Source: Candidatus Nomurabacteria bacterium
GTDB taxonomy: Bacteria; Patescibacteriota; Minisyncoccia; Phycocordibacterales; UBA10002
Assembly (NCBI GenBank): GCA_943349725.1
Contig: CALQZP010000001.1
Location: 5,401 to 69,400 of the forward strand
Reading direction: 5' to 3'
Length of the DNA stretch: 64,000 nt
Part shown: positions 1-64,000 of the stretch, piece by piece
Position numbering within the stretch: position 1 is the stretch's first letter
How the letters are laid out: every line of letters starts with the position of its first letter
Made by a program: the position numbers and the translations under genes
Notes under the pieces: generated by a model
Told to the model about the DNA's origin: nothing
What the model saw: only the letters and a program-made list of their open reading frames with translations
The model's database searches: none

Positions 1-576
1 ATCTTGTTAGGCATTATGGGATCTTTAGTATCTACATTCCTAGCCTTCCAGCATGACCAGAATATCCTTAAATTCACTGCCCGCCCTAGACTTGCTTTTG
101 ACTTCATAAAATTTGAAGAAAACAATTCATACATAAAAGCAAGACAAACTGAAAAAGGTGCAGAGATCAAATTCCGTTTAGGTATATCGAATAATGGAGA
201 GTCTTACGCCAGAAACATCACTATACCTTCAGGATACTACAATCAAACAGAAGCTCTACACAACCAAGGTGCGGCTAAACTCATTAATACAATAAGTCCC
301 GTGTTGATTTCCCCGAGTGGACTTTTTTCTCTTGCTCCTCAAGAAAAAAGGACAGTAGAACTGACTGTTGATGCCCCTCTTTTTGACAAAAGAGCAGCAA
401 TTGACTTGACTGAAGCAGTCACGAGAAAACTCAATGTGGAATTTCCTTTAGAATTAAAGCTTTCCTATGAATGTGAACCTGAACTAAATTGTGGGATAAA
501 TCAATTTGATTTATCGTTAGTCTATAGACCTTCATGGGTTGACGTGACTCTTTCGACTCCTGATTCGAACAAATAG
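1..576 (+). CDS. hypothetical protein, 5' end cut by window edge
   Basis: Open frame from base 4 to stop at 574-576; translation shows no recognisable family. Confidence 0.35.
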   Translation: MLLGIMGSLVSTFLAFQHDQNILKFTARPRLAFDFIKFEENNSYIKARQTEKGAEIKFRLGISNNGESYARNITIPSGYYNQTEALHNQGAAKLINTISPVLISPSGLFSLAPQEKRTVELTVDAPLFDKRAAIDLTEAVTRKLNVEFPLELKLSYECEPELNCGINQFDLSLVYRPSWVDVTLSTPDSNK

Positions 577-640
577 ATTTAGTACCCCCTTTCAAGCTCC
601 TAATTTCTAAAACCAAACCTCTACGTGGTATGATAGCGGG

Positions 641-1078
641 ATGACAACACTGCCTCTCATGCTTATCATCCTCTGCGCGCTCACGGGATTTTCCATCGCG
701 CTCTATATTCATTTCAAGAAAAAAGAGCCCAAACCTCTTATCTGCCCTATCGGTCACTCCTGTGACCCGGTCGTGCGCAGTGACTACTCTCGGTTTATGT
801 GTATTCCGGTTGAGTGGCTCGGAATCCTCTACTATTTCCTCGTCCTCCTCGCCTATTTCCTCCTCGCTCTGCACCCTGCCCTGCACACGGAGGCTGTGCA
901 GGTGTTTCTGCTGGTAGTTTCGGGTCTTGCCTTTCTTTTCTCCGCCTATCTCACCGGCGTGCAAGCCTTCATTCTAAAAGAGTGGTGCTCGTGGTGCCTC
1001 TTTTCCGCAACTCTCTGCGCCATTATCTTCTTTACCACCCTTACTCTTTCGAGTGCCGAGATCATGATGTTTTTTTGA
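641..1078 (+). CDS. vitamin K epoxide reductase (VKOR)/DsbB-like thiol oxidoreductase membrane protein
   Basis: 145 aa, four hydrophobic segments, Cys pairs CPIGHSC and CSWC typical of VKOR-family CXXC active site. Confidence 0.55.
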   Translation: MTTLPLMLIILCALTGFSIALYIHFKKKEPKPLICPIGHSCDPVVRSDYSRFMCIPVEWLGILYYFLVLLAYFLLALHPALHTEAVQVFLLVVSGLAFLFSAYLTGVQAFILKEWCSWCLFSATLCAIIFFTTLTLSSAEIMMFF

Positions 1079-1088
1079 AAATTGGTAA

Positions 1089-1571
1089 TTGAAAATTGAT
1101 AATTTTATCACCATGTCAGTCTCCAAAATAACGTGGCAAGCTTACAATCGCCCGCAAGAGCCTCACGGCCCCGATTGGTACTGGGCGGTCAGTATTATCG
1201 CCCTCTCCATCACGGTGACGGCGATACTCCTTAACAACACACTTTTTGCCGTACTCGTCGTTATTAGCACCGTTTCTCTATTCCTCCGAACCCTTCAAGA
1301 GCCGCGCCTTATCACCTATGAACTTACAAACCGTGGCCTCTGGACCAACAAGACCTTTGAACCCTTTACCACCTTTGAATCATTTTATGTGACCGAACTT
1401 GAACCTACAAAGCTACTGATAAAAGCAAAGGGTTTGACGACCCCCCTTTCGGTTATTCCCCTTATGGAAATTGATCCGGACACCGTTCGCGAGTTCCTCC
1501 AGGACTATCTTGAAGAGGTACTGCTTGAAGAACCCCTCTCAAAAAGAATAATGGAGTACCTTAGGTTTTGA
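1089..1571 (+). CDS. hypothetical membrane protein
   Basis: 160 aa ORF with two predicted TM helices, no family recognised. Confidence 0.4.
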   Translation: MKIDNFITMSVSKITWQAYNRPQEPHGPDWYWAVSIIALSITVTAILLNNTLFAVLVVISTVSLFLRTLQEPRLITYELTNRGLWTNKTFEPFTTFESFYVTELEPTKLLIKAKGLTTPLSVIPLMEIDPDTVREFLQDYLEEVLLEEPLSKRIMEYLRF

Positions 1572-1609
1572 CGAAGAAGCGTTTAACGTGTAGCGTATAG
1601 CGGTTAGTC

Positions 1610-1684
1610 CCTCTTGTCGTTCAATGGATAGGACACTTCCCTGCGAAGGAAGAGATGCAGGTTCGATTCCTGCCAGGAGGACCA
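1610..1684 (+). tRNA. tRNA-Arg (anticodon GCG as folded by hand)
   Basis: Cloverleaf: acceptor cctcttg/caggagg, D-arm gttc/ggac, anticodon stem cttcc/ggaag with loop ctGCGaa, T-arm gcagg-ttcgatt-cctgc, discriminator A plus encoded CCA. Confidence 0.7.
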
Positions 1685-1756
1685 CAAAGACGCCGTTTAA
1701 CGAAAAACACCCTTTGGGGTGTTTTCGCTATCTACAAACCATGTGCCGTACAGACG

Positions 1757-2695
1757 CTAAACTCGCGTCACTTCGCAGAGTTTGGCGTTTATGTCACATC
1801 GTGATTTCCAGAAAAAATACCCCACAATGAAGACGGTGGTGAGGGGCGATACCCACGCGGGTACGGGTATATGAAACGCGTGAAGAAGCATAATCGCACC
1901 AAGAAAAAAGACGGAGTACATAGCTCCGTTCTTGAGAAAAATATACTTCTTTACCGTTTCTATATTTGAGACCGTGAGTTTCCGAAGCACAATGGCGCCA
2001 ATACCATTCCCGATAAGAATAAGCGGAATGGAGAGTGTAAAGGCGAATGCGCCCAGCACTCCGTCTACAGAAAAAGTCGCGTCAATAACTTCAAGATACA
2101 AAATCTTGCTGATATCAGATTTCTTTGAAGAACCCGAGAGGAGCTCCTTTTCGGCGCGCTCCGCGTTCTCCTTAAACCCGTGGGTTATGAAAAAGGCAGT
2201 GGAGCCGATGACAGCCCCAAAGGCCATAAGCGGGTCTGTCTTGAGTGCAAGCCACACAACGACAGAGAGCAGGATTGAGACGATAGCATAGAACCATACA
2301 CCTTGCTTCACAAAAAAACGCTCACCAGGAAGCCCAAAGTGTTTTTCCTCAAGGAAAAGCCAGTGGAGAAACAAAAATATAAGAAAGATGCCTCCACCCG
2401 CCATAAGGATTGGCGCTGACTTCTCTATCGCGCTGTGTACCACGGGGTCGCTTGACCATGTAGCGGTGAAAGCACCAATGGGACCGAGCGAGGGCACCGT
2501 CGCCCAAATGATGACCCACGGCAAAAGTCCTCGTACGACGAATACCGCGAACAGTATCCCCCAAAAGAGGAACCATCGGCGCATCTTCGCAGACATAGTG
2601 CGAAGCACCTCCGCGTTGATAATCGCATTATCGGCACTTGAGATTATCTCAAAGAGCACAAGACCAAGCACGGTAAGGATTGAACTTATGAGCAT
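1757..2695 (-). CDS. TerC/DUF475-family integral membrane protein
   Basis: 312 aa, multiple TM helices; duplicated motifs EIISSADNAI and EVIDATFSVDGV resemble the E-SLS-DN repeats of DUF475/TerC. Confidence 0.5.
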   Translation of the reverse strand: MLISSILTVLGLVLFEIISSADNAIINAEVLRTMSAKMRRWFLFWGILFAVFVVRGLLPWVIIWATVPSLGPIGAFTATWSSDPVVHSAIEKSAPILMAGGGIFLIFLFLHWLFLEEKHFGLPGERFFVKQGVWFYAIVSILLSVVVWLALKTDPLMAFGAVIGSTAFFITHGFKENAERAEKELLSGSSKKSDISKILYLEVIDATFSVDGVLGAFAFTLSIPLILIGNGIGAIVLRKLTVSNIETVKKYIFLKNGAMYSVFFLGAIMLLHAFHIPVPAWVSPLTTVFIVGYFFWKSRCDINAKLCEVTRV

Positions 2696-2762
2696 AGATG
2701 AGGAATACTATACTCCTGTTTTCCAAAAGTAAAAACTCCCCTGTGGGGGAGCTTTTCCTCTT

Positions 2763-2817
2763 GTCATTCCAGCGGAAGCGGGAATCCATTCTGGATCCCC
2801 ACTTTCGTGGGGATGAC
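2763..2817. repeat. twin-hairpin palindromic element (gtcattccagcgRaagcKggaatcc family), copy 1
   Basis: Two adjacent stem-loops with GNRA-like loops; near-identical 5' half to the element at 51065-51140. Confidence 0.6.
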
Positions 2818-2846
2818 ACTAAAGTAATTCCGAAATTACCTTAGTG

Positions 2847-3110
2847 TCACTTTGTTCGCGCAATGAGCTTCATCAGGCGAGACTTCTTTCGGTCGGCGGT
2901 CCCCTTCTTGAGGGTGTGCTCTTTTGCTGCCTTATCCAGCGCCTTGTAGGCGGTCGGCAGGAGCTTAATGGCCTCCGCTACTTTCTTCTCGGAAACAAGC
3001 TTCTTAATTTTCTTAAGGGTGTTATCAACGTCCTGCTTTCGGCGCACGTTGAACACTCGCTTTTTGAGCGAGGAACGATGGGCCTTTTTTGCTGAACTGG
3101 TTATTGCCAT
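2847..3110 (-). CDS. rpsT: 30S ribosomal protein S20
   Basis: 87 aa, basic, MAITSSAKKAHRSSLKKR... matches the S20 N-terminus and length. Confidence 0.8.
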   Translation of the reverse strand: MAITSSAKKAHRSSLKKRVFNVRRKQDVDNTLKKIKKLVSEKKVAEAIKLLPTAYKALDKAAKEHTLKKGTADRKKSRLMKLIARTK

Positions 3111-3242
3111 GGAATGGGCGCTAGGACCTAGGCCTTAGGCGCTAGGAAACAAAGCCCAAAAAGAGTAACAGATACAAACGGAAAAAGCAATTTTCTTTCC
3201 TAAAGCCTAGTGCCTAGAGCCTAGAGCCTATATACTATTCCT

Positions 3243-3809
3243 ATGATTTCCTACGTTTCCGGCACCGTCGTAGAGAAAGAAGCCAAGTTCGCCATTGTGG
3301 ACGTCTGTGGCATTGGGTATCGAGTATTCGTGACAGACGACACGATGCAAAAACTCCGCATTGGGGCGCAGGCCAAGCTCCTTACGCGCCATGTCGTGCG
3401 CGAAGACGCGGAAGAACTCTTCGGCTTCCTTGAAACTGACGACTTAAAACTCTTTGAACTTCTTTTGAGTGTCCCGGGTATTGGTCCAAAGACAGCACTT
3501 AACATTTTGAATGTCGCCACACCCGAAACCCTCCGCCGTTCCATTACGTCTGGTGAAGTCGCCTACCTTACCAAGATTTCGGGTATCGGCAAAAAAACCG
3601 CGGAAAAAATCGTACTTGAACTCAAAGACAAGTTAGGTAAAGGCGAAGAAGGAACTACCCTCAAAGAAGAAGTGGACGCGCTAGAGGCACTCAAATCACT
3701 TGGCTACTCACATGGAGAAGCGCGCGAAGCGCTCAAAAATCTTCCTGAACATGTGTCCACCACCAGCGACCGCGTAAAGCATGCGCTTAAGGTGCTGGGA
3801 AAACGCTGA
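3243..3809 (+). CDS. ruvA: Holliday junction branch migration protein RuvA
   Basis: 188 aa; MISYVSGTV...AIVDVCGIGYRVFV OB-fold N-terminus, HhH middle, C-terminal domain III. Confidence 0.85.
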   Translation: MISYVSGTVVEKEAKFAIVDVCGIGYRVFVTDDTMQKLRIGAQAKLLTRHVVREDAEELFGFLETDDLKLFELLLSVPGIGPKTALNILNVATPETLRRSITSGEVAYLTKISGIGKKTAEKIVLELKDKLGKGEEGTTLKEEVDALEALKSLGYSHGEAREALKNLPEHVSTTSDRVKHALKVLGKR

Positions 3810-3864
3810 TTGACAATGTCTATACAACTGCTATACTGGCTTTTTAGCAATTTCGTATACACAT

Positions 3865-4137
3865 ATGAACTCACTCATCAGTGTTCGCATAGACCCAAAA
3901 ACGAAAAAATCCGCGCAAAAGACACTCGAAGAACTGGGGCTTGACCTCTCCGCAGGTATTACCTTGTTCCTCGAACAGGTTATTGAAACCGAGTCTATCC
4001 CCTTCACCATTGCAACAAAGCGGGGGCATACACTAAGGCACTGGAAGCTCTACAAGAAAGAAATTGCGTGGGCAAAAAAACATGGAAAAGGCTACCGAAC
4101 AGCTGAAGAAATGCATGCGGATATCTTGAAAGGTTAA
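3865..4137 (+). CDS. RelB/DinJ-family antitoxin
   Basis: 90 aa; SVRIDPKTKKSAQKTLEELGLDLSAGITLFLEQV matches the DinJ ribbon-helix-helix antitoxin. Confidence 0.7.
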   Translation: MNSLISVRIDPKTKKSAQKTLEELGLDLSAGITLFLEQVIETESIPFTIATKRGHTLRHWKLYKKEIAWAKKHGKGYRTAEEMHADILKG

Positions 4138-4225
4138 TGCACTGTCATGTACTCTCTTCATCCTTCAAAGAGCTACAAAGAGAGGGTTAAAGCGACTTTC
4201 TCGTTCGGGACAATTTGATTGGAAG

Positions 4226-4426
4226 ATGCTTGATAGAGTCTTAAATGTACTTGCCTCGGGCAACCTACTTCCCTTGCGATACGGCAACCACCCCTTGCAA
4301 GGAGAATATACGGGCTGTTTTGAGTGTCACATCAAGGGCGACTTACTTCTCATCTATGAAGTCGACGAGCTCAAGCAAATCTTGACACTTGTTACGATTG
4401 GTAGTCATTCGGAACTCTTTAGATAG
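4226..4426 (+). CDS. YafQ/RelE-family toxin, C-terminal two-thirds (N-terminus in another frame, see findings)
   Basis: GNHPLQGEYTGCFECHIKGDLLLIYEVDE...IGSHSELF is a very close match to the YafQ catalytic core; an in-frame ATG start is missing. Confidence 0.6.
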   Translation: MLDRVLNVLASGNLLPLRYGNHPLQGEYTGCFECHIKGDLLLIYEVDELKQILTLVTIGSHSELFR

Positions 4427-6080
4427 GACGTAGGTGTCGTTCATAAATGGTGAACACCGCTTCACTGCGGGGATTATAGACATAGTGTGGCGGAAGACCT
4501 TTGGTGAGCTCGGTAAAGGCTGGGTCGGGCACGATGTTTCCTTCCACGAAATAGAAGTCTCGAAATCCTGACCGCTCGTAATAGTCCGCTCCATTTTCAC
4601 GAAGGTACTGCTGATACGTTGCAAAATCTATAATCGGCCAACCGTGATATATCTTTAATCGGTCAAGCCTCCAGAGTTTTGCCCCGTGGTCAAAGTTACC
4701 GTACGTTACGATGAGTGCGGGATACGGAAGATACCCCTTCCGCTCCCCTTTCCTGATAGAGGTATCCTGTTCTCTTTCTATAAACGCGTACTGCATCCTA
4801 AAGGTCGCCGAGGGAATTTTCCTCGCCAGTTCACGGTCGAAATAGTCGCCAAGCTCGTTGTAGCCCCAGTTGTAATTCTCGTAGCGTATCTTGGACGAAA
4901 GCCACGGCTTTTGCCCTACCGGGTAATATGCGATTTGATTATTTATTGAATAGAAAACCTCAAAAAGTAAAACGGGGACGAGTAACCACAAAAAGTATTT
5001 TCTGAGCTGTAGGTGCGTTTGCAAAAACGCCCCGACAGAAAGCGCGAGAAACGGAGTGAGCATCGCAAGAAATCGGAACCCGGGACCAATAACCGCGAGA
5101 AGGAGCAGGAGGTACCCGAGACTAATGAGGAGAAACGGGCTACGCAAAAAGAAAAGCGCGACCCCGGCGAGGGCGAGAAATAGCCACGAATGCGAACCGA
5201 CAAGGCGCGGAAAGAAATCTTGCGCGCGTTCAAGAAGTGAACCGACCTCCTTCCCCGGAGCCACCTGCCACTCCTTCGGGTTTTGCCCGAACACATAGGA
5301 AAACTGAAAATCAAAATGCCCGACGGTTTTATACAGCATCACGTTGTAGATGATAACGGGCGAAAAGATGACGACGGCGAGAGAGAGTGCGAGCCACAAA
5401 TCTTTGCGTCGAAATGCTTCGCGGTGATAGAGAAGCAAAAACGTGCCGAAGATGGGGAACAAAATAAAAGCGTTGTACTTTGTAAGAAGCGCAAGTCCTA
5501 GGGTAATACCGAGCGGTATAAAGGAACGGCCTTCACGCACTGCCCGCAAAAAAAGGTACGAGGCGAGTAGTAAAAAGAAAATAACAAAAGATTCCTGCAT
5601 TCCCACGCGAGAAATATAGATATGATTGAGTGTGACCGAAAGTAGACTGGCTGAAATCAGTCCCGCTGAGGCAGTAAACAGGAGCGAGCCGAGCAAAAAG
5701 ATAAGGTAGACCGAGGCGACTCCAAGGAGCGCGGACGGTAGGCGCATAGCGAAATTATTTTCGCCAAATACCTTGATAGAGAGGTGCTGTACCCAAAAGA
5801 CCAGTGGTGGATGGTCGTGAAATGAGAGGCTTGTCCAGAGAGGAGGCGCGGGGTCAAACCATTCAAGCGGAGTCGTCTGCTTCCCCGCCTCGTCAAAATC
5901 AAGGAGTCCCACGGCACGAAATCCATAGAACACTTCGTCGTTCACCGTATCACCACGTGAAATCCACCCCACACGGAGCAACGCGGAAACAAAAAGAATG
6001 GCGAGAAGTACTTTTTTTACGGTAGTGGCAGACACACTGAAAAAATACCACCGAACTTCGTGGTACACAAGACACCTCAC
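4419..6080 (-). CDS. GT39-family (PMT/ArnT-like) polyprenol-phosphate-sugar dependent glycosyltransferase
   Basis: 553 aa, about 11 TM helices plus a soluble C-terminal domain; architecture and N-terminal loop typical of dolichyl-phosphate-mannose protein mannosyltransferase-like GT-C enzymes. Confidence 0.55.
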   Translation of the reverse strand: MRCLVYHEVRWYFFSVSATTVKKVLLAILFVSALLRVGWISRGDTVNDEVFYGFRAVGLLDFDEAGKQTTPLEWFDPAPPLWTSLSFHDHPPLVFWVQHLSIKVFGENNFAMRLPSALLGVASVYLIFLLGSLLFTASAGLISASLLSVTLNHIYISRVGMQESFVIFFLLLASYLFLRAVREGRSFIPLGITLGLALLTKYNAFILFPIFGTFLLLYHREAFRRKDLWLALSLAVVIFSPVIIYNVMLYKTVGHFDFQFSYVFGQNPKEWQVAPGKEVGSLLERAQDFFPRLVGSHSWLFLALAGVALFFLRSPFLLISLGYLLLLLAVIGPGFRFLAMLTPFLALSVGAFLQTHLQLRKYFLWLLVPVLLFEVFYSINNQIAYYPVGQKPWLSSKIRYENYNWGYNELGDYFDRELARKIPSATFRMQYAFIEREQDTSIRKGERKGYLPYPALIVTYGNFDHGAKLWRLDRLKIYHGWPIIDFATYQQYLRENGADYYERSGFRDFYFVEGNIVPDPAFTELTKGLPPHYVYNPRSEAVFTIYERHLRPI

Positions 6081-6111
6081 TCTCGTAGCAAAAGTGTTGT
6101 AAACTTGAGGT

Positions 6112-7611
6112 ATGTTACAGAAACTCTCCGACCAAAAAATTTTCTGGGGAATGATAACGCTCTATGTTGTTGTTTTTGGAACCCTTACGGTTTTGCGCCA
6201 TGACAATTTTCAAACGCAAACGTGGGATATGGGAATCTTTACACAATCCTTTTGGAACGCGTCTCATGGCCGTGGACTCGTGAACACCATAGAACAGGTG
6301 CCAAACCATCTGGGCGTGCACTACAGTCCCTTTCTCTTTTTGCTTGTTCCCGGATATGCACTTTTCCAAGGTTTCTCTGCACAGGCGGGTCCCTACTACC
6401 TCCTTATCATGCAGGCACTCGCGCTCGCGCTCGGAGCCTGGCCTCTTTTCCTCCTCGCAAAAAAGCTCCTCGCTGAACAAAGCATTACTTCTTCATGGTG
6501 GCCTTTCGCGATTACCCTAGCCTACCTCCTCTATCCCCCGCTCCATGCGTTACAGATGTACGATTTTCATGAAGTCGCCTTCTTTGTCCCTCTCTTGCTC
6601 TTCGCCCTCTATTTTCTTGAGACAAAAAAATGGCTCTGGGCGGGATTGTTTTTACTTCTCGCAGGAGCCACCAAAGAAGATGCTATCCTTGTCGTCCTAT
6701 TTGTCGGACTGTTTCTACTGGCCAAGCGAACTTCTCTTCAGAAAAACGGCCTACCGTCAGGAAAGCGCACCAAGAATATAGTCGCGGGGATCATCATTGT
6801 TTCTGCTTTTGTGTATTTTCTTCTTGTTGCCAAAGTGCTCATGCCTGCGGAAGGTGGTGGTTTGTTACGAATTGATAGATACGCGCACCTTGGTGAAACG
6901 GGACTAGAGATAGTGAGTAGCGCGATAACTCATCCACTTCTGCTTCTACAGACGGTGGCTACCCTGCCGAAAATAGAATATTCCTTTTGGCTTCTGCTCC
7001 CGGTCTTGTTTCTCCCGCTTCTGTCGTGGCGAGCTCTCATCCTCCTTATCCCCGGACTCGCTGAAAACCTCCTCACCAATTACACACCTCAATTCAGCAG
7101 TGCGTATCATTATGATGCGCTGCTCATACCAGGACTGTTTCTCGCGACTATCTATGGTGCAAAAATTGCGTTGCTCAGATTTCCGGACAGAGAAAAACAA
7201 CTGCGTCTGCTTTTCCTAACCGCGATGCTTGTAGGCTTTCTGACCAACTCTCCGCTTCGTCCAACAGCTTTTCCGACCGATTATTTCCACACGTCCGAAA
7301 AAAAGGTGGCATATCAGAATCTGGTGCGCCTCGTTCCGCCAGAGGTAAGCGTGTCGGCCGATACCAATCTTGTTCCCCACATGGCGAACCGTGAAAAGAT
7401 ATACTTTGCTGGCTTCGAACCCGAGCTCTCCGATATCGCCTTGCTGAACACCGAGAATATGTTTGGTTTTGAAAACACAGAGACAATCGGAAACTATATT
7501 GAGAGTTATGAAAGATCAGGAGAGTACAACCTCTATGTCTTCGACGACCGGTATGTGGTTCTTCTCAATAAAAAATTGAAAGTGACTGGTTTACCCGCGC
7601 AGGCGCAGTAG
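6112..7611 (+). CDS. DUF2079-family polytopic membrane protein (putative GT-C glycosyltransferase)
   Basis: 499 aa; N-terminal RHDNF-TWDMGIFTQSFW motif and TM-rich layout match DUF2079. Confidence 0.45.
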   Translation: MLQKLSDQKIFWGMITLYVVVFGTLTVLRHDNFQTQTWDMGIFTQSFWNASHGRGLVNTIEQVPNHLGVHYSPFLFLLVPGYALFQGFSAQAGPYYLLIMQALALALGAWPLFLLAKKLLAEQSITSSWWPFAITLAYLLYPPLHALQMYDFHEVAFFVPLLLFALYFLETKKWLWAGLFLLLAGATKEDAILVVLFVGLFLLAKRTSLQKNGLPSGKRTKNIVAGIIIVSAFVYFLLVAKVLMPAEGGGLLRIDRYAHLGETGLEIVSSAITHPLLLLQTVATLPKIEYSFWLLLPVLFLPLLSWRALILLIPGLAENLLTNYTPQFSSAYHYDALLIPGLFLATIYGAKIALLRFPDREKQLRLLFLTAMLVGFLTNSPLRPTAFPTDYFHTSEKKVAYQNLVRLVPPEVSVSADTNLVPHMANREKIYFAGFEPELSDIALLNTENMFGFENTETIGNYIESYERSGEYNLYVFDDRYVVLLNKKLKVTGLPAQAQ

Positions 7612-8298
7612 AAAAACTTTCCAAAAACTCTCAAAGATGATGTTCCAGTTAAACTTTGACAAGCCGATCTTCCGTTCGGTAAAGGTAATCGGTATTTCAC
7701 AAATGCGAAATCCCGCTTTGTGCGCCAGGTAGGTGGTTTCAATCTGGAAGTTGTAGCCAACCGAACTCAAGGCAAGGAAGTCTATGGCTTCAAGTGCTTC
7801 TTTCCGGAAACATTTAAATCCACCGGTAAGGTCGTGGTACGAGAGACCCAAAATGATGCGCGCGTAGAGATTACCGAACTTGCTGATGAGTCTGCGAGAA
7901 AATCCCCATTGCTCTATCTTTCCACCCGGCACATACCGCGAACCGAGTACTAGGTCGGAGGCTTTTGAAGCAGTGAGCAGAGCAGGAATAACGAGAGGGT
8001 CGTGCGAGAGGTCGGCGTCCATTTGGATAATGCGCGAGCCCGCTGGAGCCTTAGAAAGCACCTCCTTAAACCCCGCCACATACGCGGTCCCTAGTCCCTG
8101 CTTCCCTTCCCGATGCAACACGCGGAGGGGATACTTCTTCGCAAGTTCGTCAGCAATCTTTCCGGTTCCATCGGGAGAATTGTCGTCCACCACCATAAGC
8201 TCAAGTTCGGGTATTTGCAACGCAAAAATCCTCTCCAACAAAATGGGGAGGTTCTCACGCTCATTGTAGGTTGGGATAACAATGAATGTCTTTGACAC
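7591..8298 (-). CDS. polyprenol/dolichol-phosphate mannosyltransferase (GT2, Dpm1/Ppm1-like)
   Basis: 235 aa; IVIPTYNEREN, MVVDDNSPDGT and the DAD motif are typical of the GT2 Dpm1 family. Confidence 0.85.
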   Translation of the reverse strand: MSKTFIVIPTYNERENLPILLERIFALQIPELELMVVDDNSPDGTGKIADELAKKYPLRVLHREGKQGLGTAYVAGFKEVLSKAPAGSRIIQMDADLSHDPLVIPALLTASKASDLVLGSRYVPGGKIEQWGFSRRLISKFGNLYARIILGLSYHDLTGGFKCFRKEALEAIDFLALSSVGYNFQIETTYLAHKAGFRICEIPITFTERKIGLSKFNWNIIFESFWKVFLLRLRG

Positions 8299-8361
8299 AG
8301 GTTGATTCTAGCAGAACGCGGAAAAAACTCATCTACACGGTATCTACCGTCGTGGCAAACA

Positions 8362-8447
8362 AATAAAGTTTGTCCTCGTCCTATCCCTGCCGAGGTCTTA
8401 CGAGGGAACAGCTTGCTGCGGGGGATAGGACGAGGACAAACTTTATT
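8362..8447. repeat. long perfect hairpin (26 bp stem aataaagtttgtcctcgtcctatccc), family copy 1
   Basis: Perfect inverted repeat seen directly; the stem sequence is shared with the hairpin at 54123-54206. Confidence 0.7.
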
Positions 8448-8482
8448 ATGGCATATTTTCGTGTTGTGCGCTTAAAAAACTC

Positions 8483-8634
8483 CTGTAACTCTCCACGCCT
8501 GTCGAAATAAGGCTCTCTTGTTCCTCCTTTACTAAAGGAGGTGCCGAGTCTCTCGAGGCGGAGGATTTTTAAATCCCTCGGCCTACGGCCACTCCCTTTA
8601 GTAAAGGGAGAATAAGATGTGTGGAGAGTTACAA
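8483..8634. repeat. nested multi-hairpin palindromic region
   Basis: Outer stem gtaactctccaca/tgtggagagttac encloses two smaller palindromes (cctcctttactaaaggagg and ctccctttagtaaagggag). Confidence 0.5.
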
Positions 8635-8690
8635 ACTCCTTGAAGTTGCAAAAAGAAAACCGCTCCATTCGCCGAGGCGAATTGGAGCGG

Positions 8691-8791
8691 TAATTTGTTG
8701 TGGTGAACGCCGCATCGTTCACCTGTTAACCCAAAGAACTATCGCGCAAAGCGGTGCGCGAGCCCGTTTTAGAAAACGGGCAAAATGTTAC
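8691..8791. repeat. about 100 nt direct repeat, copy 1 (palindrome gtgaacgccgcatcgttcac plus cccgttttagaaaacggg hairpin)
   Basis: Roughly 96% identical to 9528-9624; overlaps the stop codon of the 8788-9393 gene. Confidence 0.75.
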
Positions 8792-9393
8792 GGGTCGCAC
8801 TCCGCGAGGGAGTTGACCCTGGGAACCTCCGCGGGCGGATCGAGGAGAAGTTCCTCGACCGTCGGGAGTGAATCCTCCCCCCTCCGGAGTAGCCGTGGGC
8901 AGTCCACGACCACGAAGCCTCCGTTTACCAACGCCTCCTTGTTGAGGTGCCGGTTAACCGCGGCGAGCGGCCAAAGGGGGTGGATGGGCGACGGGGAGGG
9001 GTCCCACTCCCCGTGGAGCTCGTCCCAAAGCTCGCGGTACTCCCAGTCTTTCGCAGGGCGCTCGTGCGCCCGGCAGTGCTCGTTCCGCTCAAGCACATTC
9101 GCCCTCTTGGTGAGGGCCATTGCCGTTGGCACCCGGAGGAGCGGTGCCGGAATACACAACCTTTCGTCCCCACTTTCAAGGCGGAGGACAAAGAGGTCGT
9201 AGTGGGCCTGACTGGCGCACTCGCCGGCAGGGTCGTCCGTTTCGAGCTCGACGACGAGCCCCTTCGCCGCCTCTTCACCCCTGAACAGGGCGTCAAGGAG
9301 GAGGCAGAAGACCGTGTTTGGCAGGGTGTAATTTTCCCCTGCCCCGATGTCTTTCGCCCTGTCCGCGAGGGCGAAAAGTTTTTTGATATCCAT
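8788..9393 (-). CDS. hypothetical protein, GC-island paralog family (copy A2)
   Basis: Translation is about 70% identical, with conservative substitutions, to 33938-34564; start at MDIKKLFALADRAK is preceded by a GGAAAGGAAGT RBS. Confidence 0.65.
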   Translation of the reverse strand: MDIKKLFALADRAKDIGAGENYTLPNTVFCLLLDALFRGEEAAKGLVVELETDDPAGECASQAHYDLFVLRLESGDERLCIPAPLLRVPTAMALTKRANVLERNEHCRAHERPAKDWEYRELWDELHGEWDPSPSPIHPLWPLAAVNRHLNKEALVNGGFVVVDCPRLLRRGEDSLPTVEELLLDPPAEVPRVNSLAECDP

Positions 9394-9527
9394 ACTTCCT
9401 TTCCGGCGCAACATCGCGCCAAGAAGTTTTTTTCTCGATAGGCCGACGATTGGTTTCCACACACATGGAAATCCTCGGCCTAATGAAGTCCAGCACCAGA
9501 AAATCCTTCGATTTGTTGGTGCTGGAA

Positions 9528-9624
9528 ATTGTTGTGGTGAACGCCGAATCGCTCACCGTTAACCCAAAGAACTATCGCGCAAAGCGGTGCGCGAGCCCGT
9601 TTTAGAAAACGGGCAAAATGTTAC
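9528..9624. repeat. about 100 nt direct repeat, copy 2
   Basis: Near-identical to 8691-8791. Confidence 0.75.
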
Positions 9625-9657
9625 CCTTTCACCGCCCCGTAGGACGGCGGGAGGTGA

Positions 9658-10119
9658 TCAATACCCGACTGGGTACCACCACCTGGTGTGGCTCGGTCCC
9701 GGCTTCCACCTTGTCCCCGTGTCGGGGTGGGACTCGAATCCCTCCTGGTGGTTGGGGGTGTAAAACCCCTTCTCCACCTCCTCGTCCAAGTAGACGAGGT
9801 CGTTGAGGGTGGCCCGGCGGAGATGGGCCCAGTTATGCCTACACACGGAGCTCCCGCCCCAGTGGGAGACTCGTTGCGAGTCAACCCCCTCCCTGTACAC
9901 CCATGGGAGGGTGAACAGGGAATTCTCCCTGTTGTTTCTGGCCGAAACAACAACCCCCTGCTGATAGTGGGTTCCAAGAACCCACCCCTCCATATCGAGG
10001 GTGGCGTAGAAAACCCCGTCCTGCTGGTGCAGGTGACGGATGGACCCCTCCTTCGAGAAGTCCATAATTTCCGCCAACGAACCCGCCACCGCCACTCCCG
10101 TAATTTCAATTTTTTTCAT
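9658..10119 (-). CDS. hypothetical protein (GC-island gene A1)
   Basis: 153 aa ORF; AAGGAAG RBS before the ATG; about 65% GC; no recognised family. Confidence 0.5.
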   Translation of the reverse strand: MKKIEITGVAVAGSLAEIMDFSKEGSIRHLHQQDGVFYATLDMEGWVLGTHYQQGVVVSARNNRENSLFTLPWVYREGVDSQRVSHWGGSSVCRHNWAHLRRATLNDLVYLDEEVEKGFYTPNHQEGFESHPDTGTRWKPGPSHTRWWYPVGY

Positions 10120-10749
10120 TTTCTTCCTTCTTTTTCTCTTTTTTTTGTTGTTTGTTTCTTTGAACCCTGTTTAAAGTCGATGATTCAACGACTTTTGCCC
10201 AATGCTTACACAACATCGAGCTACCGAAACGACCGATTTCTCGGTCCTACCCAGAGCCTCCAGTTGGGCCAAGGGTGCTCTATCTCGGAATCGCAGTTAA
10301 TGAAATGCGACCCCTCTTGCTCTGCCGACACAGGTCGGCAAGGCGAAGAGGAGTAACATTTCGGAACGAATGACCGCTCCGCGTCTTCCTGTTTGAGGTT
10401 TTATCTTCACCTCAAACTTTCTTCTGCCTATTCGGTTGTCAAAGAATCAAACATACAGTATACCATGTACCATATATAAAGTCAATAGGTGGGGAGGGCT
10501 GAAAAAGCTATGATTAGAGCCATGAAAAACTCCGCCTTTATTGATGCGCAAACTGAAAAAGGAAGTCAGAGAGAAGATAACAGGACTTATGTACACCCCT
10601 CCCGCGCTAGACGCGTGTGTGCTCCCCTTGTTAGGGGAGAATTAAGACAAAGTTGCGTAAGTCCTAGATAAATTATATGAATAATCTTAATCATAAAATC
10701 GGCAGAGGTTGGAAACGAAAACGCACCGCGCAGACACGAGGACTGCGAG

Positions 10750-12072
10750 ATGCGTTTTCTTGTGAATGAACCTATGATAGCAGACCAAACAGAAAAGTCA
10801 GCAGGGTACGAGATGCCTCCGGCCGTACACGGAATGTCCTTACGGCATCTGGTCAGCACTCTCAAACTCCCCTACCACTACCTGCTCGCCATGCTTGGGG
10901 CCATTATTTATGGCTTCCCTTCACGAAAGTTAAACGTTATCGCCGTAACCGGAACTAAGGGTAAGAGCTCGGTAGTGGAGCTCATAAGCGCATTACTTGA
11001 TGAAGCGGGGTATAAAACCGCGCACGCTTCCACCATTCATTTCAAGATTGGCGACAAGATTGAACGGAATATGCACAAGATGACGATGCCGGGACGTTTT
11101 TTCCTCCAACATTTTCTGCGTAAAGCCGTTCAAGCCGGATGCACCCATGCGGTGATTGAGATGACCTCGGAAGGAGCACGACAGTTCAGACATAAGTTCA
11201 TCTTCCTCAATGCGCTTATCTTTACGAACCTCGCGCCAGAACACCTTGAGTCGCACGGCTCATACGAAAACTATGTTCGCGCCAAAGTGTCTATCGCGCG
11301 CGAACTTGAGAAATCACCAAAGAAAAATAAAATGCTTATTGTAAACGGTGAGGATGCGGAAGCGCACCGATTTCTGGAAGTGTTTACCGGCACCAAAAAG
11401 ATATTTAGTGCGAAGGACGCGGGAGGGCCGGTGGTTACGTCAGAGGGGATTTCATTCAATTGGCAGGGCGTTCGTATAGAATCATCACTTCCGGGGAAAT
11501 TTAACCTGTACAATATTCTTGCCACAGTAACGTATGCGGATACTCTAGGTATACCGTTGGAGAAAATTCAGTCAGGGATCAAGAAAATGAGGGGTATTTT
11601 GGGACGTGCACAAAAGATTGAAGGATCCGATTTCTCGGTCATCGTCGACTATGCGCACACTCCCGAATCACTTGAGCAGTTCTATGAAACCTACGCCGGA
11701 AAATACAAGCGGTGCATTTTGGGAAATACGGGAGGAGGGAGGGACACCTGGAAGCGTCCGGTGATGGCGGGTATTGCCGAAAAATACTGCGATGAGGTTA
11801 TTCTTACCAATGAAGACCCATACGACGAAGACCCCGAGAGGATTATTAGGGAGATGGCCGTCGGAATGAAGTACAAAGAACCATTACTCATTCTTGATCG
11901 TAGGACGGCTATCCGCGCAGCACTCCAAAAATCAACTAAAGGTGATTTTGTGCTCATTACCGGCAAAGGAACCGACCCGTTTATTATGGGTCCGAACGGC
12001 ACCAAAGAGGCGTGGGATGACGCAACCGTGGTGAAGGAGGAATTGCAGAAAATCCTAAATTCTAATATCTAA
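10750..12072 (+). CDS. Mur ligase family protein (MurE-like UDP-MurNAc-tripeptide synthetase)
   Basis: 440 aa; P-loop VIAVTGTKGKSS, DYAHTPESL motif, C-terminal Mur ligase domain. Confidence 0.7.
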   Translation: MRFLVNEPMIADQTEKSAGYEMPPAVHGMSLRHLVSTLKLPYHYLLAMLGAIIYGFPSRKLNVIAVTGTKGKSSVVELISALLDEAGYKTAHASTIHFKIGDKIERNMHKMTMPGRFFLQHFLRKAVQAGCTHAVIEMTSEGARQFRHKFIFLNALIFTNLAPEHLESHGSYENYVRAKVSIARELEKSPKKNKMLIVNGEDAEAHRFLEVFTGTKKIFSAKDAGGPVVTSEGISFNWQGVRIESSLPGKFNLYNILATVTYADTLGIPLEKIQSGIKKMRGILGRAQKIEGSDFSVIVDYAHTPESLEQFYETYAGKYKRCILGNTGGGRDTWKRPVMAGIAEKYCDEVILTNEDPYDEDPERIIREMAVGMKYKEPLLILDRRTAIRAALQKSTKGDFVLITGKGTDPFIMGPNGTKEAWDDATVVKEELQKILNSNI

Positions 12073-12186
12073 ATTCTAAACAAACCACAAAAATTGAAAA
12101 CCTAAACGAGGTTGGTTTATGGCTTTGTGATTTGGATTTTAGAATTTGTTTAGATTTTAGAGTTTCGTTTTTAGATATTCCACTTC

Positions 12187-13443
12187 CTAGTGGCTGTATT
12201 TTTCATTCAGCTTCTGGAGCGTCAGCTCTCCCACAGTTCCGGAAGGCGGAAGTCCATGCTTTTCCTGAAAATCTTTGACCGCAAGTATCGTGCAGGGACC
12301 GAAACTTCCCGTGAGCGGACAATCTCGTTTGCTTTTTCCTTCCGGTGGATACATTTCCTCGAGGAGAAGCGCGGTTTGTAGTGAAAGCACGCTCGGGTTC
12401 CCGCCTCCTCCCGCAACGAGGGGTTCACTCCAGTTATGGGGCAAAAGTGTCGTCGGATATTTTTGGAAAATCTCTCCATTCTTTCCGAAAAAACGATTGA
12501 GTCCCTGATAGGTCTGAAACGCCAGCTCCTTGAGGACGCGCGCACGAACCTCCGGGCCGATGAACTTTTGTTCGTAAATATAGCCATATTCAATAAGGAC
12601 GGAGGCGGGGTCAAGCGTGTTGTACGAACCGATGGCAATAAGCCCTTGGTCTTCCACTATTCCGCTATCTTCAATGGGTAGATTGCTTTCCGCATAAAAC
12701 TTAAGAAATTGCTTGAGTAACGAAAGTGCCACCTCCTTGCTTGCCCGCGCATTTGAAAACTGCGAATCGGGAACGTAGAGCGCAAACCCACTATAGCGAC
12801 CTGTCTTATGACTACGCCTCCCGGGGTAGTCATTGAAGTGAATATGAAGCACGATGTCCACCCGGTGCTCATTTGCCCACTTGTTAAACGAGTAGAGCTT
12901 TGTCGCCACTTCATTCGGCGCGGAATTGTGTATCACTCCGTCAGTAAGATGCACACTCCCGGCGCGCACGAGTTCGCGCATCGTCTGTTTTTTCTCGGCG
13001 ACAAAAGTGGCAATCATATCGCGCTCCGTTTCAAAATAATTTTGAAATTCGGGAGCGTACCCTTTCGTGGTCCGCGTAAGAATCGGCTCATAGGCAGAAT
13101 CGGCCGAGAGAAGTCTCGCGAGCTCCTCCCCTACAACAACATTCATGTCAGCCTCGCGCACGCCCTGAAACTCCGTGCCCCAGGCATCGTTGTCATGCCC
13201 GGGAACAATGAGGACTCGCAGTTTACGTTCCCCGTGTGTCGCCCGAGTATAGATTTCCTGTAACTGCTCGGGGGTAACACTCTCCGTAAAAAAGACGCCT
13301 GCAAATAACCGGTCAACATCCTGAAAAGAAAGGAGTGGGGAATGGGACACACTGAAGGAAACCACAAGAGCGGTTCCACAGCACGACACGGCAAAAAGTC
13401 TTAAAAAGCGCTTCACCGCTCCAGTATACCAGGAAAAGTTCAA
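12187..13443 (-). CDS. N-acetylmuramoyl-L-alanine amidase (Amidase_3) with C-terminal peptidoglycan-binding domain
   Basis: 418 aa, signal peptide, amidase_3-like core, C-terminal ILAVKDFQEKHGLPPSGTVG PG-binding repeat. Confidence 0.55.
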   Translation of the reverse strand: MNFSWYTGAVKRFLRLFAVSCCGTALVVSFSVSHSPLLSFQDVDRLFAGVFFTESVTPEQLQEIYTRATHGERKLRVLIVPGHDNDAWGTEFQGVREADMNVVVGEELARLLSADSAYEPILTRTTKGYAPEFQNYFETERDMIATFVAEKKQTMRELVRAGSVHLTDGVIHNSAPNEVATKLYSFNKWANEHRVDIVLHIHFNDYPGRRSHKTGRYSGFALYVPDSQFSNARASKEVALSLLKQFLKFYAESNLPIEDSGIVEDQGLIAIGSYNTLDPASVLIEYGYIYEQKFIGPEVRARVLKELAFQTYQGLNRFFGKNGEIFQKYPTTLLPHNWSEPLVAGGGGNPSVLSLQTALLLEEMYPPEGKSKRDCPLTGSFGPCTILAVKDFQEKHGLPPSGTVGELTLQKLNEKYSH

Positions 13444-13460
13444 GCCACTGATTTGGGAAA

Positions 13461-14417
13461 GTGCGCTATTTGTTCTACAATTACCTCACTATGGACGATG
13501 CAAAATGGTTTGTTGGGTTTCTTTTGGTTTTCGGGATTATCTGGCTGAGCGGAAAAAGCAATCCATCAAGACAGCCTTCCCCGCACGCGACCTCAACCCC
13601 CAAGACAAGGGGTATTCCCGCAGAGGTGGGTCCTCGAAGAGGAACACCCAAAAAAGAAGTGATCTCCGCCCCGCCAGCGAGTACCGTTTTACCTAGCGCC
13701 CCCATTTCCACGACACCTTCCGAGGATATCTCCCCTTTTTACGGCCGGCTAACCATTGGTTCGCTAAATCGCGGTACACTAGGAAACGAATACGTCATCA
13801 TTCAGGCTTCAAGTAAGAACGTCGGTGACACGGACATCACCGGAGTCACCATTAGAAGTGGGATAGGCCTTACCGGAGAAACTATCGGCAAGGGGTGGAC
13901 GGCCTATTTCCCGGGAACTGTTGGTGAGGGTGACCCTATACTCCTCCGCCCTGGAAACCGGGTGTATGTTCTTTCAGGACGTCCGCCAGGAGGAATGACA
14001 CTACCGTCAAAGGGCGGTTTCCAGCTTAACCTATGCACCGGTTTTTTTGAGCAGGGACAGAATTTTTATCCTGGACTACCGCTTCAGTGTCCTCGTCCAG
14101 AAAACGGGCCACTCCTCTCTTCGGGAGATATCTTGAGCGAAGATTGCTATACCTACCTTAAGCGCATACCCCGCTGTACCGTCCCCTCATCGGTTCCTAA
14201 GAATCTCGCTTCGGACGGAAATTGTCGCGCGTACGCGCTTACCAAAATAAACTACGGACAATGCGTGGTCGATTACCGAAAGGACCCAAGGTTTTTACGG
14301 GGCGAATGGCGCGTGTACCTCGGGCGAGGCACGAGACTGTGGCGTGACGGAAAGGAAATTATAGAAATCTTGGATAAAGACGGGAAACTTATTGCGAGAA
14401 AGCAGTACGGTTCATAG
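13461..14417 (+). CDS. membrane-anchored/secreted hypothetical protein
   Basis: 318 aa, N-terminal TM helix, Pro/Ser/Thr-rich linker, Cys-rich C-terminal domain. Confidence 0.45.
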   Translation: MRYLFYNYLTMDDAKWFVGFLLVFGIIWLSGKSNPSRQPSPHATSTPKTRGIPAEVGPRRGTPKKEVISAPPASTVLPSAPISTTPSEDISPFYGRLTIGSLNRGTLGNEYVIIQASSKNVGDTDITGVTIRSGIGLTGETIGKGWTAYFPGTVGEGDPILLRPGNRVYVLSGRPPGGMTLPSKGGFQLNLCTGFFEQGQNFYPGLPLQCPRPENGPLLSSGDILSEDCYTYLKRIPRCTVPSSVPKNLASDGNCRAYALTKINYGQCVVDYRKDPRFLRGEWRVYLGRGTRLWRDGKEIIEILDKDGKLIARKQYGS

Positions 14418-14894
14418 ACATTGGCGCCACGCGAACTGAAAAAGTACAATCCCCGCGGTCACCGAGACATTGAGCGACTCCTTTGTGCCATGCATCGGGA
14501 TTTCAATGATGTGGTCACACTTTTTGAGTATACTTTTCGGAATACCGTCCACTTCATTCCCAAGAATGAGCGCGACCGAACCTTTCGGTCTGTATGTTTT
14601 GTAATTGACCGAGTGCGTGTCTTGCTCCACGGCGACAATGCTCACCTTTTGTTCCTTAAATTTACGGAGGAGAGGTGCAATGGTTTTCTGATACTCCCAC
14701 GAGACACTCGCCTCGGAGCCGAGAGCAACCTTTGCTAAATCTTTCCGAGGAAGGCCGTAGCGGTCTATCGGTGTTGGTGTAGTCCCAATGAGGTACAGCT
14801 TCTCCACCCCTGCCCCATCAGCAGTTCTAAATATGGAGCCTACGTTATGCACACTCCGGATATTATGAAGAATTAAGAAAACCATGACGGGCAC
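14412..14894 (-). CDS. SpoU/TrmH-family RNA 2'-O-methyltransferase (TrmL-like)
   Basis: 160 aa; SPOUT fold motifs SIFRTADGAG, LILGNEVDGIP, FAWRQ. Confidence 0.7.
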   Translation of the reverse strand: MPVMVFLILHNIRSVHNVGSIFRTADGAGVEKLYLIGTTPTPIDRYGLPRKDLAKVALGSEASVSWEYQKTIAPLLRKFKEQKVSIVAVEQDTHSVNYKTYRPKGSVALILGNEVDGIPKSILKKCDHIIEIPMHGTKESLNVSVTAGIVLFQFAWRQCL

Positions 14895-14954
14895 TGTAAC
14901 AGGGAACAGCTGGATTGCCTATACGCAAAAAGGAGTCGTTTAAAACAGACTCCT

Positions 14955-15104
14955 TTAATTGCGAGAAACTTCTCGACGAAACCGCACGTTATCGTTCGCG
15001 TTCTGCACGTCGTTGTAATTCACGTTCACCGTACCATTGCTGCGATTGAAGTTCACATACGGCACGTTCTCGTCGGGAAGGCGGTTCGTCCTGTCTTTCT
15101 CCAT
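14955..15104 (-). CDS. 49 aa orphan ORF homologous to the C-terminal tail of the 15418-16269 protein
   Basis: MEKDRTNRLPDENVPYVNFNRSNGTVNVNYNDVQNANDNVRFRREVSRN aligns to ...RLPDERVPCVHFNRGLGGVNVYCYDV...VRFRRAV of the upstream gene; the underlying roughly 110 nt DNA repeats are about 80% identical. Confidence 0.35.
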   Translation of the reverse strand: MEKDRTNRLPDENVPYVNFNRSNGTVNVNYNDVQNANDNVRFRREVSRN

Positions 15105-15147
15105 CCGTAATCTCCGGAAGGCGATTGCTCATCTTCCTGTGTCTTAT

Positions 15148-15301
15148 ACCATCTCCAATTAACGCTTGGACATTAACTTATTTCTTAATTTCGAGCGAAA
15201 GACGAGATGGAGTCCGAGCCGTATCGAGATACGGCGAGGACGAAGCGAAGTTTTGTAGCCGAAATTCAGGAATAAGTATGCGATGGTTAATTGGAGATGG
15301 T
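15148..15301. repeat. 16 bp perfect inverted repeats (accatctccaattaac) flanking a 122 nt structured spacer
   Basis: Seen directly; the spacer contains the palindrome ccgtatcgagatacgg; MITE-like or small RNA. Confidence 0.5.
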
Positions 15302-15417
15302 ATTACGATGACCAATCGTCATTCGCCGATGCGAACCGACTGAACAGTCGTCTCAAGCATATACAAAAAGCCGATGTGCAACAATCTCTTGTCACACACC
15401 GGCTGGACTTGTTCTTC

Positions 15418-16269
15418 CTATTGCGGAAGTGAAGAAGTTTGAAGGTTTGAAGGAACAACTGCTCGACGAAACCGCACGTCCGCGAGCGCGAGCAGCACGT
15501 CATAGCAATACACGTTCACCCCACCAAGGCCGCGATTGAAGTGCACACACGGCACGCGCTCGTCGGGAAGGCGGGAGTCAGTACAGAAGGTTATAACGCC
15601 TTGGTCCGGATGAACGCTGTACTGTCTCCCATATGCTCGTCCAAAGAGTTGGCGCATAGGAACCGTAGTAGTTGTCCACGGGAGTTCGCGAACGGCAACC
15701 GTATGAAGATTGATCGGACTGTTCGTGCCCTTTCCAAGACATCCATCCGGAGCCTCCTGCTCATCCGCGACCCAAAAGCCAAAGGTACCGGTGTGTTTGT
15801 GCGTCATCTCCACATCGTCAAGGCTTTTATCACCGGAAAATCTCGAGACCTTGCCACCATAGGCTTTTTTATCGGACTGGAAGAAAAACTCCGCCGACTG
15901 CGCCACCTTTTCGTGCATTAGGCAGAAACGGGCTTTGTAGCCGAGGGGTTGGCGTGGGATAAGGAGTCCGGCGAAATCGGTTTTCATGCCGTATTCGTCG
16001 CTCCAGAACTTTTCTTCCCGCTGTGCGAGTTCGCTCGGAATGGTAATAAGCGACGAATCCGTCTTCGTCGATTCTTTGAGCGCAATGCGCTGGTCGCAAC
16101 CGAGATGCGCGACCGTCCGCACCAACTCTGACACCTGCGGATGATTTTCGTTCTTGAGCAAATAATACACTTCAGCATCCGACAGAACGCCGACACTATT
16201 CGCAAATCTGCCCGCGAGGGTCAATCTTTGCTGTACTTCTTCTGTCACCAACAAGGGGGCCTTAGTCAT
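15418..16269 (-). CDS. hypothetical protein (283 aa)
   Basis: Long ORF with an RBS-like purine run upstream; no family recognised. Confidence 0.5.
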   Translation of the reverse strand: MTKAPLLVTEEVQQRLTLAGRFANSVGVLSDAEVYYLLKNENHPQVSELVRTVAHLGCDQRIALKESTKTDSSLITIPSELAQREEKFWSDEYGMKTDFAGLLIPRQPLGYKARFCLMHEKVAQSAEFFFQSDKKAYGGKVSRFSGDKSLDDVEMTHKHTGTFGFWVADEQEAPDGCLGKGTNSPINLHTVAVRELPWTTTTVPMRQLFGRAYGRQYSVHPDQGVITFCTDSRLPDERVPCVHFNRGLGGVNVYCYDVLLALADVRFRRAVVPSNLQTSSLPQ

Positions 16270-16396
16270 AAGGAATCCTTTTTCTTTTTTTGATTGTTAC
16301 CAAAGGACAGTCGAGATGGCACTAATGCGCGCCATTTTCTGTCCGAAAATACCCTACCATATTTGTCTGTCTGACGTCAAATTTTGAACGAGGACA

Positions 16397-16870
16397 ATGA
16401 GAGGGTCAACGGGGGGTCTGTTCAGTCACCGTTACTTGTCCTTGTTTCTTTGGTATAGTTATTGCATGTTAAGCATCTTCCCCGATTTACTCAACTTTGG
16501 TTTTTTCGCCCCCTTGCTTCTTCGCGTTGCGCTTGGAGTTGTCTTCCTTGGTTTTGGGCGACACACACTAGGCCGTGGTCGTGGGCAACACGGCGCGCTG
16601 TTTGAAGCCATCGGCCTTCGCCAAGGACACCGCTATGTCACTGTCTTCGGTGTGCTTGAAATCGTAGTCGCACTTCTCCTTATCGTCGGCCTCTACACAC
16701 AAGTAGTCGCACTCATTGTATTTATTCTTTCCCTGGAAGCCTACTATCTCAAAGGCAAACACGGTCAGCATATTGAACACCGCCGTCATCTCTTCTTCCT
16801 CATCGGCATTATCGCATTCTCACTTCTCCTCACCGGAGCAGGCGCTCTCGCGTTTGATTTGCCTCTCTAG
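16397..16870 (+). CDS. DoxX-family membrane protein
   Basis: Four TM helices; APLLLRVALGVVFLGFG resembles the DoxX signature; the true start is probably the Met at 16466. Confidence 0.5.
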   Translation: MRGSTGGLFSHRYLSLFLWYSYCMLSIFPDLLNFGFFAPLLLRVALGVVFLGFGRHTLGRGRGQHGALFEAIGLRQGHRYVTVFGVLEIVVALLLIVGLYTQVVALIVFILSLEAYYLKGKHGQHIEHRRHLFFLIGIIAFSLLLTGAGALAFDLPL

Positions 16871-16909
16871 CTTCAAAATCGGAGAGGAGTATGGTATAAC
16901 ACGTGGGTT

Positions 16910-16982
16910 CCGCCCATAGCTCAGCTGGTAGAGCAGCTCGCTTTTAACGAGAAGGTCCTTGGTTCAAATCCAAGTGGGCGGA
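16910..16982 (+). tRNA. tRNA-Lys (anticodon TTT)
   Basis: Acceptor ccgccca/tgggcgg, D-arm gctc-agctggtag-agc, anticodon loop cTTTTaa, T-arm cttgg-ttcaaat-ccaag; close to canonical tRNA-Lys. Confidence 0.85.
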
Positions 16983-17017
16983 TAGAAATATGATAGGCAT
17001 GGTACTATACTCGTACC

Positions 17018-17845
17018 GTGGAATCTTTCAAAAATAAGTGCATTGCGCTACGAACGAAGGGGCTCACCCTAAGTCAAATAGTAGCCCGAACAAAACGCCC
17101 GAAAACGTCAGTGTATTTTCATATACGGAATATTCATTTACCCGAAGACCGAAAACAGGAAATACGCCGTGCAGCAACACAAAGATTTATCAATTACAAC
17201 AAGAGTAGAAAAGGTAAAAGCAGGATGAATCGTCATCCAATCCCGTTTGAGAAATGGAACGTGGCTCTTGTGTCCTTAGTGGGACATTTAATCTTTGACG
17301 GGGAAATAAAACACGGCGGATGCGTATATACAAATAGAAGCCTAGCGCTTCTTAAGCACGTTGCTGCGTGTATGCAAACGATATACCCGTTTGCGCCAAA
17401 AAGATACGAATCACTTCCAGGAGTTCATAAAATTGGATACCACAACGTAGAACTAAATGATTTCTTCAAGTCAAAAGCGAAGGAATTGATTGTGAAAATC
17501 AAATGTATGGAAAGAGAACTTCAACGTTCGTTCCTCCGAGCTTTTTTTGACGATGAAGGTTCCGTATACTTTATCGGCAAACGCAGAGCGATTAGAGGCT
17601 ACCAACACAATGCTAAAATGCTACACCTTGTGCAGCATCTGCTAAGAAACTTCAGCATAGAAAGCAAGGTGGACAGTAAATACAACGAAGTTACCATTAC
17701 CCGAAGAGAAAATATCTTACAATTTGCACAAGAAATAAATTTCTCCAAGGGACTGCGGATAAATGGGAATCGTTCAAACAGTATCTGGAAAGAGTCGCTT
17801 GAAAAACGTGAGTTGCTTCGGCGAGCACTTGCGTCATATGAGTGA
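17018..17845 (+). CDS. free-standing double-motif LAGLIDADG homing endonuclease-like protein with N-terminal HTH
   Basis: 275 aa; two LAGLIDADG-like motifs (LVGHLIFDGEI and FLRAFFDDEGSV). Confidence 0.6.
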   Translation: MESFKNKCIALRTKGLTLSQIVARTKRPKTSVYFHIRNIHLPEDRKQEIRRAATQRFINYNKSRKGKSRMNRHPIPFEKWNVALVSLVGHLIFDGEIKHGGCVYTNRSLALLKHVAACMQTIYPFAPKRYESLPGVHKIGYHNVELNDFFKSKAKELIVKIKCMERELQRSFLRAFFDDEGSVYFIGKRRAIRGYQHNAKMLHLVQHLLRNFSIESKVDSKYNEVTITRRENILQFAQEINFSKGLRINGNRSNSIWKESLEKRELLRRALASYE

Positions 17846-17916
17846 CTTGCGTTTTCGACCTCAAGAGCTAGTATAAGGATTGAACAACCAAAACCATCTA
17901 CAGAAAGTTCTTTTTT

Positions 17917-18978
17917 ATGAGTTTCTACTCACGCGGAATTGACTTCGGATCCGTGCTTCAAGCATCGGGTGCAAGAAACTTCCATGGAAAAGGCTACTGG
18001 TATCATTGGCTACTCCATGTCTTCGGTCTTAACTTTCGAGGCTCAACTATCGTAACCCAAACTACCACTTTTGGTCCGCGACCAGGCAACATGCCGCTCA
18101 AAAATGACGGTGTTACTCCTAAAGAGTGGGTCCCGCGTTGCATTATCGTGAATCGACGCAAACAGTGGGTGCTGAATGCGGTCAGTCTAAGTGGCCCGGG
18201 ACTTGAGTTCTGCATTAAGGCTGGTTGGTGGCAGAGGTTTACCGAGCCGTTTTTGATTTCGGTCATGTCCCCACAGCCGACACACGAAGGACGGCAAGCG
18301 GAACTCGAAGCCATATTTCACAGGCTTGCGGTTGCGAAAAGAGATGAACACTTCCATGCCGACTGGGGCATTCAGGTGAACCTCTCCTGCCCGAATGAAG
18401 GAGTGGACCCGAACGACCTTATCGACGCAGTGGTGCCGATGCTTGAGATGGCGGAGAAACTTCTCCCCGACTCGATACCACTTACGCTGAAATTTGGACC
18501 AGAAGCACACCCACGCTCCATGCTCCGCATTGCAAATCACCCTCGCTGTGACGCCATTTGCTTCTGCAACACCCTTCCGTTTGGAAAACAGCCGAAATGG
18601 GCAACGAGGACTCCGCAGGTTGACTGGAAAGCACTCTTTGGCACCGACGACCCGAAAGAATCGCCGATGGCCAAGCGTTTCCCTGGATTTGCAGGAGGTC
18701 TCTCAGGCGCCCCGCTCAAACCATTTCTCATTGAGTGGTTGGAGCAGGTGCGTGGACTCGGAATCCAGAAATCAGTCATCGCCGGAGGAGGACTGCTCTC
18801 CCCGAACGACGCACGGCTCGCCTTTGATGCGGGTGCGGACGCCATTTCACCGGGTTCGATTGCCATGCTTGCACCAACACAGCTTCGGCCGATGATTCGG
18901 GAAGCACACCGCTATGCCGAAAAAAAGAAGCGGAGTCAGTTTACACTTACCTCTCACCTCTTCGCACACACCGCCTGA
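17917..18978 (+). CDS. dihydroorotate dehydrogenase / dihydropyrimidine dehydrogenase family TIM-barrel flavoprotein
   Basis: 353 aa; VNLSCPN and GGLSGAPLKP motifs are characteristic of the DHOD family. Confidence 0.55.
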   Translation: MSFYSRGIDFGSVLQASGARNFHGKGYWYHWLLHVFGLNFRGSTIVTQTTTFGPRPGNMPLKNDGVTPKEWVPRCIIVNRRKQWVLNAVSLSGPGLEFCIKAGWWQRFTEPFLISVMSPQPTHEGRQAELEAIFHRLAVAKRDEHFHADWGIQVNLSCPNEGVDPNDLIDAVVPMLEMAEKLLPDSIPLTLKFGPEAHPRSMLRIANHPRCDAICFCNTLPFGKQPKWATRTPQVDWKALFGTDDPKESPMAKRFPGFAGGLSGAPLKPFLIEWLEQVRGLGIQKSVIAGGGLLSPNDARLAFDAGADAISPGSIAMLAPTQLRPMIREAHRYAEKKKRSQFTLTSHLFAHTA

Positions 18979-19086
18979 TTGCACTCCTTTCAGGACGTTT
19001 TAGCCCCGCTCGACTCATCTGTCGAGTGGGGTTGCTTTTTGCACTTGGAAAGATAGGATGTGAGAAGTTTTGAAAAATAAAAATGT

Positions 19087-20268
19087 ATGAAACTCATCGG
19101 ACCGACCTACCAACCGACACAGCCTGCACACGTAGGTACTCGTCGCGCCTTTACCAAATTCGTGTTCACGCACGGACATGCACGAAATGTGCCATTCGGC
19201 AGTGCCCTTGAAGAACCGATACCCCGAATGAAGCTCGCTGTTGTTACCACTTCGTGGTGGGCACAGTGGGAAAACTGGCAACCCAACACCGACATCCCTG
19301 GACCCATTTGCGTGGCGGAAGATGCACTTTTATATCACGAGTGGCTCAAAGGGTTTACCCCGGGAACGGAGAAAAAGGTACTGCGTCACAACGTGGTGCT
19401 CAAGCTTACTGCACGCACAACCTACGAAATACTGAATCGGGCAAAAAAGTGTGGGTTCTATGTCGTTAAAATTTACCCTGACGGGGTAACTACCAACTCC
19501 GAAGGTGGCTGGAGTTCGCTTACCGAGCTTTACCCCGCCATTCAATCGGCGGTGGAGCTTGGCTTCATCGTTATGTTCCATGGTGAACAGCCTGGGGAGG
19601 ACATTGATACCTACGCACGAGAGATTGTCTTCATGGAAAAGAGCTTTAAACAAGTCGCGAAAGACTTCGCCGGAGCAAACCTAGATGTGCAACATATTTC
19701 GTGTAAGCGAACACTTGAAATGGTGGGGGAAATGCCCGCGAATATAACTGGAGGCCTTACCATTCATCACCTTATCCTTACACGAAATGATGTACTGGAA
19801 TGGAAAAAGGGTAAACGTCGCGGAATGAATCCACACAATCACTGTCGACCTCCCGCACAACAGTTCCACGATCGCGATGCACTTCTCTATGCGGCACTCC
19901 ATGCCGATGAAACTGCATACCGCAAGTTCCACCTTGGACCGGATTCTGCCCCACACCACACACATGACAAGGAATGCGATTGTGGCTGTGCGGGACTGTG
20001 TACGTCCCCGAATGCAGGACCGGTGCTCGTGGAGCTCTATGAGAACAACGATCGGTTGGATCATCCGTCCTTTCATGCGTTTACCATCGGAAACGGCGCA
20101 CGTATATTCAACGTACAGGTTGACCCCTCGCAAACATTCACGCTGGAAAAGGGGCTTTGGGCCGTTCCCGAGAAGTACGGTGGAGTGACACCGTTCTGGG
20201 CGGGACGTGAGCTTCAATGGAAACCAATTGAGCCTATGGCCTTGAACCCGAGTCTGCTCCTGTCTTAA
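19087..20268 (+). CDS. dihydroorotase-like amidohydrolase
   Basis: 393 aa; HGH metal-binding motif near the N-terminus and GPDSAPHHTHDKE (dihydroorotase DSAPH..K signature). Confidence 0.5.
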   Translation: MKLIGPTYQPTQPAHVGTRRAFTKFVFTHGHARNVPFGSALEEPIPRMKLAVVTTSWWAQWENWQPNTDIPGPICVAEDALLYHEWLKGFTPGTEKKVLRHNVVLKLTARTTYEILNRAKKCGFYVVKIYPDGVTTNSEGGWSSLTELYPAIQSAVELGFIVMFHGEQPGEDIDTYAREIVFMEKSFKQVAKDFAGANLDVQHISCKRTLEMVGEMPANITGGLTIHHLILTRNDVLEWKKGKRRGMNPHNHCRPPAQQFHDRDALLYAALHADETAYRKFHLGPDSAPHHTHDKECDCGCAGLCTSPNAGPVLVELYENNDRLDHPSFHAFTIGNGARIFNVQVDPSQTFTLEKGLWAVPEKYGGVTPFWAGRELQWKPIEPMALNPSLLLS

Positions 20269-20353
20269 TCGTCAGGCTCGTCCACACAGAACACCAAGAC
20301 CGACCCCACAAAGGCCGGTCTTTTTTAATGACAGGTCTGACCTGTGATTTCTA

Positions 20354-21070
20354 CTAGAGGGTCAGAATGAGGCGCTCCAGCGCGATTTCAAAATTGTGGA
20401 TGCCTCGATGGGCATCGTGGTACATATGCACAAAAGACGAGGAGAGCTGTTTGAGTTCGTCCTCTTTATAATTTTTGAGAAAACTTTTTGATTTAGAAAA
20501 GGTATATGGCGCAACCCCAGCTTCTCCTGCCGTCTTTGCGGTAGAGGCAACGAGCATTGATTTGAGCTGCCAAAACAAAATCCCATGAATTTCTTCGGGA
20601 ACGGCGCCACCTGCTACCGCTTTTTGAAACAGCACCCACAAACTCTTTTTATCGCGTTTCCCAAACGCGTCTGTGAGCGAAAAGATATCGAAATCGGGCT
20701 TCCCTTTCCCCTCCTTGCTCTCAAACAATTGCACCTTCTCGGCTACATTGGTTATGGAAAGCAGTGCTTTCTTATCCAGCTCCTCCTCAACCATCACAAA
20801 CACATTGGGAGAGGCGCCGACCTCGTCCAGTCTATCCAGAAAGATTTCCTTTGCCTCTTTGTTCTCAAAGAGCGAAACAACCTCAACAATATATGAATTG
20901 TTGAATAGCCCCTGCCCTGCCGATAGTTCCTGAAGCTTCGCTTCGTTAAAATTCTCGGAGTCAATGCGAAACAGCTCCGCATCCGGCTTTTTTTTCAGCA
21001 GACTTTGCACAAGCGCACTCGCCTTCTCGCGCACGCTGTCTTTATCCTTGCCGTAAAAGAGATATAACAT
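20354..21070 (-). CDS. DNA polymerase III delta subunit-like protein
   Basis: 238 aa; MLYLFYGKD start and overall clamp-loader delta-like helical pattern; weak. Confidence 0.4.
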   Translation of the reverse strand: MLYLFYGKDKDSVREKASALVQSLLKKKPDAELFRIDSENFNEAKLQELSAGQGLFNNSYIVEVVSLFENKEAKEIFLDRLDEVGASPNVFVMVEEELDKKALLSITNVAEKVQLFESKEGKGKPDFDIFSLTDAFGKRDKKSLWVLFQKAVAGGAVPEEIHGILFWQLKSMLVASTAKTAGEAGVAPYTFSKSKSFLKNYKEDELKQLSSSFVHMYHDAHRGIHNFEIALERLILTL

Positions 21071-21194
21071 CTAAGAAGTAAGTAGCTAGTAGAAAGTAGT
21101 TAGTAGTATACAAAAAAGACAATAAAAAATCCCAGCCGTTCTACTTTTGGCTGGGATTAATCAGGTTACAGGACTCCGGCATCCGTCACAGTGA

Positions 21195-21716
21195 TCAAAG
21201 TGAACTTCCGTTTACAAAAAAGGGGTATACCGAGAAGTAGAAGAAAACAATATACAACGTCAACCATACCTTACTCAAGCGAGTCCTCGGAGCAGAAAGT
21301 ATGTTGGCGATAATACCAAACAACAACAGAAGTACAAAAGCTATGGTTTGGATGAGATACGAAGGAAAAGACCAACCAACTGTCTCAAGGATCGACCCAA
21401 AAAGTACCTGAACAAAGAAGTCTAAAGGGGGAAATATCAGCAAAATTGATACAGCGATCACCAGCCGATTTAAATACTCAACTACCCGTAGCACATTCGC
21501 CCACGGCGTTGTTTCCTTAGTCAACGCAGGGGAACGATAGAGCCAAGGAAGAACGTACTGTACGTACAGAAAGAGGGTGCCTGTACCTACAAGCAAAGGG
21601 AGAAAGCTGTATATCATAGGCATTAATTCACCATCACGAGCAGAGAGACTGAGCGCGAACAGCATAAAGACTCCAAAGAAAGTCAGTCCCGCATTTACAA
21701 TTTTGCTGTTTTTCAT
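21195..21716 (-). CDS. hypothetical membrane protein
   Basis: 5-6 TM helices; the longer ORF to 21791 would overlap the polA 3' end, so the start at the internal Met MKNSKIV is preferred. Confidence 0.4.
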   Translation of the reverse strand: MKNSKIVNAGLTFFGVFMLFALSLSARDGELMPMIYSFLPLLVGTGTLFLYVQYVLPWLYRSPALTKETTPWANVLRVVEYLNRLVIAVSILLIFPPLDFFVQVLFGSILETVGWSFPSYLIQTIAFVLLLLFGIIANILSAPRTRLSKVWLTLYIVFFYFSVYPFFVNGSSL

Positions 21717-21735
21717 AGTTATATAACTATAGCAT

Positions 21736-24294
21736 CTATCGCATCTTCTCCATCTCCCCCCAATTATCCCCGATAGAGGCTTCGGCAACAATGGGGACGC
21801 CGTGCGTAACCTTCGGGTCCAAAACCCGCTCCATAATTTGTTTTATATCCATCGCCACTTTCTCCGCGAGTTCTTCTTTCACTTCGTAGACCAGTTCATC
21901 GTGCACTTGGAGAATAAGTGACGCATCTCCTTCCAGCTTTTCGGCTTTGAGATACTCGTCCACCTTTACCATCGCGAGCTTTACAATGTCCGCGCCGGTG
22001 CCTTGCATGGGGGCATTGGCGGCCTGGCGCTCCGCGGAAGAACGAATGTAGGGGATGTTGGAGTGGATAGCTTCATGGTAGCGCCTGCGACCAAACAGTG
22101 TTTCGGTAAAGCCTTGTGTATGTGCGACTCTCTTGGTTTCCTCTAGATAACCAGCAAGTTCATAAAACCGAGAGAAGTATTCGTCAAAAAACATCTGCGC
22201 GTCTTCGCGCGAAATGGGTAGCCCGCCTTCCCCGAGTGCTTGGCGGAGCGAATTGACCCCCATTCCGTACAGAATACCGAAGTTAATCACCTTGGCCTGA
22301 CGACGCATTTCCTTGGTCACCTTATCGCGTGACACGTTAAAGACTTCAGCGGCTACAGAGGTGTGGACGTCCTCACCGTTCTTAAAAATCTCAACAAACT
22401 TTTTATCACCCGAAAGTATTGCCGCGATACGAAGTTCAATTTGCGAATAGTCTATGGATATGAGTTTGTTCCCTGTCTCCGCGCAAAAGGCGTTTCTGAT
22501 ACGTCGCCCGAGCTCGGTCTGAATGGGGATATTTTGCAAATTCGGATTCTGGGAAGCCATTCGTCCCGTCGTGCTCCCTGCCGAAAGAAACTTGGCATGG
22601 AGTCTCCCGTCCGAGCTCACCATCGCCGGAATGTTATCAATGTAGGTTGAAAGTAGTTTCTGAAACTCGCGATACTCTAAAATCTTGCCGATAATCGGGT
22701 GAAGCTCCCGCATCTTTTCAAGCTCGCTCTCTTTAGTGGAAAGCGCGCCTCCCGCCGTCTTCTTTTGTCGCAAGGCTTTGAGCCCCATTTTTACAAACAG
22801 GACTTCACCGAGCTGTTTCGGAGAATTGATGTTAAACGTTACCCCCGCCATCTTCACGATATCCTTTTCGCGCGAGGATAACTCTTTGTGATATTCCTTT
22901 GAGAGACCCTGAAGATACGCCACATCCACATGCACACCTCGCTCGTTCATACGGTCAACGACAGGAATGAGTGGCCGTTCAATCTCTTCAAAGACTCGCG
23001 AAAGTTTCCGCACCTTGAGCTCGTCAAATACCGCTTCGCGAGCCTTATTCCACTCTTTTGTCTGCGCAAACCCGTAAATATCATCAAGTTTGGGGTTGGT
23101 AATGGCGGAATTGATAAGCCAGAGCGCCACGCTTGCTTCCTTAAGCTCCTGTGGAGGAATACCCGACGTCGCAAGAACATCCGTAAGCGAAGCCTGCGAC
23201 GGCCCCTCTTGTGTCTTTCGCGGAGTTGTCTTTTTCTTCTCCTCCCCTCCTGCCTGAAGATTGAGAGGGCTTTCTTCATCATTCTTACTTCTGTATTCTG
23301 TATTCTGTATTCTTTGCACCGCTTCCTCAAGTCTCGGCAAGAGCTGTCTAAACTCAAGCTGTGTAAACAGTGCTTCTGCTTTCGGTAGGTCAACGCTTTC
23401 GCACCAGAGCTTTTCCGGTAGCGAGAAATCTATCGGCACGTCACGACGAATGGTTCCCAAAAGTTTACTAAACTCGGCCTCTTCCTTTCCCTTCTCCAAA
23501 AGTTCAATTGTCCGAGGCTTTACCGAAGTTCTGAGTTTTGAGTTTTTAGTTTTAAGTTGTTTGTAAATATTCTCAACACTCCCAAAGTTCACGATAAGGT
23601 CGGTCGCGGTTTTGTCGCCAATACCGGCCACCCCTTTGATATTGTCGGATGGGTCCCCTTTGAGCCCTTTAAAATCCGGCAAAAGCTCCGGTCCAAATCC
23701 AAACCGTGCCTTCACGGCTTCCTCGTCGTACAAAATCGTATCGTTAATACCCTTTTTGAGCGTAAAGACCTGCACCTTTTTGTCGGTCACGAGTTGAAGC
23801 GCGTCCATATCACCGGTTGCGATGACAATATCAATGGCTTCACTTTTTACTTTCAACTTTTTACTTTCAACTTGGGCAACGATAGTGCCCAGCACATCGT
23901 CAGCCTCAAAACCTTCTTTGTCGTAAATGGGAATATTAAACGCATCAAAAATTTCTCGCGAACGTATCATCTGGGCGACAAGCGCCTCGTCCGCCTTGGC
24001 GCGCCCCTCCTTGTAGGCCTTATAGGCTTCATGCCTGAAGGTGGGCTTCGGAAGGTCATACGCAGCAACAATATAGTCGGGGTGAAAGATTGTGATGATT
24101 TTGAGAATCATCGTGGAGAGCCCGTAAAGACCGCCCGTAGGCTCGCCTCGCGAGCTCGTAAACTGCGGAAGAGCATGATACGCGCGGTGCAAGACCGCGT
24201 GCGCATCAATAAGCACGAGGAGCTTTGGTTCTTCCAGCTTCCCCTTTTTGGGTTTAGAAGGGGTGTTTTCGCCGATTTTCGGAGCCTTTGGCAT
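21736..24294 (-). CDS. polA: DNA polymerase I
   Basis: 852 aa; 5'-3' exonuclease N-terminus and Klenow-like polymerase domain with KLISIDYSQIELRI and VHDELVYEV motifs. Confidence 0.9.
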   Translation of the reverse strand: MPKAPKIGENTPSKPKKGKLEEPKLLVLIDAHAVLHRAYHALPQFTSSRGEPTGGLYGLSTMILKIITIFHPDYIVAAYDLPKPTFRHEAYKAYKEGRAKADEALVAQMIRSREIFDAFNIPIYDKEGFEADDVLGTIVAQVESKKLKVKSEAIDIVIATGDMDALQLVTDKKVQVFTLKKGINDTILYDEEAVKARFGFGPELLPDFKGLKGDPSDNIKGVAGIGDKTATDLIVNFGSVENIYKQLKTKNSKLRTSVKPRTIELLEKGKEEAEFSKLLGTIRRDVPIDFSLPEKLWCESVDLPKAEALFTQLEFRQLLPRLEEAVQRIQNTEYRSKNDEESPLNLQAGGEEKKKTTPRKTQEGPSQASLTDVLATSGIPPQELKEASVALWLINSAITNPKLDDIYGFAQTKEWNKAREAVFDELKVRKLSRVFEEIERPLIPVVDRMNERGVHVDVAYLQGLSKEYHKELSSREKDIVKMAGVTFNINSPKQLGEVLFVKMGLKALRQKKTAGGALSTKESELEKMRELHPIIGKILEYREFQKLLSTYIDNIPAMVSSDGRLHAKFLSAGSTTGRMASQNPNLQNIPIQTELGRRIRNAFCAETGNKLISIDYSQIELRIAAILSGDKKFVEIFKNGEDVHTSVAAEVFNVSRDKVTKEMRRQAKVINFGILYGMGVNSLRQALGEGGLPISREDAQMFFDEYFSRFYELAGYLEETKRVAHTQGFTETLFGRRRYHEAIHSNIPYIRSSAERQAANAPMQGTGADIVKLAMVKVDEYLKAEKLEGDASLILQVHDELVYEVKEELAEKVAMDIKQIMERVLDPKVTHGVPIVAEASIGDNWGEMEKMR

Positions 24295-24311
24295 AGGAGA
24301 ATTGTAGCACT

Positions 24312-24743
24312 TTATAGGCGTATCTGGCGGGTAGTGTCGTCTATGAATTCAAAATAAAGCTTTTGGTGGTCTTGGGGCAAGAGGTCGGCCACCTTATCCG
24401 CCCATTCAATGAGAATGAGGTTCTGGGGGTCGGCGAGAAGCTCGTCAAAGCGGAGTTTGCGAAGCTCATCCGAGCTTTTGAGTCTGTACGCATCAATATG
24501 AATAAGAAGACGGTAGAGAGTAGAAGGTAGAGGGTAGGATTTCATAATCAGAAACGTGGGGCTGTTTACTGTTTCAGAGATGCCGAGCGCTTTGGCGACC
24601 GCCTGCGTGAAGGTAGTCTTCCCCGCCCCAAGGTCGCCGTACAGCCCGACAACCGTCGCCCGAGTAGGGAGTGGCGCAAGGCTACTGGCGTAATCTGTAG
24701 CCATTTTTGTGAACTCACCTAACGTATAGAGGTTTGATTGCAT
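24312..24743 (-). CDS. tsaE: tRNA threonylcarbamoyladenosine biosynthesis protein TsaE
   Basis: 143 aa; P-loop GDLGAGKTTF and the conserved TsaE/YjeE core. Confidence 0.8.
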   Translation of the reverse strand: MQSNLYTLGEFTKMATDYASSLAPLPTRATVVGLYGDLGAGKTTFTQAVAKALGISETVNSPTFLIMKSYPLPSTLYRLLIHIDAYRLKSSDELRKLRFDELLADPQNLILIEWADKVADLLPQDHQKLYFEFIDDTTRQIRL

Positions 24744-24858
24744 AAAAAGAGCATAGCACGCCTTGAATAGTGAAGTAAGAATAATGAATTAAGGTGATAT
24801 CTTCCCTTACCATACTTCCTAATTCATACTTCATAATTCACTCCAATATTGTGCTACA

Positions 24859-26571
24859 ATGATCCGTAATTCTATATTCCACATTCATTATTCTATTTTT
24901 ATGGTTACTTTTGATGATGAAAAAGAAGAACGAGAGCTGGATGAGGTGCGCCTTACGGAGGAAGAGGACCTTATCAAGTTTCTTGCCGATAAACACGGCC
25001 TCCCGTATATAGACCTCCTCACGTTTTCCGTAGAAAATGACGCCCTCCGCCTGCTACCCGAAGCCGAAGCACGAGCAGGCAAACTCGCCGTATTTTCCCT
25101 CAATGGGAAAAAAGTAAGTGTTGCCATCTTTACGCCAAACACCCCTGAAGTGCAGACCGCTCTCAAAAAAATTGAAACTGCGGGGTATCACACCGAGGTA
25201 TATATGGCTACAACCAAAAGCCTTGAGAAGGCGTGGCTACATTACCAAGAAATATCTCACGCAACACTAAGTCACGCGGGAACCGTTGATATGAGTGTGG
25301 AGGGGGTAAAGGAGGCGGCGACCAACATTAAGCACCTACCAGACGTTATTCCCCAGATAGAGGCGGTGGTCACCTCCAAGGAGCAAAATCGTATTTCCCG
25401 CCTGATAGAGGTCATTATGGGCGCGGCCATCGCGCTTGATGCGTCCGACATTCACATTGAGCCAGAAGAAACGTACATACAACTTAGATTCCGTCTTGAT
25501 GGTATTTTGCAGGAGGTCGTTAAGCTTGACCACGCGACATACAAGCTCCTCAATTCACGTATCAAGCTCCTCTCCGGCCTCAAGCTCAACGTCAAAGCAG
25601 AGGCGCAGGACGGGCGCTTCAGCGTAGACTTGGGTGAGAGCGCGATTGAAATACGTACCTCCCTCCTCCCCGGTGCCTATGGCGAATCCATCGTTATGCG
25701 TCTTCTTGACCCGAAATCAATTTCGGTTCCGCTTGAATCCTTAGGTATGCACCCGATTCTTCTTGGCGTCGTAGAACATGAAATAGCAAAACCAAACGGT
25801 ATGCTCCTCACCACTGGCCCTACCGGTTCCGGAAAAACGACCACACTCTACGCCTTCCTAAGGAAAATCCACACTCCAGGGGTAAAAATCATTACCATTG
25901 AAGACCCTATTGAGTATCATCTGCAGGGCATCGTACAAACCCAAGTTGAAGTGGCCAAGCATTACACTTTTGCTTCAGGTCTTCGTTCAGCTCTTCGGCA
26001 GGACCCCGACGTTATGATGGTGGGTGAAATCCGAGATGAGGAAACCGCCGAAATCGCCATCAACGCGTCACTTACAGGACACTTGGTGTTCTCCACGCTC
26101 CATACCAACAACGCCGCAGGTACCTTTCCACGCCTCATTGACCTTGGGGTAAATCCAAAGACGATAACCTCCGCCATTAGTCTTGCGATGGCCCAGCGAT
26201 TGGTACGAAAACTGTGCCCTGTGTGCAAGAAAGAGGTGCCTCTTGATGAGGCGACTATGGCGAGATTTACCAAAATGCTCGCCGGTCTTCCTGAAACCGC
26301 GAATCCAGAAAATAAAACAAAGATGTGGACGGCGGTTGGGTGCGATAAATGCAACAATACTGGCTACAAAGGGCGCACAGGTGTCTATGAGGCAATCAAA
26401 GCAGATGCTTCTATTGAGAAGATAGTACTTGAGAACCCGAGCGAGCGTGAAATTGCCGAGGTTGCTCGACCACAAGGCATTCCCACGATGGGACAAGACG
26501 GAATTTTGAAGATTTTGTCCGGAATGACCTCGCTGGAGGAGCTGGAGAGAGTGGTAAACCTAGAATCCTAA
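24859..26571 (+). CDS. type IV pilus assembly / type II secretion ATPase (PilB/GspE family)
   Basis: 570 aa; Walker A TTGPTGSGKTTTL, Asp and His boxes, C-terminal Cys-tetrad zinc motif. Confidence 0.85.
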   Translation: MIRNSIFHIHYSIFMVTFDDEKEERELDEVRLTEEEDLIKFLADKHGLPYIDLLTFSVENDALRLLPEAEARAGKLAVFSLNGKKVSVAIFTPNTPEVQTALKKIETAGYHTEVYMATTKSLEKAWLHYQEISHATLSHAGTVDMSVEGVKEAATNIKHLPDVIPQIEAVVTSKEQNRISRLIEVIMGAAIALDASDIHIEPEETYIQLRFRLDGILQEVVKLDHATYKLLNSRIKLLSGLKLNVKAEAQDGRFSVDLGESAIEIRTSLLPGAYGESIVMRLLDPKSISVPLESLGMHPILLGVVEHEIAKPNGMLLTTGPTGSGKTTTLYAFLRKIHTPGVKIITIEDPIEYHLQGIVQTQVEVAKHYTFASGLRSALRQDPDVMMVGEIRDEETAEIAINASLTGHLVFSTLHTNNAAGTFPRLIDLGVNPKTITSAISLAMAQRLVRKLCPVCKKEVPLDEATMARFTKMLAGLPETANPENKTKMWTAVGCDKCNNTGYKGRTGVYEAIKADASIEKIVLENPSEREIAEVARPQGIPTMGQDGILKILSGMTSLEELERVVNLES

Positions 26572-27442
26572 AATCCAATACCCAAACACCAAATCCCAAA
26601 CAACACCCAAAGCCCGAAATCTTCAAACAAAGATTTCTTTCTAGAGATTTTGAGTTTGGAATTTGTGATTTGTTTGGTTTTTGGAGATTGTGATCTGAAA
26701 TTTTCAGCTTGCGAGTGTCTTGACCACAAGCTGATTGAATGACCCGCTACTTTTTTCCGGTTGCATACAAAAAAAGCCCGTGTACTATGGACTTAGTCTT
26801 CTTTTTTAATTCGTGTGAACGACATCGGTAGTGTCGCAGTCCGCATGAGGCGGATGTCATCGTTCTAGAGAGGAATCTCTAAGCAATCAAACTTCTAATA
26901 CGTGTACTAAAAGTGAACATAGGACCTAAGGAGTGTTGCAGAGGGGTAAGCCGAAGCAAACTTCCAGAACGTCCTCGGTAAGATGTTGGAACCCGCCGAA
27001 ACGGGCTGATCGCTTAGAGATTTCTACCTAGAACCAATTTTTTTCGCTGTGTGGAACGCCATAAGGATAGTTTTCTCACGGAAAATCCTTACACCCTGCA
27101 GTTGGGCAACAAAAAAATCCCTCGTCGGAATCTTTTTAGCGTACATTTATCAAAAAACCGTCTACAGGATTTTCTTTCTCTCTCCCCTGTGTGCAAACAG
27201 TCTAGCACACAAACAATTCTCTGTCAACCAACTTTCTTACGTTGTCCCCGCGTAGGCGGGGAACCAGAAAGACGGCTCTGTATAAGACTATAATCACTTT
27301 TCTGTCGTGATGTACATTCCTGCAAGTTAGCCCCAGCACTTGGCCTTTAAACTGATTACATTTTGGCGATAATGAGAAAAAGTAGTTACACCTTACAAAG
27401 AAAAATATGTCGTGTGGCCAAGTAACGGGGTAAACCGTACAA

Positions 27443-28489
27443 TTGAGGTCTATGAGTCCACAAGCTTCTCAAAAAGATCCTTCTGCTCCGGCTGTTCCCG
27501 AAGGAAATGACCTCTTTCTTGACCAAGCACTCCGCCCGTCGGTGTGGGACGACTATATCGGGCAAGAAAATATCAAAGAGAACCTGCGAATTCTCCTTAC
27601 CGCGGCAAAAGAACGTTCACATGCGCCCGAACACCTCCTCTTCTATGGTCCTCCGGGACTTGGTAAGACCACACTCGCCCATCTCATCGCGAAAGAGATG
27701 AACGCGCAGATAAAAATTACGTCGGGACCCGCCATCGAGCGCGTGGGTGACCTCGCCTCCATCCTCACCAACCTCTCACCTGGCGATATTCTTTTTATAG
27801 ACGAGATACATCGCCTCTCAAAACAAATTGAAGAGATACTCTACCCCGCGATGGAGTCGGGGAGGCTCGACATCATTATCGGCAAGGGGCCGAGCGCGCG
27901 CACCGTGCAACTTGAGATACCGCCCTTCACGCTTATCGCCGCGACCACTCGTATCGCGATGCTCTCTTCCCCACTTCGTTCCCGTTTCAGTGGAGGAACG
28001 TTCCGCTTGGAGTACTACACACAAGATGAGATTGAAAAAATCCTTTCTCGCTCCGCAAAAATCCTCGGCATAGAATCCAAAGATGGTTCACTCAAAGAAA
28101 TTGCGATGCGCAGTCGCTCTACACCGAGAACCGCCAATTATCTACTGAAGCGCTCGCGCGACTTCGCCCAGGTGGGTAAACGTCCCCTCTCAAAAGAGTC
28201 CGTAAAGGAGGCACTGAAGCTCCTCGGTGTTGATGAGCTCGGTCTCCACCCTTCCGACCGCTCGCTTCTTACCGTCCTCATTGAAAAATTCGGTGGAGGG
28301 CCGGTGGGGCTTAGCACCCTCGGCGCTGCGCTCTCCGAGGAGATGGCCACTATCGAAGACGTGCACGAACCCTACCTCATTCAGCTCGGCCTCCTTGAAC
28401 GCACCCCTCGTGGCCGCACTGCAACCCCACGGGCTTACGAGCACCTCAAAACCAAAGGAAAATTAGCGCCGCAAGAAAAACTTTTGTAA
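27443..28489 (+). CDS. ruvB: Holliday junction DNA helicase RuvB
   Basis: 348 aa; AAA+ motifs [24 protein letters not shown] and the winged-helix C-terminus. Confidence 0.9.
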
Positions 28490-28693
28490 TTACTTAAAAT
28501 CTTCATCTCGAAGATTCGCTTGCCGAAGGATTGATTTGAATGTGCCGATAGGCACCTCCTTTCTGTTTGCAGGAACAATCACCACATACCCGTCTTTTTC
28601 GAATTTAGCATGACTGCCTTTTTGAGAAATAAAAGTAAAACCGCATCGCAAGAGAACGCACTCAATATGACGTGAGGAGTAAAATTTAGGCAT
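28490..28693 (-). CDS. HicA-family mRNA interferase toxin
   Basis: 67 aa; RCGFTFISQKGSHAKF...IGTFKSILRQANL matches the HicA/YcfA fold. Confidence 0.7.
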   Translation of the reverse strand: MPKFYSSRHIECVLLRCGFTFISQKGSHAKFEKDGYVVIVPANRKEVPIGTFKSILRQANLRDEDFK

Positions 28694-28904
28694 ACCGCAA
28701 AGAAGTTGACACCAACTCCGGTCGAAGCACCTCGGTCACTTTTGGTTTCCGGGAGGATTCGAAGTAAAGTTCAAGAGCCTCGGCTAGATTTTTAAGAGCC
28801 AATTTTTTGCTTTCTCCAAAACTGGAAACATCCACGTTGAGGCATTGAGCTACGTAGTATTTCCCCTCTTTCCAAACTATATTTTTAAGATTTAAAGTTT
28901 TCAT
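28686..28904 (-). CDS. HicB-like antitoxin (N-terminal RNase H-like domain only)
   Basis: MKTLNLKNIVWKEGKYYVAQCLNVDVSSFGESKKLALKNLAEALELYF is the HicB_like motif; 8 nt overlap with hicA. Confidence 0.6.
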   Translation of the reverse strand: MKTLNLKNIVWKEGKYYVAQCLNVDVSSFGESKKLALKNLAEALELYFESSRKPKVTEVLRPELVSTSLRYA

Positions 28905-28915
28905 AACACTAGAAG

Positions 28916-29131
28916 TTATATCACATCCTTTAAGGAGCGCCCTCTTTTGAATCTTCCCTGCGCAAAATCCCTTTGGCTTCTCATGACAGACTGGTATAAC
29001 TGCTCTTCTTCCCAAGCTCTCACCGCGTCCCTGAAAAACTCGCTAACGGAAGCGTAATTGCCTTCTTTAACCGCTATGTCCACATTGCGCTTGAGTGAAA
29101 CCGGCATTGAAATGTTTAGTGTTGTTCTCAT
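28916..29131 (-). CDS. ribbon-helix-helix (CopG/ParD-like) DNA-binding protein
   Basis: 72 aa from the internal Met; MRTTLNISMPVSLKRNVDIAV is a beta-strand then helix-helix RHH pattern. Confidence 0.5.
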   Translation of the reverse strand: MRTTLNISMPVSLKRNVDIAVKEGNYASVSEFFRDAVRAWEEEQLYQSVMRSQRDFAQGRFKRGRSLKDVI

Positions 29132-29185
29132 ACAAGAAGTGTAGCAAATTGTGCTACAGGCCGTCAAACAGCATCTTCCTAACAC

Positions 29186-29226
29186 AAAACCGCCCCGATG
29201 TAACATCGGGGCGGTTTTGTTTTTCG
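29186..29226. terminator. bidirectional Rho-independent terminator
   Basis: Stem ccgccccgatg / catcggggcgg with an A-run upstream and ttttgttttt downstream. Confidence 0.7.
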
Positions 29227-29266
29227 TGTGCGAAGAGAGAGATTTAAAACACACGACCACTCTGCA

Positions 29267-29373
29267 CTTGCCCTTCCGTAGCTTTATGCGTAGGAGGGTT
29301 TTCCGGGCTTGTGACCGACACCTCTATTTTGCTTATTCGCGCTTGCCCGTCCGTAGTTTTATACGTAGGAGGG
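29267..29373. repeat. two direct repeats of about 32 nt (cttgccc-tccgtag-tttat-cgtaggaggg) spaced 75 nt apart
   Basis: Seen directly at 29267-29298 and 29342-29373, at the boundary of GC-rich island B. Confidence 0.55.
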
Positions 29374-29493
29374 CGAATAACAGCATAGATGTGGCTGCAT
29401 TAAACTAGGCGCTGGTTCTTATTCGGAAACATGGTGCGCCAACCAATGTCGTTCGAGCCGTCGGGCGAACCTGCCCCGCAGTCTTTCCTGCTG

Positions 29494-29700
29494 TCAGTCT
29501 CGGGAGAACTTCGCGAACAGGATAGCCACAAAGGCCAGCCCAAGCTCCGCCCACATAAGGAGCATCGCTTGGTTCCAGTACGCTCGGAACCCTTCCGAGA
29601 ACGGGGTCGGCTCCTGCCAGAGAATCACTGCTTTCATGGCCATTAAGCCAAGAGAGACAGCGACAATCGCGCGAGCCAACCCAAGGAACAACTTTCTCAT
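29494..29700 (-). CDS. small hypothetical membrane protein (island B)
   Basis: 68 aa, two TM helices, strong GGAGGTG RBS. Confidence 0.45.
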   Translation of the reverse strand: MRKLFLGLARAIVAVSLGLMAMKAVILWQEPTPFSEGFRAYWNQAMLLMWAELGLAFVAILFAKFSRD

Positions 29701-29895
29701 TTTTTCACCTCCTTCCGAGAATTTGAGGATTTAAACCCAATGAACCCGCGACAATCTTTCAGTCTGCGAGCTCAATAAAGTGGAGAATTTTATAACCCAC
29801 GCGAGATTCTTCCGAAACTCGCAACCTTGTCGAGCACCAATATCTTTTGGTGCTCGACCTGCGGACTATTAAGGGAGGTCCGCACTCCGTGTTTG

Positions 29896-30231
29896 TTATT
29901 TTTCCACCCAAGCTTTTGCGGCTTCGAGAGCCGCTTCGGCATCGGCGAAAAAACTCTGGTCGTTTTCGTTGCGCCAGAGTTTGAGAGACGACGTGGCACC
30001 TTGGAGCGCCACAATCATCTCGTTTTCACTGACCCGCTCTCTGGTCCAGTGAGCGGGGGCAGGGTGGGGCAGTCTTTCGAACAGTCCATCTCCGCCCTTA
30101 ACCCCCGTGATCTGGAATATCCGCTCTCCCACGGACCATTCCAGTGCTTTCCGTTCTCCCTCCACCCAGACACGGAGGAAGGCGAGGTCGTGTTTTGTCA
30201 TACACGACCTCAATTGGCCCAACTCCATTGC
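29896..30231 (-). CDS. hypothetical protein (island B)
   Basis: 111 aa from MELGQL; overlaps the upstream gene by about 20 nt (operon-like). Confidence 0.4.
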   Translation of the reverse strand, partial: AMELGQLRSCMTKHDLAFLRVWVEGERKALEWSVGERIFQITGVKGGDGLFERLPHPAPAHWTRERVSENEMIVALQGATSSLKLWRNENDQSFFADAEAALEAAKAWVEK

Positions 30232-30446
30232 CCGACCGGAACCTCCATCTCCACGAGGAGACGTCCGGCCTGGCATCGGATGACAAGAGTTGCCTCGTCA
30301 TCCTTGAGCCAAATTTCTTCGTCCGGAATTTGCTCCGGACGAATCCCAAGTTGCCCAGTCGCCTGAGCAACTTTTCCGGCCATCGCCTGCCACGCGGCGA
30401 TGGCATCCGTGGTTAGAACCACGGACCCCATGTTTATTTTTTTCAC
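30210..30446 (-). CDS. hypothetical protein (island B)
   Basis: 78 aa, GTG start with AAAGGAGG RBS 5 nt upstream. Confidence 0.45.
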   Translation of the reverse strand: MKKINMGSVVLTTDAIAAWQAMAGKVAQATGQLGIRPEQIPDEEIWLKDDEATLVIRCQAGRLLVEMEVPVGQWSWAN

Positions 30447-30522
30447 GGGGTCCTCCTTTCACTTAAATTTTCTTCCTACTCTCCCACAAAACCATTGTCT
30501 TGCGAGAGTGATAAGAAGGTGA

Positions 30523-30543
30523 ACGCCGTATCGTTCACCAAAA
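30523..30543. repeat. palindrome gtgaacgccgtatcgttcac, third copy
   Basis: Same palindrome as in the 8691 and 9528 repeats. Confidence 0.6.
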
Positions 30544-30600
30544 CCCTAAACCTTTTCTTTTTGAATGTTGCACCGAATACGGTCGGCGTTTTATTCTTTA

Positions 30601-31275
30601 CTAGGAATTACAAAATTCCTGGTAGGCCGTTTTTGCCTCCGATTCAAACATGGTGATGGAGCCGAGACACCCATCGTAGGTGCCGCAGATTTCTACCCAT
30701 GCCGGAATCGGCAGTGACACTACCTTCTCCGGTGTTTCAATCTCCCGCACCTGCGGAAACTGCGCCGCTTTTAGGCGGAACATTTCCTTCATCTGCTGAG
30801 CCGAAACCCAAAAAATACTGGGTCTGAAGCTTACACTGACCCGACTTGATCCGACTATCGGCTCAATGAGGATATCGAACCTGATAGAATCCGGCCACAC
30901 TAGGGTCTCTGGGTTTTTATAGCCCGGACCGGACGCGCGGCCATAGAACCCCACGGACGCCAGCTCCTCGGGAGTGAGGGGAACTGCACTTCTCGCCGAG
31001 AGCTCCCTTCGCAAGGCGGCTTCCCACTCTTCGTACTTTCTGCCACTCCCTCCGTCAGGAACCGGCCCATTAATCTCAACGAGCAACTTGCTCGCTGAGT
31101 CGTCCAGCCCCGAAGCGACTGCTTCTTCGGCTAGATGGGTGCATTCGCGCCCCATGTGATACGCGGCAAAGAGCGCCGCGTGAATTGTTGATTTAATCCC
31201 ACTTTTCTTGGCAGCAGGTGAGCCGGTTTTGTTTGTGTTGTTCATAGCAACCTGCTTCCGATAATTCGGAAACAT
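30601..31275 (-). CDS. hypothetical protein (island B)
   Basis: 224 aa ORF; the likely true start is MNNTNK at 31245, which has a GGAAGCAGG RBS. Confidence 0.45.
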   Translation of the reverse strand: MFPNYRKQVAMNNTNKTGSPAAKKSGIKSTIHAALFAAYHMGRECTHLAEEAVASGLDDSASKLLVEINGPVPDGGSGRKYEEWEAALRRELSARSAVPLTPEELASVGFYGRASGPGYKNPETLVWPDSIRFDILIEPIVGSSRVSVSFRPSIFWVSAQQMKEMFRLKAAQFPQVREIETPEKVVSLPIPAWVEICGTYDGCLGSITMFESEAKTAYQEFCNS

Positions 31276-31496
31276 ATTGCTATGAACAACGACTCTATGA
31301 GCCGACCAACACTATTGCCCGGCTCAATAAAGTCCAGCACAACCGACCAAGGAAGTGCTGGGTAAATGTTGGAGAATTAACCCATTCTTTCTGAACAATT
31401 CTCCTTTTGTTCATAAAGTCACAAGAGCCCGCAATACCGCTCTTGCATAACTTCTACCAATCACGCATTGCGACGCGTGTCCGATTTTAGTCGGGA

Positions 31497-32474
31497 TTAT
31501 TTGAGATGGCGGGCCACCACCTCGACCACCTGCTCGACCGTCAGGGTCGAACTGACTCCTTGCGGAGAACCCCCAATAGTCGGCGACCCGCCCCAGCCGG
31601 GTTCAAGCCCCGCCAACTCGGCGAGTGCTGCTTTGATGTCCGCGAACCTGGCCGCCTCAAACGCGCACACCGTAAACTTACGGTGTGGTTCGCCCACACC
31701 GAGCTTGAAACTCGGATTGAGGGCGACCACCACAGGGGCCAGGGAGTACCCGACCATCGTGGCGGCACGATGAGTGGACTCCACGACAGCAATTTTGTCG
31801 TCTGCCGTGGTCAAGTGTTTGATGGCACCCGACTCCAGCGCGCCGACCATCTCGTCGCGCTCCTTCTCCACCTGCTCGCGGTAGCGAGCAGGTTCCTCGC
31901 CGGTCAGAAGCCACTTTTCCATCGTGGCGACCCGCTCGGCGAACGGGACCTTGAAGTCCGCCACCGCCGCGTTGATTGCGGCGAGCGGACGAGAGCTTTC
32001 GGCCGAGGCGCTCTCCTCCGGCCACGGATTGTCCGCGGTCGGAAGCGGTCGAGGCCCGGGATAACCACCCCAAGCAAATTTATCGGCCTTGGCGACCTTT
32101 TTCACCTGCTCCTGGCAAAAAAAAGTTGGCATATCACAACACCCACCACTGCTCTCCAACAGATGGTGACGAATCCCAATGACTGACATTGCCCCGACGG
32201 AGTCCAGATCGGGTCGCACGGTGGCCAGCGTTGTCCATTCCGCCGGCATTTCAATGCCGATCACGACCTCGATGGCCGACCTTCCAGCGTTTCCGCCGGT
32301 GTGTTGGGGGTCAATGTTCCCCAGTGAGCACCGTGCCGCCAATGCGGGCACGGTGACCTCGATCCCGAGAACCGGCCCCGATGCAAAGATCGCGTCGTTG
32401 GCCGCTTGAGCGGATGGGAGGTTTCGGGGATCCAGCACCGCGAATTTATAATTCTTCATAACAATTTCACTCAT
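31497..32474 (-). CDS. hypothetical protein, 325 aa (island B)
   Basis: Long GC-rich ORF with conserved-looking Gly-rich segments; no family recognised. Confidence 0.45.
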   Translation of the reverse strand: MSEIVMKNYKFAVLDPRNLPSAQAANDAIFASGPVLGIEVTVPALAARCSLGNIDPQHTGGNAGRSAIEVVIGIEMPAEWTTLATVRPDLDSVGAMSVIGIRHHLLESSGGCCDMPTFFCQEQVKKVAKADKFAWGGYPGPRPLPTADNPWPEESASAESSRPLAAINAAVADFKVPFAERVATMEKWLLTGEEPARYREQVEKERDEMVGALESGAIKHLTTADDKIAVVESTHRAATMVGYSLAPVVVALNPSFKLGVGEPHRKFTVCAFEAARFADIKAALAELAGLEPGWGGSPTIGGSPQGVSSTLTVEQVVEVVARHLK

Positions 32475-32849
32475 CTCAAAATAAAAACAAAGCTGTATCA
32501 GTTTTTTCGATACGGTCTTTGTCTTTCATACTGCGCGGGTTTCTATGTCGCGCAAATATGTCATCTCGAATTTTTCGACAAGTGAGCGGGGGTCTAGACT
32601 GTCCCCATTCACTGGTCGAAGTAAGTGAAATTACTATGAATACCTGTCTACAGACCGGCAAAATTTGTCGGCCTGATAAACAGGAGAAGTTTTTAACCGA
32701 AAACTTCTCCACATAACCCTTGCGATTATTTTTCTCGGGAAATCGTCCTTCCCAACGCACTGCATGCGAGGCTCACGCTTTAAAAAGGTGACAACAATTA
32801 GTGCTTCTGTAGCGAAAGTTGCACTATCTTTCGGATGTCTTTCCATCAG

Positions 32850-33185
32850 TCAGTCGAAAGGCTCGAGTCTTCTCAAGACTTCCAACATCCCCTTTACCGG
32901 TTCGGGGAGGACTTGGTTCTTCACCTCAAACCCAGGTCTCGGACTCTTAACAAGTCCGTTCTGGATTTTTATGAAAGTGACATTGTCCACTTCCATAGTC
33001 CTCTCCCCGCTCTGTAGGATTATAACCACTTCATTTCCATGAAGTATCTTATAATCCCCAGAGACGGTGTTTTGGATCAGTAGTCCAAAACCTCCGGCCA
33101 GCCTAAGCTGACTAGGGGTGAAAACTTTTCCTCCCTCCCGGCATGGGATGAGAGTAAAGTTTTCTTTAGATAAGAAAAATACCAT
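32850..33185 (-). CDS. hypothetical protein (island B)
   Basis: 111 aa ORF, beta-rich composition. Confidence 0.35.
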   Translation of the reverse strand: MVFFLSKENFTLIPCREGGKVFTPSQLRLAGGFGLLIQNTVSGDYKILHGNEVVIILQSGERTMEVDNVTFIKIQNGLVKSPRPGFEVKNQVLPEPVKGMLEVLRRLEPFD

Positions 33186-33326
33186 TTATGGTATCCTCCT
33201 CCCGTTTTTTTCACTGAAACGGCAAGCTTTCGACCTAACTTTCAAGCCTCGCCAAACAGCTCACACTTTGTAACAGGCAGTGAGCGCCTTTGTCCTTCCT
33301 ATTCCCACGGTGCGGGAATAGGAACA

Positions 33327-33740
33327 TTACGAGATGAGGACCCCCTCAATCTCGCTCCTGGCCACCGCAAAAGCGTCGGCGTCACAAACCCCGGTCTCCT
33401 CCGGGATTTGCCGTAGGAATTCCTCGTACCTCGAAAAATTCTTTTGGTCGAGACTTTTTGCCTCGACCAACCACAACACGCCTACGCGTGTGTGGATTTT
33501 AACCGCGGCCATAAGGCCGCGGCCGCTCATCGACTTCCACCTGAGCATTCTCAGGTTTCGTTCGGTGAACTGCATCCATGAAAAACCAGTTGAACGGTTT
33601 TCATGGTTTTCGGGCTCCGAACGCCCATTCCACAGCCTATCGGCTCCTTGGTGTTCGGTCCCAACAAGAACTTTGTCGGTGGGGGCATCGGCCCCCAGTT
33701 GATTGCACGCCATGCGACTCAAATCGCATAGCGACGCCAT
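33327..33740 (-). CDS. hypothetical protein (island B)
   Basis: 137 aa from MASLCDL; carries the same conserved 5' leader as 8788-9393 and 33938-34564. Confidence 0.45.
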   Translation of the reverse strand: MASLCDLSRMACNQLGADAPTDKVLVGTEHQGADRLWNGRSEPENHENRSTGFSWMQFTERNLRMLRWKSMSGRGLMAAVKIHTRVGVLWLVEAKSLDQKNFSRYEEFLRQIPEETGVCDADAFAVARSEIEGVLIS

Positions 33741-33937
33741 TTTATAATTTTCACACTTCCTTTCTGGCGTTACACGCGCCAAAAGTTTTCTTGATGGGCC
33801 AACGACTTTTCCGCACACACGGAGAATTGCAAGCCCAATAAAGGGGAGGAACGAAAACCCTTTCGTTCCTCCTTTGAAACCTTAACCTTTTCGCACCTTT
33901 AAAAGTGCGAGCGCGTTTTAGAAAACGCGCAAAATGT

Positions 33938-34564
33938 TTACACTCTCACCGCTTCTGGGTGGAGTGCCCAGTACTCGGCCGTACTGGAAAGTCCCAGCTC
34001 CGCCGGAGGCGGGTTGACGAGAAGCTCCTCGACCGTCGGGAGCAGCTGCCCCTTCCCCTTTAGTGACCGCGGGATCTCCGCGACCACAAACCCTCCCCGA
34101 ACCAGCGCCTCTTTGTTGAGGTGCCGATTGACCGCAGCGAGCGGCCAATAGGGGTGGATTGGGGAGGGAGAAGGCTCCCACTCCCCGTGGAGCTCATCCC
34201 AGAGCTCCGATAGCTCCCACTCCCCAGGAGCCTCGTGCTCCCGAGAGTGTTCCACTCGGCCGACTCGATTGGCCCGCTTCGTCATCGCCATGGCCGTCTC
34301 CACCCGGAGGAGCGGTGCCGGTATGCATAGCTTTTCGTTTCCGCCCGGCAAGCGGAGAACGAAGAGGTCGTAGTACGCCTGGTCGGCGAAATGACCCTCG
34401 TCGTCCTCAGTTTCGAGGTCGACGACGAGTCCCTGCGCCTCCTCGTTGCCCCTGAAAAGGGCTTCGAGAAGAACGCAGAAAACTGCGTTGGGGAGGGAAT
34501 AATCTTCCCCTCCCCCAATTGTCTTCGCCCTGTCTGCAAGGGCGAAAAGTTTTTTAATGTCCAT
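33938..34564 (-). CDS. hypothetical protein, GC-island paralog family (copy B2)
   Basis: Paralog of 8788-9393 (DIKKLFALADRAK...LCIPAPLLRV...ELWDELHGEW...PLAAVNRHLNKEALV). Confidence 0.65.
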   Translation of the reverse strand: MDIKKLFALADRAKTIGGGEDYSLPNAVFCVLLEALFRGNEEAQGLVVDLETEDDEGHFADQAYYDLFVLRLPGGNEKLCIPAPLLRVETAMAMTKRANRVGRVEHSREHEAPGEWELSELWDELHGEWEPSPSPIHPYWPLAAVNRHLNKEALVRGGFVVAEIPRSLKGKGQLLPTVEELLVNPPPAELGLSSTAEYWALHPEAVRV

Positions 34565-34745
34565 ACTTCCTTTCCGGCGCGACACTGCGCCAAACAGCTT
34601 TCTCTATAGGCCGACGATTGATTCCGCACACACGGAGAATTGCAAGCCCAATAAAGGGGAGAAGTTTTTAACCAAAAACTTCTCCCATAACCCCATGCAA
34701 CAATTTATCCATCTAATGGAAAGGAAGTTGCTCTTCCTTTGCGCT

Positions 34746-35552
34746 TCAGCTTTCCACCGAAGCGGCGACCTCTTCCCGCGTAGCGGGAGGAGTGTAGTTT
34801 TTCTTGGCGGCCTCAATGGCCGCCAAGATTGCATCCACACCTACCGGATTTCTAAATCCGGTGTAGGTGAGGAGCAACCTCGCCTGAATGGCGGGGGAGG
34901 TTCTGACCTCCCGCCCACCAACTGAGGAGAGAACCTCCTCCATGCTGTCCTCTGACAGCCCCTCGGCTGTCAGCTGTTCCCGAGTGACCGTGAGGTCCTC
35001 GGGAAGATTTTCTACCGCCTCCTTGTGGCGGCAGGGAGGGCACTTGCCCTCCAACTTGATGACAGGAAGCGCGTGCGCGCTCCCTTCCGTCCCTTCGTCC
35101 TCCCCCACCCGGAGAAGGACGAACTCCGACAGCGTGGACCCGCAGTAGGTGCGGGTCCAGCAAAAGCCTGCCTTAGGAGTAGGCAGGCTTTGGGGTTCCC
35201 AGTAGCCGTTTAGGACGGCTACTGGATTTAGAATCGCGTGGCCACCCACGCGACCCGACCAGTTCCAGAGTTGGAACTCGATCGGGTTCACCGGCCGCCC
35301 TTCGGCGGTGGTAAACCCCGTCGCCACCGACCCAACCCCACCCATGGTGAGGAAGAGAGTGGCGATTTCACACGCCGTGGCCAAGGCCTCGGCGTTTTCG
35401 ACTTTCTCCACCCGGAACTTCCGGGTGGATTTCCCGCAACAGGAGCATGTGCGCTCCATGATGCGGGCGTTTACGACGTCCCCGTCTGCGGGGACGTCAC
35501 CGGTCCAGAGTTTGCCGGGGGAACCGATCCCCCGGCGAATTTTAACAATCAT
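34746..35552 (-). CDS. hypothetical protein with Cys clusters (CSCCGKS, CPPCRH), island B
   Basis: 268 aa ORF; possible zinc-binding motifs. Confidence 0.4.
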   Translation of the reverse strand: MIVKIRRGIGSPGKLWTGDVPADGDVVNARIMERTCSCCGKSTRKFRVEKVENAEALATACEIATLFLTMGGVGSVATGFTTAEGRPVNPIEFQLWNWSGRVGGHAILNPVAVLNGYWEPQSLPTPKAGFCWTRTYCGSTLSEFVLLRVGEDEGTEGSAHALPVIKLEGKCPPCRHKEAVENLPEDLTVTREQLTAEGLSEDSMEEVLSSVGGREVRTSPAIQARLLLTYTGFRNPVGVDAILAAIEAAKKNYTPPATREEVAASVES

Positions 35553-36136
35553 TTTTCCTTTCCGGTGTATCTCTACACCTTTTTTGTTTTTTTATTTCTT
35601 CGAACCCATTCGGATCCAAAAAAACGGAATCGTCTTTGCGATCCCTCTTACCCCACCAACCTTAAGTCTTTCGATCTATCAATAAGTGGGGCGAAGAGGA
35701 ATAACATTGCGGAACGATTTGTTCCACGTTTTCCTAATTCGCTATTCTGTTTTCAAAGTTCATCCTTACTCTCTCCTTTCACTTCCGCGCAACTCTCTCT
35801 TCCTTGCCCGAACAAGTCTTCTTGTTTTAGGGTAATTCAGATTGCGTGGCTTCCTGGTGTAAGGACATTTTGGAATACAAAGCGGGTTAGACCTTATATT
35901 CCATCGATGTCCTTGCGAGCCTTCTCGCGAACAACGTGCGGTGAGTTTGCCTGTAGGCATAGCTCCTTTATTTGGGTAGGTTTCGAAGCCACACAAATAT
36001 AGAGCACTCACCATTCGAAACGAGACTTTCATAAGCTTGCTTCTCTCCCCACTCTCTCTTCTTTCTACGCTTAGTCCCTTGCGGGAAGGTCGTAGTACCC
36101 TCGAGCACTAACTTGTGCGTGCGCTATAATTGCAAT

Positions 36137-36391
36137 ATGTATTATGTATACTTTTTGCAAAGTGGTGTTGGTAAAACCTATATCGGCTATACCAACGACC
36201 TGAAGCGCAGACTCGCACAACATAACTCCTCGCAAAGTACCTACACTCGAAATCAAAAGTGGCGACTTGTGTACTACGAAGCTTACGCTTCTAAAGCTGA
36301 TGCCGTGTGTCGAGAAAAATGTCTCAAGCAACGCGGTCAAGCTGTACGCCAACTTAAAGATCGTGTATCTGAATCTTTACGCACAAGTTAG
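36137..36391 (+). CDS. GIY-YIG nuclease family protein
   Basis: MYYVYFLQSGVGKTYIGYTNDLKRRLAQHN is a canonical GIY-YIG (URI) motif. Confidence 0.75.
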   Translation: MYYVYFLQSGVGKTYIGYTNDLKRRLAQHNSSQSTYTRNQKWRLVYYEAYASKADAVCREKCLKQRGQAVRQLKDRVSESLRTS

Positions 36392-36648
36392 TGCTCGGCT
36401 AGAGGCGGGGAGCAAACTTATGGCTATCTCCTCAATGAACCATTCGACAAGCTCATGGCAAGCTATCTGACTCACCCATTCACCTGTCTTTACTCTCTGG
36501 GCAAAATAGTACAGGTTTTCTTATGTTCTGTCAATTATCTATGTCAGATAAGCCTATTTAGGCGTAACACACTCAAAAATATGACTTATCCACAGTCTAT
36601 ATTTGTCATAGATTTGTAACAAAAACAGATTAATGTTAGGATAGCTCC

Positions 36649-37461
36649 ATGGAAAATATACAATATGAAAAGTTTTTAGGGGAGCTTGGACTCAACAAAG
36701 AGCAGTCACTCGTCTACGAATCGCTCTTAAAAAACGGGCTTATGCCCGCTAGAGTTGTAGCCCAAAAATCAGGGGTCAAGCGAAGTCTTGCTTATAAAAT
36801 ATTAGAGCAGCTTATTTCGCTTGGTTTGGTGGAAAAAAGAGACAATATCGGGAAAATTACCCTGTTCTTCCCTGCCCACCCGGGCAAGCTTCGAGAATTC
36901 CTGCAAAAGCGCGAGGAAGCCATAAAAACCGCCGAGGCTTCGCTCGGCGGGATTATGGGGAAAATGGTGTCGGACTTTAATTTGCTTTCAGGAAAACCCA
37001 ACGTGCAATTCTACGAAGGGCCGGAGGGGATGAAAAAGGTGTTGGAAGATTCTCTTTCGGCGGAAAGTGAAATCTATTCATATTCTGATGTTATTTCGGT
37101 ACAACAATATATCCCCACTCTTAACACCGAATACATGGCCAAGCGGACCAAATTTAATGTAAAGAAAAAAATACTTTTTTTTGATTCTAAAGAAGCACGC
37201 GCTCTTCTTCCTAAAATATACAAACCGGATATCACGGAATATAAATTCATTCCGTTCAAAACGGAACCGCCTCATACTGTCATGCAAATGTATGACAAAA
37301 AAGTATCGTACATCACCCTTGCCAAAGAACAAATGATCGGCGTCATCATTGAGGACGCGAATATTTATTCACTTCATAAATATCTCTTTGAACACCAGTG
37401 GAGTACTAGTCCCGAACTCCCAATAGGAGCGGTTTCTGCGGTCGAGAAAACTCTTCAATAG
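36649..37461 (+). CDS. TrmB-family transcriptional regulator
   Basis: 270 aa; N-terminal winged HTH (LNKEQSLVYESLLKNG...ILEQLISLGLV) and TrmB-like C-terminal domain. Confidence 0.6.
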   Translation: MENIQYEKFLGELGLNKEQSLVYESLLKNGLMPARVVAQKSGVKRSLAYKILEQLISLGLVEKRDNIGKITLFFPAHPGKLREFLQKREEAIKTAEASLGGIMGKMVSDFNLLSGKPNVQFYEGPEGMKKVLEDSLSAESEIYSYSDVISVQQYIPTLNTEYMAKRTKFNVKKKILFFDSKEARALLPKIYKPDITEYKFIPFKTEPPHTVMQMYDKKVSYITLAKEQMIGVIIEDANIYSLHKYLFEHQWSTSPELPIGAVSAVEKTLQ

Positions 37462-40300
37462 CCGCGTCGGTAGTCTTCTCAAAAACCAAGTAAGAATTCT
37501 GCGACTTCTTGTCTCGAATATAACGGGTAAGAACATGCCGAGTGCCGTCTGCACTGCGCTCATTTAGAAGTGCGAGGTCAGTCTCTGTCACAGATTCTAA
37601 TGGAACTTTCTTACATATATACCCCGTTGCAGTTTCACATGTCCGCATAATTTCTTCAGATGCAAGATTTTTTGAAATGAATATGTCTTTTTTTGTGTCG
37701 TGTCGAGTAATGTACATCAGATGCGGTTCGTTGACTTGTTTGGTATGCGTTCCAATAAAACCTCGTTCGATATAGTTCGAAGCGACACTTTTATCCGCAA
37801 TACAATTTGCTTCTATCACCGAATCTCTTGCCTGTACATCCAAAGACTGTTGCATCAAAGCTTCGCCTAGGCCTGAACCGGCGTATTTCGGGTTCATGTT
37901 GAAGGCGCCGAAGTAAATCCTGTCTTGAGGAGACATACCAAGCCGGTAAAACCCTTCGATTTCACCTTTGTATCGAAGTACGTAAAACCGATTGGTTGGC
38001 TCTTTCAAAACCCGTTCAAAACTCTCAAGCAACATTTTTTGAAACTCGGGATATGCCGAGTAATTAATTCGATAAAATTCCTTCATTCTTTCTTTATCCA
38101 CTTCAGAAAAAGACTCGGGGGAAATACCTTGAGTAAATTCGACATCCTTTATCTCGGCGAGGTTTAATTGTTCTCCCGTTTTTGCTAACTCTTTGAACGT
38201 AGCGGCAAAAAGTGCGGCATCACCGCGAAGAAGAGAGAGTTCCTGTTCCAAATCCTCAACCGCTCGATCATACTTCCCTTCTTTTGCTGATTTAACTTTT
38301 GTCGCAAACAAAACGAGCAATTCCCTCCCTTTCCTCAACAAATTTTCCCGAACATCTACCACCATCTCCGGTGACCGTGTGCCCGCAAGCTGTCCTGTAT
38401 AACTTTCGGCTTGTTCGGCCGCGTCCACCAGCTCACCATACTTTTCGAATAATCGAGAGGCCTCCGCCTTAGGTAATTTCTCGCCGAGTGCAACAATATC
38501 ATCTCCGAGTTCGCGACCGTATTCGAGGGAAAGAAATGTGCGAAAACCATTTTCTCCATATTTTGCGACAAAGTCTTGTACTTTTTTAATTTCGCCCTCT
38601 TTTTTTGCTTTTATATAATTTAAAAATTGAAACTGCTCACTGGCTGGGAGTCTTTGGATCGGGTACGAAAAAAGCTTCTCGATTTTATTCCTCATCGCTG
38701 GTGTCAACAAATATCTGTAATCAAGAAAAATTTGTTTTCCCTCTTCTTCATTCCCAAGAGAACCTTTCATTGTAGGCCCGTGGGGGTCCATTTTATGGAG
38801 TTCGTATTGGGTAATTATTGGAAGAAAACTTCTTCTTTCATCGCGCACTGAAGAAATCTCACTTTCGAGATTTTCTATATGTTCGGAAATCTCATCAATT
38901 TGATCAACGAGTTCTTTTCGCGTCTTTTTTGACACATCCTCCCTTTTTTTAAAATATTTTTCAAAGTCGTTTAGTGCCCGGTCTTGCAAAATTTTACTTG
39001 TTATTGCTTTTGTTTCCTCAACCGCGCGTTCTTTGTCAGATGCCACAGTACTACCCTCTCCGTAATCCTCGTCTTCTAAGACGTGGAATATAAAATCGCT
39101 TTCTTCAGCTATTTTATTCCTTTGACGAATTAAACTTTTCAACTTCTCTTCACACTTTTCCAATCTTTCAAGTGCTTCAATGTCACCTTCTTTTAAGGAA
39201 TCTGAAACATAAAGACCGTCACTTTTTAATACAGCAATCTTATTCCTCTCGTATTTAAAAAATCTTTCGTTATTTATTAAAGAATCCTTCATACGGCTAC
39301 GGGAAAGAATTTCACCTTGCACCAACTCCAACTGGAGACCCGAGTCATCCTCATTGTTGATAATGTCTTCCGCGCGCATTTTCAATAACATTCCCGAATC
39401 CCCCGTAACTTTCTTTTTTAACACATCTCTAAGCGTTAGAAAAAAAAGATGGTCGGCGCCTCTATCCATCACGGCTTTTATAAACTCCAAAAAAGCGGCT
39501 GTTTGGGCATACTGGCGTTCGTCCTCAAAATTAAGTGCTTCATCAAACTCTTTCTCTATCTCCCACAACAAACTCTCGCCCATATAAGATTCTTCTCCAG
39601 CTGTAAAATCAGAAAAATCTGATGCATCCTCAAATATTGGGTCGTGAAAAGGTCCAGAGAACTCCTTGTTTTTTTTAATTCTCTTATTCGCCTCTTCTGC
39701 ATATTCCCACTCTCTATGAAAGACGTAATACAGAATTCCGTCATCAGCGTCACGAGAAGCAAATTCCCATGCTAAATGCTTATAGGCTTTTATCAATTCG
39801 GGCATACCAGCTGGTCGCGGGACAAGAAGAGCTATTACCTCTTTCTTAACTGCAAGAGGGGGACTTTTTTGTTCTTCCAAACCCTTAATCATTAAGAGTA
39901 AGGCTTTTTTGTGCTCTACTTCGTAGGGTGAATTTACCACCTTCACTTTCTCGGCAAACATTTCATCGTCTTCACAAATTACTAAGTTTTCTGCATATTT
40001 AAGAATATCCTGCTCCACATCAGGAGTAATACGGAATCCACCTTCGTGATACATCTCCCTTTCAGCCTCAATCTTTTCTTGTTTCCACTGCTTCGATAGA
40101 GCTATGGCGACCGTTACAGCATCGGCTTTTTCTTTTACTTTTGTATCCTGTTGGTTGGGAACATCCGGAGTTGGTGTAAACATTTCAGACATGACACCAT
40201 TATAGGCGAGTGGAGGGGAAAGAAAAGGATGCGGAATGCGTCTTGTTTTGTCGCCATATGCATAATGGCGACCACGGTAACCGACTTTTGAGCTATCCAC
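37406..40300 (-). CDS. large acidic coiled-coil protein (964 aa) with a C-terminal GNAT-like acetyltransferase fold
   Basis: C-terminal segment FYVLRYKGEIEGFYRLG...NPKYAGSGLGEALMQ...YIERGF resembles GNAT motifs A/B; the rest is unrecognised. Confidence 0.45.
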   Translation of the reverse strand: MDSSKVGYRGRHYAYGDKTRRIPHPFLSPPLAYNGVMSEMFTPTPDVPNQQDTKVKEKADAVTVAIALSKQWKQEKIEAEREMYHEGGFRITPDVEQDILKYAENLVICEDDEMFAEKVKVVNSPYEVEHKKALLLMIKGLEEQKSPPLAVKKEVIALLVPRPAGMPELIKAYKHLAWEFASRDADDGILYYVFHREWEYAEEANKRIKKNKEFSGPFHDPIFEDASDFSDFTAGEESYMGESLLWEIEKEFDEALNFEDERQYAQTAAFLEFIKAVMDRGADHLFFLTLRDVLKKKVTGDSGMLLKMRAEDIINNEDDSGLQLELVQGEILSRSRMKDSLINNERFFKYERNKIAVLKSDGLYVSDSLKEGDIEALERLEKCEEKLKSLIRQRNKIAEESDFIFHVLEDEDYGEGSTVASDKERAVEETKAITSKILQDRALNDFEKYFKKREDVSKKTRKELVDQIDEISEHIENLESEISSVRDERRSFLPIITQYELHKMDPHGPTMKGSLGNEEEGKQIFLDYRYLLTPAMRNKIEKLFSYPIQRLPASEQFQFLNYIKAKKEGEIKKVQDFVAKYGENGFRTFLSLEYGRELGDDIVALGEKLPKAEASRLFEKYGELVDAAEQAESYTGQLAGTRSPEMVVDVRENLLRKGRELLVLFATKVKSAKEGKYDRAVEDLEQELSLLRGDAALFAATFKELAKTGEQLNLAEIKDVEFTQGISPESFSEVDKERMKEFYRINYSAYPEFQKMLLESFERVLKEPTNRFYVLRYKGEIEGFYRLGMSPQDRIYFGAFNMNPKYAGSGLGEALMQQSLDVQARDSVIEANCIADKSVASNYIERGFIGTHTKQVNEPHLMYITRHDTKKDIFISKNLASEEIMRTCETATGYICKKVPLESVTETDLALLNERSADGTRHVLTRYIRDKKSQNSYLVFEKTTDAAIEEFSRPQKPLLLGVRD

Positions 40301-40375
40301 TACTGTTTCGGTAACCTTTTTAATGAGCTACAACGAAATTTTGAGTGTGCCAGAAAAATGTGCTAGTATACCAGT

Positions 40376-40582
40376 ATGAACCTGACACTCACCATAACAC
40401 CGAAAACGGTGCGGGGGTCTAAAAAGTTCGTCGTAGAAATGGACGCTGACAAGCTGGAGCGCATGGCGGCGGCTTTTGGCATGTTTAACCCGGATTTTCT
40501 TGCGAGCATTGAGCGTGCGGAGGAAGATTACCGCAATGGCCGCGTCTATGATGTTGAATCGCTCGAAGAACTCCGCAAATAA
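40376..40582 (+). CDS. putative antitoxin
   Basis: 68 aa acidic protein immediately upstream of a RelE/ParE-like toxin. Confidence 0.45.
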   Translation: MNLTLTITPKTVRGSKKFVVEMDADKLERMAAAFGMFNPDFLASIERAEEDYRNGRVYDVESLEELRK

Positions 40583-40596
40583 TCACTCAACCGAAT

Positions 40597-40866
40597 ATGC
40601 GTATTCGCTTTACGGAAGAGTTCAAACAGCGGTATAACCAATTGCCGCGCATTCTCCAAAAGAAAGCTGACAAGCAACAGCGTCTTTTTCGAAGTAATCC
40701 GTTTCACCCATCTCTGAACACAGAGAAGCTCGCGCCAAAAAGCAGAGAGGTGTGGACTTTTCGCGTTGACCGTAAATATCGTATCGCTTTTAGGTTTATA
40801 GACGGAGACACTATTCTTGCACTTACGGTCGGTCCGCATGACTGGATTTACAAAATCTTTAGATGA
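40597..40866 (+). CDS. RelE/ParE-family toxin
   Basis: 89 aa; ...VWTFRVDRKYRIAFRFIDGDTILALTVGPHDWIYK matches the RelE/ParE core. Confidence 0.6.
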   Translation: MRIRFTEEFKQRYNQLPRILQKKADKQQRLFRSNPFHPSLNTEKLAPKSREVWTFRVDRKYRIAFRFIDGDTILALTVGPHDWIYKIFR

Positions 40867-40869
40867 GCT

Positions 40870-41436
40870 ATGAGTGGGCACAATAAGTGGTCGCAGATAA
40901 AACTCAAAAAAGGTAAGACTGACGCGAAAAAGAGCCAGGTGTTTTCAAAGTATGCAAAACTGATTGCGAATGAGGCGCGGGAGGCGAAAGGAAACCGCGA
41001 AGCGCCGGCGCTTCGGACGGCGATTGATCGTGCCCGCAAAGAAAATATGCCCAGCGAGAACATTGAACGCGCCATCAAGAAGGCCACCGAGGGCGGAGGC
41101 GCACTAGAGGCGATTATGTACGAAGGATACGGCCCTGGGGGCGTCGCCCTTCTTATTGAAGTTCTTACCGACAGCAAAAACCGCTCGGCGGGTGAGATAA
41201 AGCACCTCCTCGCTGAAAACGGAGGGAATCTCGCCTCCCCAGGAGCTGCGGTTTGGTCGTTTGAGAAGCTCGACACTAATACACGAATGAGCGCGAATGA
41301 CACGAATAACGCTGAGCGTTGGAGAGCGACGACGACGGTTCCGCTTGAGAATGCCGATATTGAAAAGCTGGAAAAATTGGTTGAGGCGCTAGAGGGAAAC
41401 GAGGATGTGCAGGAAGTGGTCACCAATGCTGAGTAG
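40870..41436 (+). CDS. yebC: YebC/PmpR-family transcriptional regulator
   Basis: MSGHNKWSQIKLKKGKTDAKK is the canonical YebC N-terminus; shorter than typical (188 aa). Confidence 0.75.
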   Translation: MSGHNKWSQIKLKKGKTDAKKSQVFSKYAKLIANEAREAKGNREAPALRTAIDRARKENMPSENIERAIKKATEGGGALEAIMYEGYGPGGVALLIEVLTDSKNRSAGEIKHLLAENGGNLASPGAAVWSFEKLDTNTRMSANDTNNAERWRATTTVPLENADIEKLEKLVEALEGNEDVQEVVTNAE

Positions 41437-41549
41437 CCCCTTAGCTATCTTTCTAAACCTTTTGTAATTCTAAAGAAAACAACGAGCCAGATATCGTATA
41501 ATAAGGCTAAAAATATAGGTATCCTTATGTAATTGGGAATTACTCTTGC

Positions 41550-43022
41550 TTGAGAAACATGTATATGGAAAAACAAAAACAATGGGAGCCTCGTGCGCTA
41601 GAATTGCTTAAAAGGAGTCTCGAGCCCCTCCCACAAGAACTTAATGAGATAGACTGGAAGGTTAACTTTTCTGAGAAAGGAAACCGCCCAGCAAAGCATC
41701 TCTCAGCCCTTGCCAATTATTCAGAAGGGGGATTTCTAGTCTTTGGCGTTAGCGACGAAGGGAAAAAGAGGGGTATCGACACAAAGTCATGTAGGGATAT
41801 CGTACAAAAGATAGGAAACCTTGCGAGAGAAGGCCTTGAGCCACCTATAGTTGTTGACACTTCAGTAGTTGAGGTAGGAAAGTCTAATCTTTTGTTTGTC
41901 TTTATAAAAGAATCGGAAACTAAACCTGTACACTTGAGAGGAAACTCTATTTATGAATCCTATACTCGTTCTGCAGGACAAACCAGGAAATTAACAAAAC
42001 AGGAAGTGGCTCGGATGATTTCAAGTTCAACAGGTTTAACATTTGAAACAAAACTTGCTTCAGGTTCCTTGCTAAAAGAAGAGGTGGTAGCAAAACTCGA
42101 CTTTTCTATCTACTTTGACCTGCTGAAGAAACCTTTACCTTCGTCTACAGATTCAATCATTGAAATCCTTTTGGCCGATAAACTAATAAAAAGAGCGAGT
42201 GATGGCTTTTACATAACAAATCTGGGTGCCATTCTTCTTGCGAAAGAACTCGACGACTTTGAAGAATTGAAGAGAAGATCTATCCGACTTATACAGTATC
42301 GGGGAAAAGATAGGCTGGAGAGATTAAAGGAAATAACAGGACATAAAGGTTATGCCGCAGGTTTCGTCAGTCTTATAAATTACATAAATGCACTACTTCC
42401 ATCAAATGAGTTTATAAAAGAATCTCTAAGAAATGAGGTTAAGCTGTATCCTAATCTGTCTCTTCGAGAATTAATTGCAAATGCTCTTATCCACCAAGAT
42501 TTTGAAATTGTAGGTTCGAGCCCTGTAGTTGAAATCTTCGAAGACAGAATTGAGGTTAGAAACCCAGGAAGACCGCTTGTAAGAACTGAACGTTTCTTAG
42601 ATCATCCCCCTCGTTCAAGAAATGAACAACTTGCGTCATTAATGAGACGCTTTGGGATGTGCGAGGAATCCGGAACGGGGATTGATAAGATAGTTTCTCA
42701 GTGTGAAGTGTACCAGCTCCCGGCCCCTAATTTTGTGGTTGAAGATGACCACCTAATTGCAACTCTGTATGCTCCGAGAACATTAACAAAAATGGACCGA
42801 GCCGATAGAATACGGGCGTGTTATTTGCATGCTTGTTTAAGATACGTTTCAAAGGAAGTAGTTACAAACGCTAGTATTCGAACTCGATTTAAGATATCTA
42901 AAACAAACTATCCGCTTGCTTCAAAAATATTATCTGAAACTCTAGAGGCCAAGCTAATAAAACAACGTGATCCCTCAAATAAATCTCGTAAACACGCACA
43001 ATATGTTCCTCATTGGGCGTAA
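41550..43022 (+). CDS. AlbA_2 (Schlafen-like divergent AAA) plus HATPase_c_4 domain protein (RecG-C-like putative regulator)
   Basis: 490 aa; LIANALIHQDFEIVGSSPVVEIFEDRIEVRNPG is the HATPase_c_4 signature; the N-terminal half resembles AlbA_2. Confidence 0.55.
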   Translation: MRNMYMEKQKQWEPRALELLKRSLEPLPQELNEIDWKVNFSEKGNRPAKHLSALANYSEGGFLVFGVSDEGKKRGIDTKSCRDIVQKIGNLAREGLEPPIVVDTSVVEVGKSNLLFVFIKESETKPVHLRGNSIYESYTRSAGQTRKLTKQEVARMISSSTGLTFETKLASGSLLKEEVVAKLDFSIYFDLLKKPLPSSTDSIIEILLADKLIKRASDGFYITNLGAILLAKELDDFEELKRRSIRLIQYRGKDRLERLKEITGHKGYAAGFVSLINYINALLPSNEFIKESLRNEVKLYPNLSLRELIANALIHQDFEIVGSSPVVEIFEDRIEVRNPGRPLVRTERFLDHPPRSRNEQLASLMRRFGMCEESGTGIDKIVSQCEVYQLPAPNFVVEDDHLIATLYAPRTLTKMDRADRIRACYLHACLRYVSKEVVTNASIRTRFKISKTNYPLASKILSETLEAKLIKQRDPSNKSRKHAQYVPHWA

Positions 43023-43072
43023 CATTCAATATAAAACAACTAAATTATAAAAAATACTTTAAGAACTAGCGT

Positions 43073-43615
43073 ATGCGCATTATTGCTATTGACCCTGGAT
43101 ACGAGCGTCTTGGTATCGCCGTGGTTGAGAAACTTCCACGGCAGAAGGAGATGCTTTTGTATTCCACTTGTATACGTACACCAAAAACGCTTCCCCACTC
43201 GGCACGCCTTTTGAAAATTGCGGGCAAGGTGCGAGAAGTGATTAGAGAGTACGAGCCGGAGGGATTTGCCATTGAAACACTGTTCTTCGCCACCAACCAC
43301 AAAACCGTGATGCCTGTTGCCGAGGCGCGTGGTGCGGTGCTTGTGGAGGCGGCAAGGGCAGGACTTCCCGTCTACGAATACACACCCCTTCAGATAAAGA
43401 TGGCGGTTACCGGCTACGGCAAAAGCGACAAAACCCAGGTCACCGAAATGGTGAAGAAGCTTATTGCAATGCCTTCAGAAAAATCCCTCCCCCTCGAAGA
43501 CTCGGGTACTCCCTTTACAAAAGGGAGAATACGCCTGGACGATGAGTATGACGCAATTGCGGTGGGACTGACCTGCCTGGCATCACAGAAATGGAACAGG
43601 GACCATGAAATATGA
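43073..43615 (+). CDS. ruvC: crossover junction endodeoxyribonuclease RuvC
   Basis: MRIIAIDPGYERLGIAVVE plus the RNase H-like fold. Confidence 0.85.
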   Translation: MRIIAIDPGYERLGIAVVEKLPRQKEMLLYSTCIRTPKTLPHSARLLKIAGKVREVIREYEPEGFAIETLFFATNHKTVMPVAEARGAVLVEAARAGLPVYEYTPLQIKMAVTGYGKSDKTQVTEMVKKLIAMPSEKSLPLEDSGTPFTKGRIRLDDEYDAIAVGLTCLASQKWNRDHEI

Positions 43616-43909
43616 ACTACTGGCTCCCCGCCTCCGCGGGGATGACACCGCTGTCCACAGGCGGTGTCACTTGCAAAAATCTGATGGTATTGATACATTC
43701 GGAGCGTTAACAATTAGAATTCGTACAACGTATGGAAGAAGATGTCGTAAATCCGGTCCCTCCCGTAGAAGGAGAAGAGGGGGATGACAAAGAAGTTGAC
43801 CCCGATATGCTTGAGGACACGTTTGATGATGTGGACCCGCTCTAACTCTCCGTTGCTAAGGTTACGGAAAGACGAGCGTACCAAAACCACCCTCTCGGGT
43901 GGTTTTTGG

Positions 43910-45124
43910 TTACTTGATTTCAATAAATCGGTGCTTGCCGATACGGTACTTTCCTGGAGGAGCCGACTTAAGAAAATCTTCACCTACTTTGGTGTCGGTA
44001 TCAAGATTGGTGACCGCTCCTTCTCCGATAAGCCGGCGGAGGTCTGTTTTTGAGGAAATAATACCTTTTTCAATAAGTACCTCCGCGGTTTCCCTACCCG
44101 ACAGCGAAATAGATACAAACTCTTGTGGCTTCCCTTCCGAAAACGTGGCGTCAAAATCTTTTCTCGCCTGCACCGCTTTTTCCTTGCCGTGAATGAGTGC
44201 GGTAATTTCTTCGGCAAGCTGTAGTTTCAGGTTCTTAGGATTCTCACCTCGTTCAAGAGCGGACTTAACCGTTTCTATTTCGGACTGTGCGACGCGGGTA
44301 CAGAGTTCAAACCCAAGCAGTATCTGTCCGTCAGGCCAGCTCATCACCTTCCCGAAGACGTCGGTAGGGGTGTCGGACAGCGCCACCATATTTCCCTCTG
44401 TCTTCCCCATCTTCTTTCCGCTGGGGTCTGCGAGAAGTTTCATCGCGACGACAAACTTCTCACGCTTTTGCAAAGACTTAACGAGGTCGCGCCCGACGAG
44501 CATATTGAACGTCTGGTCATTGCCTCCGACTTCGCCATCAACCTCCATAGCAACCGAATCGTATCCCTGCAGTATCGGGTACATAAGCTCATTCATATAT
44601 AAGTCTTTTCCCTCTTCAATCCGTTTTTGAAACATATCCCTTTTTACGATTTGGGAGTGAGTAACATGAGAAAGTATCTTTATTACATCCGTCAAAGAAA
44701 GCTTCCCAAGCCAAGAGGCGTTATAAAGAAGTTTTGCGGGGTTTGACCCACTAAAATTGAGAACCTTCGACACCTGATCCTTGTACCACCTCGCGTTCTT
44801 CAAAACTTGCTCGTGAGTTAGCGGTACTCGTGCCGTCATCTTATCGGGGTCACCAATGGTCGCCGTAAAATCACCAATAAGAAGAACAACTTCATGTCCG
44901 AGTTCTTGAAATTGACGGAGCTTGAGAAGTGGAATCATATGTCCGATGTGGAGCGTCGGTCCCGTCGGGTCTATCCCGAGAAAGAACTTAAGGCGCTTCC
45001 CGCCCACAAGTGCTTTCTCAAGAAACTCTTCATTGGGAAATACACGTTCCACTCCGCGGGTAAGAAATTCGCGGATTTTGGCAGGGTCGTTACTCACTAT
45101 CTGGTTTTTCCTGAAAAATGACAT
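43910..45124 (-). CDS. tyrS: tyrosine--tRNA ligase
   Basis: 404 aa; HIGH (TLHIGHMIP) and KMSKS (KMGKT) motifs, C-terminal S4 domain. Confidence 0.9.
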   Translation of the reverse strand: MSFFRKNQIVSNDPAKIREFLTRGVERVFPNEEFLEKALVGGKRLKFFLGIDPTGPTLHIGHMIPLLKLRQFQELGHEVVLLIGDFTATIGDPDKMTARVPLTHEQVLKNARWYKDQVSKVLNFSGSNPAKLLYNASWLGKLSLTDVIKILSHVTHSQIVKRDMFQKRIEEGKDLYMNELMYPILQGYDSVAMEVDGEVGGNDQTFNMLVGRDLVKSLQKREKFVVAMKLLADPSGKKMGKTEGNMVALSDTPTDVFGKVMSWPDGQILLGFELCTRVAQSEIETVKSALERGENPKNLKLQLAEEITALIHGKEKAVQARKDFDATFSEGKPQEFVSISLSGRETAEVLIEKGIISSKTDLRRLIGEGAVTNLDTDTKVGEDFLKSAPPGKYRIGKHRFIEIK

Positions 45125-45238
45125 AGCCTAACGGTACCACACCTTACGTGAATAATGAATTAAGAATTCAGAATTAAGGGAAAGAAATTAAACTGGCCTC
45201 TTCCTTACTTCATAATTCATACTTCATAATTCTTTCTC

Positions 45239-47776
45239 TTGTGTTACTATCTTCCCATGTCGCGCCTCAAGAAACACCGACATCTCATTAGAAACCTCCT
45301 TCTCCTTGGCCTTTCGGTTGGTCTTTTTACCACGGGGGTGCTCACCCTCTGGGTATCTTCCTGGAAGCTTCCCGACCTTGCGGAGTTTGATAATCGAAAA
45401 GTGAGTGAGTCCACAAAAATATACGACCGTACCGGGGAAATTGTCCTGTATGACCTTCACAAAGGAGCCCAGCGCACTATTGTCCCCTACAACGAAATAT
45501 CGCTCAATGTTAAAAACGCGACGGTCGCTATTGAGGACAGTGAGTTTTGGCAACACAACGGCATCCGAGTTAAAGCGATTGTGCGCGCCGTATTCTCAAA
45601 CCTCTTTGCAGGGAACCTCCTCGGAGGACAGGGTGGCTCCACGATCACACAGCAAGTTGTCAAAAACTCGCTCCTAACCAACGAAAAAAAGATTTCTAGA
45701 AAACTCAAAGAGTGGGTACTTGCAATTCGTCTTGAAAAGACGATGAACAAAGAGACGATTCTCTCACTCTATCTCAATGAGATTCCCTATGGAGGAACTC
45801 TTTACGGTATTGAGGAGGCATCGCAGGCTTTCTTGGGTAAAAGCTCACACGACCTTTCTATTGCCGAGGCGGCTTATATGTCGGCTCTTCCTAATGCTCC
45901 GACGTATTATTCACCGTACGGCAACCACAGAGACAAGCTTGAAGAACGCAAGAACGTGGTGCTCCGTAGAATGGAAGAAGTAGGCTTTATCACAAAAGCA
46001 GAGCACGAAAAGGCGAAAAAAGAAGTGGTCACTTTTAAACCAAATACTGAAACAGGTATCCTTGCTCCTCATTTTGTTATCTATATTCGGCAGTACCTTG
46101 AAGAAAAGTACGGCCGTGAGGCCCTTGAGGAACAAGGGCTCAAGGTGATTACCACGCTTGACTACGACCTACAAAGAGTAGCAGAGGAGATTGTAAAGAA
46201 ATACGCGCTGGAGAACAAGAAAAAGTTTGACGCGGAAAACGCTTCGCTTTCCGCGATTGACCCAAAAACTGGACAGATTCTGGTTATGGTGGGTTCTCGT
46301 GATTATTTTGACAAAGAGATTGAGGGAAATTTTAACGCGACCATTGCCTATCGCCAGCCGGGTTCGTCTTTTAAACCGTTCGTCTACGCGGCGGCCATTG
46401 CGAAGGGATACACCCCAGAAACGGTGGTGTTTGACCTCCCCACCGAGTTTTCCACCGAGTGCAACCCCGACGGCCTCCCGAAGGTTCCCGAAAATGCCGA
46501 CAAGTGCTACAAGCCGGGAAACTATGACGACAAATACCGCGGGCCGATGACCTTCCGCACGGCCTTGGCCCAATCGGTGAATGTACCTGCCATTCAGGTC
46601 CTCTACCTTGCGGGAATCAAAGAATCTTTGCGTCTTGCCAAAGATATGGGACTCACCACACTCAAAGACCCTGACCGCTATGGACTTACCCTGGTGCTCG
46701 GTGGTGGCGAGGTAAAGCTTCTTGAGCTCACCGGGGCTTATGCGACCTTTGCCACAGAGGGTGTTCGTCGAGAGCCGAAGGGTATCCTTCGCATTGAGGA
46801 CAAAAACGGCAATGTACTCGAAGAATGGCGCGATGAGCCCGAGCAGATTTTGAATAGAGAAACAGCGCTTACCATAAGCGACATGCTTTCGGACAATACG
46901 GCGAGGACTCCCGCCTTTGGCGCAATCTCCCCGCTCTATTTCCCAGGGCGAGATGTCGCCGTGAAAACGGGAACCACCAATGATTTCCGTGACGCATGGA
47001 TCGTTGGCTATACTCCCAACCTGTCGGTTGGAGCATGGGCTGGCAACAATGACAACCGCCCGATGAACAAAGTGGCTGCCTACATCGTCGCCCCCTTATG
47101 GAATGCGTTTATGCAGGAGGCACTCAAACGCTTTCCTGTGGAATCATTTGAAAAACCTGCCGAAACCGACACTTCTTCTCTCCCGCCCATACTCCGCGGT
47201 ATCTGGCAGGGAAATAAGACCTACTTCATAGACAAACTCTCGGGAAAGCGAGCGACCGAATTCACTCCGTTAGAGTTTAGGGAAGAGAAAGCGATTAGAG
47301 AGGTGCATTCTTTGCTCTACTCCGTTGATAAAAATAATCCGACTGTTCCTCGGGTGACGGCACCACAGACTGACTCCCAATATGAGTACTGGGAATACGC
47401 GGTTCGTAAGTGGGCGGGAGAACAAGGCCTTACCGACGAAACCGAAGACTCCGTCTCCAATGCGACCGATGACATTCACCGACCGGAATTTTCTCCCGTT
47501 ATTCTGGTAACCAATCCCGTAGCGGGCTCGGTTCTTTCCGAAAAGGAAACGCTGGTTCTTCGCGCGACCATTACCGCGCGTTTCCCGATAGCGCAGGTAC
47601 ACTTCTTCATCAATAACTCTTTTATGGGGTCAAGCAAAAAAGCCCCGTGGCAGATTTCACTCTCACCTTCAGATCTTGAATCGATACTCTCCTCAGAAAA
47701 CGACCTCTCGGTCGTGGCGTATGATGTGTTTCAAAACAAAGGACAGGTTTCGATCACCTTCAGTACAACCGACTGA
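45239..47776 (+). CDS. bifunctional penicillin-binding protein 1A (transglycosylase/transpeptidase)
   Basis: 845 aa; N-terminal TM helix, GT51 motifs (EDSEFWQHNGI), transpeptidase SSFKPF active-site Ser motif. Confidence 0.85.
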   Translation: MCYYLPMSRLKKHRHLIRNLLLLGLSVGLFTTGVLTLWVSSWKLPDLAEFDNRKVSESTKIYDRTGEIVLYDLHKGAQRTIVPYNEISLNVKNATVAIEDSEFWQHNGIRVKAIVRAVFSNLFAGNLLGGQGGSTITQQVVKNSLLTNEKKISRKLKEWVLAIRLEKTMNKETILSLYLNEIPYGGTLYGIEEASQAFLGKSSHDLSIAEAAYMSALPNAPTYYSPYGNHRDKLEERKNVVLRRMEEVGFITKAEHEKAKKEVVTFKPNTETGILAPHFVIYIRQYLEEKYGREALEEQGLKVITTLDYDLQRVAEEIVKKYALENKKKFDAENASLSAIDPKTGQILVMVGSRDYFDKEIEGNFNATIAYRQPGSSFKPFVYAAAIAKGYTPETVVFDLPTEFSTECNPDGLPKVPENADKCYKPGNYDDKYRGPMTFRTALAQSVNVPAIQVLYLAGIKESLRLAKDMGLTTLKDPDRYGLTLVLGGGEVKLLELTGAYATFATEGVRREPKGILRIEDKNGNVLEEWRDEPEQILNRETALTISDMLSDNTARTPAFGAISPLYFPGRDVAVKTGTTNDFRDAWIVGYTPNLSVGAWAGNNDNRPMNKVAAYIVAPLWNAFMQEALKRFPVESFEKPAETDTSSLPPILRGIWQGNKTYFIDKLSGKRATEFTPLEFREEKAIREVHSLLYSVDKNNPTVPRVTAPQTDSQYEYWEYAVRKWAGEQGLTDETEDSVSNATDDIHRPEFSPVILVTNPVAGSVLSEKETLVLRATITARFPIAQVHFFINNSFMGSSKKAPWQISLSPSDLESILSSENDLSVVAYDVFQNKGQVSITFSTTD

Positions 47777-47843
47777 ATGAGAAGCTGGACCCCGTATCCA
47801 AGGTACGGGGCGCGAAGGATATAGTCGCTTTGCTCCTTATCCT

Positions 47844-48944
47844 TCAGCGGTTCATCGGCATCACGAGGTATAGAAAACTTGTCTCCCCCACTCCAGAGAT
47901 GAGCAGTGGTTTGTTTTCTCCGCTAAACTTAAACGCTACACTATCTGCGGAAAGAGCATTCAAACAGTCAGCTATGTACCGGTGGTTAAAATTACCCTGA
48001 AGTGGCTCCCCTGTAAGCGCAGAAGAAACCGAGGCACTACTTTCTCCGAGTTCCCCGCTCTTAGCGGAAAGCTCAAACAGCTTCTTCTTAGGCTCAAGGC
48101 TCACGTGTAGCTGATTAAAACGGTCAGAAAAGAGCGTAGTGAGCTTAAGTGAGGAAATAAGGTCTTCCTTGAGGACAACGGCCTCTGTGGCGAACGTTTT
48201 AGGCATAATCTGCCGATAGTCTGGAAAAGAACCTTCTACAAGCCTTGAGGTGGCAAGAAGTCCATCACCTTCAAGTGAAAGCTGTCCTTTACCAATAGAA
48301 AGCTTCACTTCGTCCTTTTCCTCTTCAAGAATACGAATAAGTTCGGTTACGTTTTTGATAGGGACCAAAACAGGCTGAAATGACGTGGCTGTCTTTTTGA
48401 AAGGCACCTTCTTCTCCGCAAGTCTAAATGAGTCCGTCGCTACAAACACAATATCCTCTCCATCTTGATAAAGATACACACTTGAAAGCTCCGGTTTAAG
48501 GTTCCCCACAGCTCCAGCGTAATAAACAGACTTAAATCCTTTAAGCAGAAACTCTGGAGTGAAGGAGAACGTAGAGCCTTCGGCCTTCGGAATGGTCGGA
48601 AAATCATCACTCGCTGTACCGTTAATCGTCGCTTTTGCTCCACTAGAAGAAATAGTCAATTTACCATTTGTTACTTCTAGCGACACACTTTTCACATTAC
48701 CCAAGTTTGAAATAAAAGAAGAGAGAACTCCAGCAGGAACTGCTATTTCTCCTTCTTTTTCAACCTTAACAGGAATTTTATACTCAACTCCCATCTCAAG
48801 ATTGGTCGCCCTCACCGTAAGAAAACCTCCTTTCGTAATAAGGAGAATATTAGAAAGAATAGGGAGAGAAAGATGTTTAGAAGCAAGACGGCTTGCCTTT
48901 CCTACAACTATTTGTAATTTATCTTTTATAACTTCAATCTTCAT
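47844..48944 (-). CDS. dnaN: DNA polymerase III beta sliding clamp
   Basis: 366 aa, three-domain clamp pattern, MKIEV start, directly downstream of dnaA. Confidence 0.85.
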   Translation of the reverse strand: MKIEVIKDKLQIVVGKASRLASKHLSLPILSNILLITKGGFLTVRATNLEMGVEYKIPVKVEKEGEIAVPAGVLSSFISNLGNVKSVSLEVTNGKLTISSSGAKATINGTASDDFPTIPKAEGSTFSFTPEFLLKGFKSVYYAGAVGNLKPELSSVYLYQDGEDIVFVATDSFRLAEKKVPFKKTATSFQPVLVPIKNVTELIRILEEEKDEVKLSIGKGQLSLEGDGLLATSRLVEGSFPDYRQIMPKTFATEAVVLKEDLISSLKLTTLFSDRFNQLHVSLEPKKKLFELSAKSGELGESSASVSSALTGEPLQGNFNHRYIADCLNALSADSVAFKFSGENKPLLISGVGETSFLYLVMPMNR

Positions 48945-49236
48945 TTTGTTTTTTATTATACTAATTCAATTTAGTTATCCACATTTTTCCACCTCTCTTT
49001 CTTTAATAGATATTTTTAAAATAAAGAAGTAGTTATTATTAAGAGTTCTGTGTATAAGTGGATAACTTTTTATACCCTTTCTTGTAGCTCTATTTCAACC
49101 CCTCAGGTAACTTTTATTCTGTGCATAATTCATTTTTTCTGGTGGTATCCCCCAAAAACATTTTCAGATTTTAATTTTATCCACAGGTTTTCCTTTTGTT
49201 GTCCCACTGTTTTCCACAGAGTTCCTCACAGAATAA
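48945..49236. promoter_or_regulatory. candidate oriC (dnaA-dnaN intergenic) with DnaA boxes and AT-rich DUE
   Basis: Perfect TTATCCACA at 48975-48983 and 49177-49185; one-mismatch boxes at 49057-49065 (reverse) and 49210-49218; AT-rich tract 49000-49050. Confidence 0.6.
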
Positions 49237-50580
49237 TTAGAGGAGAGCCCGAATCTGATTAATTTCCTGAAGTAGGTTTGGGTCTTCGCGGATCTCGTTC
49301 TTTATTTTGTCGCACGAGTGGATGACTGTTGTGTGATCTCTTCCTCCAAGCCTCTGCCCAATAAGAGGGAACGAAATACTGCAGTCCTCACGGAGAATAT
49401 ACATGACAAGCTGTCTCGGCTTCACCACCTCTTTCCGACGAGTCTTCTCGTAGATGTGATTCTCGTCAATGTTGTAAAAGTCGGCGACAACCTTCGTAAT
49501 ATCCTTAATTGACAAGCTTTTCTTCGGCTTTCCGGTGTTCTTAAGAATAGCTTTTACCTCAAGTACCCCGAGGTCTCTCCCTTTCACCTGTGTCTGCATC
49601 ATAATGGAATTGAGAATTCCTTCAAGCTCTCTGATGTTCCCCTCAAGAGTTGCGGCGATGTAGTCGGCAACTTCACTTGAAAGCTCAAACCGCATAAGCC
49701 GAGCCTTGGTTTTGAGGATAGATACACGCGACTCCCTGTCCGGAGGAGGAATATCGACAATCATACCGGCCGCGAAACGGGATTTTAGACGTTCCTCAAG
49801 ATTCTGAATATAATTTGGGTGCTTGTCAGAGGAAAAGATAATTTGTTTGTTATGCGCGTAAAGGTCGTTGAATAAATGGAAAAGTTCTTCCTGACTCTTC
49901 TCTTTATTTGAAAAGAACTGGATGTCATCCATAATCAGCGCGTCATACTGACGATACTTCTCCTTAAATTGAGAGATGCGACTCTGTTGCATCGCGGTCA
50001 CAAAATCCTGGGAGAACTTTTCCGAGGTAACATAATAGATTTTTTGTCCGGGAAACGCAGTCTTGAGATGATTCCCAATAGCTTGAATAAGGTGGGTCTT
50101 GCCGTGCCCAGTCGAACCGTAGACAAAAAGAGGGTTGTAGGTAGCCCCCGGGCTTTTAATGATGGCCTGCGAGGCAGCGTGCGCGAGTTCGTTGAAAGGA
50201 CCCACGACAAACGAATCAAAGGTGTAGCGTGGGTTAAGGTTGGTCTCTTTGTCCACATAATGATCCTGGAGCGGGAGTTCGGGCGTGCGAGACGGAGCTG
50301 ATGTTTTCAAAAGTTCCCGTTTTCGGGGGTCGTCCTTGGTAACGGTATATTCAATGGAGCGGATGTGCTCGGAAAGAGTACGAAGCGAATGAAGAATCGA
50401 TTTGTGGTATTTGTTGAGCAACCAATCCTTCACAAAGGTATTTGGTACCGAAAGATGGACTACCCCCTCTTCTATGCGTGCTATCGCAGTATCTTTAAAC
50501 CACGTCGTAAAGTTCGCCTTAGAAACGGCGAGTTCAATCTCCGCAAGAGCACTTTCCCAGAGTTGTTTGGTGTCGGTCAT
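49237..50580 (-). CDS. dnaA: chromosomal replication initiator DnaA
   Basis: 447 aa; AAA+ motifs GSTGHGKTHL, box VII, C-terminal DNA-binding domain. Confidence 0.9.
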   Translation of the reverse strand: MTDTKQLWESALAEIELAVSKANFTTWFKDTAIARIEEGVVHLSVPNTFVKDWLLNKYHKSILHSLRTLSEHIRSIEYTVTKDDPRKRELLKTSAPSRTPELPLQDHYVDKETNLNPRYTFDSFVVGPFNELAHAASQAIIKSPGATYNPLFVYGSTGHGKTHLIQAIGNHLKTAFPGQKIYYVTSEKFSQDFVTAMQQSRISQFKEKYRQYDALIMDDIQFFSNKEKSQEELFHLFNDLYAHNKQIIFSSDKHPNYIQNLEERLKSRFAAGMIVDIPPPDRESRVSILKTKARLMRFELSSEVADYIAATLEGNIRELEGILNSIMMQTQVKGRDLGVLEVKAILKNTGKPKKSLSIKDITKVVADFYNIDENHIYEKTRRKEVVKPRQLVMYILREDCSISFPLIGQRLGGRDHTTVIHSCDKIKNEIREDPNLLQEINQIRALL

Positions 50581-50848
50581 AAGATAATGAAATATGGAAT
50601 ATGAACTATATAATAAGAAAGCTAATCGGATATCTTATGGTATATGGTTCATATTCCATTTCTTAGTGGTACTAGTATATACCGATAACCGAAATGCAAA
50701 ACTTGTGAAAAAACCTGTGATATGTTAATAATATGTGGACAAGTTGGGGACAAGACCATATGGACCACATAACATGGATCACGTAACATCAGGCAGTCTC
50801 AAGAAAAGTCTTGTATTCCGTGTTTCATAATTCATAATCCATTTCTTT

Positions 50849-51001
50849 ATGAGCTTCACCTACAACCCAAAAAGAAAGAAACGAGCACGAACACACGGTT
50901 TTCGCTCCCGCATGGCTACCCCCGGAGGTCGTTCGGCTCTTTCCAGACGACGCGCTAAAGGACGTAAGAAGCTTACGGTAAGTCGAAAGAAAGCCTCCTA
51001 G
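50849..51001 (+). CDS. rpmH: 50S ribosomal protein L34
   Basis: 50 aa [24 protein letters not shown]...; below the ORF-track size cutoff, found by manual translation. Confidence 0.85.
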
Positions 51002-51005
51002 GAGC

Positions 51006-51037
51006 AAAAAAGCCTGCCTGTTGGCAGGCTTTTGTTA
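51006..51037 (+). terminator. Rho-independent terminator after rpmH
   Basis: aaaaaagcctgcc tgtt ggcaggcttttgtt. Confidence 0.7.
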
Positions 51038-51064
51038 TAGGGCTTACACATTTCGCACTTTTCT

Positions 51065-51140
51065 GTCATTCCAGCGAAAGCTGGAATCCAGTGTTAGGCC
51101 ATTTTCTGAAGTCCTGGATTCCAGTTTTCACTGGAATGAC
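51065..51140. repeat. twin-hairpin palindromic element (gtcattccagcgaaagctggaatcc family), copy 2
   Basis: attccagc-GAAA-gctggaat hairpin plus ggattccag-ttttca-ctggaatgac hairpin; shares its 5' half with 2763-2817. Confidence 0.6.
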
Positions 51141-51182
51141 ACCGATTGAGCAGGTTCTATATAAGCTAAAAGCTCTCCTTCA

Positions 51183-51521
51183 ATGCTCCCCAAATCAAAA
51201 CGTCTCACCACCGAGGACTTCAAAACACTGAAGGGTGGGCGAACCACGCACACTCCCCACCTCATTCTCCGCCTCTCCCCTGCACCTGAAGGAGTGGGAA
51301 AATTTGCCGTTGTGGTGTCGTCTTCAAACTACAAACGAGCGGTTGACCGCAATCTACTTAGACGACGCCTTTACAGCCTCATTAAGAGGCTTCTCCCACT
51401 TCTCCCAAAAGGTATCCTCACCGTCACCTGTAAAAAGGGAGCACTCCTTGCGACCTTTTCGGAGTTAGAAAACGAGGTACACTCCTTGTGCGCAAAAAAG
51501 CCCACATCTACGGCAGTCTGA
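51183..51521 (+). CDS. rnpA: ribonuclease P protein component
   Basis: 112 aa basic protein, KSKRL...FAVVVSS RnpA pattern, follows rpmH. Confidence 0.8.
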   Translation: MLPKSKRLTTEDFKTLKGGRTTHTPHLILRLSPAPEGVGKFAVVVSSSNYKRAVDRNLLRRRLYSLIKRLLPLLPKGILTVTCKKGALLATFSELENEVHSLCAKKPTSTAV

Positions 51522-51573
51522 CTGCTGTAAATACTCCTTTGGTAATTTACCGATTTTGGGCTAGAATAGGGCC

Positions 51574-52308
51574 ATGTTCGCACTGCTAAAGGCGATTTTT
51601 TATATTCCCCTCTACAATGGGCTCATTTTCCTGATAGATGTCCTCCCCGGACATTCGGTCGGCATCGCGGTCATACTGTTTACCTGCCTCGTTAAACTGG
51701 TCCTCTCCCCTCTTTCCCATAAGGCGGCCAAGTTTCAGTTGGAAATGAAATTGCATGAGCCCGAGATAAATCGCCTTAAAGAACAATTTAAAGCCGACAA
51801 ACAGGCACAAGGAAAGGCAATTCTAGATTTTTACCGCGAGAAGAAGATCAATCCGTTTGCAGGTATTTTGCCCCTTTTTATACAAATTCCCATTTTCATC
51901 TCCCTTTACTATGTGTTTTATGCGGGAGGGCTTCCTTCGATAGACTCTTCCCTCCTCTATTCATTTGTAGCGGTACCTGTCCCCGATATGCATCTTTTTG
52001 GTTTCAACATTCTTGAAAAAAGCATGCTGCTCGCTGTGTTGGCGGGAGTCGCCCAGTTCCTGCAGGCGCACTATGCTATGCCCCCTGCACCGCCCAAGAC
52101 CGACACACCCTCACTTGGGAATGACCTCGCGCGCGGTATGCATATGCAGATGAAGTATGTACTCCCCGTATTTATGGTCTTTATCGCCTACGCGATAAAC
52201 GGAGCAGTTGCACTTTATTTTATAACGAGTAGTCTGTTTACCATCGCGCAGGAGCTTGTGGTGCGCAGGTCACTCAAAAAGGGCCATCCTACCCACCCTG
52301 ACAAGTAA
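51574..52308 (+). CDS. yidC: membrane protein insertase YidC (short form)
   Basis: 244 aa, five TM helices, conserved YidC core; rpmH-rnpA-yidC-jag synteny. Confidence 0.8.
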   Translation: MFALLKAIFYIPLYNGLIFLIDVLPGHSVGIAVILFTCLVKLVLSPLSHKAAKFQLEMKLHEPEINRLKEQFKADKQAQGKAILDFYREKKINPFAGILPLFIQIPIFISLYYVFYAGGLPSIDSSLLYSFVAVPVPDMHLFGFNILEKSMLLAVLAGVAQFLQAHYAMPPAPPKTDTPSLGNDLARGMHMQMKYVLPVFMVFIAYAINGAVALYFITSSLFTIAQELVVRRSLKKGHPTHPDK

Positions 52309-52402
52309 CAGATACCAATCAACGAATGAACACCAATCTACAAATACCTACAAATGAGAGATAGGAGGATTAGTAGGTATTCGTTATATTGGTACAGATT
52401 AG

Positions 52403-52912
52403 TTGATTGGTAAAAGTATGAACTCAACCGAAATCAAAAAAATCATAGAAGACTTGCTTCGCCACATGCAGATATCCGTGGAGAGTATTTCGGTATCCGA
52501 GTGTGATGGGCGAGAGTGTTTTTCGGTACAAACTCCCGACTCCAGGCTTCTCATCGGGGAAGGCGGAGTCAATCTGCTTGCCTTCAATCACCTCGTTAAG
52601 AAGATGGCCTCACCAAAAGGCTCCACAGGCGAGACCCCCACAGTCGAGGAACGAGGGAAAACCTTTTTCGTTGATGTAAACGGCTTCCAAGAAGCCGCGC
52701 TTCAGAATATCAAAAATGTAGCCAAGATAATGGGCGACCGCGCTCGGTCATTCAAGACCAGTGTAGAGCTTGATCCGATGTCTTCGTATGAGCGAATGGT
52801 TATTCACGCCTTTTTCCAAGAGGCGAAGGACCTCAAGACCGAGTCGGTAGGTGAGGGAGACAAACGAAGGGTGGTGATACGGTATGTTGAAACTGGAACA
52901 AGTGACTTGTAA
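52403..52912 (+). CDS. jag: Jag/KhpB RNA-binding protein (KH plus R3H)
   Basis: 169 aa; R3H-like C-terminus RMVIHAFFQEAKDLKTESVGEGDKRRVVI; synteny with yidC. Confidence 0.75.
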   Translation: MIGKSMNSTEIKKIIEDLLRHMQISVESISVSECDGRECFSVQTPDSRLLIGEGGVNLLAFNHLVKKMASPKGSTGETPTVEERGKTFFVDVNGFQEAALQNIKNVAKIMGDRARSFKTSVELDPMSSYERMVIHAFFQEAKDLKTESVGEGDKRRVVIRYVETGTSDL

Positions 52913-53070
52913 CAGGTAACTGGAACTAAGATTTCGCGTGACCGAGTTTCTTCTTGAATCCACCAAGTTGGTCTGAAATACAATACTGTTGCTATTAGTA
53001 GGTTTTTAACATAAACCTACTAATATTTGTTGACTTTAGCAGGTTTAGGTATTAAACTTACGGAGCCCTT

Positions 53071-53802
53071 ATGGTAACTAACGGTAAAATAAGAATAAGT
53101 GAAGCAGCAAAGATACTTGGCGTATCCGTCCCTACTCTCCGTAATTGGGAAAAGTCTGGGAAACTCCGTGCAGAAAGAAGCGTTGGCAAACAACGCTATT
53201 ATAATCTTACCGACCTACAAAAATTTGTTGTTGATGTAGAGGGTTTAGGATTGATATGGGCGACGAGTGCAATACCGCAAGAACTTCCCCGTGAGTACTA
53301 TTGTGAGTCGTCGGATCGTTTTACAACTCGAGTAACAAGGATGGGCGCCGAACTTCAAAGAGATGGTCGTTTCTCCGGAGCGTTGGATTCGCTCATTACA
53401 CTAGTTGCTAGCGAAATAGGCGACAACTCTTTTGCGCACAATTTGGGCAATTGGCAAGATGTTCTGGGTATGTTCTTCGCCTACGATCTTGAAAAGAAGA
53501 TCATAGTAATAGCTGATAGAGGACAAGGTGTTAAGACAACCCTTCTGCGAGTCAGACCGTCCCTTGCCAGCGATATGGAGGCATTGAAGGTTGCTTTTAC
53601 GGAGATAATTTCCGGGAGAAACCCGGAAAAGAGAGGAAACGGATTGAAGGTTGTGCTCAGGGTGCTGGAATCACGTGAAGTAGGACTTTTTTACCGGTCT
53701 GGAATTGGAGTCGTCACTGTTCCAGTTGAGAAGCCTGGCTATCTCACGATAGGCACGGCAGATCAAAACGTACGCGGGATGTATTGTGTTATTAAGTTTT
53801 AG
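53071..53802 (+). CDS. MerR-family HTH fused to a GHKL-type (RsbW/SpoIIAB-like) ATPase/kinase domain
   Basis: N-terminus ISEAAKILGVSVPTLRNWEKSGKL is a MerR HTH; the C-terminal half has GHKL N-, G1- and G2-like boxes (EIGDNSFAHN, IADRGQGV, GNGLKV). Confidence 0.5.
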   Translation: MVTNGKIRISEAAKILGVSVPTLRNWEKSGKLRAERSVGKQRYYNLTDLQKFVVDVEGLGLIWATSAIPQELPREYYCESSDRFTTRVTRMGAELQRDGRFSGALDSLITLVASEIGDNSFAHNLGNWQDVLGMFFAYDLEKKIIVIADRGQGVKTTLLRVRPSLASDMEALKVAFTEIISGRNPEKRGNGLKVVLRVLESREVGLFYRSGIGVVTVPVEKPGYLTIGTADQNVRGMYCVIKF

Positions 53803-53809
53803 ATTTATT

Positions 53810-54127
53810 ATGCAAACAATTTATCTTAAGAAGTTCGGTAACGTCCTCGTAGGACGACCCAACGGGCAAGAAGCTTTTAATGCTCTTAGACCTGAGTTAA
53901 ATCAAGATCAGTCTGTTCAGATTGATTTTAGTGACGTACTTACTGTCAATCCTTCGTGGCTTGATGAATTTCTTACCCGCCTTGCTGATTTCAACCAGGG
54001 AAAGGTTCAATTACTTCCCACCAGTAACGCTTCTGTGCGAATAGCGCTTCCAGTGCTAGTAATGGAGCGCAAAGATTTTGTAGCTGACATAGTAAACCGG
54101 GCTATAAAAGAAATGGGACTTAAATAA
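53810..54127 (+). CDS. DUF4325 (STAS-like) domain protein
   Basis: 105 aa; IYLKKFGNVLVGRPNGQEAFNAL...VQIDFSDVLTVNPSWLDEFL matches the DUF4325 STAS-like pattern. Confidence 0.5.
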   Translation: MQTIYLKKFGNVLVGRPNGQEAFNALRPELNQDQSVQIDFSDVLTVNPSWLDEFLTRLADFNQGKVQLLPTSNASVRIALPVLVMERKDFVADIVNRAIKEMGLK

Positions 54128-54206
54128 AGTTTGGCCTCGTCCTAGTCCCCAAAGCTCGCTCTGCTCGGAAGACCTCGGCGAGGTATTAGGCGAGCCAAAC
54201 TTTATT
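54123..54206. repeat. long hairpin, family copy 2 (aataaagtttggcctcgtcct...gccaaactttatt)
   Basis: Lies between convergent genes and likely acts as a bidirectional terminator; stem sequence shared with 8362-8447. Confidence 0.65.
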
Positions 54207-55401
54207 CAGTCATCTGCAGGCTCCAGAGGGTCCCGCTCACTTTGTCGGTAAAAACCAAGAATTTGTCGTCAGTGCTCACTTGCGGGTGCGTGAGGTCAAT
54301 CGGACTTCCCCGCTTCTCGCTAATATCTAAGATTCGCTCGGTAACTCCCGAAGGTGAAATACTCCACACCTCGTCGGTAAAGGGGATGACCCCTTGATAC
54401 CACACGTCAGGATAGCTTCCAGTGGGGATTTCCTTGGGGACGCCACAATAAAATATGGTCCCGCCTTTGTTCCACGCGCATTTTTCGGGGAAGGTGGTCA
54501 CGCCGACCTGTGTACGCGCGCCGGTTGTCATATTGAAGAGTGAGAGCGAGATGGAAGCTTCCCTGCTTGAGGAAAAGAGTACTTCAGGTTTGACCGGATT
54601 GGGGAGCGCGGTAAGGCCGGGGGTATTGCGGAGCACAAGTGAGGTGTTACCGGTGCCGGGGTCGAGCGAGAGAAGCATACCGTCGGCCAAGAACGAAGGC
54701 TTCGAAAGCAAAAAGATTTTGTTTTGAGATGGCCATAGGACGAGCCATTCATAAAGGGGCGAGTCCCAAAGCTGTGTTCTCCCGTTTCCCGCAAGGTCGC
54801 TTCTAATTCCTATGGCCCCTCCATTTTTCTCGGTGAGGTAAAAAAAGCTCGTTCCGTCGGGAGAGACAGCTCCATCGAGTATTCCGCGCGGGAGAAAGGT
54901 TCCGGCAAGCTCTCCTTCTGCCCCGGATGCTTCGAGGTTGACGCGTGCCGAGAAGGATTCAATCACCTCACTATCGTCGCGAAGATATCGTGAGATGAGG
55001 GTGGTACCCGATTTACTCCACAGCGCTTCATAGACCTTCGGAATGGTCGTATTCGTGAGGCGCTTCTCCCCTTCCGCATTTGCGCCTATTTCAAAGATAT
55101 TTCCGGTGGCCCTGTCCTGATAGCGGACAATCGCCTCGCCACTCCGTACTCCCAGCACCGCTCCTGCGGTCGGTTCTTTGGAGAGTTGTCGCAAGATAGG
55201 CTCAAACGCCCCCGGTTTTTCTTCGGGGAGCACCACGGGAGGCTCTTGTTTGGGCGTAACTTCGTCGCCTACCCCCGGAAAGGTGCCTCCGCCATCTGGC
55301 GAAACCGGCTCCTTGGTAAACAGGAAATACAGAAAGATACCGAGGGCTACCAAGAGGAGCACCACAACGACCCCTATGATGATTTTAGTTCTTCGGGACA
55401 T
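54202..55401 (-). CDS. N-terminally membrane-anchored protein with beta-propeller-like (PD40/TolB-like) ectodomain
   Basis: 399 aa, one TM helix, Pro-rich linker, repetitive beta-rich segments. Confidence 0.35.
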   Translation of the reverse strand: MSRRTKIIIGVVVVLLLVALGIFLYFLFTKEPVSPDGGGTFPGVGDEVTPKQEPPVVLPEEKPGAFEPILRQLSKEPTAGAVLGVRSGEAIVRYQDRATGNIFEIGANAEGEKRLTNTTIPKVYEALWSKSGTTLISRYLRDDSEVIESFSARVNLEASGAEGELAGTFLPRGILDGAVSPDGTSFFYLTEKNGGAIGIRSDLAGNGRTQLWDSPLYEWLVLWPSQNKIFLLSKPSFLADGMLLSLDPGTGNTSLVLRNTPGLTALPNPVKPEVLFSSSREASISLSLFNMTTGARTQVGVTTFPEKCAWNKGGTIFYCGVPKEIPTGSYPDVWYQGVIPFTDEVWSISPSGVTERILDISEKRGSPIDLTHPQVSTDDKFLVFTDKVSGTLWSLQMTE

Positions 55402-55412
55402 GTGTTAGATGA

Positions 55413-56417
55413 CTACGGTTGGCCGATTTTAGTACAATCCGTCGCTCTAGTAGGACCAACTGCAGTGTTGTACTTGGCGCAGAGCGACTTTAACGCGGTG
55501 ATGAATTCGGCCTGTACCTCTTGAGCTTTGGCGGGAAAACCAAGACGGTTAAGTTCCTGGACCTCCACATCTCGTTTCTTTCCCATTTCCTCAATTCCTT
55601 CCAGGAAAATCCTATTTGCGCCGTCTATACTTGGATTCGCATCTATCTGGTACTCATAATTTTTGGCCTGAAGATTTATTCGCGCCTTAGCGGCTACTAC
55701 ATCCGCATCTACTGCTTTACGAAGCAAGCTCGCACGGAGGGTTTCAAGCTCAGTCTTCTTCTTTGCAAAGGCGAGAATCTCCGCTTGAGTTGCTGTCGGG
55801 TTTCTCATATTTTCCTCTAATTTCCAAATGGCATCCGCGGCTTCCATCGCTTTCGCTTTCGCAATTTTTGCATCAATGACATTGGGTTTTGCATTTTCCG
55901 TTTTCAAGTCGGACAGAAGCTTATCCAGCACTTTGCTGTAGTGCTCTTCCGGATTGTCCACCACTTGCAACGTTGCATCTACTTTTTGCACGGTTACCCG
56001 ATCGAAGTTGAGCGATAGGTCAAGGTCGCTTCCGAGCGACGGACTAATCTGGTTCATAAAGATAAAGGAGCCGTAGACGATGACAACTCCCCCAATCGCC
56101 CGCAGGATAATGCCCTTCGCCTCGCTGTGCCCAAGAATGGAGTCGGTGAAGATAAGGGTAAAGCCTCCGCGGACAATCGCGAAAACGGCAAAAAAGCCGG
56201 CAAGTGCGACACCGACATTGTAGATAGTGCGGAGGTAGCGAGGGAAGCAGGTGGGGGCGACACATTCGGTATCCTTGGTAAACTCTGAGCCGGGGGCGTT
56301 AATCGGGGCAAGCGGGATATAGTTCACCTGGGTCGCATAAGCAATAGGAACCTCCACCTTCCCTATCGCGGAGAGGACTGCTATGACACAAAGGCTGTAA
56401 ATAAATATCGTTTTCAT
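55413..56417 (-). CDS. secreted/membrane protein with signal peptide, two TM helices and long coiled-coil tail (pilin/VirB2-like N-terminus, speculative)
   Basis: 334 aa; signal peptide ending AYA, hydrophobic pair VGVALAGFFAVFAIV / GGVVIVYGSFIFM. Confidence 0.35.
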   Translation of the reverse strand: MKTIFIYSLCVIAVLSAIGKVEVPIAYATQVNYIPLAPINAPGSEFTKDTECVAPTCFPRYLRTIYNVGVALAGFFAVFAIVRGGFTLIFTDSILGHSEAKGIILRAIGGVVIVYGSFIFMNQISPSLGSDLDLSLNFDRVTVQKVDATLQVVDNPEEHYSKVLDKLLSDLKTENAKPNVIDAKIAKAKAMEAADAIWKLEENMRNPTATQAEILAFAKKKTELETLRASLLRKAVDADVVAAKARINLQAKNYEYQIDANPSIDGANRIFLEGIEEMGKKRDVEVQELNRLGFPAKAQEVQAEFITALKSLCAKYNTAVGPTRATDCTKIGQP

Positions 56418-56426
56418 ACAACTTTT

Positions 56427-57470
56427 TTATCGCGTAAGTGTCGGGTCAAACTGAAACCCCTTTAACGGAAACTCAATCATAAGATTCGCGTCGGTTGCTT
56501 GAAACGCTCGCTTGTCATCTGAACTACGTGCTTCAAGGAAGAGGCTTGTTCGCCCGGGGGCATCGGAGGTACGTCGCAAAATGATGAACGGGTCCTTTGA
56601 AGATTCAAGGGGGGTGTAGTTCATTTGCCACTCGTAGACCATATCCTTACTTCCTCGCGTGCCCGACGTTTCAAAATAGTAGGGAACGGCGTCTATGCGA
56701 GCCTCATCTTCCTCAAGCGAAAAGGTACTGCCGAGAGCCTTTTGAAGCAACAGGCCATAGCGAGGGTGGTTTTCGTAGAACAACAAACGAGGAGACACGG
56801 GGTCTACTGTGATACTCGCCTCCGCGGACATCGTTCGGTCCGGACTTTCCACCAAGACGGAAATGGTTTTTGGTCGCATAGGAACGGCTCCGCGGAACGG
56901 GAAAAGATTTTTGCCTTTTCCTGATGAGCCACCAATAACATCATCTCCCTCTTTCCAGGTATAAATGAGTGACTCCGGAGCCATCGTTGACCTTCCCTGC
57001 GCAAAGGTAGGAACCGCTGTTACCATTACCGTGCCTTGAAAGGGCATAAGCGCCTTTCCGCGATAAAACGGAGGGGTGTAGGACTGCGCCTGCCACAGGA
57101 GATTTACTTCCGCCGGACGAATAACCGTATCTTTTGAATAGGTATTGCCGTTTTCGGCTATTGCCGCGACACGCACGATGGTGGTTTCCCCATTCCGACC
57201 TGCGCGGACGACGAGCTTTTTGTAACCCACAGCGGTTTTGACGGGGCGGTCGTTTACAAACCAGTGCACCTCCGAGCGGTTAAGGTCAAAGTTGTAGCTT
57301 TCAATGGAAACGGTCACCTCTTCTCCCGGGCGTGGGTAGGCTGGGGAAATCACCATCGTGAGTTCTGTCCCTGTGTTTCCCACTTGGGCAAAAGAAGGAT
57401 GTGCCCCGACAACAAGGTCAAAAAGAAAAAGAGTAGCTAAAAAGAAAGATGTGAGAATCTTACGATGCAT
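56427..57470 (-). CDS. secreted hypothetical protein
   Basis: 347 aa, N-terminal signal peptide, beta-rich. Confidence 0.4.
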   Translation of the reverse strand: MHRKILTSFFLATLFLFDLVVGAHPSFAQVGNTGTELTMVISPAYPRPGEEVTVSIESYNFDLNRSEVHWFVNDRPVKTAVGYKKLVVRAGRNGETTIVRVAAIAENGNTYSKDTVIRPAEVNLLWQAQSYTPPFYRGKALMPFQGTVMVTAVPTFAQGRSTMAPESLIYTWKEGDDVIGGSSGKGKNLFPFRGAVPMRPKTISVLVESPDRTMSAEASITVDPVSPRLLFYENHPRYGLLLQKALGSTFSLEEDEARIDAVPYYFETSGTRGSKDMVYEWQMNYTPLESSKDPFIILRRTSDAPGRTSLFLEARSSDDKRAFQATDANLMIEFPLKGFQFDPTLTR

Positions 57471-57518
57471 AGCGTATAGTATACCTTGTATTTACACTTT
57501 TTTCTGTGCACATCCTCT

Positions 57519-59096
57519 TTAGGGGAGCTTCTCTCCCCTCAGTACTGCTTTAATGACGTGGGCCAGCTCATTTTTGAGCTTCTTCTCGGTTTTCTTCACC
57601 GCTTCTTTAAGGCCTTCTTTAAGACCAGAGATGTTTCCGGTTGTTTTCTGTCCGCCTTGCGTTGAAACATCTGCTTCTATAGGTTTTGTCTGTTGCGCGG
57701 ATGAGATTGACGCGGTGGGGGTAGTATCATTTCCACTCTTCTGGTTCCCTGGGGAGCTTGTGGCGGTTTGAGCCGCTCCATTTGTTGTTGCTCCCGCAGG
57801 AGTCTGGGTTGGCGCACTTCTTTTTTCTTCAGGCTTACTATTTTGAGTTTGCGGAATAGGTTGTGGTGCTGTTTGTGCGGGAGGCGGTGTGTTTTGTGTT
57901 TGCGCTGGTGCGGGTGAAGCAGTGGCCGGTGCTCTCGTAGGAGTTGTTTGTGCTGGAGGCGTGGTTGCTTGTGGTTTTGTTTCGGTAGGTTGCGGTAAGG
58001 AGGTTTCAGCACCCTTTGCTTGAGCTCCCTGCGGACGTGCAGGCGGTTTCTGGCTTTGTGGAAGCGGTGGTGGGCTTGGTCTCCTCGGTGCGCTGTTTTC
58101 TGGTGACGGTGTTGATACAGGAGCCGTTCCAGGTTCTTGTCTAGCGGGTTCCGGGCTCGACTTATTCGCTGTAGGTGCCTGCCCTAATGGAGTTGGCGGG
58201 GGTTGTACTGTGGAAACTTTCGGACTCTCCCGCTTTGTTTCTGGTGCTTCTGCCTGCGAAGGTGACCGTGGAGTCTGCACTGTGTCGGAGCTGTGCGGTG
58301 CCATTTCCGCGGTTGAGTTTTGCGGTGGAACAATCGGAGATTGTGGTTGTCTAAACACCGGCTGTGCGCCAATGTCCTGATTTGGTGTTGCAGAAGGAGC
58401 TTGCCCCGTGGAAGAGTCTTGGTGGCGTGCAGGATGGTTAGCAGTTACGGGGCTTGAAGCGCCTCCCGTTTCGGCGACACGGTGAGTTTGCTGTGTACTT
58501 TCTTGTCCCCCATGCGATACGCTTCCCGCACTCCCCACAGCACCTCCGCTTGTTGCCTCGGTTGCCTGTGGAGCGCGAAGGTTAAGAGTGTTGTGTGTTT
58601 CTCCTCCACCACCCTCCTTCTTTTCCGCTTTATCCGCTTTCTCACTCTCCGACCTTTGAGAATGAGCGAGACTTAGACCTCCCTGCGTCCTCGCTGCGAG
58701 AGCCTTTGATGCTAGGGTACCAAGTGGCCCCGCTTTCTCTAGCAGTTCCTCGGCACGTGTCGTCGCGAAGAGCACAAGTACCGCTACGGTCCATGTGGGT
58801 AAGATTCCGCCAATGGGTACGACTTTGACAAGAAGCGCCAGCGGGAATGTCATAATACGCTTCACGCCAACGAAATTTACGCCGTGCAATTTGAACCACA
58901 CATAGAAGGTGAGCCATGCCCAGATAGAAACCAGCACACCAACCATGAGGTTTATTGTGGAAGTAAGCAAATTCAAAAGCGGGATAAAGTCCAGCAATTT
59001 CGGGGCAGCAACTATAACATCAAACAGCAGTGCAACCGCTCCCATAAGCACAATTGTGGGAATGCTGATTCTGTGTTTTGCGGGGGTTGAGGGCAC
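57519..59096 (-). CDS. polytopic membrane protein with long Pro/Thr/Ala/Gln-rich disordered C-terminal region (VirB6/TrbL-like candidate)
   Basis: 525 aa; 4-5 TM helices in the first 120 residues, then low-complexity PQ/PT/PA repeats. Confidence 0.4.
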   Translation of the reverse strand: MPSTPAKHRISIPTIVLMGAVALLFDVIVAAPKLLDFIPLLNLLTSTINLMVGVLVSIWAWLTFYVWFKLHGVNFVGVKRIMTFPLALLVKVVPIGGILPTWTVAVLVLFATTRAEELLEKAGPLGTLASKALAARTQGGLSLAHSQRSESEKADKAEKKEGGGGETHNTLNLRAPQATEATSGGAVGSAGSVSHGGQESTQQTHRVAETGGASSPVTANHPARHQDSSTGQAPSATPNQDIGAQPVFRQPQSPIVPPQNSTAEMAPHSSDTVQTPRSPSQAEAPETKRESPKVSTVQPPPTPLGQAPTANKSSPEPARQEPGTAPVSTPSPENSAPRRPSPPPLPQSQKPPARPQGAQAKGAETSLPQPTETKPQATTPPAQTTPTRAPATASPAPAQTQNTPPPAQTAPQPIPQTQNSKPEEKRSAPTQTPAGATTNGAAQTATSSPGNQKSGNDTTPTASISSAQQTKPIEADVSTQGGQKTTGNISGLKEGLKEAVKKTEKKLKNELAHVIKAVLRGEKLP

Positions 59097-59212
59097 GATT
59101 GTAAAGAAGCTTTTAGCTACTAGGTTTTAGGTTCTAGGAGCAGAATAGGAGCAGAAAGCGTAGCATCCGAGGCACTTCCTGTTGCTAGAAGCTAGCACCT
59201 AGAAGCTTGCGG

Positions 59213-62200
59213 CTATTCCTTCCCTTCCGCCGCCTTCAGCTCATCCTTTGCAGCCTTGATGGAGAGGAGTTGCGACGGGTCGGAGGTAATGATTTGGTCT
59301 TCGGTATAGGAAGCAATGATTTTGATGGCGACATGCTTGAGGCCCACGAAGAAGAGCCCCTCCCCTACGTCAGATTCAAGCAGGAGATATTTCTCTTCAT
59401 CCGTTAGGCTGAAAATAGTTTGGAGCTTGTCCACCACCGTTGGCGATTGCTTGAGGAGCATCTGCATTGAGGAGTTGGTGAGAATGGGGAGTCCATAGGG
59501 CGACTTCAAAAAGTCGTCCACGTCTTGAGTAATAGTAGAAAGACCGAGGTAGTATTTGCGTCCACGTTTCGCAAGGCCAAGAAGGAACGAAGCGGTGTCC
59601 TCCGATTTCATCATCCACCACGCCTCATCAATCACCATCAAACGTTTCTTGAGCTCCTTTCTGATGGAGTTCCAGATGAAGTGCATTACGATATACATTG
59701 CGGCAGGCTTCAGCTCATCTTCCATATCGCGGAGTGAAAAGACGATAAAGTTTGAATTGATGTCCACGTTTGACGGTTGGTTGATAAAGCCCGCCCACGT
59801 GCCGTGCGTATATTTGGAAAGACGCTGTACAAGCGACTCGGCTCCTTGGATTCCCGCAAGCACCAATTCAAAGTCGGAAAGAAGCGGTGGCTCTATTTTT
59901 GAGAAATCAGAGTCGGGAGTAATGTCCTTCAGCGCGTAAGTTTCGGCAATGGCGCGGTCAATCATCGCGTCTTCCTCCGCGGAAAGCCCTCCGAGGAGAA
60001 TGCGAAATAGTCCCACCAGGTTGATGATGTTTGAGCGTAGCACGTCAGCCGGAGATTCGTCTTCTCTTGGGGGCGCAAGCTCAAAAGGGTTGATATGGTG
60101 CTCCGAGTTGAGTGAGATGTTGAAGTATTTTCCGCCTGTTGCCTCCGCGAGGTATTCATACTCGCGTTCGGGGTCAATGACAATCACGTCCGTGCCGAAC
60201 ATCAGTGAGCGCAAAATCTCAAGCTTGGTCATATACGAGTTATGCACGAACATACCGCCATATCCCGCTAAGAATACTTCGTTATCCACCGTTAAATCAT
60301 AGACATATCGTTCCGTTTTGTTTGTGAAAGGTTCAATCGCCACAATCTCGTCCCACGCGAGGTCTGCAGTCGCCAACTTCTCCAGTCGCACGAGTAGCTC
60401 CCGCACACGAGGAATGTTGTTGCATAAGGAATGGTAACGGGCAGAAATGAAGGAGGACGCCTGCGTCAGCATTTCATAAGAGGTGTTGGCTTCAGGGTGG
60501 ATATGAAGGGCTGTTCGAAGTGAAGGGTTATGATACTTCATTGGCTCGCCTAAGAATTCGAATCCCTCGCTTATCGCTTCTTTGAGCTCGGGTAGTCTGG
60601 GTACGTCAATTCCCATACAGGAAAGAGCGGTAACGGCATTTGCCATTCCGGGCATCTTTCCTTTTTTCATTGTCGCAAAGCTTGAGCCGAGTTCTTTCCA
60701 TAGCAGGGCGTTTACGGCTTTGCTCTGCTTTGCCACTTTTATAATATCCGCAATGGTAGGCAATCCAGTGAGAACCCTGAAAAGAGCCCGCTTTGATTCA
60801 ATGTCCCGTATCACCATTCGTATGTCGGCAATGACTAGTTTTAACTGCCTCGGTGATGGGTTAAAGACACCACGTTTGAGGGGACTCCAATTCTTTCGGC
60901 CACGCATCGCTTTGCCGAGAAGCGCGTCAATTTCTTGAAAGAGTGGAGGAAGTCCGGGAATGATATCTACATTCGTATTTTCGGCTCGCTTCAATGTAAG
61001 CAACATCCCTTTTTTTCGTTCCGATATGAAATTGATATGTTCTCGAAATGACGACAGATTCTTCTGCCCCGATATGGTGAGCAACGAATAGTCCTCCTTA
61101 GATTTTCCGGGTATGAGCTTTTTCCTTACCGCCAAACGACTGATGACGCCAAAGTTATACAGCAAGTAGCAGAGGTCGGAGGTAAGCATTCTTGATTTTG
61201 AGACTGCGGTTATGGTCGGTCCGTCCACTCCGCCGTCACCCTCAAAATAGGCAGAGAGGAAAGCCGTCTGCGCGTTTCGTGGGCTTTCAAAAATGATGGA
61301 AGGAACTCGTTTGGTTGCCGATTTTTCTTGTAATCCGATTATGGCGAGAAACTTTACGAAAATAATATCGCTTATAACCACACTTTTCGGTGTAAGGAAA
61401 TGTTGCACTTCCAAAGTGGTAAGAGCCGTACAAACGTCCTGTATCACTTCAGGGTCAATGTTGCTTATAATCGCAACCTTCTTTCCTATAGTCCCTTCGG
61501 ACACCAAATACCCAAGTATTTTTGCAAGTGCGGGAGTGACGGTATAGAACGCGGGTAGCTTTCCTGTCCCGCTCGCGGAGATAATGAAGCACTGTGCTAG
61601 GCGAGCGTCGGTTATCTCAAGAGAAAGGCAGGCAAGTAGTTTGCGAAAATAGGAGATTGGTACGCGCCTTCCGGCGGCATACTTGTAAAGATAGCGGTCA
61701 AATCGTGAGTCAATAACCTCTGTCCTAAGCAAGCGTCTGTATTCCACCATAAGCGGTGCGACTCCGGTAACATATACACGCGAGTCCGCCATATGTTTTA
61801 GTAGATTGAGTGTGAGTGGAGAGGTTGTGCCGTTCTTTACTTCTCGTGGCAAGGGTACATATTCACCTAGACCGATATCCGCGCTCTTGGTGGCAACCAC
61901 TTCTCCCTTCCGAAGCACCAGCATATTATGGTCGCCTGTAGTTTCCACCACACGACCACTGCGAGTTTTGAAACGGTACAGTTCTTGCGGAGCGTCTTTT
62001 CGTGCCGCAACCGTTACTCTGCTCCACGTGCCCTTCATCTCTTTATCAAAGCTCCATACTTCAAGTCCTGGGTCAATAACCCCTTCTAGTTCGTGGTCAA
62101 TTTGCATCACCCCACGTTCCAAAATTGCTTCCTCAACAATATCCCCGATCGGCCGAAGTAACACTCGGTCATTTTTTCGCATGAGCACAGGTTCGTGACC

Positions 62201-63016
62201 AAGAATGCTCTTGCCCGAACCTGATTTAGCTAGGGTGATTGAGTTGTAGTTCTCCAAACTGAAGCGGTCAAAGAGAACAAGGGAAGCGTTGTGACGGTTG
62301 ATGCCGTAGAGAATGCCCTTGTTGGAAGTAAGGTCAAACGAGAGAAACGGAAACACGCTTGAAAGTGGAGAAGAGTTGAGCTTCGTGTGCACCATAAGCT
62401 CGTCGTTGCCAAGCGGAGAGGTGGAACGAAATCCTTGCTCCTGCTGAAAGAGAGCCGGTTTCATAATGACGAGTTTGCTTTCAAGAAGCGAGCGTATTTC
62501 ACTCTCGGTCTTATCAAGCTCGTTCTCATCTCCCGCATAGATGGTGAGATAAATACCGACATCAAAAAGCTTTTCCTGCGCCTGCAGAAGGTCATCACGA
62601 AGTTTCTCAAGGTCTTGGTAGGCTGTCTCAAGCATCGGGTCGCGTACGAGCCCCTTCTTCTCACGGTCCGCCATTTGACTCTGGACCTCCGCTACTTTTT
62701 TCTGGAAGGTGCGCAGTACCTTGGCGGTATCCACCGGGTGAATAAAGATACTGATGTCAAAAACCTTATCAAGATTGATAATGGGCGCGAACCAGCCTTC
62801 GGTGAGGTAACGGGGGTAGGAAATGACAAAGAATGTTCGCGTCATCTTCCCGCTCACGTTGAGCGACTTCGCCTCTATCTTGAGAGCCGCGGGGGCGATG
62901 ACATCTTGGAGTTCAAGCGTGCCAGATTGGTAAATCTGCTCGGGGAGAAATTCCGCGATATCCTTGTCCGCTTTTTTCTTGTTGAAGAAATTAAAAAACC
63001 CCATAATGTTTACCAA
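59213..63016 (-). CDS. VirB4/TraC-family conjugation/T4SS ATPase interrupted by an intein
   Basis: 1267 aa; Walker A AKSGSGK|S is split, and rejoining gives GSGKSYMTKLE; Walker B MVIDEAWWMM lies in the C-extein. Confidence 0.75.
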   Translation of the reverse strand: MVNIMGFFNFFNKKKADKDIAEFLPEQIYQSGTLELQDVIAPAALKIEAKSLNVSGKMTRTFFVISYPRYLTEGWFAPIINLDKVFDISIFIHPVDTAKVLRTFQKKVAEVQSQMADREKKGLVRDPMLETAYQDLEKLRDDLLQAQEKLFDVGIYLTIYAGDENELDKTESEIRSLLESKLVIMKPALFQQEQGFRSTSPLGNDELMVHTKLNSSPLSSVFPFLSFDLTSNKGILYGINRHNASLVLFDRFSLENYNSITLAKSGSGKSILGHEPVLMRKNDRVLLRPIGDIVEEAILERGVMQIDHELEGVIDPGLEVWSFDKEMKGTWSRVTVAARKDAPQELYRFKTRSGRVVETTGDHNMLVLRKGEVVATKSADIGLGEYVPLPREVKNGTTSPLTLNLLKHMADSRVYVTGVAPLMVEYRRLLRTEVIDSRFDRYLYKYAAGRRVPISYFRKLLACLSLEITDARLAQCFIISASGTGKLPAFYTVTPALAKILGYLVSEGTIGKKVAIISNIDPEVIQDVCTALTTLEVQHFLTPKSVVISDIIFVKFLAIIGLQEKSATKRVPSIIFESPRNAQTAFLSAYFEGDGGVDGPTITAVSKSRMLTSDLCYLLYNFGVISRLAVRKKLIPGKSKEDYSLLTISGQKNLSSFREHINFISERKKGMLLTLKRAENTNVDIIPGLPPLFQEIDALLGKAMRGRKNWSPLKRGVFNPSPRQLKLVIADIRMVIRDIESKRALFRVLTGLPTIADIIKVAKQSKAVNALLWKELGSSFATMKKGKMPGMANAVTALSCMGIDVPRLPELKEAISEGFEFLGEPMKYHNPSLRTALHIHPEANTSYEMLTQASSFISARYHSLCNNIPRVRELLVRLEKLATADLAWDEIVAIEPFTNKTERYVYDLTVDNEVFLAGYGGMFVHNSYMTKLEILRSLMFGTDVIVIDPEREYEYLAEATGGKYFNISLNSEHHINPFELAPPREDESPADVLRSNIINLVGLFRILLGGLSAEEDAMIDRAIAETYALKDITPDSDFSKIEPPLLSDFELVLAGIQGAESLVQRLSKYTHGTWAGFINQPSNVDINSNFIVFSLRDMEDELKPAAMYIVMHFIWNSIRKELKKRLMVIDEAWWMMKSEDTASFLLGLAKRGRKYYLGLSTITQDVDDFLKSPYGLPILTNSSMQMLLKQSPTVVDKLQTIFSLTDEEKYLLLESDVGEGLFFVGLKHVAIKIIASYTEDQIITSDPSQLLSIKAAKDELKAAEGKE
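60239..62209 (-). mobile_element. intein (about 657 aa) with double-LAGLIDADG homing endonuclease inside the VirB4 P-loop
   Basis: Ser1 directly after the GSGK; block B TTGDHNMLVL; LAGLIDADG motifs ILGYLVSEGT and LSAYFEGDGGV; C-terminal ...FVHN followed by Ser+1. Confidence 0.7.
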
Positions 63017-63045
63017 TCAACTAATCTGTACCAATCTACTAATAC

Positions 63046-63480
63046 CTACGAATCTGACTCTCCTGGCTTGCGTGCCCCGTAGGCAACGCGGATAACACGG
63101 TGAGATCGAACATAAGTTCCTCCGAAATTAACAATGATACCCAATTGAATACCGGTTGCTTGCAAGTATCGCTGTATCTGATCATAATCCCCACTCGCCA
63201 CAAAAGGTTTCGCTTTCAATTCTAAGATGATCTTATCTTCAATTAAGAAGTCAAGAATGTTGTTCGTATCTCCAATTCTAAGCTCTCGCTTGTAGGTGAT
63301 GCCGTTTTCTTTGAGTTTTTGCTCCAGTAAGTCCGCGTATTGTTTTTCTCGAGAAAACTTTCCGATTTCATTATGAACAGTGTAACAGAGACCAACCATA
63401 TCGAAAGAAAGGTCGGGATAGAGAAGTCCTAGTCCTTTTTTCGCGTTCTTATTTGTAGGTATTTGCAGATTGGTGTTCAT
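63046..63480 (-). CDS. GxxExxY-family protein (PD-(D/E)XK-like)
   Basis: 144 aa; HNEIGKFSREKQYADLLEQKL, ILELKA, GIIVNFG motifs. Confidence 0.65.
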   Translation of the reverse strand: MNTNLQIPTNKNAKKGLGLLYPDLSFDMVGLCYTVHNEIGKFSREKQYADLLEQKLKENGITYKRELRIGDTNNILDFLIEDKIILELKAKPFVASGDYDQIQRYLQATGIQLGIIVNFGGTYVRSHRVIRVAYGARKPGESDS

Positions 63481-63494
63481 TCGTAGATTGGTAT

Positions 63495-63941
63495 TTAATT
63501 AGTAGATACGGTTTTTTCCGTCTCCCCCGGATTGAACAGCTGATAAAAGAGATCTACTACCTCCTCGGTCCCGAGTTGTGCAACCCTGACACCTGTTCGT
63601 ACCAATCCTTGTTCCACAACCGACACACGCTGTTCAAGCTGGGTACGTTGTTCGTCAAAGCTCTTCTGTTTTTCCGCTTCCGTATGCTTCCCTCCCCCGA
63701 ACCCGTCTTTAATACGCATCGTGATACCCCCGGCTCCACTGCTCAAATCTACGATGGCGGACGAGTAGGGCACGACAATGAAGAAACTCTTGTTCATAAT
63801 GTTCGTCCCCTCGGTAAATTTCTTGATGAAACCGATGTACTCGTGAGTCTGCAATTTAAGCAGTTCGTTCTTCTGACCTTTCAGACGCTCTTCAAGCGTC
63901 GCGATATACGGCCTGATATTGAACCGTCGAGACTGGACCAC
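63495..63941 (-). CDS. hypothetical protein
   Basis: 148 aa ORF at the end of the T4SS-like cluster; the region continues to the window edge. Confidence 0.35.
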   Translation of the reverse strand: MVQSRRFNIRPYIATLEERLKGQKNELLKLQTHEYIGFIKKFTEGTNIMNKSFFIVVPYSSAIVDLSSGAGGITMRIKDGFGGGKHTEAEKQKSFDEQRTQLEQRVSVVEQGLVRTGVRVAQLGTEEVVDLFYQLFNPGETEKTVSTN

Positions 63942-64000
63942 AATTTGTGTGGAAAAGTCTAGCGAGTTTAAGAAGTTTTGAAATTGGGAAATGATGGCCT

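Follow-up and report, generated by a model that had tools for sequence, protein, structure and literature searches.

What are the two GC-rich regions set into the ordinary chromosome of this ultra-small Patescibacteria (CPR) bacterium? The window, by which we mean the whole 64,000-nucleotide stretch analysed, contains island A at 8790–10120 and island B at 29430–35560, and every gene in both lies on the minus strand, as originally predicted. The same prediction put both regions at 60–68% GC. This describes five genes (8788–9393, 9658–10119, 31497–32474, 33938–34564 and 34746–35552; 59–64% GC, GC3 0.70–0.79) but overstates the islands as wholes: island A has 59.8% GC and island B 54.7%, the latter including intergenic stretches and two genes (32850–33185 and 30601–31245) of near-backbone GC. 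The window outside the islands has 47.4% GC, with backbone GC3 of 0.50–0.58. GC and codon-usage profiling nevertheless bears out the compositional deviation. Windows of 600 bp with at least 60% GC are confined to the islands (11 of 56 in island B, 0 of 560 outside), and the step is visible not only in GC3 but across all codon positions, and the usage of Gly, Ala, Arg and Pro shifts as well. Codons of both the NNC and NNG types are enriched in island genes; three further backbone genes, an extra comparison set of unconfirmed identity, have backbone-like rather than island-like codon usage.

The island genes are real and under purifying selection, with dN/dS of 0.14–0.34. Features below are on the minus strand unless stated otherwise. 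A conserved two-gene module in island B consists of a 268-aa gene (34746–35552; GC3 0.72) and a 208-aa gene (33938–34564; paralog B), which are adjacent in the window and in loci L007 and L009, and fused in P0165. The 208-aa protein has no Pfam match and no significant PDB sequence match; its N-terminal domain of ~150 aa has 216 cluster representatives. Its paralog in island A is a 201-aa gene (8788–9393; paralog A; GC3 0.79). The two are 70% identical in protein, in agreement with the prediction, and 75.7% identical in DNA (8826–9469 versus 34000–34636), with dS 0.94 and dN/dS 0.24. Called genes of 128 aa (33327–33713; no family match), 111 aa (32850–33185) and 214 aa (30601–31245, then a hairpin at 30518–30539 in the terminator scan), together with a 153-aa ORF of island A (9658–10119; GC3 0.77), have no homolog among the loci fetched. 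Genes of 73 and 101 aa, 8 nt apart at 29896–30431, form a sub-module conserved by homology (dN/dS ~0.33): L007 has homologs of both, also side by side, and L002 and L009 have members of the 101-aa family at ~50% identity. The last gene of island B is a putative hydrophobic ORF of 68 aa (29494–29700; GC3 0.71).

The original prediction missed what in fact connects the two islands. Each is headed by one structured RNA motif, present in exactly two copies in the window: copy 1 at 35596–35750, at the head of island B (covariance-model match of 112.8 bits, E=1e-22), and copy 2 at 10283–10405, at the head of island A (76.1 bits, E=2e-14). The motif comprises a stem P1, AAUGUUAUU, a stem P2 (CCUCUU/AAGAGG) around a variable P3, and then a P4 hairpin. 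Covariance-model searching gave 84 matches in 80 sources (the window and 79 loci), placing the motif in more than 70 metagenomic loci, among which the P1 stem sequences are highly diverse. Paired cells reach 95.7% in the leader alignment, against 81% in shuffles and 46–57% in slid controls, and changes on both sides of a pair occupy 204 cells where 79 are expected (0 of 500 shuffles), although P2 itself is without covariation support because the search pattern fixed it. The G–U pairs indicate that the leader works as RNA. An Rfam search with the motif returned no family, and the leader is an undescribed structured RNA.

In its conserved multi-stem structure, strong covariation and position 0–400 nt upstream of ORFs, the motif resembles riboswitch and attenuator leaders. 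Copy 1 strengthens the likeness: its P4 hairpin (GGGAUCG..CGAUUCC then U7; 35626–35645 in the terminator scan) is terminator-like, and the 5′ arm of P4 overlaps the 3′ strand of P2. Unlike those leaders, the motif belongs to no Rfam family and lacks a uniform expression platform, since the P4 hairpin folds in most other loci, with differing stem sequences, but few of those loci have a U-tract behind it. The genes behind it also differ from those of such leaders in being heterogeneous, with no single pathway in common and, for most, no relative in other motif-bearing loci. A sigma-70-like promoter is predicted ~50 nt upstream of copy 2 (10457–10485; TTGACT, 17 nt, TG-TATACT; 10 of 12 matches in the promoter scan, extended −10). 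Upstream of the leader motif in island B lies a second structured-RNA candidate, Block 1 (35840–36112), found only in the window and its close relatives L007/L202, L002 and L009. It has 82–84% nucleotide identity to L007 and L002 and no match in an Rfam search; the RNAalifold prediction, from only four sequences, has 73 pairs, of which 17 show compensatory changes, and includes invariant G–U pairs on the minus strand.

Within the arrays every unit has its own ribosome-binding site and leader, and most are flanked by trailers that form hairpins and by leader modules that are used repeatedly. According to the original prediction, almost every gene has a terminator of its own. Terminator-like sites are indeed in excess (22 observed versus 10.2 expected in the terminator scan), but the pattern breaks between genes 30210–30431 and 29896–30201, where the 8-nt gap is hairpin-free. 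The hairpins are perfect 28–30-nt palindromes of differing sequence. The one reported as reused, GGAGAAGTTTTYGGTTAAAAACTTCTCC, does recur, at 32683–32710 and 34657–34686, 6–8 nt away from where it had been placed. CTTTATTG is present in five copies in the window, four of them on the minus strand within island B and each of these behind a hairpin; island A has no exact copy and carries the variant CTTCATTAGG. Shared trailers and leaders were likewise confirmed. A trailer with three hairpins at 8682–8791 (repeat comparison, sequence reading and terminator scan) is 93.6% identical to 9516–9624, which lies with the leader of paralog A and a terminator-like hairpin in the 9394–9657 interval. Leaders 33740–33848 and 34550–34661 share 85% identity overall and 100% across a 40-nt core.

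Three intergenic stretches of island B illustrate how these modules combine. That at 33714–33937 joins a three-hairpin trailer to the shared leader (sequence reading and repeats), and comparison with the island A trailers shows covariation in its first hairpin (GCGCG..CGCGC versus GCCCG..CGGGC). At 34565–34745, hairpin 34657–34686 and CTTTATTG precede the leader held in common with 33740–33848, a module partly kept in L002, L007 and L009 ahead of other genes. The 32475–32849 stretch carries the reused hairpin 32683–32710 and a conserved structured 5′ leader of the 325-aa gene described below; in L002, 202 nt ahead of the corresponding gene align to it at 78% identity, and part of it is found ahead of a different gene in L009. 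Identical leader and trailer modules adjoin unrelated genes, both here and in sister genomes, which upholds the modular layout that had been proposed. Taken as a whole, the original observation was real (the paralogs, leaders, trailers and reused hairpin all exist) but overstated.

Such modules invite comparison with integron arrays and CALINs, in which short genes likewise share one orientation, an inverted repeat stands behind each, content is variable and composition differs from that of the host. If the hairpins were single-strand recombination sites and the leader an insertion site, a shared pool of GC-rich cassettes would account for the single orientation, one hairpin per gene, the variable content, the reuse of identical non-coding modules beside unrelated genes here and ahead of different genes elsewhere, and the sharp GC step that begins at the leader. 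attC sites, however, are 57–141 nt long with R and L boxes; the island hairpins are too short and have no attC boxes or architecture. There is no intI, and neither the island nor the set of Pfam families observed across the window includes an integrase or other recombinase. Each unit has a leader and ribosome-binding site of its own, and the head element, with its G–U pairs, is RNA-like rather than an attI. We consider integron-like cassettes highly doubtful.

The widely conserved core gene of the array encodes a 325-aa protein (31497–32474; GC3 0.70). The islands had been described as devoid of recognisable domains. This holds for sequence searches, in which the island proteins tested have zero matches in Pfam, PHROG, PADLOC and NCBIfam, and agrees with the earlier view that no known named system fits; the 325-aa protein itself has no Pfam DHH/DHHA1, NCBIfam or PADLOC match. 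It does not hold for structure. The AF2 model of this protein (pLDDT 90.6) has a divergent DHH/DHHA1 fold, with Foldseek matches to PAP phosphatase (8a8k), RecJ2 (7yik) and PggH (7d62) at E of 1.6e-4 to 9e-4, PAP phosphatase and the pGpG phosphodiesterase PggH being the closest folds. The 268-aa protein also gives a confident AF2 model, which has no solved-structure match. Across CPR the 325-aa protein has 1034 homologs at 56–69% identity, so this member of the island is a conserved gene of the lineage. Invariant in the DHH-like family are D55, H58, R87, D89, D91, D131 and GWGG..TIxGSPQG, a set also written NxDPQH, RxDxD, D131 and GWGGSPTIxGSPQG; the canonical DHH tripeptide is absent. We infer a nucleotide-cleaving, metal-dependent phosphoesterase that would act on short oligonucleotides or nucleotide-derived signals.

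NrN, a DHH-family phosphodiesterase of CorA-type type III CRISPR systems that degrades the type III signal, also has PggH as its closest structural match, and its DHH tripeptide (D85/H86/H87) is essential (PMC10600005). The window protein shares the two-domain DHH/DHHA1-like fold of NrN, PggH, GdpP, NrnA and PAP phosphatase and, like NrN, has homologs embedded in type III CRISPR effector operons: one inside a Card1/X/Cas10/RAMP operon (L041) and one adjoining type III RAMP genes (L049), these two loci being the whole CRISPR association of the family. It is unlike this group in having no Pfam DHH/DHHA1, NCBIfam or PADLOC match and unlike NrN in its motifs; the window also lacks cas genes and corA, and most family members are found on CRISPR-less CPR chromosomes next to trmB. 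Another homolog sits beside methylase and McrBC-like genes (L027), and four phage contigs carry homologs that are only 36–43% identical; these CRISPR-, McrBC- and phage-associated relatives lie outside CPR. Ring nucleases (Crn2/AcrIII-1) reportedly likewise span type III CRISPR loci and phage genomes as a single enzyme family. They differ in their unrelated fold and in that most DHH-like members lie on CPR chromosomes without CRISPR. The suggestion of a defence or conflict system is made plausible by these relatives, even though the islands themselves contain no known defence gene.

Ordinary housekeeping offers another account, in which the DHH-like protein is a CPR nanoRNase or pAp phosphatase, the remaining genes encode housekeeping proteins particular to the lineage, the leader is an ordinary autoregulatory 5′ UTR, and GC follows from high expression or mRNA stability. 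The breadth of the family (>1000 CPR homologs), its nearest folds, its largely vertical inheritance with trmB and the ordinary backbone of the window all suit this account. In other CPR loci the DHH-like gene is often near the CCA-adding enzyme, NusA and a DEAH helicase, an RNA-housekeeping neighbourhood that fits a housekeeping nanoRNase equally well. Yet content besides the DHH-like gene is highly variable, and the genes behind the leader mostly lack relatives in other motif-bearing loci. Their dN/dS of 0.24–0.34 is 3–5 times that of flanking genes (0.06–0.07), G- and C-ending codons are shifted alike while the three extra backbone genes (identity unconfirmed) resemble the backbone, and homologs of the DHH-like gene occur in CRISPR operons, restriction loci and phages. 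Ordinary housekeeping seems to us rather unlikely. The leader was detected by the covariance model in none of 33 more distant DHH-like loci, so leader and gene are not obligately linked.

Were the islands acquired recently? The original prediction was that the layout is consistent with horizontal acquisition. Taken as recent, this would make the regions a foreign island in two copies or fragments whose composition, from a GC-rich donor, has not yet drifted to that of the host. A trmB-family regulator gene (36649–37461, plus strand; PF01978), divergent from island B, anchors the locus. At least 17 other loci have a TrmB gene upstream of the DHH-like gene in divergent orientation, and in L254 one lies beside the fused gene. 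In L002, L004, L007, L009 and L254 the same trmB-to-ruvB slot holds overlapping homologous gene sets. From one related genome to another, units change places, appear or disappear, and intergenic modules are kept. DHH-like and TrmB identities covary across 16 loci (rho=0.56, p=4e-11).

Composition tells against recent arrival as well. In 23 of 24 loci GC content is higher on the downstream side of the leader than on its upstream side (+9.9 points, p=2e-5), the shift of the island genes is ~10 points, and the DHH-like gene is GC-richer than its own genome in ~30 of 37 loci or lineages, despite synonymous sites near saturation (pS 0.63–0.69). As judged from these sequences, the gene family itself is GC-rich across ~30 lineages. 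A persistent force may hold the shift; candidates are selection on the mRNAs and, if the locus is a recombination hotspot, GC-biased gene conversion. The step in GC3, all-position GC and amino-acid usage is what a foreign island would leave, DHH-like identity far exceeds TrmB identity in some locus pairs, and the 268-aa gene has a pS of 0.48 between the window and L007, below the saturated 0.80 of trmB, which hints at some later exchange. Synteny in five related genomes largely refutes the foreign-island account all the same; the island neither contains nor adjoins a tRNA, the Pfam families observed include no integrase, and we hold a recent foreign insertion into this genome to be very unlikely.

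Toxin–antitoxin-like ORFs adjoin the island in a by-eye reading. They would also suit a decayed prophage or integrated mobile element, of which the islands would be an early-gene region of small ORFs; so would the many small same-strand ORFs without known homologs, and IMG/VR contigs that carry DHH-like and 268-aa-family genes along with Erf, O-like, DnaD-like and endolysin genes. No island protein has a significant PHROG match, structural, integrase and replication genes are absent from the island, the phage homologs are distant, and chromosomal synteny is kept across divergent genomes, all of which make a prophage origin extremely improbable. Defence islands and hotspots are comparable in form: the arrays occupy a fixed slot (trmB to ruvB) in which genes turn over quickly, one of the genes has relatives among the defence loci of other phyla and, by eye, toxin–antitoxin-like genes are adjacent. 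The arrays depart from them in having no recognisable defence gene and in non-coding modules kept across genomes. Genomic islands are, moreover, more usually AT-richer than the host, whereas the array genes are GC-richer than the genome.

The reading we favour, to which we give about an even chance, is that the GC-rich regions are chromosomal arrays, or a hotspot, of old and variable accessory genes behind a conserved leader RNA, maintained long-term in this CPR lineage and probably serving nucleotide-signal or defence-type conflict. Behind the leader come short gene units, most of which have no homologs elsewhere. The leader may gate transcription into the array or stabilise it. Because the 5′ arm of P4 in copy 1, part of a terminator-like element with its U7 tract, overlaps the P2 3′ strand, alternative pairing could switch read-through. 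The hairpins could act as terminators or 3′-end stabilisers of individual messages. The DHH-like protein would cleave short oligonucleotides or nucleotide-derived signals in a metal-dependent manner, and the whole array may provide conflict-type functions in defence, counter-defence or host interaction.

The window falls within an 89.9-kb metagenomic contig (ENA ERZ27280297 k141_995313) of a Patescibacteria (CPR) bacterium. The two islands, A (8790-10120) and B (29430-35560), lie on the minus strand of a chromosome whose backbone is ordinary, carrying dnaA, dnaN, yidC, polA, ruvB, ruvC, a Mur ligase and a PBP. The original prediction placed both islands at 60–68% GC. This holds for individual genes and not for the islands as wholes, which are 59.8% (A) and 54.7% GC (B), compared with 48.4% for the window and 47.4% once the two regions are removed. 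The genes at 8788-9393, 9658-10119, 31497-32474, 33938-34564 and 34746-35552 are 59–64% GC with a GC3 of 0.70–0.79 (backbone genes, 0.50–0.58), and a GC content of 60% or more is reached by 11 windows of 600 bp in island B and by 0 of 560 outside. Deviation from the host genome is therefore present in GC and codon usage. Codons ending in C and in G are both raised, and Gly, Ala, Arg and Pro together account for 31% of amino-acid usage in the islands (versus 24%). The shift recurs with the gene at 31497-32474, which encodes a DHH-like protein of 325 residues: across 37 loci its mean GC is 60% versus 46% for distant flanks, the excess is above 10 points at about 30 of the 37 and reaches 27 points at its maximum, and the copy at locus L010 has a GC3 of 0.91.

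Recent horizontal transfer, ranked second of the four alternatives that we considered, would explain this composition by a foreign donor. Orthologs are close to saturated in their synonymous differences (pS 0.63–0.69; 0.72–0.90 for the flanking trmB and ruvB), and hence a single recent transfer cannot account for the GC bias. Two comparisons fall below saturation, the 268-aa gene (34746-35552) between the window and the related locus L007 (pS 0.48) and paralog A (8788-9393) against paralog B (33938-34564; pS 0.54), and these values hint at some later exchange or conversion. Values of dN/dS are 0.14–0.34 for island genes and 0.06–0.07 for trmB and ruvB, so the island ORFs are real coding genes under weaker constraint than their neighbours. 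Translational selection was rejected as the source of GC-richness, as NNG and NNC codons rise jointly and three further backbone genes, their identity not confirmed, are without bias. The shift may stem from GC-biased gene conversion at a recombination hotspot, from selection that acts on the mRNAs, or from ongoing exchange with a pool of GC-rich genes.

Gene content also speaks against a recent date for the predicted horizontal acquisition, since the slot between trmB and ruvB that holds island B is filled with homologous genes in L002, L004, L007, L009 and L254. The DHH-like gene occupies the slot in L002, L004 and L007, the 268-aa and 208-aa (33938-34564) families both do so in L007 and L009, a 101-aa family in L002, L007 and L009, and a 73-aa family in L007. 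Gene order and content of the slot vary among these related contigs, with additions such as a 561–570-aa family in L004 and L007 and, amid the island genes of L009, a nucleoside diphosphate kinase (NDK; L009:9424-9870), which gives the array one further gene of nucleotide metabolism. In at least 17 of 37 GTDB-representative loci, the DHH-like gene comes after a large GNAT-like gene and a divergent trmB. Identities of TrmB and the DHH-like protein are correlated (rho 0.56), indicating that the pair is inherited mostly vertically, with a few outliers. Intergenic DNA of island B is 72–88% identical between genomes, often above the identity of the proteins. As to signatures of mobility, the only tRNAs of the window are at 1610 and 16909, and no integrase was seen among the called genes or the best 25 of 66 Pfam families in the window. 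Between trmB and the island lies a small GIY-YIG-type ORF (36113-36391, plus strand); L254 has a GIY-YIG gene in the same position and L007 instead a 23S_rRNA_IVP gene. Just downstream of the island, three small minus-strand ORFs (28490-29107) resemble, by eye, HicA, HicB and a ribbon-helix-helix antitoxin, one of them with a weak DUF7387 mark. The locus is a syntenic array. Its genes vary, are shifted in GC and evolve under purifying selection; its leader is structured and conserved, and its non-coding modules can be reused.

The predicted sharing of sequence was borne out. The islands have a paralogous protein in common (75.7% identity in DNA, 70% in protein), a trailer is repeated at 8682-8791 and 9516-9624 (93.6% identity), gene leaders at 33740-33848 and 34550-34661 share 40 nt at 100%, and one hairpin is used twice, at 32683-32710 and 34657-34686. 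Terminator-like sites are twice as frequent as expected from shuffled sequence. On its minus strand, island B has four occurrences of CTTTATTG, always behind a hairpin; a sigma-70 spacing that would make it a convincing -35 or -10 element could not be read. The hairpins would terminate or stabilise single messages. An integron-like cassette system, the third-ranked alternative, would make them recombination sites. Integron and CALIN attC sites are 57–141 nt long with R''/L''/L'/R' boxes, whereas the island hairpins are, judged by reading, perfect palindromes of 28–30 nt with unrelated sequences, and no IntI tyrosine recombinase is present among the called genes and the best 25 of 66 Pfam families in the window. 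Elsewhere in the window are a 118-nt direct repeat (14967-15084 and 15457-15574, 81% identity), two inverted repeat pairs of 47–48 nt and 91–94% identity (52312-52359 with 63447-63494, and 52368-52414 with 63009-63054) and two ORFs that match LAGLIDADG_3.

Each island is headed by the same RNA motif. Its consensus upstream of the first gene of island B, ..AGGAUAACG, P1, CAAUGUUAYUCCUCUUC, P3, AAGAGGGRUCGCA, P4, recurs upstream of island A. A pattern scan of metagenomes found 77 loci, and a covariance model gave 84 matches, of which the window has exactly two (copy 1, 35596-35750; copy 2, 10283-10405). In 69 distinct sequences, 95.7% of cells are paired, compared with 81% for shuffles and 46–57% for slid controls. 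Two-sided changes occupy 204 cells versus 79 expected, with a covariation score of 0.379 versus 0.131 (0 of 500 shuffles); this support excludes stem P2, which was set by the search pattern. By its G-U pairs, the RNA lies on the same strand as the genes. P1 is formed by many differing stem sequences among loci, and the P4 hairpin folds in most. In copy 1, P4 and the U7 behind it resemble a terminator, and the 5′ arm of P4 overlaps with the 3′ strand of P2; the U-tract is missing after P4 in most other copies. Located 50 nt upstream of copy 2 is a sigma-70-like promoter, the -10 element of which is of the extended type. The leader is thus a conserved structure with covariation located in 5′ UTRs, as expected of a riboswitch or attenuator, and it would regulate or stabilise transcription into the array. 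Neither the leader nor block 1 (35840-36112) matched Rfam 15 at gathering score, nor, over 35596-36112, with E relaxed to 5.

GC-richness begins at this element. ORFs rich in GC at third positions start 0–400 nt downstream of the leader, and in 23 of 24 loci GC is higher over the 1.5 kb after the motif than over the 1.5 kb before it (+9.9 points, p 2e-5). The genes that follow the motif are highly diverse. Such a persistent, gene-family-specific shift starting at an RNA element provides a clean natural test of GC-biased gene conversion versus mRNA selection in bacteria. Weaker second copies of the leader (32–35 bits) occur farther along the same array at L219:703-802 and L196:9955-10101. A scan of viral contigs with a 15-nt leader core returned 120 matches, which were discarded as chance. 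Block 1, on the minus strand between trmB and the leader, is itself a structured-RNA candidate with 73 predicted pairs, 17 of them showing compensatory changes, in only 4 sequences; it is confined to the window and its close relatives L007/L202, L002 and L009.

The island proteins had been described as lacking recognisable domains. Pfam, PHROGs, PADLOC and NCBIfam are indeed blank for those tested; the exception comes from structure prediction, in which the 325-aa protein has a DHH/DHHA1 fold. Its AF2 model has a pLDDT of 90.6, and the top five Foldseek matches in the PDB are all DHH/DHHA1 proteins (E 1.6e-4 to 9e-4, probability 0.99–1.0), matches that include PAP phosphatase (8a8k), RecJ2 (7yik and 7ykv) and the pGpG phosphodiesterase PggH (7d62). 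TM scores are low (0.32–0.42), probably due to differing orientation of the two domains in the model, and by its predicted structure the protein belongs to the two-domain DHH + DHHA1 fold. Sequence comparison does not reach this relationship. With E allowed up to 1, neither the 325-aa protein nor any of nine divergent relatives matches Pfam DHH (PF01368) or DHHA1 (PF02272). Searching PDB sequences with the family profile gave nothing significant, and hhalign of the family profile against one RecJ sequence was uninformative (probability 0.35). We detected 1034 homologs, the best 120 at 56–69% identity; the few named organisms among them are Woesebacteria, Parcubacteria or Paceibacterota. Both the DHH tripeptide and GGGH are absent from the alignments. 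Asp55, His58, Arg87, Asp89, Asp91 and Asp131, together with GWGG..TIxGSPQG, are invariant in CPR, CRISPR-linked/proteobacterial and phage members. Going by the modelled fold, the protein would cleave short oligonucleotides or nucleotide signals.

Homologs outside CPR lie in several further settings. In Alphaproteobacteria MAGs, homologs 34–43% identical fall within type III CRISPR-Cas clusters (L041:845-8872 and L049:4428-12242). The first, from a Defluviicoccus MAG, is part of a tight co-directional operon of a Card1-like endonuclease, the DHH-like gene, a Cas10/Cmr2-like gene, a RAMP, an unknown gene and a RAMP; the second, from a Caulobacteraceae MAG, adjoins TIGR03986-family and other type III RAMP proteins. 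From this gene context, both may represent a type III accessory phosphodiesterase that has not been described before. The DHH-like gene of L027:6578-14013, on a contig that bears the label Nesterenkonia flava JCM 14814, adjoins an N6/N4 methylase and an McrBC-like pair of AAA_5 and DUF2357/PD-(D/E)XK genes. The phage setting comprises six IMG/VR contigs (L248-L253), four with DHH-like genes (41–43% identical) and two with the 268-aa family (36–37%), in neighbourhoods of small ORFs and Erf-like, O-like, DnaD-like, HNH and endolysin PHROG families. A prophage remnant, which would derive the islands from such a phage, is the last-ranked of the four alternatives. The leader covariance model has 0 matches on the phage contigs, on L254 or on 33 more distant DHH-like loci.

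A known enzyme invites comparison. NrN, a canonical DHH enzyme, degrades the type III signal SAM-AMP, and in B. fragilis NrN the active-site motif Asp85/His86/His87 is essential (PMC10600005). The canonical DHH motif is present in NrN and missing from the alignments of the window family. Moreover, NrN is typically encoded in a type III locus beside corA, whereas neither cas nor corA genes surround the window gene; nor was corA seen in the neighbourhoods of L041 and L049. As both the motif and the sequence match fail, the family is not NrN, although by analogy it may work like it. The alternative that we rank first takes the genes to be ordinary housekeeping, with the DHH-like protein as a nanoRNase. 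This fits other CPR loci, in which the gene is often beside a CCA-adding enzyme, NusA or a DEAH helicase. From its fold and distribution, the family is a candidate new enzyme that degrades nucleotide signals or nanoRNA.

The 268-aa and 208-aa genes are side by side in the window, L007 and L009, which argues that they form one functional module. The two are fused in P0165, a protein of 467 residues (L254:7001-8404) in which an N-terminal part of the 268-aa family is joined to the 208-aa family (residues 325–460). P0165 fills the equivalent trmB/GIY-YIG slot of a 905-kb contig, and here too island genes exceed their flanks by about 10 GC points. The 208-aa family comprises 216 cluster representatives and has neither a Pfam match nor a significant match in a profile search of PDB sequences. 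The array contains a conserved two-gene module, the 268-aa member of which is without structural relatives.

The array would serve conflict-type functions. None of ten island proteins had a significant match in PADLOC-DB 2.0 (best E 0.033). In a fuller form that we consider improbable, the leader senses a nucleotide-derived signal and gates a CPR-specific, compositionally insulated cassette array, the GC-rich, hairpin-capped mRNAs of which persist while AU-directed RNases of toxins or collateral defence silence the remaining transcriptome, and encode counter-defence or host-interaction effectors, among them a signal-degrading DHH-like phosphodiesterase common to type III CRISPR operons and phages. 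Variable accessory hotspots under a cis-regulatory leader are already known as a kind of locus. Searches of the Rfam, Pfam, PHROGs, PADLOC, NCBIfam and PDB libraries matched neither the leader RNA nor the DHH-like family nor the 268/208 module. Literature on CPR riboswitches or RNA motifs, and on Patescibacteria with TrmB, yielded no description of the locus, which is also absent from a paper on horizontal transfer in Patescibacteria (PMC12455944).

These elements bear on the biology of the group in several ways. CPR/Patescibacteria genomes contain many unannotated genes, and the leader RNA, which has strong covariation and no Rfam family, marks where variable arrays start at over 70 metagenomic loci and is usable as an array finder. 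A Pfam-undetected family of more than 1000 members, with a predicted DHH/DHHA1 fold, joins CPR chromosomes, type III CRISPR effector operons and phages. Finally, if the conflict reading is true, the array would hint that a phylum in which few known systems are detected has a defence or counter-defence repertoire.

Follow-up and report, generated by a model that had tools for sequence, protein, structure and literature searches.

The window analysed here, a 64-kb stretch of Patescibacteria (CPR) DNA from a metagenomic contig (ENA ERZ27280297, 89.9 kb), contains two runs of genes on the minus strand, hereafter islands 1 and 2, whose G+C content is raised and within which fall six copies of a two-hairpin element, HP1-HP2 (Table 1). 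Island proteins had no match in Pfam, PHROG, or NCBIfam, sequence searches of protein families A, B, and C against the PDB returned nothing, and a fold search with the family B protein (gene B2) was likewise without a match. Homologs of the window genes carry the label Patescibacteria. The TrmB-ruvB locus that holds island 2 is syntenic in three related loci (L004, L007, and L102), yet gene content differs, and five gene families (A-E) are common to such loci in an order that varies between genomes. One of these, family C (31497-32474 in the window), is represented in CPR lineages by over 1000 homologs with 60-70% identity, and its predicted structure (pLDDT 90) adopts a DHH/DHHA1 fold like that of RecJ, nanoRNase, and pAp phosphatase. 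Given this wide conservation and the DHH/DHHA1-like model, the island region is therefore not purely ORFan DNA.

Both islands are headed by a start element, S (motif AATGTTAYTCCTCTTCG..AAGAGGG at 35715 and 10367), and sigma-70-like promoters (10/12) lie ahead of both arrays, at 36534-36506 and 10485-10457, with no good site found inside the arrays themselves. A metagenome search with S, through which the sister arrays discussed below were collected, recovered it in 33 further contigs and in 0 viral contigs. Many arrays with S are without HP1-HP2. In some genomes S may form the 3' domain of a putative non-coding RNA of ~500 nt.

Table 1. Islands, genes, and RNA features of the window, in order of position
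Feature	Coordinates	Strand	Remarks
Island 1	~8.4-10.4 kb	-	same-strand gene array
Gene B1	8788..9393	-	201 aa from ATG 9393
HP3 and Shine-Dalgarno (SD) before ATG 9393	9394..9433	-	predicted stem pairs ACUUCU with GGAAGU of the SD
HP2, B-type, before B1	9434..9488	-	inner hairpin UCCA UGUGUG UGGA; 20.6 bits
HP1 before B1	9489..9526	-	CCAGCACC..GGTGCTGG type; ACAACAATTT just before
S, head of island 1	10287..10405	-	~80 nt downstream of sigma-70-like promoter 10457-10485
Island 2	~28.5-35.8 kb	-	same-strand array; TrmB-like regulator gene on one side, ruvB on the other
HP2 and weak HP1	29736..29784	-	CTTTAT TGAGCTCGC..GCGGGTTCA TTGGG; before 68-aa gene, ATG 29700; 12 bits
Long hairpin adjoining HP2	31237..31290	-	54 nt; 3' arm holds ATG 31245; GTTGTTCATAGCAA..TTGCTATGAACAAC
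HP1 (31335-31360, CCAGCAC type) and HP2 (31291-31334)	31291..31360	-	top model match in the window; 29.8 bits, E = 5e-5
HP1 (32683-32710) and HP2	32646..32710	-	GTTTAT CAGGCCGAC..GCCGGTCTG TAGAC; 21.5 bits
Gene with acquired family-B leader	33327..33740	-	137 aa from ATG 33740, alternative start 33713; unrelated to B
HP3, SD, and GTG remnant	33752..33789	-	GTGAAAATTATAAAA vs ATGGACATTAAAAAA; 11-codon ORF overlaps ATG 33740
HP2, B-type, before 33740 gene	33790..33843	-	covariance-model match
HP1 before 33740 gene	33845..33872	-	GGAGGAACGAAAGGGTTTTCGTTCCTCC; sequence unlike HP1 at 34657-34686
Gene B2	33938..34564	-	208 aa; paralog of 8788-9393; no Pfam, PHROG, or NCBIfam match
HP3 and SD before ATG 34564	34565..34601	-	TTGGCGCAGTGTCGCGCC and Shine-Dalgarno GAAAGGAAGT
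HP2, B-type, before B2	34602..34656	-	CTTTAT-T-GGGC..(inner hairpin UCCG UGUGUG CGGA)..GCC-TATAGAG; 18.6 bits
HP1 before B2	34657..34686	-	perfect 13-bp hairpin GGGAGAAGTTTTT..AAAAACTTCTCCC; tail CTTTATT = 5' strand of HP2
S, head of island 2	35618..35753	-	long hairpin AAUGUUAUUCCUCUUCG..AAGAGGGAUCGCA, then terminator-like hairpin 35626-35645

A leader of gene family B and its remnants

The initial annotation of this DNA had described one leader layout upstream of three genes, and this similarity survives proper alignment: the minus-strand regions upstream of ATG 9393, ATG 34564, and the 33740 gene align over ~110 nt, each with a perfect hairpin, CTTTATTGGGC..., TCGTCGGCCTAT.GAG, a TTGGCGC..GCGCC hairpin, and GAAAGGAAGT, in the order described. 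Across the three copies the leader can be summarized by two consensus blocks, C(C/T)TT(T/C)ATT(G/A)GGC... and ...TCGT(C/T)GGCC(T/C)AT(A/C)(G/A)AG. The identity reported between the leaders of the 34564 and 33740 genes was recovered over 40 nt (33809-33848 = 34622-34661, 100%), corresponding to the first 35 nt of HP2 and the last 5 nt of HP1, as was the divergence of the 9393 leader: TCCGTGTGTGCGGAA is exact in two places, and the third copy (9455-9469) carries 2 mismatches.

The same annotation considered the downstream genes non-homologous, which holds for the 33740 gene, unrelated but preceded by the family-B leader, and fails for the other two, 8788-9393 and 33938-34564, which are paralogs with 76% nucleotide and 70% amino acid identity. 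In a blastn comparison, 9488-8758 matches 34656-33907 as a single alignment of 759 columns, in which similarity begins with the opening base of the second hairpin (HP2), spans the gene, and reaches into the 3' UTR. Since leader and gene align as one unit, the leader of B1 and B2 simply belongs to what was duplicated. At the 33740 copy, a GTG (33754-33752) stands in place of the ATG and begins an ORF of 11 codons, and the resemblance to the family-B unit stops at 33740, which identifies this copy as a family-B 5' end that was duplicated in truncated form and joined to another gene. Because this third leader retains a remnant of the family-B start codon, we assign the whole to one gene family: the full ~100-nt leader is a 5' untranslated region specific to gene family B and its remnants. 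It is present three times because family B was duplicated (9393 and 34564) and a truncated 5' end was fused at 33740. A comparable arrangement was found in L008 at 13905, where the same leader precedes an N-terminal fragment (22 residues) of a B gene, after which comes a methyltransferase gene. The window, L004, L007, and L008 all retain the downstream part of the leader (HP3 and SD) with compensatory changes, HP3 pairs switching between GC and AU and between GC and CG across these four genomes. Within HP2, the B1 inner hairpin UCCA..UGGA is compensatory to UCCG..CGGA.

The sequence 3' of HP2 differs by gene family (B, the 31245 gene, and C). Between the HP2 of the 32646-32710 unit and gene C (ATG 32474) lies a "C-type" leader hairpin, TTCGACAAGTGA..TCACTTGTCGAA, and the same HP1 and HP2 unit recurs in L102 at 7764-7826. 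Related leaders had also been claimed for the 31275 and 29700 genes; both indeed carry a shorter version, consisting of a hairpin followed by ACTTTATTGAGC, although the 29700 copy has a hairpin of another type than ccagcac. Translation of the "31275" gene probably begins at ATG 31245, which lies inside the long hairpin and is also the start in the contig's own gene table, and the same start-burying GTTCAT...ATGAAC design is seen in L012 and L014. Not all junctions have HP1-HP2, the element being missing upstream of 33185 and 30431. What appears as a leader shared by unrelated genes can thus be largely gene duplication combined with a smaller general element.

Structure and distribution of the HP1-HP2 element

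The general element is shorter than the 100-nt leader and consists of a variable, terminator-like hairpin (HP1) adjoining a second one (HP2). HP1 is variable in sequence, with at least three types in the window, and its CUUUAUU tail is conserved. A consensus scan flagged three copies (33872-33845, 34686-34657, and 32710-32683) as having the form of an intrinsic terminator, so that HP1 with its tail looks like a Rho-independent terminator. The base of HP2 is nearly invariant, with 5' CUUUAU and a bulged U facing AUAGAG 3' (C-G, U-A, U.G, U-A, and A-U, then the bulged U). Its middle varies in sequence and length (36-70 nt), with a stem that covaries and a free-form tip, and the conserved halves stand 25-60 variable nt apart. 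Minimal copies, such as those of L014 and L076, are plain hairpins of 38-40 nt with one bulge. Abutting hairpins were predicted in all six window copies, with folding z-scores of -3.5 to -8.7 in five of them, while the 29700-region copy (z = -1.2) was indistinguishable from shuffles.

Of the 217 candidates from a loose scan based on the anchors only, most were background in which 2-4 of the 8 pairs formed, and we therefore relied on a curated set of 34 copies and on a covariance model, R1, built from their alignment. After trimming to a gap-free alignment, 94% of cells were paired, compared to 72% after shuffling and 35-49% when the register was slid, a percentage inflated by the choice of copies on at least 6/8 paired positions and a pairing HP1. 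In the same 34 copies the covariation score was 0.69, a value reached by 0 of 500 shuffles, vs 0.26 when shuffled. Inner HP2 pairs switch between UA and CG (25/9), between GC, AU, and CG (20/8/3), and between AU and GC (20/14). The outer five pairs hardly vary, the U.G wobble is retained in 31/34 copies, and one column pair (20/44) is broken without compensation in 9/34. The helices are rich in G.U pairs on the gene strand. No third helix that would form a three-way junction like that of a hammerhead was found between the flanks of HP1 and HP2, nor were extra conserved positions found in these flanks. Searching the leaders against Rfam 15, at the gathering score and then at E <= 10, returned only tRNAs and hairpin noise, with no family match. 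Hence the earlier suggestion of a cis-regulatory RNA is upheld as far as a structured cis RNA is concerned, one that covaries, is G.U-rich, and is co-oriented with genes, its regulatory function being a proposal.

When the window was scanned with R1 with filters off, the six island copies, all on the minus strand, took ranks 1-4, 6, and 8. Two short and weak matches outside the islands interleave with them (40592-40620, E = 0.034, and 36724-36749, E = 0.19), and all remaining matches score more weakly. This ranking indicates that the motif is not a generic promoter, being limited to six copies within the islands of the 64-kb window. Across 44 related loci, R1 yielded ~55 matches at E <= 1, of which 54/55 lie on the strand of the array, between ORFs and typically 60-250 nt before the next start. 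With P denoting the element, L078 reads S P [102aa] P [237aa] P [245aa] P [249aa] and L055 reads S [178aa] P [168aa] P [294aa] P. When genomes were scanned by pattern, with each species represented once, true copies turned up in Falkowbacteria, Paceibacterota, Saccharibacteria, and unclassified Patescibacteria (L011, L012, L014, L031, L038, and L046); of the 38 genome matches to the HP1 pattern, 32 had arisen by chance in unrelated taxa. In viral contigs the HP2 pattern matched 16 times, without HP1 or stem pairing, for ~11 matches expected by chance according to our own estimate. A phage origin was considered and rejected, as S and hammerhead patterns had 0 matches in viral contigs and HP2-pattern matches were close to chance. 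Our literature search found no paper tying hammerheads, attC, or such motifs to Patescibacteria.

Hammerhead ribozymes at equivalent junctions and competing explanations

At least 16 sister loci have canonical type III hammerheads between their genes, with the core CUGAUGA/GAAA, a UUC or GUC cleavage triplet, and the stem III CUCUGUU/AACAGAG. The Rfam model RF00008 (Hammerhead_3) matches one of these over its full length (L079, 2788-2842) with 40.7 bits and E = 1.7e-7, below the curated cut-off of 48.5. Junction flanks are homologous in both cases, and comprise a 3'-UTR block, ATAGTTCTTTGGGTT / (A/G)TAGTTCTTTGGGTT, and an HP1-type hairpin, followed by either a hammerhead or HP2. The C-type leader comes after HP2 in the window and L102, after a hammerhead in L065, and after S in L007; in L074 a hammerhead occupies the equivalent slot upstream of a C homolog whose leader has diverged further. 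Both types of junction coexist in single arrays (L012, L031, L038, L065, L067, L073, and L081). The outer stem of HP2, CUUUAU/AUAGAG, resembles stem III of the sister hammerheads, and its bulged U lies at the place of hammerhead C17. A hammerhead core was not detected in any window copy by regular expression and stem scan, nor did RF00008 match the window leaders even at E <= 10. HP2 is a single continuous hairpin rather than three helices, and includes only the outer, stem-III-like stem and an inner stem. We propose that it represents a non-ribozyme alternative to the hammerhead at array junctions, as part of a broader reading of HP1-HP2 as RNA punctuation, to which as a whole we assign a probability of about 0.5.

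This resemblance could also reflect decay, in which case HP2 would be a type III hammerhead that lost stem II and its core and became inert, with only HP1 mattering, as a terminator. The relation to stem III in position and sequence fits such an origin, as does the B-type inner hairpin UCCG UGUGUG CGGA, which is similar to stem I UCGGGA UGUGUA UCCCGA, and cryptic mutant hammerheads have been noted in repeats (Perreault et al. 2011, PMC3088659). One would not expect an inert relic, however, to retain a near-invariant base, a conserved U.G, and a bulged U, to maintain compensatory stem changes in ~50 copies from Paceibacterota, Falkowbacteria, Saccharibacteria, and other lineages, or to stand beside intact hammerheads in the same arrays. 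We consider decay unlikely on these grounds.

The junction between HP1 and HP2 also stands out at the DNA level. Homology between the paralogs starts at the first base of HP2 (9488 = 34656), HP1 types are common to different junctions (34709-34646 = 32734-32671), and gene order is shuffled. These three features, namely a sharp boundary, common HP1 types, and varying order, suggest that the junction also behaves as a recombination seam at which gene modules are reshuffled. The cassette boundary of the initial annotation thus stands as a module boundary, where the homology between copies begins, and falls as a boundary of integron type. A single-stranded-DNA recombination site like attC, used by a recombinase encoded elsewhere, would be attractive given a same-strand, ORFan-like run at a conserved locus where genomes differ in gene content and order, a homology that breaks exactly at the junction, and an imperfect hairpin, conserved at its base, bulged at one nucleotide, and variable at its tip, between same-strand cassettes. 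The bulged T is conserved and the tip varies, as in hairpins of many kinds. The attC core RYYYAAC...GTTRRRY, with its AAC/GTT, is absent, the conserved ends being CTTTAT ... ATAGAG (CTCTAT ... ATAAAG on the other strand), and no IntI or other integrase or recombinase Pfam domain was found among the called genes of the 64-kb window. In addition, G.U pairs of the coding strand become A.C mismatches on the other one, the slot is interchangeable with an RNA enzyme, and the 3' end of the paralog homology does not fall at an element. Such a site is accordingly quite unlikely.

We also evaluated whether the conserved sequence is a promoter or operator, perhaps one bound by the TrmB-like regulator or dependent on an alternative sigma factor. 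In every case an ORF follows it in the sense orientation, internal genes are otherwise without promoters, and a TrmB-family gene adjoins the array in the window, L004, L007, L100, and L102. Against this, the element also occurs where there is no TrmB, in island 1 and at several other loci, and the stem covaries, which a DNA-binding site would not need. No sigma-70-like -35/-10 pair (16-18 nt spacing) is found in any of the six leaders, and the conserved blocks are separated by too variable a distance (25-60 nt), so that the shared promoter or operator put forward in the initial annotation can be set aside as very unlikely. A candidate sigma-54 promoter in TTGGCGC..TTGCGCC, read by eye, was discarded as its spacing is one base short and it abuts the SD.

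The twister-sister, pistol, and hatchet ribozymes were found through "guilt by association" context, and HP1-HP2, possibly with flanking nucleotides, might similarly constitute a new small self-cleaving ribozyme that replaces the hammerhead. The slot and the arrays are the same, there is no match to known ribozyme families, and the outer "pairs" behave like core nucleotides (20/44 unpaired in 9/34 copies, U.G conserved). Yet the minimal copies (L014 and L076) are simple one-bulge hairpins, their flanks lack further conserved positions, and the unpaired conserved nucleotides are too few for any known type of active site, leaving this option with a marginal chance at most. Equally improbable is a selfish, REP- or MITE-like miniature repeat spread through intergenic DNA with no role for genes, since the recurrence of several HP1 types at unrelated junctions, and the 85-nt palindromes with CCAGCAC...GTGCTGG termini inserted in the L004 leader, are outweighed by a distribution of only six copies in 64 kb, all in arrays and in one orientation, by the co-orientation of 54/55 copies elsewhere with genes, by an interior that, unlike that of a MITE, is not conserved, and by viral-contig matches that do not exceed chance.

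A proposed punctuation model and its relation to known systems

Under the preferred reading, HP1-HP2 would act as RNA punctuation in a polycistronic array, most gene junctions of which carry the two-hairpin module. HP1 would serve the upstream cistron as an intrinsic terminator or as a hairpin protecting its 3' end, and HP2, which starts at the U-rich tail of HP1, would mark or protect the structured 5' end of the downstream cistron. The polycistronic RNA may be separated at HP2, whether through leaky termination at HP1 or through an endonuclease that recognizes the conserved base, HP2 being a nuclease target, a 5' stabilizer, or both, and thereby doing the job that a self-cleaving type III hammerhead would perform at the equivalent slot of sister arrays. 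Family-specific leaders (HP3 and GAAAGGAAGU AUG for B, the AUG-burying hairpin for the 31245 gene) probably set translation, and the conserved HP1/HP2 junction would double as the seam where recombination reshuffles gene modules. That the element acts on the transcribed strand is suggested by its orientation bias, G.U-rich helices, conserved wobble, and interchange with hammerheads, and by the translation-start hairpins that follow it; termination, cleavage, stabilization, and the mechanism of recombination are what we infer from these features. As the minimal HP2 (38 nt) has no obvious catalytic core, any cleavage would need a protein.

Two considerations temper this punctuation model. If termination at HP1 were efficient, downstream genes would be left without a visible promoter, and the conservation of the HP2 base could result from recent spread by recombination rather than from selection. 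The model nevertheless appears the most economical, by analogy with what was proposed for clustered hammerheads (PMC3088659). From the patterns in these sequences, HP1-HP2 is best described as a hitherto undescribed, CPR-wide two-hairpin RNA spacer that alternates with hammerheads and underlies the family-B leader. A more far-reaching scenario, improbable as a whole, would be that of an undescribed RNA-punctuated array system widespread in Patescibacteria, in which S heads fast-evolving genes, junctions carry a hammerhead or HP1-HP2 interchangeably, HP1-HP2 either cleaves itself as a new motif or is recognized by a dedicated endonuclease, with a possible link to the conserved DHH-like protein C, and modules are exchanged at the seams.

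CPR bacteria form a large uncultured share of bacterial diversity, and their gene regulation is almost unknown. If the punctuation model is correct, a conserved RNA spacer swaps with self-cleaving ribozymes at orthologous junctions, which would provide a testable handle on the expression and reshuffling of accessory genes in CPR. HP1-HP2, the S hairpin, and the large upstream RNA are also candidate structured RNAs for studies of ribozymes and RNA processing.

Several known systems share part of these features. Compared to integron attC sites, HP1-HP2 folds from the sense strand with G.U-rich helices, and it lies upstream of the gene it travels with, not downstream. RNase III processing hairpins between the early genes of phage T7, as well as 5'/3' stabilizer hairpins of bacterial mRNAs, divide polycistronic RNA into protected units; these too are intercistronic, with conserved features and defined positions, whereas HP2 can be as short as ~16 bp and its role as a nuclease target is a proposal. 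PeSL cassettes of T4-type phages (Arbiol et al. 2010, PMC2839356; Comeau et al. 2014, PMC4122927) include a strong sigma-70 promoter, whereas only a terminator-like hairpin is detectable here, and the second half of the element is instead a covarying hairpin. In both cases, short terminator-containing motifs bracket ORFan genes in hyperplastic regions and provide seams for modular shuffling, and here as well the motifs are located at break points of module exchange (9488 / 34656, HP1 types, and gene order). Clustered hammerheads flank variable genes in polycistronic (prophage) transcripts (Perreault et al. 2011, PMC3088659). HP2, without the CUGAUGA/GAAA core or stem II, is no hammerhead, and the arrays described here are chromosomal, belong to Patescibacteria, and lack a phage or integrase signal. 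Both systems nonetheless have the same overall organization, with small structured RNAs placed between the variable and mostly uncharacterized genes of a single transcription unit.

A candidate large non-coding RNA ahead of island 2

Island 2, the minus-strand gene array that lies between a TrmB-like gene and ruvB, is preceded by a sigma-70-like promoter followed by a 500–900-nt stretch without a conserved ORF, which shows high nucleotide-level conservation across four genomes (the window, L007, L004, and L102). Conserved blocks within this stretch include GTTCATTGAGGAGATAGC..CCCCGCCTCTAG and GAAAGAAGAGAG..GGGGAGAGAA, along with GTTTCGAATG, GGCTTCGAAACC, GGACATCGATGG, and AAAATGTCCTTAC, and its 3' end is formed by the hairpin of the start element S and a terminator-like hairpin. 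It had no match in Rfam. We consider this stretch a candidate large non-coding RNA. On the opposite strand, a small GIY-YIG-like ORF lies within the stem GAGCACTAACTTGTGCG ... CGCACAAGTTAGTGCTC, which only a short TTCGAAAG loop caps in L007 and L004. The ORF has been inserted into one of the loops of this candidate RNA.

The start element S, a conserved structured element located at the head of arrays, including both window islands, is a long hairpin whose base (AAUGUUAUUCCUCUUCG..AAGAGGGRUCGCA) is invariant and whose upper stems covary. This element was also found in 33 additional metagenome contigs, and was absent from viral contigs.

Coordinates of the features described (window positions unless a related locus, L, is named)
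Feature	Position	Strand	Remark
Start element S	35618-35753; 10287-10405	-	also L049-L081
Sigma-70-like promoter	36534-36506		
Candidate large non-coding RNA region	35620-36540	-	nucleotide conservation, no conserved ORF
Its counterparts	L007 8105-8640; L004 4110-4800; L102 6790-7300		
GIY-YIG-like ORF	36113-36391	+	translation read by eye alone
67-nt direct repeat	8725-8791; 9558-9624		
Diverged repeat copy	33874-33940		
Palindromic insertions	L004 4527-4612; L004 4790-4870		
Scattered palindromic repeats	2762-2819; 43620-43648; 51064-51142		outside islands
Type III hammerheads	L079 2788-2842; L067 ~2290-2350 and ~2775-2835		
Type III hammerheads, further sites	L065 ~10789; L074 ~1296; others	- (L065)	
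Protein C gene	31497-32474	-	DHH/DHHA1-like model
Antitoxin/toxin-like ORFs	28490-29107	-	three, end of island 2
TraG-like P-loop protein	59213-63016	-	intein
LAGLIDADG ORF	17018-17845	+	free-standing

Shared 3'-UTR modules, putatively mobile hairpins, and ribozymes

A 67-nt direct repeat in the window, 100% identical between its two copies and extending to ~110 nt at 94% identity, takes in, at each of two different genes, the stop codon together with two hairpins of the 3' UTR. A diverged copy carries compensatory changes (GCCCG..CGGGC vs GCGCG..CGCGC). Sharing thus extends to 3'-UTR modules. The L004 leader carries two ~85-nt palindromic insertions whose termini (CCAGCACTAACTTTTG...CAAAAGTTAGTGCTGG) match the commonest type of HP1, the variable terminator-like hairpin of gene junctions, which suggests a mobile hairpin element. 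Short palindromic repeats (TGTCATTCCAGCGGAAGCGGGAATCCAG / CTGGATCCCCACTTTCGTGGGGATGACAC) scattered elsewhere in the window bear no relation to the leader.

In sister arrays, i.e., related gene arrays of other genomes, canonical type III hammerhead ribozymes occur between genes, and at one locus (L038) S also lies directly 3' of a hammerhead. With scores under the Rfam gathering cut-off (40.7 bits at L079 against 48.5 bits), these hammerheads escape a routine scan.

Protein C and other genes of the window

The RHH-like (63 aa), 72 aa (weak DUF7387 match), and HicA-like (67 aa) ORFs that close island 2 look like antitoxin or toxin genes, based on a weak Pfam match and translations read by eye. 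Elsewhere, according to the Pfam tables of the contig, the intein of a TraG-like protein contains a LAGLIDADG domain, and a separate LAGLIDADG ORF adjoins tRNA-Lys.

Protein C, the product of one of the five gene families of the TrmB–ruvB locus, had no match in Pfam; its homologs number >1000 across Patescibacteria (60–70% identity), and its gene is frequently the next one after TrmB and the long non-coding stretch. Its predicted structure is a confident DHH/DHHA1-like model, for which Foldseek matches included RecJ2, pAp phosphatase, and nanoRNase (E about 2e-4).

Follow-up and report, generated by a model that had tools for sequence, protein, structure and literature searches.

A DNA-binding GHKL kinase-like protein and a DUF4325 STAS protein as a candidate autoregulated two-gene switch of Patescibacteria

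The closest described systems are the stress switches CapK/CapS and VapK/VapS (Chambers et al., EMBO J 2026; PMC13373217). CapK is an HTH-STAS-GHKL kinase in which the internal STAS domain forms an ssDNA-sensing groove, and CapS is a STAS-wHTH repressor (PMC13373217). When CapK is activated by ssDNA it phosphorylates CapS at Ser54, on STAS helix alpha-2, which breaks the CapS dimer and derepresses the adjacent immune operon; deletion of the CapK HTH had no effect (PMC13373217). The second system consists of the STAS-GHKL kinase VapK, the VapC toxin and its inhibitor VapS, a small STAS antitoxin in which Ser48 is conserved. In both systems partner binding is controlled through phosphorylation of a conserved Ser on STAS helix alpha-2, and neither CapK nor VapK systems target sigma factors (PMC13373217). 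A VapC clade coupled to DUF4325 genes was already present in a 2017 catalogue (PMC5499597).

The two genes described here, which we call A and B, are a stripped-down relative of these switches described in 2026, with a new wiring in which the kinase carries the only DNA-binding domain and lacks an internal STAS domain, and neither a toxin nor an immune operon accompanies the pair. Judging from sequence, we put the probability at roughly 0.6 that the two genes are a stand-alone, autoregulated switch of Patescibacteria, in which A would be both kinase and DNA binder and B would be its STAS substrate. The genomes of Patescibacteria (CPR) are very small and the organisms resist culture on their own, and to our knowledge almost nothing is known about their gene regulation. 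A patescibacterial regulator can now be presented with a predicted operator, a promoter, a partner protein and a candidate phospho-site, and the system, consisting of two small proteins and a 70-bp DNA fragment, is testable in vitro. It extends the CapK/VapK kinase-STAS family to a new phylum and to a wiring that places the DNA-binding domain on the kinase and not on the substrate, and it ties DUF4325 to a concrete function, that of putative substrate or partner of a dedicated GHKL kinase. Features of the locus are given in Table 1 by their position in the window, which is the whole 64-kb stretch of DNA that was analysed; the coordinates of both genes and of the gap between them had been read correctly in the initial annotation.

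Table 1. Predicted features of the A-B locus, in window coordinates.
Feature	Position	Strand	Description
Distal operator O2	52993..53025	.	perfect palindrome TATTAGTAGGTTT-N7-AAACCTACTAATA, directly 5' of -35
O2 core TAGGTTT-N7-AAACCTA	52999-53019	.	0 mismatches to consensus palindrome
Sigma-70-like promoter	53030..53058	+	TTGACT (53030-53035), 17-nt spacer, TAAACT (53053-53058)
Proximal operator O1	53040..53060	.	CAGGTTT-N7-AAACTTA, in promoter spacer, overlaps -10 hexamer
Gene A	53071..53802	+	243-aa HTH-GHKL protein; coordinates include stop codon
MerR/excisionase-type winged HTH	53086..53235	+	A residues ~6-55
A linker	53236..53298	+	A residues ~56-76, short, conserved, invariant W63; from model secondary structure
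GHKL (Bergerat-fold) kinase-like domain	53299..53799	+	A residues ~77-243
N-box E115-x3-N119-x3-H123	53413-53439	+	within GHKL domain of A
G1 box D149-R-G-Q-G153	53515-53529	+	within GHKL domain of A
Lid + G2 S181-G-R-x-P-E-x-R-G-N-G-L-K193	53611-53649	+	within GHKL domain of A
Gene B	53810..54127	+	105-aa DUF4325 STAS-fold protein; coordinates include stop codon
P-S49-W-x-D-E-F	53951..53971	+	B residues 48-54, N-terminus of STAS helix alpha-2; invariant
S49 codon of B	53954-53956	+	candidate phospho-acceptor

Profile searches bear out the initial description of the N-terminus of A as a MerR-type HTH. Residues 8-52 scored 46.4 bits against the Pfam profile PF00376 (cut-off 28.2) and the N-terminus scored 40.7 bits against MerR_1 (cut-off 21.6), and matches to HTH_17 and TIGR01764 were also returned from Pfam and NCBIfam. 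The structures closest to this domain are Xis and BldC, which lack a coiled coil. The predicted structure of A is likewise without the long coiled-coil dimerisation helix of MerR, as a short linker leads straight into the GHKL domain, which in the model stands in place of the C-terminal effector-binding domain of the MerR family. BldC and the excisionase-type small MerR-like HTH proteins are single-domain, whereas the HTH of A is tethered to a GHKL domain, and the palindromic form of the sites of A in one of two clades (clade 1, below) also sets it apart from BldC/Xis-type systems. The linker carries W63, invariant in 82 of 82 sequences, and judging from the model it is too short for the STAS domain that CapK and VapK have at this place.

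The C-terminal part of A had been assigned to the GHKL fold of the RsbW/SpoIIAB kind, and as far as fold and motifs are concerned this assignment holds. The model has the Bergerat alpha/beta fold, and its best structural matches are SpoIIAB, RsbW, UsfX and SiaB. Among 82 family sequences, E115, N119, D149, G151 and G153 are invariant, G189 and G191 are found in 81, and the motifs E115/N119/H123, D149-R-G-x-G153 and S181-G-R-x-P-E-x-R-G-x-G-L-K193 are kept; an hhalign comparison that is not significant (E 0.065) places them in register with E46/N50/H54 and DEGVG of SpoIIAB. Because fold and motifs agree, we consider this a GHKL domain of the RsbW/SpoIIAB kind that is predicted to bind ATP. The sole low-confidence loop of the model, residues 180-187, lies at the ATP lid. 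Residues 60-243 had no match in Pfam, NCBIfam or PADLOC, A was not matched by PF13581 (HATPase_c_2), and profiles of the A family returned HTH matches only, or none, from PDB sequences; relatives of the kinase that lack the HTH scored 13-20 bits against PF13581, for which the cut-off is 27.4.

The kinship part of that assignment did not stand. Sequences of CapK, CapS, VapK and VapS were obtained from the supplementary files of PMC13373217, and HMMs built from the A kinase domain and from 82 proteins of the B type were scored with 200 shuffles per target (600 for the kinase profile). The kinase HMM gave 19.8 bits against VapK (E 1.4e-5), 10.6 bits against CapK and 4.0 bits against SpoIIAB, where the best shuffle reached 5.0, and the B family HMM gave 20.4 bits against VapS (E 1.8e-5), 9.5 bits against CapS and less than 0 bits against SpoIIAA, where the best shuffle reached 9.8. 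VapS is itself a clear DUF4325 member (62.7 bits). These scores, with the DUF4325 membership of VapS, indicate that A and B belong to the CapK/VapK-CapS/VapS clade by sequence, and that they are SpoIIAB/RsbW-like only in fold and motifs. By eye, the GxGxxTTL and RGxGLK motifs are common to CapK and the GHKL domain of A.

Both proteins have their best structural matches among the anti-sigma factor kinases and their antagonists, SpoIIAB/SpoIIAA and RsbW/RsbV, the ExxxNxxxH, DxGxG and GxG motifs are in register, and in all of these systems kinase and STAS genes adjoin, as would suit a classical anti-sigma/anti-anti-sigma pair in which A sequesters a sigma factor, like RsbW or SpoIIAB, and its HTH is accessory. 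This seems hardly credible to us, given that neither A nor B has a detectable sequence relation to these proteins (A against SpoIIAB falls under the best shuffle), that A has an HTH where SpoIIAB and RsbW have none, and that sigma factors are not the targets of the related CapK and VapK (PMC13373217).

The start of B is the ATG at 53810; a GTG at 53786 was dropped, as the N-terminus MQTI is conserved family-wide and supports the ATG. Against PF14213, B scored 22.2 bits (E 1.2e-4), just short of the threshold of 23 bits. That B is a DUF4325 STAS-like protein, as first proposed, is upheld by DUF4325 matches at E<0.01 in 27 of 29 B family members and by a predicted STAS fold that is structurally closest to SpoIIAA and RsbV from kinase complexes. 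A fold other than GHKL for A, or other than STAS for B, did not arise. The candidate phosphorylatable Ser of B lies in the motif P48-S49-(W/F)-x-D52-E53-F54, which is invariant in 82/82 B-type proteins, the partners of HTH-less kinases included. STAS phospho-sites are located at the N-terminus of helix alpha-2, and in the predicted structure the motif starts the helix 48-62 that follows the strand 36-39.

Alignments place the acceptors of related proteins on this motif with a shift of one residue between them. CapS D52-S53-S54-F55 is aligned by HMM on B N47-P48-S49-W50, matching S54 to S49, in an alignment (9.5 bits) that is no better than the best shuffle (9.8), and VapS A47-S48-P49-F50 is aligned on the same four residues, so that S48 falls on P48, one residue before S49, and VapS reads S48-P49 where B reads P48-S49. 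S58 of SpoIIAA also falls on P48 in an ungapped comparison; hhalign of B with SpoIIAA was uninformative. We take the SpoIIAA acceptor to be the first Ser of DSSGLG, and PDB 1tid_B, which reads FMDASGLG there, to be a Ser-to-Ala mutant of SpoIIAA. At position 47, 77 of the 82 proteins have Thr or Ser, and the B of the window has Asn. Since S49 is invariant and matches CapS S54, and position 47 is not Thr or Ser here, S49 appears to be the best candidate acceptor on B, with a register that is uncertain by one residue, and we would give about even odds to its phosphorylation by A.

The Pro at the position aligned with the phospho-Ser of SpoIIAA and VapS, the suitability of P-S-W-x-D-E as a helix N-terminal capping box in the model, and the lack of a phosphatase linked to the pair across ~80 loci could also be explained by a nucleotide-sensing regulator that does not phosphorylate. 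The GHKL domain would then bind or hydrolyse ATP, B would be a non-phosphorylated STAS co-regulator akin to STAS proteins that act by binding alone, and S49 would be structural, for example as a helix N-cap. We find this decidedly improbable: S49 is invariant and, in the low-scoring alignment above, coincides with the proven CapS site, the full catalytic set of A is invariant with the N-box Glu included, and the closest folds are Ser-kinases, not ATPases.

The region from 49 to 53 kb of the window shows the usual origin-proximal gene order, with dnaA on the minus strand and rpmH, rnpA, yidC and the gene of a Jag-like R3H protein on the plus strand; a gap of 158 nt separates the side of the Jag-like R3H gene from A and B, both on the plus strand. 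Relatives of A numbered 1,096 at E<=1e-3 (clusters at 90% identity), and those with names were all Patescibacteria (Uhr-, Magasanik-, Komeili-, Kaiser-, Zambryski-, Adler-, Nomurabacteria and others). Species-representative genomes encoding a relative of A numbered 185. In the data searched the pair is confined to Patescibacteria. Neighbours were analysed in 80 loci kept from species-representative genomes, and a check of co-occurrence found B directly 3' of A in all 77 that could be assessed, the sequences of the other three ending 54, 1 and 67 nt past the A match.

When all flanking ORFs were clustered, the recurring families were A (79 loci) and B (78), and the next real family was present in at most 6 loci. 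No conserved third gene, such as a phosphatase, sigma factor or toxin, was found among the flanking ORFs of the ~80 loci, nor was a PP2C-type phosphatase linked to the pair or a PIN domain gene kept beside it in these loci, and the neighbour genes of the window accompany the pair in none of the other loci, even where A is 78-80% identical. As no neighbour is conserved beyond A and B, the pair is a free-standing two-gene module. The pair thus differs from SpoIIAB/SpoIIAA and RsbW/RsbV in having no linked sigma target or PP2C phosphatase, and the lack of a sigma factor gene in any of the ~80 loci is a further point against sequestration of a sigma factor by A. The pair had also been placed immediately upstream of a T4SS-like cluster. 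A VirB4/TraG-like ATPase does lie downstream, but its adjacency is incidental, as the neighbours are absent from all other loci, and a functional link was rejected for the same reason.

An exhaustive search with the kinase domain only yielded 265 clusters at 50% identity, which fell into two size classes. The shorter class (~190-200 aa) has the motifs and no HTH, and since a DUF4325 gene lies directly 3' of HTH-less kinases too (33.6 and 40.4 bits), the kinase-DUF4325 pairing is older than the HTH fusion. In another relative, P0246, the MerR HTH is replaced by a different N-terminal region with a weak ArsR-type match (E 0.016). The kinase clade has acquired DNA-binding domains more than once, namely the MerR-type in A, another HTH in CapK and the weakly scoring ArsR-like region in P0246.

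The A-B promoter is the only promoter-like site between 52850 and 54300, and the two operators associated with it are 41 bp apart from centre to centre. O1 has 2 mismatches to the consensus, and all other matches in the window have 3, which is the chance level. The conserved operators were not noticed in the first reading of this DNA. The operator layout of A recurs in unrelated genomic contexts, in two forms. In clade 1, where A is at least ~53% identical, the arrangement is TTGACT-TTTATAGGTTT-N5-7-AAACTTATAAA with a palindrome further 5', and TTGACT followed by the motif is kept in most loci; in clade 2, where A is 43-53% identical, there are three direct repeats of approximately TGCATAGATTT, the last of which overlaps the -35. 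The density of core heptamers is 20.2 per kb over the 140 nt 5' of A and 0.78 per kb elsewhere in the loci (26-fold), and two or more copies are present in 71/79 loci compared to 2.8% of GC-matched control windows. An unbiased count of 7-mers was topped by ACCTATA, AAACCTA and AACCTAT, enriched 88-106-fold 5' of A. A promoters contain 48 palindromes with at most one mismatch, and the only other copy in ~690 kb is at -223 of an A gene.

The geometry of the sites is also kept. The centres of the two palindromes lie 41 bp apart in 26 of 34 loci and 40 bp apart in another 6. Counted from the start of the -35, the proximal site begins 10 nt further on in 23 of 25 loci, and 43 of 50 intervals between clade-2 repeats measure 20-21 bp. 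The HTH scaffold residues T22, L23, R24, W26, G39, R42 and Y44 are common to both clades, and positions 8, 21, 25, 37 and 41 co-vary with the type of operator (R/T, Q/D-N, N/R, S/K and Q/H, respectively). Because these operators are conserved, enriched and fixed in geometry, and because the HTH co-varies with them, it is very probable from sequence that A binds the predicted sites and regulates its own promoter. The operators and the co-variation of the HTH point to DNA as the partner of A, which again speaks against a sigma factor in that role. Together with the obligate co-occurrence of A and B, operators on the pair's own promoter strengthen the initial view, in which the kinase of a pair resembling a partner-switching module is fused to a DNA-binding domain.

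Classical MerR operators lie inside an over-long -35/-10 spacer of 19-20 bp, and activation proceeds by DNA distortion. The operator of A also lies in the spacer, but this spacer is 17 nt, and activation of the MerR type was rejected. The 17-nt spacer is of optimal length, and as O1 lies over both this spacer and the -10, A probably represses its own promoter by occlusion. The predicted arrangement resembles CapK/CapS, where a kinase with an N-terminal HTH is followed by the gene of a STAS-domain substrate and the system's own promoter is repressed through phased palindromic sites. In CapK/CapS, however, the repressor is the STAS protein, acting through its C-terminal wHTH, whereas B has no DNA-binding domain and A has the only one. 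The two systems also differ in the internal STAS domain with the ssDNA groove, present in CapK and absent from A, in the type of HTH, which is MerR/excisionase in A and another type in CapK, and in the downstream immune operon controlled by CapK/CapS, as none is conserved beside A and B.

The likeness to VapK/VapS is seen in the order of the genes, with a GHKL kinase gene followed at once by a small DUF4325 STAS gene, and in sequence: the kinase of A is related to VapK and has the EI..NSF.H N-box in common with it, and B is related to VapS, is assigned to the same Pfam family and carries, as VapS does, a conserved Ser where STAS helix alpha-2 begins. It is conceivable that A and B are a toxin-antitoxin-like or defence sensor module of the VapKSC kind, with an effector that has been lost or is encoded elsewhere in the genome. 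B would then sequester an unlinked partner and release it when phosphorylated by A under stress (for example ssDNA), and the HTH of A would merely autoregulate the operon and not be under the control of B. VapK and VapS, the nearest characterised relatives, work in this way, and type II toxin-antitoxin systems are likewise compact, autoregulated two-gene operons whose promoters are overlain by palindromic operators. The genomic position of the pair is not kept even among close relatives, its distribution looks patchy (the 1,096 clusters and 185 species above), the GHKL part of A matches a phage protein family of unknown function (phrog_3364), and the exact operator palindrome is present in a few phage-like metagenome contigs.

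We nonetheless consider such a module unlikely, as the pair has no conserved third gene beside it, be it for a toxin, a PIN domain protein or anything else, a PADLOC search of A matched only its HTH, and no relatives were found in IMG/VR viral contigs, phage records or plasmids. VapKSC systems occur in diverse bacteria, often near defence genes, whereas the patescibacterial pair is flanked by ordinary housekeeping genes, and integrases are absent. Domain composition differs as well: VapK has an N-terminal STAS domain and no HTH, and in A a MerR-type HTH is present and the STAS domain, which provides the ssDNA-binding groove of CapK and VapK, is missing. VapS inhibits the VapC PIN toxin, the product of an adjacent gene, with a C-terminal helix, an extension that B does not have (105 vs 116 aa), and no toxin gene accompanies B.

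The reading that we prefer, a self-contained autoregulated switch, would operate as follows. Dimers of A would occupy O1 and O2 from one face of the DNA, at a distance of four helical turns, and bound A would block RNA polymerase, leading to repression of the A-B operon. The C-terminal domain of A would be an ATP-binding GHKL Ser-kinase of the anti-sigma type, kin of VapK and CapK, and B would be its STAS substrate and binding partner, kin of VapS and CapS. Unphosphorylated B would dock on the kinase face beside the short HTH linker, and when docked would alter the ability of A to bind DNA as a dimer; A would phosphorylate B, most likely at the invariant Ser49, and then release it. Occupancy of the promoter would in this way be set by the state of the kinase, either through its ATP/ADP status or through an activating ligand. 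Contact between B and A seems quite probable to us. Control by B of the DNA binding of A, as opposed to control of a separate unlinked partner, may be a little short of an even chance, and the direction of the effect of B on DNA binding is one that we infer.

We put forward tentatively, with odds of around one in three, a minimal partner-switch with the kinase itself as transcription factor, where DNA occupancy would be set by B and ATP and no sigma factor, toxin or separate repressor would take part. If true, it would be the simplest known kinase-STAS transcriptional switch and would suggest a role for the unexplained CapK HTH, and a new signal-sensing site may reside in the conserved linker (W63, F84). 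A point against the autoregulated switch is that no further good operator was present before other genes in the 64-kb window or in ~690 kb of flanks, which are a small part of any one genome, and a loop that regulates only itself therefore has no evident output.

In metagenomes the exact palindrome was found in 69 stretches, 13 of them just 5' of a homologue of A; the remaining stretches were mostly longer, unrelated hairpins, and a few were ambiguous. O2 also scores as a terminator-like hairpin and could be a terminator of the upstream gene. Its sequence is conserved behind differing upstream genes, which argues that transcription termination is not its main role.

The kinase-like domain of A, the protein that joins a MerR/excisionase-type HTH to this GHKL domain, is found in other fusions. 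Among relatives recovered by exhaustive search with the domain alone, P0286 joins it to a cytidylyltransferase-like domain (PF01467, 2.6e-12), which might be an artefact of gene calling, and P0246 carries it behind an N-terminal region with a weak match to an ArsR-type HTH (E 0.016). A search of PHROGs matched the domain to positions 141-264 of phrog_3364 (E 7e-6), a 304-position profile annotated as unknown function. VapK is about as long as this profile, and on that likeness phage genomes may hold VapK-like proteins.

The exact operator palindrome predicted to serve autoregulation of A was also present in contigs that look phage-like. In one (L092:1082-2092) it adjoins a putative structural protein, a small membrane protein and a lysin-like ORF, in another (L136:2515-3099) a transglycosylase-like ORF lies downstream, and the third is L142; these copies could be chance occurrences, or phage sites read by a host regulator. 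A metagenome contig (L096:1100-2756) has an array of complete operator and promoter-like form, TTATAGGTTT-N7-AAACCTATAA, then TTGATAGATTT...AACCTACTAATC. What comes after this array in L096 is a 486-aa ORF with the P-loop motif GPRRVGKT in place of an A homologue. The array may represent a second target or a promoter that has been displaced.

The public gene call of the Magasanikbacteria orthologue of A (L001:5800-6020) begins at a GTG inside the predicted promoter, and the conserved start is an ATG 18 nt downstream. Because this ATG lies only ~8 nt past the -10 element, the arrangement suggests that the mRNA is leaderless in many loci. Immediately upstream, the DNA (...GGTTCGAATCTCACCCCCACCGCCA) resembles the 3' terminus of a tRNA gene.

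Features flanking gene A and gene B, which encodes the DUF4325 protein, are collected in the table. The 268-nt gap between dnaA and rpmH, in a gene order of origin type, may be the place of DnaA boxes or oriC. Between gene B and the 399-aa gene that converges on it lies an inverted repeat, long but imperfect, AAGTTTGGCCTCG ... CGAGCCAAACTT, surrounding a small hairpin, CCTCG-G-CGAGG. This repeat may be a bidirectional terminator; it was not among the hits of a simple scan for terminators. A Pfam search gave no match for the four ORFs between gene B and the VirB4/TraG-type ATPase. The 525-aa protein, without a Pfam match, has hydrophobic N-terminal segments followed by ~350 low-complexity residues rich in P, T, Q, A and S. 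The ATPase ORF is interrupted by an intein (Intein_splicing, 1.6e-16) that carries a LAGLIDADG homing endonuclease (LAGLIDADG_3, 2.6e-14).

Table. Features around genes A and B, in window coordinates.
Feature	Position	Strand	Profile match
dnaA, divergent from rpmH, rnpA, yidC and Jag-like R3H protein	49237-52912	dnaA -, others +	
dnaA-rpmH gap	50581-50848		
GHKL domain of A, PHROGs match	53248-53799	+	phrog_3364
Gap between gene B and 399-aa gene	54128-54201		
Four ORFs	54202-59096	-	
525-aa protein	57519-59096	-	
VirB4/TraG-type P-loop ATPase, 1,267-aa ORF	59213-63016	-	PF19044 1e-20, AAA_10
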